In this document: positions 1 to 4,409 of the stretch, one piece after another
Layout: each line of letters opens with the position of its first letter
How positions within the stretch are numbered: position 1 is the first letter of the stretch
IMG/VR virus record: IMGVR_UViG_2734482545_000008
Source: a virus
Taxonomy: Duplodnaviria > Heunggongvirae > Uroviricota > Caudoviricetes
Direction: 5' to 3' (one strand)
Length of the DNA: 4,409 nt
The notes under the pieces: model-generated
What the model saw: only the letters and a program-made list of their open reading frames with translations
The model's database searches: none
Told to the model about the DNA's origin: nothing
Program-made: the position numbers and the translations under genes

Positions 1-79
1 GCTTTGAACTCTTTAGAGTAACGTTGGGTTTTTCTGCTCATTATTAGCTCCTTCTGATGCCATTCTATTTCAGGAAGGA

Positions 80-782
80 GTGTCCGTTAAACTCAGGCTA
101 CCTCAGGTTATTCGCTTCTGGGCATGGGCGGATCAACAAATGATAGACGGTAATGCAGATTGTAACGCTCGCGGCGTTACAAAAAGTGCAATAGATCGCA
201 TCACTTTTATGTCTGGTTTTGCTGATGCGTTAATTCAGGTTGGATGGCTGGTCGAAAATGACGGAGGGCTTTCTCTACCTAACTTTGAACGTCATAACGG
301 AAAAAGCTCTAAAAAAAACGGGCGGTTACAAACGAGCGAGTAACAAAAATACGCGAACTGAAACGAAAAGGTAACGCTGCCAGCGTTACACAAACGGATC
401 AAAAAGCGTTACCAGAGGAAGAGGAAGAGGAAGATCTAAATACTGATCTCCCCCTCGCCAAAAACGAGCGTCTAAAAAATTCGAGCCGGAGGCTATTGAG
501 CTGCCCGATTGGTTGCCGGAAACACTCTGGCATGAGTGGGTCCGGTTCAGACAGGCATTGCGAAAACCGATTCGAACGGAGCAGGGCGCTAACGGGGCGA
601 TACGGGAACTGGAAAAATTCCGTCAGCAGGGTTTTACACCTGAGCAGGTGATTCGACACAGCATCGCCAATGAATACCAGGGCCTGTTCGCGCCGAAAGG
701 TGTTCGGCCTGAGACGTTGCTCCGACAGGTTAACACCGTCTCGTTGCCGGACAGTGCGATCCCGCCAGGCTTCAGGGGGTAA
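80..782 (+). pseudogene. Phage replication-initiation / replisome-organizer-like protein, frameshifted (two -1 frame changes) or carrying homopolymer sequencing errors
   Basis: Three collinear + strand segments read as one protein: frame 2 from GTG 80 (AGGAAGGA just upstream) to stop 341-343; frame 1 open 313..649 (…KIRELKRKGNAASVTQTDQKALPEEEEEEDLNTDLPLAKNERLKN, no ATG); frame 0 open 447..782 (…PDWLPETLWHEWVRFRQ…PPGFRG*, no ATG; the ORF track's M at 513 is a TTG). Frame switches coincide with A8 (311-318) and A6 (474-479). Stop at 780-782 lies 6 nt before the dnaC-like ATG (coupling). Function inferred from position and the basic/acidic linker; not from a search. Confidence 0.5.
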
Positions 783-788
783 CGGACC

Positions 789-1219
789 ATGAAAAATATT
801 GCGACAGGCGGCGTTCTGGAACGCATCCGCCGACTGACCCCGCCACATGTAACCGCCCCATTCAGAACGGTAGCGGAGTGGCGCGAGTGGCAACTTGCTG
901 AAGGCCAGAAACGTAGCGAGGAGATCAACCGCCTGAATCGCCAGTTGCGGGTGGAAAAAATTCTGAATCGCTCAGGCATCCAGCCGTTGCACCGTAAATG
1001 CTCGTTTGCGAATTACCAGGTGCAGAACGACGGCCAGCGATACGCGTTAAGCCAGGCGAAATCCATCGCCGATGAACTGATGACCGGGTGTACAAATTTT
1101 GCGTTCAGCGGAAAACCTGGTACCGGGAAGAATCACTTAGCGGCAGCTATCGGGAATCGCCTGCTGAAAGACGGTCAGACAGTGATTGTGGTTACCGTGG
1201 CTGATGTTATGAGCGCCCT
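789..1219 (+). CDS. dnaC: DnaC-family AAA+ helicase loader (phage-encoded, lambda P functional analogue); 5' part only, interrupted by N-run
   Basis: ATG at 789. N-terminal 143 aa match my recollection of E. coli DnaC closely: NRSGIQPLH, CSFANYQV, Walker A FSGKPGTGKNHLAAAI, VTVADVMSA. The reading frame runs into the N block at 1220; the C-terminal ~100 aa (Walker B, sensor motifs) are not present in the window. Confidence 0.9.
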
Positions 1220-1294
1220 NNNNNNNNNNNNNNNNNNNNNNNNNNNNNNNNNNNNNNNNNNNNNNNNNNNNNNNNNNNNNNNNNNNNNNNNNNN
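1220..1294. other. Run of 75 N (assembly gap or masked sequence)
   Basis: Directly visible. The 314-aa ORF 789..1733 in the ORF track is an artefact of translating these N as X. Confidence 0.95.
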
Positions 1295-1310
1295 AGTTTC
1301 AGGAGGATTT

Positions 1311-1733
1311 ATGGCGAAACCTTTTACTCCCGAACAGCGGGAAGAACTGAAGACGCGAATTGTGGAACTCGTGCATCAGGACGGTCGGGTCACGATTCGG
1401 CAGTTGTCAGATGAAACAGGTATCAGTCGTGCGTCTGTCGGTCGCTTATGCATAGAACTGGTCGCAAGTGGTGATGTATATAATTCTGGCTACGGCTTAT
1501 TCCCGTCTGAACAGGCTCGCAAGGACTGGCAAAGCGCCCGCAAAAAACTCTCGAGAGTAAAGGTGAGGAAACCGGTTGTTGTTGATCCGGACCTTATCTG
1601 GTCATTACCTGACGGAGAAATACGCCGCTACGACAGGCGCCTGAATATAATCTGTCGCGAGTGCCGGAAGAGCGAAGCTATGCAGCGTGTACTGGCTTTC
1701 TATCAGGGTAATTTTCAGGAGGCGATACTGTGA
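1311..1733 (+). CDS. Small helix-turn-helix (probably winged-helix) DNA-binding protein, 140 aa; function unknown
   Basis: AGGAGG at 1301-1306, 4 nt before ATG 1311; stop TGA 1731-1733. The segment VTIRQLSDETGISRASVGRLCIELVASGDV has the hydrophobic/Gly/polar pattern of an HTH. No resemblance to the DnaC C-terminus, so it is a separate gene. Confidence 0.75.
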   Translation: MAKPFTPEQREELKTRIVELVHQDGRVTIRQLSDETGISRASVGRLCIELVASGDVYNSGYGLFPSEQARKDWQSARKKLSRVKVRKPVVVDPDLIWSLPDGEIRRYDRRLNIICRECRKSEAMQRVLAFYQGNFQEAIL

Positions 1734-1790
1734 ATGAAATTAGCTATCAGGCTTCAATTACCGCTGGCATTCGCATCAAAGGAGAGGAGC

Positions 1791-2147
1791 ATGGAAATAA
1801 AACCAGAAGATGAGTTAAGCAATATCGTTTTATTTCCGGTAAAAGAGGATGACCCTCGTAATCAGGTTAATTTTCTTTATGAGCCATCGGAAAGACCATA
1901 TTGCCATCACGCCTCTGTACGGGTTGACGAAAAAGAGCGTCAGGTCCGCTGTAAAATCTGCGGTGCGGTTGTGGAGCCGTTTGACTGGATGCTCTCTGTG
2001 GCAAAAAGAGAAACCAGACTGGCAGATGATGTAAGGCTATTGCGCCAGGAGGAACAGGAAAGGCGGAGAAATATAGAAAAGCTGATACAGATTGAGCGTA
2101 ACGCGAAAGCGCGGATACGCAGGGCGACAAAATCCAGAACTGAATAA
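1791..2147 (+). CDS. Small zinc-ribbon-like plus coiled-coil protein, 118 aa; hypothetical
   Basis: GGAGAGGAG at 1781-1789 before ATG 1791; stop TAA 2145-2147. Putative metal site C-H-H…C-x2-C (YCHHASVRVDEKERQVRCKICG), followed by a charged heptad-like tail (RLADDVRLLRQEEQERRRNIEKLIQIERNAKARIRR). Alternative start ATG 1734 (abutting the upstream stop) would add 19 aa, but that stretch has two AGG codons and looks like RBS sequence. Confidence 0.65.
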   Translation: MEIKPEDELSNIVLFPVKEDDPRNQVNFLYEPSERPYCHHASVRVDEKERQVRCKICGAVVEPFDWMLSVAKRETRLADDVRLLRQEEQERRRNIEKLIQIERNAKARIRRATKSRTE

Positions 2148-2294
2148 TTAAATTTAGCACTGTTAAAAATTTAATCCTTAACCGGAGGGATTTCTGCACC
2201 CTCAAATCATCAGGAGACCACCCGAAAGGGCGGGGAGCAGTCACACATCTGTTTCCGATAGCCCCGTTCTAATGCTACACTCTTTGATATTTTT

Positions 2295-2981
2295 ATGACC
2301 CCAATAAACATATTTATGACAGTTGCTGATTTCAAACGGCCCAAATTGGAGCTCCCAAACGGGGCAAACAAACTACTACTGCACTCTTGCTGTGCTCCAT
2401 GTTCCGGTGAGGTGATGGAGGCGCTTCAGGCCTCGGGAATCGACTACACCATCTTTTTCTACAACCCGAACATTCATCCTCAGAAAGAGTATTTAATTCG
2501 TAAGGATGAGAATATTCGCTTTGCTGAACAACACGGCGTGCCGTTTATTGATGCTGATTACGACACAGACAACTGGTTTGAACGAGCCAAAGGAATGGAA
2601 TGGGAGCCCGAACGAGGGATCCGTTGCACCATGTGTTTTGACATGCGTTTTGAGCGGACAGCGCTGTACGCCGCTGAAAATGGTTTCAGTGTGATCAGCA
2701 GTTCACTGGGCATTTCACGCTGGAAAAATATGCAGCAGGTTAACGACTGTGGGCGGCGAGCCGTCGCGCATTATCCGGGCATGGTGTACTGGGATTATAA
2801 CTGGCGCAAGCAGGGCGGCTCGTCCCGTATGATTGAAATCAGCAAGCGCGAAAAATTCTATCAGCAGGAATATTGTGGCTGTGTGTATTCTCTGCGCGAT
2901 ACCAATCTACACCGCAAATCTCAGGGACGCCCTCTTATCAAAATTGGTCAACTCCACTACGGTAAAGAAGAGAAGGAGTGA
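2295..2981 (+). CDS. queH: QueH-family (DUF208) epoxyqueuosine reductase-like Fe-S protein, 228 aa
   Basis: Cys signature [11 protein letters not shown] near the N-terminus, [10 protein letters not shown] mid-protein and EYCGCVYS near the C-terminus, which I recognise as the conserved Cys/His pattern of DUF208/QueH. Start is uncertain: ATG 2295 or ATG 2316, neither with a clear SD. Stop TGA 2979-2981. Confidence 0.78.
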
Positions 2982-3002
2982 TTTTATGGGGCACCTTTCT
3001 GA

Positions 3003-3032
3003 TTGATTTCATATTGGCGAGGTAAGTAGAAT
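3003..3032 (+). promoter_or_regulatory. Sigma70-like promoter candidate: TTGATT, 18-nt spacer, TAGAAT
   Basis: -35-like TTGATT 3003-3008 and -10-like TAGAAT 3027-3032, in the intergenic region after queH and pointing into the masked block. Hexamer match only; not verified. Confidence 0.3.
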
Positions 3033-3130
3033 GACTGCGGGTGCTTGAGGCTATCTGCTTCAGGCATGAACACCAAAAGGCAGATAGAGAAAAGCCCCAG
3101 TTAACATTACGCGTCCGGCAAGACGCTTAA

Positions 3131-3471
3131 NNNNNNNNNNNNNNNNNNNNNNNNNNNNNNNNNNNNNNNNNNNNNNNNNNNNNNNNNNNNNNNNNNNNNN
3201 NNNNNNNNNNNNNNNNNNNNNNNNNNNNNNNNNNNNNNNNNNNNNNNNNNNNNNNNNNNNNNNNNNNNNNNNNNNNNNNNNNNNNNNNNNNNNNNNNNNN
3301 NNNNNNNNNNNNNNNNNNNNNNNNNNNNNNNNNNNNNNNNNNNNNNNNNNNNNNNNNNNNNNNNNNNNNNNNNNNNNNNNNNNNNNNNNNNNNNNNNNNN
3401 NNNNNNNNNNNNNNNNNNNNNNNNNNNNNNNNNNNNNNNNNNNNNNNNNNNNNNNNNNNNNNNNNNNNNNN
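3131..3471. other. Run of 341 N (masked or unsequenced block)
   Basis: Directly visible. Bracketed by a promoter-like element upstream and an intrinsic terminator downstream, so it probably hides a short + strand transcription unit. Confidence 0.95.
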
Positions 3472-3501
3472 GTCAGGCATCCTCAACGCACCCGCACTTA
3501 A

Positions 3502-3544
3502 CCCGCCCATCGCTGTGATCTCTCAGCGTTTCGGCGGGTTTTTT
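3502..3544 (+). terminator. Rho-independent terminator (nested GC hairpin plus U-tract)
   Basis: CCCGCC (3502-3507) pairs with GGCGGG (3533-3538); inner stem CGCTG (3511-3515) pairs with CAGCG (3524-3528); followed by TTTTTT at 3539-3544 and more T-rich sequence. Orientation matches + strand transcription; comparable to the tR-type terminators in the lambda nin region. Confidence 0.55.
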
Positions 3545-3564
3545 GTTGTTTATTTCCGGTGAAT

Positions 3565-3592
3565 TTGATTCGCGCACCTTCGCAGATAGAAT
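3565..3592 (+). promoter_or_regulatory. Sigma70-like promoter candidate: TTGATT, 16-nt spacer, TAGAAT
   Basis: -35-like TTGATT 3565-3570 and -10-like TAGAAT 3587-3592, just after the terminator and about 80 nt before ATG 3674. Same two hexamers as the candidate at 3003-3032. Confidence 0.35.
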
Positions 3593-3673
3593 CGACTCAC
3601 TTAAGTAGCGCGCAGGGAGAAGAGGGATGGACCCCGAACAGGGGAGAGCTATTTATCTGGAAGGATTCTGAAG

Positions 3674-3961
3674 ATGAAAATCGAAGAATTGCGTGAAATT
3701 TTTAGTGAAAATGGCCTCTATGCTGTGCGCGTTGAGAATGGAGCGATTGTCAGCCATTGCCGCATTAGATGTTTGCAATCTCAACAAAGGAAGAGCGGTG
3801 CTGTGTTATTTTATTTTTGTAATGGACTTCTGACGGACGGTTTTATTTTGCGTGAGGACGAATTTGTCACATCATTACGGGTTTTGAAAGAGATTGGTTT
3901 TAAGGCTGGTTTTCTGCTTTTGCTGAAGAATAAACTCATCTACAATCTTGAGCAGGATTGA
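3674..3961 (+). CDS. Hypothetical small protein, 95 aa, AT-rich coding sequence
   Basis: ATG 3674 preceded by GGAAGGA (3660-3666); stop TGA 3959-3961. No family recognised. Composition looks AT-richer than the replication genes (by eye, not computed). Confidence 0.5.
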   Translation: MKIEELREIFSENGLYAVRVENGAIVSHCRIRCLQSQQRKSGAVLFYFCNGLLTDGFILREDEFVTSLRVLKEIGFKAGFLLLLKNKLIYNLEQD

Positions 3962-3999
3962 ACTCCTGCTGTGTAACACCGTGCCACCGGAGAAAGCCG

Positions 4000-4353
4000 A
4001 TGGCACATATACAACTGGTCAAACAAACCTCTTCCGGATTACTTCTCCCGGCGACGCCGGAGAGTTGCGATTTTCTGCATCAAATCAAAATAGGTGAGTG
4101 GATACACGCAGACTTTAAGCGTGTGTGTAACTACGCATTCCACAAGCGTTTTTTCAAACTCCTGCAACTGGGTTTCGATTACTGGACTCCGGTCGGTGGG
4201 GCGATCACGCCTCGCGAACGAAAACTGGTGTCCGGTTTCGTTGATTACCTGTGTGAATCAGTAGGCCGGGAACATACGCCAGCTCTGAGCGAAGCCGCAG
4301 AGCAATTGAGGTGTACTGGCAATAGCGGACACTACCATTTGTTCTTTTTTTAA
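4000..4353 (+). CDS. Hypothetical protein, 117 aa
   Basis: ATG 4000 preceded by GGAG (3989-3992) with a 7-nt spacer; stop TAA 4351-4353. The track's longer version starts at TTG 3958 with no SD. No family recognised with confidence. Confidence 0.6.
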   Translation: MAHIQLVKQTSSGLLLPATPESCDFLHQIKIGEWIHADFKRVCNYAFHKRFFKLLQLGFDYWTPVGGAITPRERKLVSGFVDYLCESVGREHTPALSEAAEQLRCTGNSGHYHLFFF

Positions 4354-4409
4354 GCAGCCATCTGATGATATTTTTCCCTGAAGGCTGCCGGGGAGATATT
4401 CCCCAGACG

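What the first reader, a model, noticed from the sequence alone, without database searches (positions are those of the whole stretch)
80..782. Replication-initiator-like gene readable only across three frames, both breaks at poly-A runs
Frame 2 (80..343), frame 1 (open 313..649) and frame 0 (open 447..782) together give one continuous, protein-like sequence. The downstream segments have no ATG, and the last one is coupled to the dnaC-like start. Both changes are -1 shifts and coincide with A8 (311-318) and A6 (474-479); the contexts A_AAA_AAC and A_AAA_AAT also resemble -1 slippery heptamers. Explanations: homopolymer sequencing/assembly errors, decay of a cryptic prophage replication gene, or (least likely) programmed frameshifting.
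Basis: partly seen in the sequence, partly recalled or inferred. Interest (0 to 1): 0.45.

Follow-up and report, generated by a model that had tools for sequence, protein, structure and literature searches.

The report
Triple-hit prophage replication-initiator pseudogene
This is an ordinary dead gene: the replication-initiator gene of a decaying prophage in Shigella sonnei, broken by an IS600 insertion, a 2-base expansion of an A-run and a 10-base deletion, and not a case of programmed frameshifting or assembly error.

Summary
Window 80-782 is the remnant of a ydaU-like phage replication-initiator gene that lies upstream of a dnaC-like ydaV. It sits in a cryptic Rac-like prophage of Shigella sonnei. 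Intact E. coli and phage homologues are one 262-aa ORF.

The three-frame reading is real, but there are three lesions, not two:
- **IS600 insertion.** IS600 inserted after about nt 103-106 of the gene, with a 3-bp GGT target duplication. Window 1-105 is the IS600 end, and the supposed GTG start at 80 lies inside the IS inverted repeat. The first 34-35 codons sit on the far side of the IS.
- **A-run expansion.** A6 became A8 at 311-318, a gain of 2 nt.
- **10-bp deletion.** It lies between two TCCCCCT direct repeats, with the junction at 449-455.

All ten independent S. sonnei assemblies examined carry A8 and the deletion. The chimeric 87-aa ORF occurs on 492 contigs, so the lesions are genuine and fixed. 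No complete E. coli genome carries either lesion. The neighbouring ydaT is also frameshifted.

Verdict: routine IS-driven reductive decay. Interest is low.

The parts
1..105 (-). Terminal 105 bp of an IS600 copy (IS3 family). Contains the inverted repeat TGAGGTAGCCTGAGTTTAACGGACAC (reverse complement at 80-105) and the first codons of orfA (ATG is the reverse complement of 39-41).
   Evidence: 99-100% matches annotated 'IS3-like element IS600 family transposase' in 435 plasmid records. The IR was located in S. sonnei loci. Called transposase genes lie directly upstream in L004-L013.
106..108 (+). Right-hand copy of the 3-bp target-site duplication GGT made by the IS600 insertion.
   Evidence: In L004 the left junction reads ...GGGAAGGT|TGAGG and the right junction ...CCTCA|GGTTATTC. 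The intact gene reads GGGAAGGTTATTC.
80..343 (+). Chimeric 87-aa ORF. The first 8-9 codons come from the IS600 inverted repeat, followed by ydaU codons 35 to about 105, then an out-of-frame tail (NGRLQTSE) after the A8 run.
   Evidence: phrog_2509 matches residues 8-80 to profile positions 34-102.
104..316 (+). Native-frame segment A (frame 2): the N-terminal initiator module from codon 35 onward.
   Evidence: Alignment to intact genes. Translation QVIRFWAW...GKSSKK.
311..318 (+). A8 homopolymer. It is A6 in intact homologues, so this is a +2 frameshift lesion.
   Evidence: None of 162 complete E. coli genomes with this region has A8. A9 is seen in other contigs labelled S. sonnei.
319..448 (+). 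Native-frame segment B (frame 1): the linker region RAVTNERVTKIRELKRKGNAASVTQTDQKALPEEEEEEDLNTDL.
415..432 (+). (GAGGAA)3 tandem repeat encoding the poly-Glu stretch. It is present as 3, 6 or 7 copies in different S. sonnei assemblies. The changes are in frame and are not a lesion.
449..455 (+). Junction of the 10-bp deletion. A single TCCCCCT remains where intact genes have TCCCCCTAAATCCCCCT. This is the second frame break.
   Evidence: None of 551 complete E. coli genomes with this region carries the deletion.
456..782 (+). Native-frame segment C (frame 0): the C-terminal DnaT-like domain. The stop TAA is at 780-782.
   Evidence: 81% identical to the C-terminus of K-12-type YdaU. Matches the DnaT C-terminal domain 2ru8 at E=9.5e-5.
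162..412 (.). Cluster of GTAACGC/GCGTTAC palindromes (162-180, 371-389, 406-412; also GGTTAC..GTAAC at about 324-345). These are candidate initiator-binding iterons, that is, an origin inside the initiator gene. This is inferred, not shown.
   Evidence: Five of the six GCGTTAC matches in the whole window fall here, against 0.43 expected. Palindromes are listed. K-12-type ydaU has a different iteron set at the same position.
789..1219 (+). 5' part of the dnaC-like helicase-loader gene ydaV. The rest is hidden by the N-run at 1220-1294. The gene is intact (248 aa) in S. sonnei assemblies that are identical over 1-1219.
   Evidence: Pfam IstB_IS21..

Best explanation
Window 80-782 is a pseudogene. 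It is the remnant of the replication-initiator gene of a cryptic Rac-like lambdoid prophage in Shigella sonnei. The gene is ydaU-like and belongs to PHROG 2509. It has an N-terminal initiator module and a C-terminal DnaT-like domain, and it lies just upstream of the dnaC-like loader ydaV.

Three independent mutations inactivated it:
- An IS600 transposition into codon 35, with a 3-bp GGT duplication. This separates the promoter, the start codon and the first 34 codons from the rest of the gene.
- Replication slippage that lengthened an A6 run to A8.
- A slipped-strand deletion of 10 bp between two TCCCCCT repeats.

No full-length protein can be made. The 87-aa ORF is an accidental in-frame fusion that starts in the IS600 inverted repeat. 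The lesions are fixed in the S. sonnei lineage and are part of the general IS-driven decay of this prophage.

Shown: the lesions, their positions, their reproducibility across assemblies, and the homology. Inferred: the mutational mechanisms and the loss of function.
For: - Intact homologues are one 789-nt, 262-aa CDS directly upstream of ydaV in E. coli and in the phage Rac record. 680 E. coli genomes cover at least 80% of the query.
- The alignment shows exactly three differences: loss of homology upstream of 105, A6 to A8, and a 10-bp deletion.
- Window 1-105 is the IS600 end.
- In complete S. sonnei genomes the 5' stub of ydaU (a 41-aa ORF, MASNW...GKV followed by IS-derived codons) lies on the other side of the IS600, flanked by a GGT duplication.
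- All 10 S. sonnei loci have A8 plus the deletion. Four of the five checked are 100% identical to window 1-1219; L012 matches at 1179 of 1219. The exact 87-aa ORF is on 492 contigs.
- None of 162 and none of 551 complete E. coli genomes carry A8 or the deletion respectively.
- Function of the intact protein: phrog_2509 'replication initiation protein', residues 1-262 to profile 1-277, E=1e-89. The C-terminal 124 aa are 81% identical to K-12-type YdaU and match the DnaT C-terminal domain.
- The surroundings are also decaying. ydaT has a 1-bp deletion. IS elements flank and interrupt the prophage, and a second IS600 abuts DUF1367, which is 117 aa here against 199 aa elsewhere.
Against: - Both A-runs happen to form in-phase -1 slippery heptamers: A_AAA_AAC at 313-319 in frame 2, and A_AAA_AAT at 474-480 in frame 1. 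Low-level slippage cannot be excluded from sequence alone.
- No expression or read-level data were available here.
- The order of the three lesions is unknown.
- An A9 (in-frame) allele without the codon-35 IS exists in a few contigs labelled S. sonnei. A8 may therefore derive from A9 rather than directly from A6.
Confidence: 0.95

Rival explanations
1. Homopolymer sequencing or assembly errors: the gene is intact in the organism and the frame breaks are artefacts.
For: One break is at a homopolymer (A8), a classic error site. The window contains N-runs, so it may come from an imperfect assembly.
Against: - A8 and the 10-bp deletion occur in 10 of 10 independent S. sonnei assemblies from several projects, both short-read drafts and assemblies with contigs of about 4.8 Mb.
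- The exact ORF product is on 492 contigs.
- A 10-bp deletion and an IS insertion with a target duplication are not homopolymer errors.
Confidence: 0.01
2. Programmed (recoding) -1 frameshifting or transcriptional slippage at the two A-runs yields a functional initiator from three frames.
For: In-phase heptamers A_AAA_AAC (313-319) and A_AAA_AAT (474-480) are read directly from the sequence. Runs of A can support RNA polymerase slippage (established knowledge).
Against: - Intact homologues need no frameshift and have A6 at the first site.
- The second native frame change is a deletion at 449-455. A slip at 474-480 would replace the native NPPRQKRAS with AKNERL.
- The gene has lost its start codon, its first 34 codons and its upstream promoter region to IS600.
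- No notable structure lies downstream of either site (z = -1.1 and -1.6), and there is no Rfam match.
- The lesions are confined to one host lineage.
Confidence: 0.02
3. Two or three genuinely separate small genes: an N-terminal DNA-binding protein of about 87 aa plus an independent C-terminal DnaT-like protein of 89 aa starting at TTG 513.
For: Both ORFs are called and deposited as proteins in S. sonnei annotations. The C-terminal domain is a discrete module shared with K-12 YdaU.
Against: - The PHROG profile and all annotated intact homologues span both parts in one polypeptide.
- The 87-aa ORF starts inside the IS600 inverted repeat.
- The 89-aa ORF lacks an ATG and starts in the middle of the domain.
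Confidence: 0.02

Closest known systems
ydaU-ydaV replication module of E. coli Rac-type prophages (262-aa variant, e.g. WP_038340159.1, WP_001737256.1 'phage replication initiator YdaU family protein', phage Rac MN652886 ydaU)
   Same: Same gene order (cI-like, cro-like, ydaT, ydaU, ydaV). 93-99% DNA identity. Same stop-to-start spacing to ydaV.
   Different: The window copy is disrupted by IS600, a +2 change in the A-run and a 10-bp deletion. The intact copies are single ORFs.
E. coli K-12 Rac YdaU (285 aa, Pfam DUF1376)
   Same: The C-terminal 124 aa are 81% identical. Same position upstream of ydaV.
   Different: The N-terminal module is unrelated. There is no DUF1376 hit. The PHROG is different (phrog_6451 against phrog_2509). 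The internal repeat motifs are different.
Phage lambda O protein with ori-lambda inside the O gene (established knowledge)
   Same: Two-module initiator followed by a helicase-loader gene. There is a weak match to phrog_678 'replication initiation O-like'. Repeated palindromic motifs sit in the middle of the coding sequence.
   Different: No close sequence similarity. The origin function of the motifs was not tested. The loader is DnaC-like rather than P-like.
E. coli primosomal protein DnaT (dnaT-dnaC operon)
   Same: The C-terminal domain is similar to DnaT (2ru8 at E=9.5e-5, 9zbt at 3e-4). It is paired with a DnaC-type loader gene.
   Different: Only the C-terminal 90 or so residues match. 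The score is far below the NCBIfam cutoff (16 against 201 bits). This is a domain relative, not an orthologue.
IS-driven pseudogenisation in Shigella genomes (established knowledge of Shigella reductive evolution)
   Same: IS600 insertion with a 3-bp duplication, additional small indels, and neighbouring genes also inactivated.
   Different: Nothing distinctive. This is a typical example.
Programmed -1 frameshifting at A_AAA_AAG-type heptamers (dnaX, IS3-family transposases)
   Same: In-phase A-rich heptamers are present at both A-runs.
   Different: The recoding is not conserved in homologues. There is no stimulatory element. The true second frame change is a deletion elsewhere.

Membership tests
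Phage replication initiator, YdaU-like (PHROG 2509) | Full-length sequence match to the family profile | tested here: met
   The intact homologue matches 1-262 to profile 1-277/277, E=1.2e-89. The window fragments match profile positions 34-102 (E=9e-37) and 193-277.
Phage replication initiator, YdaU-like (PHROG 2509) | Located immediately upstream of a DnaC/IstB-type helicase-loader gene in a lambdoid early-right operon | tested here: met
   The stop at 780-782 is followed by the ydaV ATG at 789 (IstB_IS21). The cI/cro/ydaT genes lie upstream in S. sonnei loci.
Phage replication initiator, YdaU-like (PHROG 2509) | Uninterrupted ORF able to encode the protein (functional member) | tested here: not met
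   IS600 insertion, A6 to A8, and a 10-bp deletion. This is a pseudogene of the family.
Phage replication initiator, YdaU-like (PHROG 2509) | Origin binding and initiation activity | not testable with these tools
   Only the family annotation and the repeat motifs are available.
Pfam DUF1376 (PF07120; K-12 YdaU N-terminal domain) | Match to PF07120 above the gathering score | tested here: not met
   No Pfam family at E<=0.01 for the intact 262-aa homologue or for the window fragments. The N-termini do not align with the 285-aa YdaU.
Programmed -1 ribosomal frameshift site | Slippery heptamer X_XXY_YYZ in the correct phase | tested here: met
   A_AAA_AAC at 313-319 relative to frame 2. A_AAA_AAT at 474-480 relative to frame 1.
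Programmed -1 ribosomal frameshift site | The frame change is conserved among homologues | tested here: not met
   The three intact homologues aligned are single ORFs. None of the complete E. coli genomes carries A8 or the deletion.
Programmed -1 ribosomal frameshift site | Downstream stimulatory structure | tested here: inconclusive
   Folding of 320-400 and 481-561 gives z = -1.13 and -1.60, which is not distinctive. No Rfam match.
IS600 (IS3 family) insertion | Terminal inverted repeats TGAGG... and a 3-bp target-site duplication flanking a complete element | tested here: met
   99-100% identity to annotated IS600. Both ends and the GGT duplication are seen in L004 and L006, with orfA/orfB genes between them.
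Sequencing or assembly artefact | The lesion is not reproducible across independent assemblies | tested here: not met
   10 of 10 assemblies carry the lesions, and the ORF is on 492 contigs.

The most novel reading that the evidence does not exclude
The A-run (A6 in E. coli, A8 in most S. sonnei, A9 in a few contigs labelled S. sonnei) may be a hypermutable tract. The IS600::ydaU chimeric 87-aa ORF, or products of residual slippage, might still be expressed from IS600-derived signals. The result would be a truncated DNA-binding fragment that binds the GTAACGC/GCGTTAC palindromes within the gene. Such a fragment could interfere with replication of related incoming phages or of the second Rac-like prophage.
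Probability: 0.03. Interest if true: 0.35.

Novelty: already known. Interest (0 to 1): 0.08.

Why it matters
It matters little beyond annotation hygiene. The locus should be annotated as one ydaU-family pseudogene interrupted by IS600, not as separate hypothetical proteins, which is how S. sonnei records currently list the 87-aa and 89-aa fragments. It is one more documented case of IS-driven prophage decay in Shigella. It implies that this prophage cannot initiate its own replication. The three lesions and the hexamer VNTR could serve as lineage markers.

Tried and rejected
- An exact-match scan of genome contigs for the IS600/ydaU junction found nothing. Shigella sonnei is probably not a species representative there. 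The source was instead identified through the look-up of encoding contigs and the listing of cluster members.
- A paper search for ydaU + ydaV + replication returned no papers.
- Pfam gave no family for the intact homologue or the fragments. NCBIfam gave only a sub-threshold DnaT C-terminal hit.
- Rfam gave no match in the window.
- Folding downstream of both A-runs showed nothing distinctive.
- The A6 run at 474-479 was considered as the second lesion site and rejected, because it is unchanged in intact genes.
- A6 to A8 as the only possible route was considered. An A9 allele exists, so the mutational path is uncertain.

Full report
**Source and context**

Window 1-1219 is 100% identical to four of the five Shigella sonnei assemblies compared (L012 matches at 1179 of 1219), and blocks 1295-3130 and 3472-4409 are 100% identical to L004. 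The exact 87-aa product of ORF 80-343 is on record on 492 contigs, named as S. sonnei hypothetical or bacteriophage protein.

In assemblies with contigs of about 4.8 Mb the gene order is: IS-interrupted lysis genes, cI-like repressor, cro-like gene, ydaT, a 41-aa stub, IS600 on the minus strand, the 87-aa ORF, ydaV (DnaC/IstB-like, 248 aa), DUF977, a 118-aa ORF, QueH, hok/gef, Rem, a truncated DUF1367, a second IS600, an integrase fragment, and modCBA. The window is the segment between two IS600 copies of a decaying Rac-like lambdoid prophage. IS600 ends lie at 1-105 and 4307-4409.

**What the intact gene looks like**

Megablast against 5,426 complete E. coli genomes found 680 genomes that cover at least 80% of window 1-1219. 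Every one of the best matches begins at window 105. In three annotated records the homologous gene is one 789-nt, 262-aa CDS that ends 6 nt before ydaV. In one RefSeq record it is annotated 'phage replication initiator YdaU family protein'.

The 262-aa protein matches PHROG 2509 'replication initiation protein' end to end (E=1e-89). Its last 124 residues are 81% identical to K-12-type YdaU. They also resemble the C-terminal domain of primosomal protein DnaT (PDB 2ru8, E=9.5e-5). The N-terminal module is unrelated to DUF1376.

**The lesions**

Alignment of window 60-800 with three intact genes shows three differences.

1. **IS600 insertion.** Upstream of position 105/106 the window is IS600, not ydaU. 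In S. sonnei loci the left junction reads GGGAAGGT|TGAGG..., and the right junction reads ...CCTCA|GGTTATTC. The intact gene reads GGGAAGGTTATTC. This is a simple IS600 insertion with a 3-bp GGT duplication in codon 35. The first 34 codons survive as a 41-aa ORF on the far side of the IS. The GTG at 80 lies within the IS600 inverted repeat and happens to be in frame, which creates the chimeric 87-aa ORF.
2. **A-run expansion.** The A-run at 311-318 is A8 where all three intact genes have A6, a gain of 2 nt.
3. **10-bp deletion.** Intact genes read GATC-TCCCCCTAAA-TCCCCCT-CGCC. The window reads GATC-TCCCCCT-CGCC, a 10-bp deletion between 7-bp direct repeats with its junction at 449-455.

The frame arithmetic (+2, then -10) reproduces the observed succession of frames, 2 then 1 then 0. 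It is not a lesion.

**Real or artefact**

All ten independent S. sonnei loci retrieved have A8 and the deletion. These include both short-read drafts and assemblies with contigs of about 4.8 Mb.

None of the 162 complete E. coli genomes that contain the A-run region has A8. The best identity is 97.7%, which equals the 2-nt gap. None of the 551 that contain the deletion region has the deletion. The best identity is 89.7%, which equals the 10-nt gap.

The lesions are therefore genuine, fixed in S. sonnei and lineage-specific. A few contigs labelled S. sonnei carry a different allele. These have no IS at codon 35 and an A9 run, which is in frame and gives SSKKKR. One of them (L016) also shows the end of another IS after about nt 408. 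This indicates independent hits on the same gene and a length-polymorphic A-run.

**Programmed frameshifting**

Both A-runs form in-phase heptamers, A_AAA_AAC at 313-319 and A_AAA_AAT at 474-480. Several observations argue against recoding:
- The frame changes are absent from homologues.
- A slip at 474-480 would not restore the native sequence, because the native frame changes 20-30 nt upstream.
- The gene is severed from its start codon and promoter region by IS600.
- RNA folding downstream of each site is unremarkable (z = -1.1 and -1.6).
- Rfam finds nothing in the window.

**Decay of the neighbourhood**

ydaT upstream has a 1-bp deletion that truncates its ORF from 140 to 101 aa. DUF1367 is cut by the second IS600. 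The integrase is a fragment, and the lysis region is rearranged and IS-ridden.

**Side observation**

The middle of the gene carries GTAACGC/GCGTTAC palindromes at 162-180, 371-389 and 406-412. Five of the six matches in the whole window fall here, against 0.43 expected. K-12-type ydaU has a different N-terminal module and carries a different repeat set at the equivalent place, ACAGATGTTCAA-like at 33-nt spacing with an inverted copy. This fits a lambda-like arrangement in which the origin's iterons lie inside the initiator gene and co-vary with the DNA-binding module. That is inference only.

**Verdict**

This is an ordinary triple-hit pseudogene of a known phage replication-initiator family in a decaying S. 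sonnei prophage. Its 'decay' option is correct. Its 'assembly error' and 'programmed frameshift' options are refuted.

Noticed in passing
window 4307-4409 (and 1-105): The window is bounded by two IS600 copies in the same orientation. The second one abuts a DUF1367 gene that is 117 aa here against 199 aa in another prophage (L009). The segment between them could be lost or inverted by IS600-IS600 recombination.
   Followed up: partly
window 1220-1294 and 3131-3471: The two N-runs are not length-preserving relative to otherwise identical S. sonnei assemblies. The 75 N stand for 314 nt of the ydaV 3' half. The 341 N stand for 281 nt that contain a hok/gef-type toxin gene (MKQQKAMLIALIVICLTVIVTALVTRKDLCEVRIRTGQTEVAVFVDYESRK) and its upstream regulatory region.
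   Followed up: partly
window 415-432: The GAGGAA hexamer repeat (poly-Glu coding) is a VNTR, with 3 copies in the window and five assemblies, 6 in four assemblies and 7 in one. It may be useful as a typing marker.
   Followed up: partly
window 162-180, 324-345, 371-389, 406-412: GTAACGC/GCGTTAC palindromes are clustered inside the initiator gene, against 0.43 expected by chance. K-12-type ydaU has a different iteron-like set at the same place (L009 7528-7634). This suggests a lambda-like origin within the initiator gene.
   Followed up: partly
L004 8140-8300 (upstream of the window, ydaT): ydaT in S. sonnei carries a 1-bp deletion (GTTAGCC to GTT-GCC) that frameshifts the 140-aa gene. A 101-aa ORF remains.
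   Followed up: yes
L014-L016 (contigs labelled S. sonnei): An alternative ydaU allele has A9 (in frame, an extra Lys) and no IS at codon 35. L016 also shows the end of an IS600-like element inserted after about nt 408 of the gene. This is an independent inactivation of the same gene.
   Followed up: partly
L009, L012, L013 (S. sonnei draft contigs): In some short-read drafts the same IS600 is joined on its other side to a second, K-12-type Rac prophage that has an intact 285-aa YdaU and a truncated ydaV. This may be a real alternative arrangement or a chimeric assembly across the IS600 repeat.
   Followed up: no
window 3674-3961, 2295-2981: A Rem-family (PF27490) ORF and a QueH (epoxyqueuosine reductase) gene are carried as prophage cargo and appear intact.
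   Followed up: no

Follow-up and report, generated by a model that had tools for sequence, protein, structure and literature searches.

The window, by which we mean the whole stretch of 4,409 nucleotides that was analysed (IMG/VR virus record IMGVR_UViG_2734482545_000008, Caudoviricetes), carries a gene of the QueH family downstream of a set of phage replication genes encoding an O-like protein, the DnaC-like YdaV and a DUF977 protein. The gene is followed by the 5' part of a hok/sok locus, which runs into a masked block. The features on which the following analysis is built are these:

2245..2315, plus strand: 5' region travelling with queH, beginning at a mosaic junction at 2245, where homology starts in 63 of 85 related loci
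2253-2258, plus strand: weak -35 element, TTCCGA, paired with TGCTACACT
2273..2281, plus strand: TGCTACACT, an extended -10-like element (TGn plus TACACT) lying 34 nt before the ATG at 2316, recognised by comparative conservation and of presumed function
2295..2315, plus strand: upstream in-frame ATG and seven extra codons, probably 5' leader rather than coding, from the insertion in locus L067 and the starts of homologues
2316..2981, plus strand: queH coding sequence, 221 aa plus stop (Pfam PF02677; PDB 7lc5, E 5e-22; 17 invariant columns; AlphaFold2 model; RefSeq WP_012421537.1 at the same coordinates; pN/pS 0.035)
2373..2405, plus strand: motif with Cys25, Cys26, Pro28 and Cys29 (CCAPC; 221-aa numbering), aligning with Thermotoga C9, C10 and D13
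2622..2651, plus strand: motif with Arg103, Cys104, Cys107 and Arg111, invariant in alignment A1 and aligning with Thermotoga RCERC
2868..2891, plus strand: EYCGCVYS motif (Tyr186, Cys187, Gly188, Cys189), invariant in alignment A1 and aligning with Thermotoga YCGCVFS
3003..3032, plus strand: promoter-like TTGATT-18-TAGAAT, which opens the hok/sok locus and shortly precedes the Rfam sok match, found by consensus scan only
3039..3098, plus strand: 5' part of the hok/sok locus (Rfam RF01794, sok; 53.9 bits, E 2.2e-10), ended by the mask
3131..3471, plus strand: masked block, hiding the hokD toxin gene (51 aa) according to the near-identical locus L001
3500..3544, plus strand: stem-loop ACCCGCCC...GGCGGGUU leading into a run of six U (3539-3544), terminator-like by folding

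The queH ORF at 2295-2981 on the plus strand (228 aa), which is part of the ORF set of the window, matches the Pfam profile PF02677 (QueH) over positions 1-174 of 175 with 220.6 bits (E 1.9e-65) against a cut-off of 23.5 bits, a score that places it far above chance as a genuine feature and upholds the QueH/DUF208 assignment made in the initial annotation. QueH was the sole domain detected in the Pfam search, in which a cobalamin-binding domain was absent, while the NCBIfam profile search of the same ORF matched no QueH model. A sequence search of the PDB returned entries of Thermotoga maritima QueH only (7lc5, 7lc7, 9deu, 9d86 and 9dco, E about 5e-22), the last two of which are the C9S and D13N mutants, respectively. 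The three motifs that had been read in the ORF are found at its residues 27-37, 110-119 and 192-199 (EYCGCVYS), and the alignment of metal ligands proposed along with them is equally favourable, since all six cysteines of the solved Thermotoga structure (CC, CxxC and CGC) line up with cysteines of the window protein. The window protein differs at the position of Thermotoga Asp13, which is occupied by Cys; among the full-length representatives of 50%-identity clusters (n=60) this column holds Cys in 57 and Asp in 3, so that the CCAPC form of the window is the majority state of the family. Every one of the 17 columns that are invariant in alignment A1, which contains 35 sequences down to 35% identity, is present in the window protein (C25, C26, P28, C29, N52, R62, E99, R103, C104, C107, R111, K137, Q184, Y186, C187, G188 and C189 in 221-aa numbering).

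The structural comparison points in the same direction. The AlphaFold2 model (pLDDT 95.6, pTM 0.91) superimposes on 7lc5 with an rmsd of 1.2 A and a target-normalised TM of 0.93 in a Foldseek search of the PDB, the top five matches of which are all Thermotoga QueH entries (rmsd 1.2-2.0 A, target-normalised TM 0.91-0.93); TtuA and LarE, which come after them, match much more weakly. With Thermotoga QueH (7LC5/7LC7; queuosine complex 9DEU) the window protein thus has in common the Pfam family, the fold and the CC/CxxC/CGC columns, while the two share only about 30% identity and the window protein is longer by about 19 residues at the N-terminus and about 25 at the C-terminus, the latter forming a basic tail that is common to other enterobacterial QueH proteins. 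RefSeq has an identical protein under the name QueH (accession WP_012421537.1; Shigella sonnei/E. coli), whose original deposition, from Shigella sonnei Ss046, described it as a conserved hypothetical protein/COG1636; the protein sits in a 90% cluster of 2,308 members. The assignment in PHROGs is phrog_3217, "unknown function", whose profile starts at residue 34, past the CCAPC motif, and this constitutes a gap in phage annotation, in which the first cysteine motif is cut off. Taken as a whole, the profile, alignment and model comparisons confirm the ORF as a bona fide, full-length member of the QueH/DUF208 family, and our best reading is that it encodes a cobalamin-independent, iron-sulfur epoxyqueuosine reductase, with catalysis predicted from family membership.

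The 5' end of the gene needs to be qualified. Although the ORF of 228 aa described initially is present, its start at 2295 should probably give way to the second in-frame ATG at 2316, most likely the true start of a protein of 221 aa: RefSeq places the start of the identical protein there, the starts of chromosomal homologues align with it, and in locus L067 an insertion of 1 nt between the two ATGs puts the one at 2295 out of frame. The putative transcription start, moreover, would fall a mere 7 nt or so ahead of 2295. The spacer of 147 bp lacking a Shine-Dalgarno sequence was correctly described, as the upstream ORF ends at 2147 and neither candidate ATG (2295 or 2316) is preceded by such a sequence. 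The leader of queH is A/U-rich and unstructured (-5.1 kcal/mol, z 0.05).

Regarding genomic context, a prophage integrated next to ybhA in E. coli FDAARGOS_944 (locus L001) matches the window with 99.8-99.9% identity. Its first part contains integrase, excisionase, RecE/Gam, Rha, cI/cro, YdaT, the O-like protein, the DnaC-like YdaV and DUF977, and these are followed by a 118-aa zinc-ribbon ORF, QueH, hokD, DUF1367/DUF1364/DUF1133, four tRNAs, lysis genes and head genes. The position between ydaV/DUF977 and hokD is found in prophages that possess integrase, cI/cro, lysis and head genes; the earlier view of the gene as prophage cargo situated after replication genes is therefore sustained, in several prophage contexts. 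Downstream in the window's own prophage there is an insertion of IS600, and this prophage may be defective.

A different outcome awaited the masked block at 3131-3471, whose mask does not preserve the length of the hidden stretch and which had been suggested to hold tRNAs or other functionally linked genes. In L001, the stretch between the same flanks is annotated 'type I toxin-antitoxin system toxin HokD'. Adjoining the block in the window is the Rfam RF01794 sok match at 3039-3098, which covers model positions 1-58 of 157 and stays below the gathering score (53.9 bits versus 59) because the mask truncates it; the stretch of this match is annotated sokW in phage 933W. In most related loci hok lies 200-250 nt past the queH stop. 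Judged from these homologies, the masked block is a hokD/sok type I toxin-antitoxin locus and tRNAs within it are ruled out, the assignment of hokD itself resting on the near-identical relative since the bases of the window are masked there. Unmasking by way of the L001 counterpart thus yields hokD/sok, and genes for tRNAs are met only further on: in 37 QueH prophage loci they lie about 2-7 kb downstream and comprise CAU (Met/Ile2), Arg, Thr, Gly and Lys, with none of the GUN-anticodon tRNAs (Asp, Asn, His, Tyr) among them. Any tRNA substrate of the enzyme must consequently come from the host. The queH-hokD setting is comparable to the relBE-hokD arrangement of the Qin prophage of K-12.

How might queH be transcribed in such a setting? 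The sequence TGCTACACT (2273-2281) is unchanged across 19 of 19 upstream variants and recurs without change in the Erwinia-like contig L086, where it lies 31 nt ahead of the chromosomal queH ATG. Each of the eight lineages examined has a -10-like hexamer that ends 31-35 nt upstream of the ATG; in the six others it reads TGCTAAAAT, TGCTATTTC, TATACT, TATAAT, TAGACT and TATACT. The consensus promoter scan found no sigma-70 site upstream of queH and did not flag TGCTACACT, a candidate that it missed because the -35 element is weak; given this blank scan, the proposal of a promoter rests on comparative conservation. That conservation suggests that queH was acquired along with an extended -10 promoter-like element of its own. 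The terminator scan detected no terminator-like site between the replication genes and queH, so read-through from the early operon may occur as well, and none from the end of queH (2981) to the hok locus, which leaves queH without a terminator of its own. The first strong terminator-like hairpin downstream (3500-3544) comes after hokD, at the end of the hok transcript; the region 3472-3550 folds with -25.3 kcal/mol (z = -3.08), and the simple scan overlooked the hairpin because its loop is long. Two other candidates for regulatory elements were rejected: the hairpin CCACCC-GAAA-GGGCGG at 2218-2233, considered as terminator or regulator, is not significant (z -0.64) and has no U-run, and control by a cobalamin or preQ1 riboswitch found no match in an Rfam scan of the whole window with E up to 1, which returned sok only.

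These signals bear upon an alternative in which QueH would serve the lytic phase only, being transcribed with the early-right (pR-type) operon once the phage is induced, to tune the wobble modification of host tRNAs for the translation of late genes, and silent in the lysogen. The gene does follow the replication genes immediately and in the same direction, no terminator-like site intervening, the consensus scan recognises no sigma-70 promoter upstream of it, and the viable isolated phage HannyBb retains it; furthermore, phage infection of Shewanella raises Q and the expression of queG (bioRxiv 10.64898/2026.03.05.709803), indicating that the oQ-to-Q step can respond to phage. Yet the extended -10-like element conserved from chromosomal queH argues for independent transcription, the gene is under strong purifying selection also in defective Rac-type prophages that are unable to complete a lytic cycle, and remodifying a stable tRNA pool within one lytic cycle would seem to bring small gain. 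For these reasons we regard a purely lytic function as unlikely.

The promoter-like element leads to the question of where the gene came from. Outside its own cluster, the closest relatives of the window protein are encoded by chromosomal queH genes of other Enterobacterales, with 80-90% identity and in non-phage neighbourhoods: an Erwinia-like contig has the order purL-queH-glrK-glrR-glnB-hmp-glyA, the Providencia gene adjoins tmcA and purC, and those of Photorhabdus, Ewingella, Pantoea, Dickeya and L303 (90%) lie in other housekeeping contexts. These chromosomal proteins have the same length and termini as the window protein, and their genes the same -10-like element and leader spacing, but they are placed among housekeeping genes with no phage genes nearby, whereas the queH of the window lies in a prophage beside hokD. 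Homology to the window starts exactly at 2245 in 63 of the 85 related loci, 71 nt before the ATG at 2316, and in nearly all of these 63 it continues through queH into hok/sok, while upstream of 2245 at least five different neighbours occur, among them DUF977, the zinc-ribbon ORF, an XF1762 fragment and a methyltransferase. The queH and hok genes nearly always travel together. By these sequence relationships, the gene is shown to be of chromosomal origin, from another member of the Enterobacterales.

Morons, accessory phage genes expressed from promoters of their own, are recognised by their position at a module boundary of a prophage and by patchy presence among related phages, and queH fits on both counts. 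Like the morons of lambdoid phages, it combines a candidate promoter element, a module boundary, restriction to some related prophages and flanks formed by mosaic junctions; it departs from them in having no terminator of its own and in its cargo, for it encodes an enzyme of tRNA modification and not a surface, virulence or toxin-antitoxin function.

The distribution of the gene is wide within E. coli. Of 5,426 complete E. coli genomes, 995 contain a queH coding sequence (985 of them with a coverage of 80% or more); it is annotated QueH in every E. coli row among the matches listed, and its carriers include O104:H4, an O157:H7 strain, EAEC 042 and APEC O1; the hok/sok part of the query, by comparison, matches 4,342 genomes. 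In agreement with the earlier statement that hosts of the E. coli type use QueG, queG is present in all 5,426 genomes, so that every carrier of queH has both enzymes, queG being core and chromosomal while queH is accessory and phage-borne. The backbones that harbour queH comprise the ybhA-adjacent prophage, defective Rac-type prophages next to trkG and a Qin/Stx-like prophage with dicB and relBE; a survey of related prophages, as had been suggested, thus finds the gene recurring between replication genes and hokD in several backbones. Among isolated phages, HannyBb carries queH under the label hypothetical, and is the only convincing case in a tblastn search of 50,697 deposited phage records; the other 24 matches were set aside as unannotated virome fragments or implausibly large records. 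The viral contigs with queH in IMG/VR number 189-212, and all those retrieved are of the enterobacterial type. Generalised peptide patterns add only about 20 IMG/VR contigs over the E. coli-specific patterns, and since those listed were enterobacterial, the idea of QueH in phages of other phyla was dropped. In one further locus, L162 (88% identity), queH lies beyond the integrase at the contig end and may for this reason be a host gene.

In evolutionary terms, the presence of two enzymes for one step in the same cell raises the possibility that the phage gene is a functionless passenger, maintained through linkage to the hok/sok addiction module and through mosaic recombination junctions. Several observations would accord with this: queH and hok are rarely separated, queG is already present in every host, and to our knowledge no phenotype or physiological difference between oQ-tRNA and Q-tRNA is known. 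Deletion of queG gave no growth change in one cobamide study (PMC11841063), and these two points together leave the selective benefit of queH unexplained. A functionless passenger would, however, gather nonsynonymous changes and disruptions, and this is contradicted by the variation of the gene. Across the 84 loci, 19 nucleotide alleles translate into no more than 7 protein variants, with 53 of the 64 segregating sites at codon position 3; the mean pN/pS among the 19 alleles is 0.035 even as pS, the synonymous divergence, reaches 0.26; no frameshifted or truncated copy occurs among the 84 loci; and the catalytic and ligand residues are all intact. The gene is also kept in Rac-type remnants next to trkG that are devoid of structural genes. 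To judge from its alleles, queH is maintained as a working protein under strong purifying selection, and we consider the passenger explanation very improbable.

If the protein works, could it have been recruited to another substrate, be it a 7-deazaguanine in phage DNA, a salvaged free nucleoside, or a target connected with the evasion of defence or of a tRNA-targeting toxin? Rare accessory genes of phages situated by toxin-antitoxin loci sometimes have counter-defence functions, which counts for such recruitment, as does the use of 7-deazaguanine chemistry by phages discussed below; PADLOC gave no meaningful defence match for the queH locus. The identity of 80-90% to housekeeping QueH, with conserved sites that have not diverged, argues against a change of substrate, and we know of no report of epoxyqueuosine in DNA. 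Phages do modify their DNA by 7-deazaguanine chemistry, and the clusters responsible (DpdA with FolE/QueD/QueE/QueC; PMC6884629) resemble the present case in being phage-borne genes of the queuosine/archaeosine pathway; these clusters, however, produce preQ0-type bases for incorporation into DNA, whereas the window holds a single late, tRNA-specific step and no DpdA. Neither DpdA/TGT-like genes nor QueC/D/E or FolE are found in 25 kb of the near-identical prophage (40 annotated features), and the ORFs of the window likewise include no DpdA/TGT-like or preQ0 synthesis gene. The role in 7-deazaguanine modification of nucleic acid entertained in the initial annotation consequently finds no support and was rejected for DNA, and we deem recruitment to any new substrate the least probable of the explanations considered, scarcely to be expected.

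The remaining explanation relies on the biochemistry of queuosine. E. coli must import B12. The duf208 genes reportedly complemented an E. coli queG mutant in the 2017 work of Zallot et al. The E. coli enzyme QueG (yjeS), which depends on cobalamin and a [4Fe-4S] cluster, catalyses the same reaction as the QueH family, the reduction of epoxyqueuosine, on the same four tRNAs (PMC5372724); it is not homologous to QueH and needs cobalamin (PMC5175355), is listed among the cobamide enzymes of E. coli (PMC11841063), and has QueH as its established non-orthologous replacement (PMC5372724). The B12 dependence of the step in E. coli goes back to Frey et al. 1988, as cited in PMC5175355 and PMC5372724. 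Because QueG is the host enzyme in E. coli, B12-independent maturation of queuosine by a prophage QueH is a reasonable prediction. The viruses surveyed by Hutinet et al. 2019 (PMC6884629) had no QueA, QueG or QueH, and our literature search, which combined QueH, DUF208 or epoxyqueuosine with phages or prophages, yielded no publication about a phage-borne QueH.

The explanation that we favour, and hold to be probable, is that the window encodes a functional QueH derived from an Enterobacterales chromosome, carried as a moron by lambdoid phages and predicted to finish the queuosine of the host without cobalamin. According to this scheme, a lineage of lambdoid temperate phages of E. coli/Shigella would have captured a housekeeping queH of Enterobacterales together with its native promoter and leader, after which the gene would travel as a unit with hokD/sok between the replication module and the nin/antiterminator region. 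In the lysogen it would be transcribed from its own extended -10 promoter and, after induction, also by read-through of the early-right operon. Acting on the Asp, Asn, His and Tyr tRNAs of the host, the enzyme would then reduce epoxyqueuosine-34 to queuosine-34, making the completion of queuosine in the lysogen independent of B12 supply. Since QueG, the sole chromosomal enzyme of E. coli for this step, needs imported cobalamin, the prophage would free queuosine completion from B12. The promoter activity, the expression in the lysogen, the enzymatic activity and the fitness benefit of queH we infer from the comparisons presented above.

The identification of the gene as QueH is not new, for RefSeq already names it so; enzyme family, reaction and kind of genetic context are likewise known. 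What appears to be unstudied is a lineage of temperate phages with a strongly conserved queuosine enzyme of the tRNA branch that is redundant to the B12-dependent enzyme of the host. We tentatively suggest, as a possibility somewhat short of probable, that a temperate phage hereby converts the tRNA state of its host, with QueH made from its own promoter relieving about 18% of E. coli strains of the need for a cobalamin supply at the oQ-to-Q step. It would then be the first phage-borne enzyme specific to the queuosine tRNA branch. A second oQ-to-Q enzyme, mobile as well as strongly conserved, is in any case found in about one sixth of E. coli genomes, each already equipped with QueG, and such conserved redundancy points to a selective value of finishing queuosine without cobalamin. 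If this is true, the selection acting on queH would imply a contribution of Q, beyond that of oQ, to fitness in niches where cobalamin is scarce, for instance in a gut in which other bacteria sequester B12.

Upstream of the mosaic boundary at position 2245, where queH adjoins the phage backbone, the window contains the following elements:

1311-1733, DUF977 protein, matching the PHROG 'Ren-like exclusion protein' family
1791-2147, ORF of 118 aa preceding queH, with a weak zinc-ribbon match and membership of phrog_1621, a phage protein family of unknown function
2218-2233, hairpin CCACCC-GAAA-GGGCGG, directly upstream of the queH junction

The stretch from the replication to the nin region commonly holds variable cargo, of which the DUF977 gene and the 118-aa ORF are typical. 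The stem of the hairpin is a perfect CCGCCC/GGGCGG in several related loci, in which the upstream genes differ; for the hairpin of the window taken alone, folding is not significant (z -0.64) and there is no U-run.

The phage protein family phrog_3217, labeled 'unknown function' in PHROGs, matches the window protein (2316-2978) at 460 bits. The profile of this family has 188 positions, the first of which corresponds to residue 34 of the window QueH, and therefore the underlying phage gene calls start at an internal Met, without the first cysteine motif, CCAPC. The queH gene of the isolated phage HannyBb is also annotated as hypothetical. QueH homologues were further found in the phage records CAKLQH020000001.1, CAKLQF020000001.1, and OR844989.1, and in the MT83xxxx 'Bacteriophage sp.' fragments, which are implausible as phage genomes and probably include bacterial chromosomal DNA. 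Among these records are 'Acinetobacter' and 'Staphylococcus' phage entries of 280-380 kb, together with short unannotated contigs of fecal viromes.

Two masked blocks of the window differ in length from their counterparts in L001, the reference prophage locus of E. coli that is 99.8-99.9% identical: The 75 N at 1220-1294 correspond to 314 nt forming the 3' part of the DnaC-like ydaV, and the 341 N at 3131-3471 to 281 nt containing hokD. ORFs that read across the masks, for example 789-1733, are artefacts. tRNA arrays that vary between QueH prophages lie ahead of the lysis genes, at least about 3.3 kb downstream of queH:

L001 15471-15781, tRNA array; equivalent positions in other loci

The arrays contain no queuosine substrate; their tRNAs are CAU (annotated as Ile and so probably Ile2 with lysidine), Arg-UCU, Arg-UCG, Thr-UGU, Gly-UCC, and Lys-UUU.

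Similarity with the reference prophage ends at position 4306, and the last ~100 bases of the window (4307-4409) match IS600, an IS3-family element having many copies across E. coli genomes. The insertion disrupts the DUF1367/NinB-like gene (ORF 3958-4353), whose profile match is confined to positions 1-102 of 198. This interrupted end fits a Shigella-type source, and the prophage is possibly defective, consistent with the interruption.

Other settings of queH were also found. In the IMG/VR metagenome contig L154 there is a viral QueH that has diverged further, to 83% identity; the stretches concerned are:

L154 5778-8627
L154 10969-11781

About 1.5 kb separates this QueH from a CI-like repressor (HTH plus peptidase S24), and a colicin M-like ORF is nearby; this phage-like setting differs from that of the E. 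coli prophages. In the Erwinia-like contigs L086 and L087, queH is chromosomal, between purL and glrK (5345-6666). At this site no gene is known in E. coli K-12, which suggests that queH is ancestral in enterobacteria and was lost from the Escherichia lineage.

Follow-up and report, generated by a model that had tools for sequence, protein, structure and literature searches.

What is encoded between a promoter-like element and an intrinsic terminator when most of the sequence that separates them is masked? This question is raised by a viral genome fragment, IMGVR_UViG_2734482545_000008, of which a stretch of 4,409 nucleotides (hereafter, the window) was analysed. On its + strand, an element TTGATT-N18-TAGAAT at positions 3003-3032 points into a run of 341 N (3131-3471), beyond which lies a nested GC hairpin with a T6 tract (3500-3544; -24.9 kcal/mol). 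From these three elements, all of which we confirmed at these positions, an earlier inspection of the same DNA (the sequence-only reading) had deduced a hidden + strand unit of roughly 0.5 kb containing a small RNA, tRNA(s) or a small protein gene. Our results indicate that the interval 3003-3546 is very probably a type I toxin-antitoxin cassette of the hok/sok kind and of the hokW/sokW/mokW lineage known from phage 933W, bearing the PGAP name hokD. Two of its components had escaped the sequence-only reading, namely, the antisense sok gene on the minus strand and the complementarity of the two visible edges of the mask.

The nearest relative of the locus is found in Escherichia coli FDAARGOS_944 (locus L001), which matches the visible sequence of the window from 1295 to 4306, with flanks 99.8% identical (3 mismatches in 1836 nt to the left of the masked block and 1 in 835 nt to the right). 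In L001, these two flanks lie 281 nt apart, and the interval between them is annotated by PGAP as hokD. Across related phage loci, the flank-to-flank spacing is 272-281 nt and never 341 nt. Consistently, a scan of species-representative genomes yielded 0 matches with the flanks exactly 341 nt apart and 8 with a gap of 265-295 nt, distributed among E. albertii (1), E. coli (2), Shigella flexneri (3), E. ruysiae (1), and a MAG (1). A second N run of the window (1220-1294) consists of 75 N that replace 314 nt of ydaV in L001. The lengths of the N runs are thus evidently unfaithful, as judged from these sequence comparisons, and coordinates or lengths built on the N count are unreliable. The N counts of 341 and 75 disagree with the relatives, from which the content of the masked block has to be inferred. 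By homology to L001 3837-4117 (281 nt), the block would contain, in this order, the Shine-Dalgarno sequence (SD) and start codon of mok, the Sok target hairpin, the sok promoter, the hok SD, the hok coding sequence, and a 3' stem-loop. What is described below of the toxin ORF and of mok, as well as of the sok promoter and the Sok target, was accordingly read in the relatives, the letters of the window being N at these positions.

The unmasked interval of the relative encodes a 51-aa protein of the Hok/Gef family, which matches the Pfam family HOK_GEF (PF01848) with 81.1 bits against a cut-off of 22 and PHROG 251 ("MokW-like host killing") with E = 1e-32. Scores with the NCBIfam Hok models are below their cut-offs (55 versus 73 for the subfamily model and 39 versus 89 for HokA), so that there is no equivalog-level assignment, and the name hokD derives from the PGAP annotation of the relative. 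For comparison, we collected 80 IMG/VR loci with Hok proteins 88-100% identical to this one, to which a search with HokC added a second set. The 51-aa Hok is intact in all 45 distinct relatives. In L001, a 70-codon mok ORF starts 57 nt upstream of hok and is in frame with it, the two sharing a common stop codon. The mok ATG is kept in 44 of the 45 relatives; over all 45, the ORF is in frame with hok in 36 (1 with ACG for ATG), overlaps it out of frame in 6, and is 19 codons long in 3. Also invariant, in 45 out of 45 relatives, is the sequence TACG at Tyr47 of Hok, where the codon UAC is followed by G within the motif CUACGAA (L001 4047-4062, alignment columns 309-315). We take this site to resemble the anticodon loop of tRNA-Arg(ACG) that is edited by TadA. 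It has been reported that the hokC, hokD, and hokE mRNAs undergo A-to-I editing, resulting in Cys at the position of Tyr47 (bioRxiv 10.1101/2025.08.07.668861).

The promoter identified by the consensus scan (3003-3032, + strand) comprises the -35 hexamer TTGATT (3003-3008), an 18-nt spacer, and the -10 hexamer TAGAAT (3027-3032). Taken alone, such a match is within chance expectation, with 2 sites per 1 kb found against 0.7 +/- 0.8 expected. What raises it beyond chance is the conservation of the -10 element, as 56 of the 57 distinct upstream sequences of related loci have a TAnnAT exactly 6 nt ahead of the transcript start. Among these 57 sequences, the -35 region is variable, and the TTGATT of the window, which is atypical and combined with an 18-nt spacer, is unique. 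The 5' end of the hok mRNA is predicted to be G3039, located 7 nt past the -10 hexamer, with which position 1 of the Rfam family RF01794 aligns. Together with the fold of the full-length RNA of the relative, this defines a putative transcription unit at 3039-3546 (+ strand), which is ~446 nt long in the unmasked relative. Hence, the unit starts past the promoter and ends at the hairpin and its T run, as originally proposed, whereas the size of ~0.5 kb, like the window coordinates of the unit, is inflated by the N count.

The readable 5' part of this unit already carries the signature of a hok mRNA. RF01794 matches the window at 3039-3098 on the + strand (model positions 1-58 of 157; E = 2e-10) with 53.9 bits, which is below the gathering score of 59 because the other model positions are masked; in L001, the match is full-length and reaches 117 bits against the same gathering score of 59. 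Although RF01794 is labeled "sok antitoxin," a control search in E. coli K-12 showed that it matches the sense strand of hokC (L083 602-754), with the annotated sokC located on the opposite strand (653-711). What the family models is thus the hok mRNA leader in its sense orientation, and a + strand match marks the toxin mRNA rather than the antitoxin. A sub-threshold isrK match near hokD of K-12 (25 bits versus a gathering score of 50) was disregarded. On plasmid p2RM15115 of E. albertii (L177 599-772), we observed a hok leader (RF01794, 68 bits) accompanied by no annotated hok coding sequence and no convincing fbi partner, which appears to be a leader-only remnant.

The element that links the two sides of the mask is formed by the very 5' end of the predicted mRNA and a sequence close to its 3' end. 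The former, tac (translational activator element; GGGUGCUUGAGG; 3039-3050, + strand), is recognized by conservation and pairing, and is unchanged in all but one phage or chromosomal relative. The latter, fbi (fold-back inhibitory element; CCUCAACGCACCC; 3481-3493, + strand), is read directly in the window. Across the mask, the two can form 12 base pairs with C3487 bulged. This helix is present in the minimum free energy (MFE) structure of the full-length mRNA of the relative and in the RNAalifold consensus (columns 1-12/385-397). Over 45 sequences, 5 of the 540 sequence-pair cells are changed to G-U and 1 of 540 is broken, whereas changes of the bulged base are neutral. Since tac is nearly invariant within the phage and chromosomal clade, covariation support for the helix comes from the comparison with the plasmid clade only: IncF-type plasmid loci of E. 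coli, Cronobacter, Lelliottia, and Citrobacter carry a compensated tac/fbi pair, GGCGC/GCGCC, and keep the same spacing between fbi and the terminator. The repeat finder returned merely a partly offset arm of this helix, because of the bulge. A duplex-energy shuffle of the visible flanks was discarded, because intermolecular folding does not measure a specific 12-bp helix and random sequences of ~90 nt reach lower energies than the real pair. The complementarity of tac and fbi between the visible edges is a diagnostic feature of a hok locus.

Other parts of the visible leader fit the same architecture. The first 61 nt of the mRNA fold into a hairpin (3039-3098, + strand; -25.8 kcal/mol), in which the tac stem, closed by ucb, surrounds an inner hairpin whose stem shows compensatory A-U/G-C changes; this would represent the "open," metastable form of the leader. 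The upstream complementary box, ucb (3094-3100, + strand), has the anti-SD sequence GCCCCAG and was identified through its pairing with CUGAGGC of the mok SD, seen both in the MFE structure of the relative and in the consensus (columns 56-62/100-106). For the full-length mRNA of the relative (446 nt), the predicted fold, at -189.6 kcal/mol (z = -8.4), joins the 5' end to the 3' end. In the consensus fold computed with RNAalifold from an alignment of 45 distinct transcripts (75-95% identical), the tac/fbi helix, the ucb/mok-SD helix, the leader hairpin, and the 3' stem-loop are all recovered, and 10 pairs display compensatory double changes. When the open conformer, in which tac pairs with ucb, is forced in silico, it costs +12.4 kcal/mol in the full-length RNA and +0.9-1.9 kcal/mol after 3' truncation. 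Once the 3' end is trimmed to the GC-rich stem-loop, a stem between the mok SD and dcb appears in the forced open conformer; the unconstrained MFE structure of the truncated RNA retains the pairing of ucb with the SD.

The antitoxin gene is partly visible as well. Homology to sokC of K-12 and sokW of 933W places the 3' part of a minus-strand sok gene at 3084-3130, which corresponds to the descending arm of a long hairpin and a U-rich tail, whereas the 5' part and the promoter would be located in the masked block. When the ends annotated for sokC and sokW are carried over by means of the alignments, Sok maps to L001 3790/3796-3866 on the minus strand, with its 5' end at the same aligned position as those of sokC and sokW. 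The predicted RNA is ~71-77 nt long and overlaps the start of mok by 9 nt; as a 74-nt molecule, it is predicted to form one long hairpin and to leave its 5' tail single-stranded (-30.2 kcal/mol, z = -5.0). In the relative, the minus-strand promoter TTGCCT-N17-TAACCT is found inside the interval that corresponds to the block, and all 45 relatives have either TTGCCT-N17 or TTGACC-N18 followed by TAACCT or TAATCT.

The cassette has well-characterized counterparts. It is 92% identical at the nucleotide level to that of the Stx2 phage 933W (AF125520) over 425 nt, where, as in VT2-Sakai, the genes are known as mokW, hokW, and sokW. The 933W annotation, with a 213-nt mokW and a 156-nt hokW sharing their stop codon and a 9-nt overlap between sokW and mokW, has the same geometry as the relative of the window locus; the antisense RNA is ~71 nt, tac and fbi have the same sequences as in the window, and both cassettes reside on lambdoid phages or prophages. 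The 933W locus differs in its -35 region (TTTGCG), in having no terminator hairpin directly after fbi, in its neighbouring genes, and in its 3' stem-loop, the loop of which is 5 nt shorter.

The comparison with E. coli K-12 is instructive in another way. For hokD (relF) of the cryptic prophage Qin, the Hok coding sequence, the 3' stem-loop, fbi, and a simple terminator align closely with the relative of the window locus, but the gene is truncated upstream: the homology begins at the hok SD, and relE adjoins. Consequently, promoter, tac, ucb, mok start, and sok gene are absent from K-12 hokD, which is not matched by RF01794 either, whereas the window locus keeps the complete leader. As what remains in K-12 hokD begins at the hok SD and ends with the terminator, the window locus represents the complete form of the K-12 stump. 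The K-12 locus hokC (gef)/mokC/sokC matches RF01794 on the hokC sense strand with 118 bits; sokC, on the opposite strand, has a 9-nt overlap with the start of mokC, and mokC ends at the stop codon of hokC, just as mok and hok end together in the relative. SokC of K-12 is 59 nt long, whereas the Sok hairpin of the window lineage contains a 16-nt insertion, which accounts for its length of ~71-77 nt. Immediately downstream of K-12 hokC lies IS186.

The hok/sok loci of plasmid R1 and other IncF plasmids, whose architecture and regulatory logic have been described (PMC9841398), display the same order of elements: promoter, tac, ucb, mok, sokT, sok promoter, hok, 3' stem-loop, fbi, and terminator. 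They match RF01794 with 93-109 bits, but at the DNA level, similarity to the window lineage is confined to ~45 nt in the area of the sok promoter and hok SD. They further differ in the tac/fbi pair (GGCGC/GCGCC versus GGGUGC/GCACCC in the window lineage), in mok, which is out of frame with hok and annotated as DUF5431, and in the -10 element, which is the consensus TATAAT.

According to the R1 model, the full-length mRNA is inert and is slowly processed at its 3' end, whereupon it refolds and is either bound by Sok and decayed or translated into Hok through coupling to mok (PMC9841398). The elements recognized here allow a similar sequence of events to be envisaged for the window locus. The promoter at 3003-3032, which is seen in the sequence, would drive transcription of a ~446-nt mRNA from G3039, ending at the terminator at 3500-3546. 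In this transcript, as in silico folding and conservation show, tac pairs with fbi and ucb with the mok SD, and because of these pairings, the full-length mRNA would be both untranslatable and blind to Sok. Slow trimming from the 3' end, as in R1 hok/sok, would then take away the terminator and fbi and proceed as far as the GC-rich stem-loop, which would protect the truncated mRNA. Thereafter, judging from the energetic switch calculated in silico, tac would change its partner to ucb, and the mok SD thus freed would pair with dcb. Translation of the 70-codon mok could next drive that of the overlapping 51-aa Hok, by a coupling of the kind known from R1.

Meanwhile, the unstable Sok, transcribed from the minus-strand promoter in the block and ending near 3084-3090, would pair with the refolded mRNA and commit it to decay. 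If Sok were not replenished, Hok would be produced and, as in other members of the family, would depolarise the inner membrane; by the same analogy, depletion of Sok might be triggered by loss of the element or by a shut-off of transcription, for example, by an infecting phage. For R1 hok/sok, 3' exonucleolytic processing, cleavage of the hok-Sok duplex by RNase III, and membrane killing by Hok have been documented (PMC9841398), and we presume that processing, RNase III cleavage, and killing take place at the window locus in the same manner.

The main residual doubt concerns the intactness of the masked copy. Conceivably, the locus is hok/sok by descent, but the copy in the window is an inactive remnant, its masked block being disrupted or its product no longer killing. 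The N block exceeds the interval of the nearest relative by 60 and differs from the 272-281 nt of every relative; IS600 borders the prophage fragment, whose replication gene is frameshifted and truncated; and degraded relatives do exist, such as K-12 hokD, from which leader, mok, and sok are entirely missing and in which RF01794 finds no match, and the leader-only remnant on the E. albertii plasmid. Moreover, the chromosomal hok loci that have been assayed gave no post-segregational killing (bioRxiv 10.1101/2025.08.07.668861). Against this, the visible -10 element, tac, ucb, Sok 3' end, fbi, and terminator are intact and identical to those of FDAARGOS_944, the other mask of the window is equally unfaithful in its length (75 N for 314 nt), and each of the 45 distinct relatives keeps an intact 51-aa Hok. 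On balance, we regard an inactive remnant as rather improbable.

The hairpin downstream of the block invites a different interpretation, namely, that it is a terminator of the phage early operon, of the tR2-tR4 type invoked by the sequence-only reading, and that the promoter hexamers have arisen by chance. The site indeed falls within the interval between the replication genes and Q of a lambdoid prophage, the position of the hairpin alone is compatible with the lambda nin-region terminators tR2-tR4, which belong to the pR early operon and are overridden by N antitermination, and, as noted above, the promoter match alone does not exceed chance expectation. The structure, located at 3500-3546 (+ strand), comprises an 8-bp outer stem (3500-3507/3533-3540), a nested 5-bp hairpin (3511-3515/3524-3528), and a U6 tract (T6 at 3539-3544); a 77-nt segment containing it folds with z = -3.3. 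Our terminator scan missed the hairpin because its loop exceeds the 8-nt limit of the program. In most relatives, the site is occupied by the simple hairpin CCCGC-UUCG-GCGGG with a U run downstream, whereas in the window, L001, and L002, a ~24-nt insertion in the loop forms the nested hairpin. The terminator begins 6 nt past fbi, an arrangement common to K-12 hokD and plasmid hok loci from four genera. As the hairpin thus co-occurs with fbi in hok loci outside phages, it is a component of the cassette and most probably not a member of the tR2-tR4 series. In many phage relatives (L019-L025 and 933W, L172, among others), homology stops within a few bases of fbi and the terminator hairpin is missing; its loss exactly at the end of fbi implies that it moves together with the edge of the cassette and not with the phage backbone. 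Given also the constant spacing between the -10 element and the transcript start in 56 of the 57 relatives, a tR2-tR4-type terminator combined with a chance promoter is very improbable, although the hairpin may incidentally stop read-through from upstream.

The two remaining interpretations, both raised by the sequence-only reading, are refuted by the unmasked relative. A stand-alone small RNA or tRNA(s), such as occur in tRNA-carrying lambdoid prophages, would agree with a short unit that has its own promoter and terminator, and a tRNA cluster (Ile, Arg, Thr, and Gly; L001 6276-6586, before the lysis genes) is indeed present in the relative, but it is located ~2 kb further downstream. With ARAGORN, neither the window nor the unmasked interval of the relative yielded a tRNA or tmRNA, in line with the earlier impression that the visible 5' end, which is matched by the RF01794 leader at 3039-3098, does not resemble a tRNA. 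In the covariance-model search that the sequence-only reading had proposed, RF01794 was the only Rfam family to attain its gathering score (in the relative), and the relative encodes a Pfam-significant Hok. Among the three contents initially suggested for the unit, it is therefore the small protein gene that stood, and we assign practically no probability to a stand-alone RNA. A minus-strand protein gene running from 3510 through the block (MGGLSAGALRMPD) can be dismissed with equal firmness: the ATG at 3510 opens a frame that is unbroken across the X residues of the mask (3127-3510), yet in L001 this frame stops after 34 codons (4052-4156), overlaps the 3' end and untranslated region of hok, and matches no Pfam family, leaving the non-coding sok as the only minus-strand gene.

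Returning to the hok/sok cassette, its surroundings show how it is inserted in the phage genome. The unit is bracketed by its own promoter and terminator, and its neighbours vary among related phages, the two features by which a moron is recognized; PHROG likewise assigns the Hok family to the category "moron." Homology between loci breaks just upstream of the -10 element and just after fbi or the terminator. The gene for epoxyqueuosine reductase QueH (2295-2981; Pfam, 220 bits), which directly precedes the cassette in the window, is found upstream in 3 of the 80 phage loci with a near-identical Hok, and the 95-aa ORF that follows the cassette is found downstream in 22 of the 80. The prophage, lambdoid and decayed, thus carries the cassette as an autonomous moron, placed in its early-right (nin-like) region. 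Enrichment of hok in prophages has been reported (bioRxiv 10.1101/2025.08.07.668861).

Signs of decay and of further small units are seen elsewhere in the fragment. Copies of IS600 (IS3 family) at 1-104 and 4307-4409 cut the replication-protein gene on the left and a DUF1367 gene on the right, and the window looks like a piece of prophage flanked by IS600 copies or like a short-read contig whose ends are repeats. Compared with FDAARGOS_944, the replication-protein gene (105-782) has a 2-nt insertion in an A run (311-312) and a 10-nt deletion (448/449), indels that split it into ORFs 80-343 and 513-782, making it a pseudogene in the genome from which the window derives. A DUF977 ORF (1311-1733) matches PHROG 142 ("Ren-like exclusion protein," E = 3e-44) and is a candidate for a second exclusion or moron function in the fragment. 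Just past the hok terminator, a second promoter-like site, TTGATT-N16-TAGAAT (3565-3592), is positioned upstream of the 95-aa ORF (3674-3961), which has no Pfam or NCBIfam match and belongs to PHROG 340, of unknown function; the site and the ORF could constitute another autonomous small unit.

With respect to function, two departures from the standard picture deserve mention: either the cassette serves mainly in abortive infection or superinfection exclusion rather than as a stabiliser, or the 60 extra N reflect a real insertion in the mok/hok/sok core. That one or the other applies is unlikely, although not so much as to be disregarded. If the exclusion role were true, the shut-off of transcription by an incoming phage would deplete Sok and free Hok, and A-to-I editing by TadA at the CUACGAA motif of Hok Tyr47 could act as a further gate.

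Collectively, these results assign the masked unit to a locus of an already-known kind, annotated in near-identical genomes and phages, and biologically it is nothing new. The hok/sok loci of lambdoid and Stx phages have been annotated since the sequencing of 933W, and their enrichment in prophages has been surveyed. Stabilisation, phage defence, and persistence are candidate roles of such cassettes in prophages, on which the window locus gives no new purchase. Its value lies in annotation: the masked interval is explained, and the promoter and terminator recognized by eye turn out to be the two ends of a hok mRNA. The complementarity of tac and fbi across the gap thereby identifies a hok locus even when its coding part is unreadable.

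Follow-up and report, generated by a model that had tools for sequence, protein, structure and literature searches.

Between positions 3565 and 4353 of a 4,409-nt stretch of phage DNA (the whole stretch is called the window below), a promoter-like sequence directly after a terminator is followed by two small open reading frames, ORF1 and ORF2. The question is whether they form an acquired accessory cassette or belong to the regulatory equipment of the phage itself. A first, sequence-only reading took them for a moron. Morons were reportedly defined by Juhala and Hendrix as autonomous promoter-gene-terminator units inserted between backbone genes. Our analysis leads elsewhere. We consider it very probable that the region represents an antirepressor module, belonging to a lambdoid prophage of the DicA/Gifsy type, and that this prophage persists as a decayed, IS600-riddled Shigella sonnei remnant beside modC-gal.

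The host prophage

Exact look-up of the 117-aa ORF2 product retrieved contigs L006, L007, L009 and L010, and the unmasked parts of the window (three segments) are 100% identical to them. In contigs matching the window exactly, the remnant adjoins modABC-gal. The gene order in L006 starts with an HTH repressor of 135 aa, followed by a P22_Cro-like protein and YdaT, after which comes an O-like gene that IS600 splits. Next are a DnaC-like gene, DUF977 and a Zn-ribbon protein, and then QueH, hok/sok, ORF1 and ORF2. Beyond ORF2 lie IS600, an integrase fragment and modC. The hok gene falls within a masked stretch of the window (3131-3471), the Rfam match to sok begins at 3039, and a near-identical record annotates hokD just 5´ of the terminator discussed below.

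The IS600 copy in the O-like replication gene contributes its right end to the window (1..105, minus strand) and is accompanied by a 3-bp GGT duplication; together with a second direct copy (4307..4409) it brackets the segment. The dicB-side operon of the prophage is also broken by IS, and the late genes are gone. The variable cargo slot of these prophages lies 5´ of hok. It holds QueH here, and elsewhere a restriction enzyme, a kinase/phosphatase pair, the Paa adhesin or relBE.

The first gene is a frameshifted rem

Both frames were initially left without a family, and profile searches have now named both. ORF1 (3674..3961, plus strand, 95 aa) is rem, the antirepressor gene of a DicA-type prophage repressor. 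Its product is 68% identical to Rem of the E. coli K-12 Qin prophage over residues 1-80 (BLASTP E 2e-34), it matches phrog_340 (E 6e-20), and the exact protein carries a precomputed Pfam annotation, PF27490 'Rem'. Our own scans of ORF1 against Pfam (a release predating PF27490), NCBIfam and PADLOC gave no match; the Pfam scan was empty because PF27490 is newer than the release used. The gene is AT-richer than its surroundings, as had been noticed by eye: its GC content is 39.6%, compared with 50.5% in the native DUF1367 part of ORF2 and 48.8% in the window. A Ka/Ks ratio near 1, which would have spoken against a real gene, was not seen. Codons 1-80 gave dN/dS values of 0.18-0.37 against 9 homologues, and rem is therefore a real coding gene under purifying selection.

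At 50% identity the narrow Rem family forms 38 clusters out of 1.8 billion representatives, and these are Escherichia/Shigella-like throughout except for a few fragments from Citrobacter, Klebsiella and Pluralibacter. Within E. coli it is common and occurs in 3023 of 5426 complete genomes. The scan of genome contigs gave 10 loci, in a collection that holds one genome per species. Structure prediction was uninformative: the AF2 model of the 95-aa Rem reached a pLDDT of 61.8, and Foldseek found no match in the PDB with E < 0.7. Sequence searches of the PDB with Rem and DUF1367 returned no significant match either.

Canonical Rem proteins have 83-86 aa and end in KAGFSAF plus acidic residues, where KAGF is nearly invariant and SAF with the acidic end is present in the intact homologues aligned. 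The allele in the window departs from this pattern. At 3910-3913 it has T4 where relatives have T5, a 1-nt deletion that shifts the frame after F80; the ancestral stop would fall at 3931-3933. Residues 1-80 are canonical, and residues 81-95 (LLLLKNKLIYNLEQD) are unrelated sequence in place of the conserved SAFAEE tail. An 86-aa homologue (P0003) is the same as ORF1 up to residue 80 and then continues into the intact SAFAEE end. The 95-aa product proposed for ORF1 thus owes its last 15 codons to a frameshift. Relative to K-12 Rem, ORF1 also has a 4-residue insertion, SQQR.

Because the conserved tail is lost through the frameshift, this copy of Rem may be inactive. One can go further and regard the whole locus as an inert relic, with an inactive 95-aa Rem, a DUF1367 pseudogene and a promoter whose transcript serves no purpose. 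Such an explanation concerns the activity of the locus and not its identity, and we see it as a serious possibility whose chances are somewhat below even. The SAF and acidic residues are replaced, the new tail is predicted to be disordered, and the surrounding prophage has lost its late genes, has its O-like gene split by IS600 and has an IS-interrupted dicB-side operon. The same frameshifted tail recurs in a second rem lineage (P0044/P0045), as would fit a slippage-prone run of T. On the other hand, about 1000 contigs from S. sonnei, S. dysenteriae, S. flexneri, S. boydii and E. coli carry the 95-aa allele unchanged, its residues 1-80 are intact and hold every invariant position outside the tail, and the cognate repressor gene is intact as well.

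The second gene is half of a DUF1367 gene fused to IS600

ORF2 appears as a frame of 117 codons (4000-4353) with GGAG 9 nt 5´ of its start. It matches Pfam DUF1367 (PF07105) with E 1e-46, over profile positions 1-102 of 198 only. In two E. coli chromosomes the DNA is 99.8-99.9% identical through position 4306, after which an intact gene of 199 aa continues; relative to that gene, the native part of ORF2 has one substitution, R43C at 4126. Non-partial DUF1367 proteins (the best 120 of 271 clusters) measure 197-203 aa, almost all of them 199-200. From 4307 on, the window reads as the end of IS600 (TGAGGTGTACTGGC...), that is, the terminal 103 nt of this IS3-family element (4307..4409, minus strand, with the transposase genes on the minus strand). 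The last 15 codons of ORF2 and its stop (4351-4353) are supplied by the element. The half match to the profile and the junction at 4306/4307 thus resolve the 117-aa frame into 102 native and 15 IS-derived codons. What remains of the original gene is the 5´ half of a DUF1367/irsA-family gene, a pseudogene remnant of codons 1-102 plus 1 nt (4000..4306, plus strand).

The IS600 end is found in 2881 E. coli genomes, and the matches listed are annotated as IS600. Identity among the matches listed is 96.5-98.2%; of 3433 records that match, from 2887 genomes, 3124 reach at least 99%. The full copy in L006 (1264 bp, 10308-11571) is flanked by AAT and GTT, hence by no target duplication. From this and the adjoining integrase fragment we conclude that an IS-mediated deletion took away the remainder of the nin region together with Q and the genes for lysis and structure.

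The original gene belongs to the phage backbone. It is a nin-region gene (order DUF1367-YbcO-Q), truncated here, and its intact relative is 53% identical to STM1020, the irsA homologue of Gifsy-2. The DUF1367 family corresponds to phrog_319, which is labelled 'NinB/Orf'; the lambda recombination mediator NinB/Orf is PF05772 (PDB 1PC6). Compared with its family, ORF2 shares the N-terminal 102 residues and the usual place 5´ of YbcO and Q, and differs in being half a protein, the remainder replaced by the 15 IS600-derived codons. The exact 117-aa protein is deposited as 'bacteriophage protein [Shigella sonnei]' on 531 contigs. An annotation trap is thereby corrected: the "bacteriophage protein" of hundreds of S. 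sonnei assemblies is chimeric and joins half a DUF1367 protein to an IS600 end.

Terminator and promoter

The terminator said to precede the promoter was found by folding (3500..3544, plus strand). Its outer stem pairs 3500-3507 with 3533-3540, encloses an inner CGCTG/CAGCG hairpin and runs into T6 at 3539-3544; the fold has -25.6 kcal/mol (z -2.3). Owing to its long loop, a consensus scan had not detected it. In alignments it coincides with the terminator and 3´ hok sequence of relatives, and, since the masked stretch holds hok, this Rho-independent terminator closes the hok (hokD-type) mRNA at its 3´ end.

The putative sigma-70 promoter P_rem (3565..3592, plus strand) consists of the -35 hexamer TTGATT (3565-3570), a spacer of 16 nt and the -10 hexamer TAGAAT (3587-3592). 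It agrees with the consensus at 9 of 12 positions, and the predicted start is at about 3599. The sequence-only reading had proposed exactly this site. The site itself withstood our analysis, while its resemblance to the consensus, taken alone, is at chance level: scanning the window gave 2 matches against 1.1 +/- 1.2 expected. The case is made by comparison of upstream sequences. Across the 14 distinct sequences compared upstream of rem, TAGAAT(C) does not vary. The stretch from the terminator to the -10 comes in four versions that are unrelated, with 16-47% mutual identity, and all four keep TTGAnn 16-18 nt 5´ of the -10 (TTGATT-16, TTGAAG-18, TTGAGG-16 and TTGATT-16). The comparative evidence for a sigma-70 promoter of rem is good, and we infer from it that P_rem would be active.

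Alternatively, rem might have no dedicated promoter and depend wholly on antiterminated read-through, either from the early-right operon or from hok, and the conservation of TTGATT and TAGAAT would then have a different cause, such as their belonging to the 3´ region of hok. We judge this explanation unlikely. It is compatible with the chance-level match, the suboptimal spacer of 16 nt and the absence of an extended -10. Moreover, a constitutive P_rem in intact relatives would transcribe towards Q, because no terminator separates rem from DUF1367, and would be harmful. Such read-through does not account for a -10 that stays invariant within wholly different flanks, nor for the -35 that every version has at the right spacing. 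The E. albertii locus (L018) retains the terminator, promoter and leader, and no hok sequence lies upstream. Gifsy antirepressors have their own promoter at the same place. Finally, an antirepressor made only after derepression could not start induction. A dedicated promoter of rem is hence the reading that we keep.

As for the control of P_rem, two candidates were considered and rejected. LexA control fails on the absence of the canonical box: near P_rem, no match to CTG-N10-CAG with one mismatch or less was found, and in the best LexA-like 20-mer (CACTTAAGTAGCGCGCAGGG) 7 of 20 positions agree and the core CTG is broken. Direct control by the DicA-like repressor is rejected on the absence of DicA-type operators from the rem promoter; these read CTTAGG-N5/6-TCTAAG in this prophage and GTTAGT...ACTAAC in K-12.

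A conserved leader in front of rem

Between the predicted start and the gene, alignments of relatives define a leader (5´ UTR) of 75 nt (3599..3673, plus strand) with a nearly invariant core of 29 nt, TAGCGCGCAGGGAGAAGAGGGATGGACCC, at 3606-3634. A conserved ATG at 3627 starts an upstream ORF (3627-3671), whose length varies, with 14 codons in this leader as against 3 in K-12 and 8 in a further type. The rem Shine-Dalgarno sequence, GGAAGGA, lies at 3659-3665, 8 nt 5´ of the ORF1 start. The leader is more conserved than the gene that it precedes. In the K-12 type it is 89.7% identical (over query positions 17-94, which equal window 3599-3676), compared with about 76% in the coding sequence. It was found solely 5´ of rem-family genes, and the linkage is essentially 1:1, with 3609 places in 3032 E. 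coli genomes for the leader and 3591 places in 3023 genomes for rem.

In a candidate consensus hairpin the upstream AUG is base-paired and the Shine-Dalgarno sequence of rem is bracketed. In this hairpin 97.9% of cells are paired, the observed value was reached by 3 of 500 shuffles, and there is one compensatory exchange of A-U for U-A; the alignment lends this hairpin weak support. The fold of the single sequence is unremarkable (z -0.5), and the Rfam scan gave no family for the leader, its sole match being sok.

We tentatively suggest, as an idea that we ourselves hold to be rather doubtful, that the leader could be a post-transcriptional element sensing a non-SOS signal that induces DicA-type prophages. 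The idea draws on the conserved core with its AUG, the hairpin, the 1:1 linkage to rem, and the lack of a LexA box and of DicA operators. What signal induces rem and the DicA-type prophages has been stated as an open question (PMC10448788), and it is on this question that the conserved -10 and the leader without a LexA box bear. The conserved leader is the only lead from this locus that is worth keeping. The module is already known, since rem is a named and characterised family and the antirepressor-irsA layout was published in 2011. Moreover, over half of the complete E. coli genomes carry rem, which gives it little weight as a discovery. What we add by direct observation is the identity and synteny of this copy, its cognate repressor, the conservation of its promoter, the truncation of the second gene and the frameshift in the Shigella rem allele.

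Regulatory module or moron

The architecture from which a moron was deduced is largely there: an upstream terminator, an own promoter and two small genes with Shine-Dalgarno sequences (GGAAGGA for the 95-aa frame, GGAG for the 117-aa frame). The accessory function assigned to it is not supported. In its full form, that proposal holds the pair to be an independently acquired unit acting as toxin-antitoxin, in superinfection exclusion, in defence or in anti-defence, and we find it very hard to credit. Besides the terminator and promoter, it can call on the low GC content of rem (39.6%), on the label 'Antitoxin Rem' in one phage record and on the toxicity of overproduced K-12 Rem (PMC10448788).

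The toxicity has a different explanation. Rem-induced filamentation and toxicity need DicB or DicF; the toxicity of overproduced K-12 Rem is absent when dicB and dicF are both mutated, and the effect is gone when Qin is deleted (PMC10448788). Rem therefore acts via derepression and not as a toxin, and on this published dependence we reject the toxin-antitoxin reading. Neither PADLOC nor Pfam gave a toxin-antitoxin or defence match, PADLOC returning nothing for either protein. ORF1 encodes a regulator of the phage, and ORF2, as a backbone gene cut short, offers no partner protein.

Comparison with relatives points in the same direction. Variable presence of the cassette at this site, for which a comparison with related prophages had been proposed, was not observed. 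The slot between hok and DUF1367 or YdfU holds a rem-family gene, a remnant of it or a 57-aa variant in all loci examined, those of functional phages included, and in the 3023 E. coli genomes that carry rem the leader is always the same. As a rem-family gene fills the slot in every relative examined, we regard the locus as a phage regulatory module and not as a moron. Nor is the cassette self-contained, for the 3´ end of ORF2 was created by the IS600 insertion at 4307. The cassette ends in an IS, with no 3´ terminator: none was found after rem or ORF2, and the lone scan match, which does not exceed chance, falls within the reading frame of DUF1367 (4051-4068). Thus the locus resembles phage morons in its upstream terminator, its own promoter and the lower GC content of rem. 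It differs from them in that it is not variably present, regulates the phage's own life cycle, lacks a 3´ terminator and has a backbone gene as its second member.

A possible model of Rem action

K-12 Rem raised expression from dicBp 165-fold by relieving DicA repression (Ragunathan et al. 2023, PMC10448788). Like the Gifsy repressors, the repressor DicA (135 aa) has no RecA-cleavage site (PMC10448788). Contigs L006, L009 and L010 encode a counterpart about 6 kb 5´ of rem, a 135-aa HTH_3 repressor with 62% identity to DicA; it consists of the HTH alone and has no S24 peptidase domain, and its C-terminal half is conserved (LFGDEDK...EMRARVxNFNxLFEELLKAR). Three prophage types were compared, and in them each repressor type is paired with a distinct Rem type, which is anecdotal support for cognate pairs. 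By analogy, and with the same high probability, as a joint estimate, that we give to the identity of the module, Rem of this prophage would relieve repression by its DicA-like repressor, presumably by binding it.

The events may be pictured as follows. Firstly, the hok mRNA would end at the terminator, and the separate sigma-70 promoter would drive rem. In intact relatives the same promoter would also drive irsA/DUF1367, no terminator lying between the two; in the window rem and ORF2 are likewise co-oriented with no terminator between them. A promoter of its own would be needed because rem must be expressible while the early operons are repressed. Secondly, Rem (about 86 aa) would bind the short, non-cleavable HTH repressor of its prophage, as suggested by K-12 Rem and the Gifsy antirepressors. 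Thirdly, the repressor would leave its operators and the early promoters would switch on. Two lesions affect the copy in the window. The -1 frameshift swaps the six conserved C-terminal residues of Rem, and the IS600-mediated deletion has taken the distal half of DUF1367 together with all late genes.

Comparison with known systems

The order hok, rem, then DUF1367 with YbcO or YdfU with RusA, then Q is found in K-12 Qin, mEp460_ev081, PPompW, PhiR42_1 and 'phage Rac' (MN652886). Among these, mEp460_ev081, PPompW and PhiR42_1 are functional phages, and MN652886 already annotates rem as 'prophage antirepressor' and DUF1367 as 'irsA'. The closest characterised relative is the rem locus of K-12 Qin. 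There, too, rem lies right after the hokD terminator and before nin-like genes and Q, the -10 hexamer and the leader are shared, and the repressor is of the same kind (135 aa). The two loci differ in the sequence of the -35 and the spacer and in the next gene, which is YdfU/DUF968 in Qin and DUF1367 here. The tail of Rem is frameshifted here (95 aa versus 83-86 aa), and the host prophage is a smaller, IS600-deleted remnant.

A more distant parallel is provided by the Gifsy prophages. About 1.3 kb 3´ of their replication genes there is a terminator-like palindrome and then a promoter that bears a LexA box (Lemire et al. 2011, PMC3121763). In Gifsy-1, -2 and -3 this promoter is followed by dinI, the antirepressor gene (gftA, gfoA or gfhA) and an irsA homologue (PMC3121763). 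We checked the Gifsy-2 record and found the terminator and LexA box at 10980-11100, dinI, then gftA (GTG start, 73 aa), and after gftA STM1020, which is a DUF1367 gene. In both systems the module lies outside the immunity region and 3´ of the replication genes, a palindrome precedes an own promoter, a small antirepressor gene stands immediately 5´ of irsA/DUF1367, and the target is a short uncleaved repressor.

The differences lie in the trigger and in the protein. The Gifsy modules have a LexA box and dinI; the present module has neither and has hok/sok upstream. Between P_rem and rem there is no ORF, hence no dinI, save the non-conserved upstream ORF of 14 codons. As there is no LexA box, the Gifsy trigger (SOS) does not apply here. 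Rem and GftA gave no BLASTP alignment, and hhalign returned E 0.23 over 15 columns (NGxVT..R[DE][DE]), which is not significant. A link between Rem and the Gifsy antirepressors has been published as a transitive PSI-BLAST chain with 33% identity (PMC10448788). Since we detect no similarity between Rem and GftA, the Gifsy link rests on synteny, on the function of K-12 Rem and on that published chain. We file ORF1 not as a member of the Gifsy family but as a member of the Rem family that would work like a Gifsy antirepressor.

Organization of the IS600-bracketed segment

The 4.2-kb segment carrying a DnaC-like gene, DUF977, a Zn-ribbon gene, QueH, hok/sok, rem and a DUF1367 fragment sits between two IS600 copies of the same orientation. 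The left copy (window 1-105) corresponds to positions 4664-5927 and the right copy (window 4307-4409) to positions 10308-11571 of L006, a contig matching the unmasked parts of the window, and the two differ at 2 of 1264 positions. The left copy interrupts an O-like gene and represents a simple insertion with GGT duplication. The right copy is without duplication and directly adjoins an integrase fragment, from which it follows that the late genes were lost through IS-mediated deletion. This right-hand IS600 is fused to the replication region of a different prophage in a further assembly, L008.

Between the replication genes and hok, the prophage carries as cargo a gene for epoxyqueuosine reductase QueH (window 2295-2981; PF02677, E 2e-65). 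In relatives this slot is occupied by a restriction endonuclease, a Ser/Thr kinase with PP2C phosphatase, the Paa/AdfO adhesin, or relBE; it is this position upstream of hok that is genuinely variable and moron-like in these prophages. A second promoter-like site, TTGATT-N18-TAGAAT (window 3003-3032), with hexamers identical to those of the rem promoter, lies directly 5´ of the Rfam sok/hok match (3039-3098, the rest of the match being masked) and is probably the promoter of hok mRNA.

The N-masked stretches of the window (1220-1294 and 3131-3471) do not preserve length. In the former, 75 N stand for a part of the DnaC-like gene that is about 314 nt long, which results in an artificial fused ORF of 314 aa (window 789-1733); in the latter, 341 N stand for 281 nt.

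The DUF1367 fragment differs from the intact E. coli gene by a single substitution (window 4126, CGT to TGT, R43C). It affects a nearly invariant position of the family, in agreement with relaxed selection on this pseudogene.

The rem leader and the rem slot

Within the nearly invariant core of the rem leader (window 3606-3634) lies an upstream AUG that is conserved. The ORF that it opens (window 3627-3671; 14 codons, MDPEQGRAIYLEGF) ends 2 nt before the rem ATG, and neither its length nor its peptide is kept among relatives. As for a LexA box, the 20-mer at 3598-3617 (CACTTAAGTAGCGCGCAGGG) is similar only as CTT-N10-CAG.

Many E. coli, among them an O45:H2 strain, have a 57-aa variant in the rem slot (3181-3354 in the compared locus L003; proteins P0067, P0072 and P0075). 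It shares residues 1-23 with Rem (MKIEELREIFSENGLYAVRVENG), has a different, shorter C-terminal half, and matches phrog_340 at E 1e-18. The variant could be an antirepressor of alternative specificity, or a recombinant.

Repressors and presumed operators

The C-terminal halves of repressors are highly conserved among the three types compared, which makes them a candidate antirepressor-binding surface. The immunity region (L006 3161-3362 and 3771-3846) contains repeated CTTAGG-N5/6-TCTAAG palindromes, the presumed operators of this prophage; the sites of K-12 DicA, in contrast, read GTTAGT...ACTAAC.
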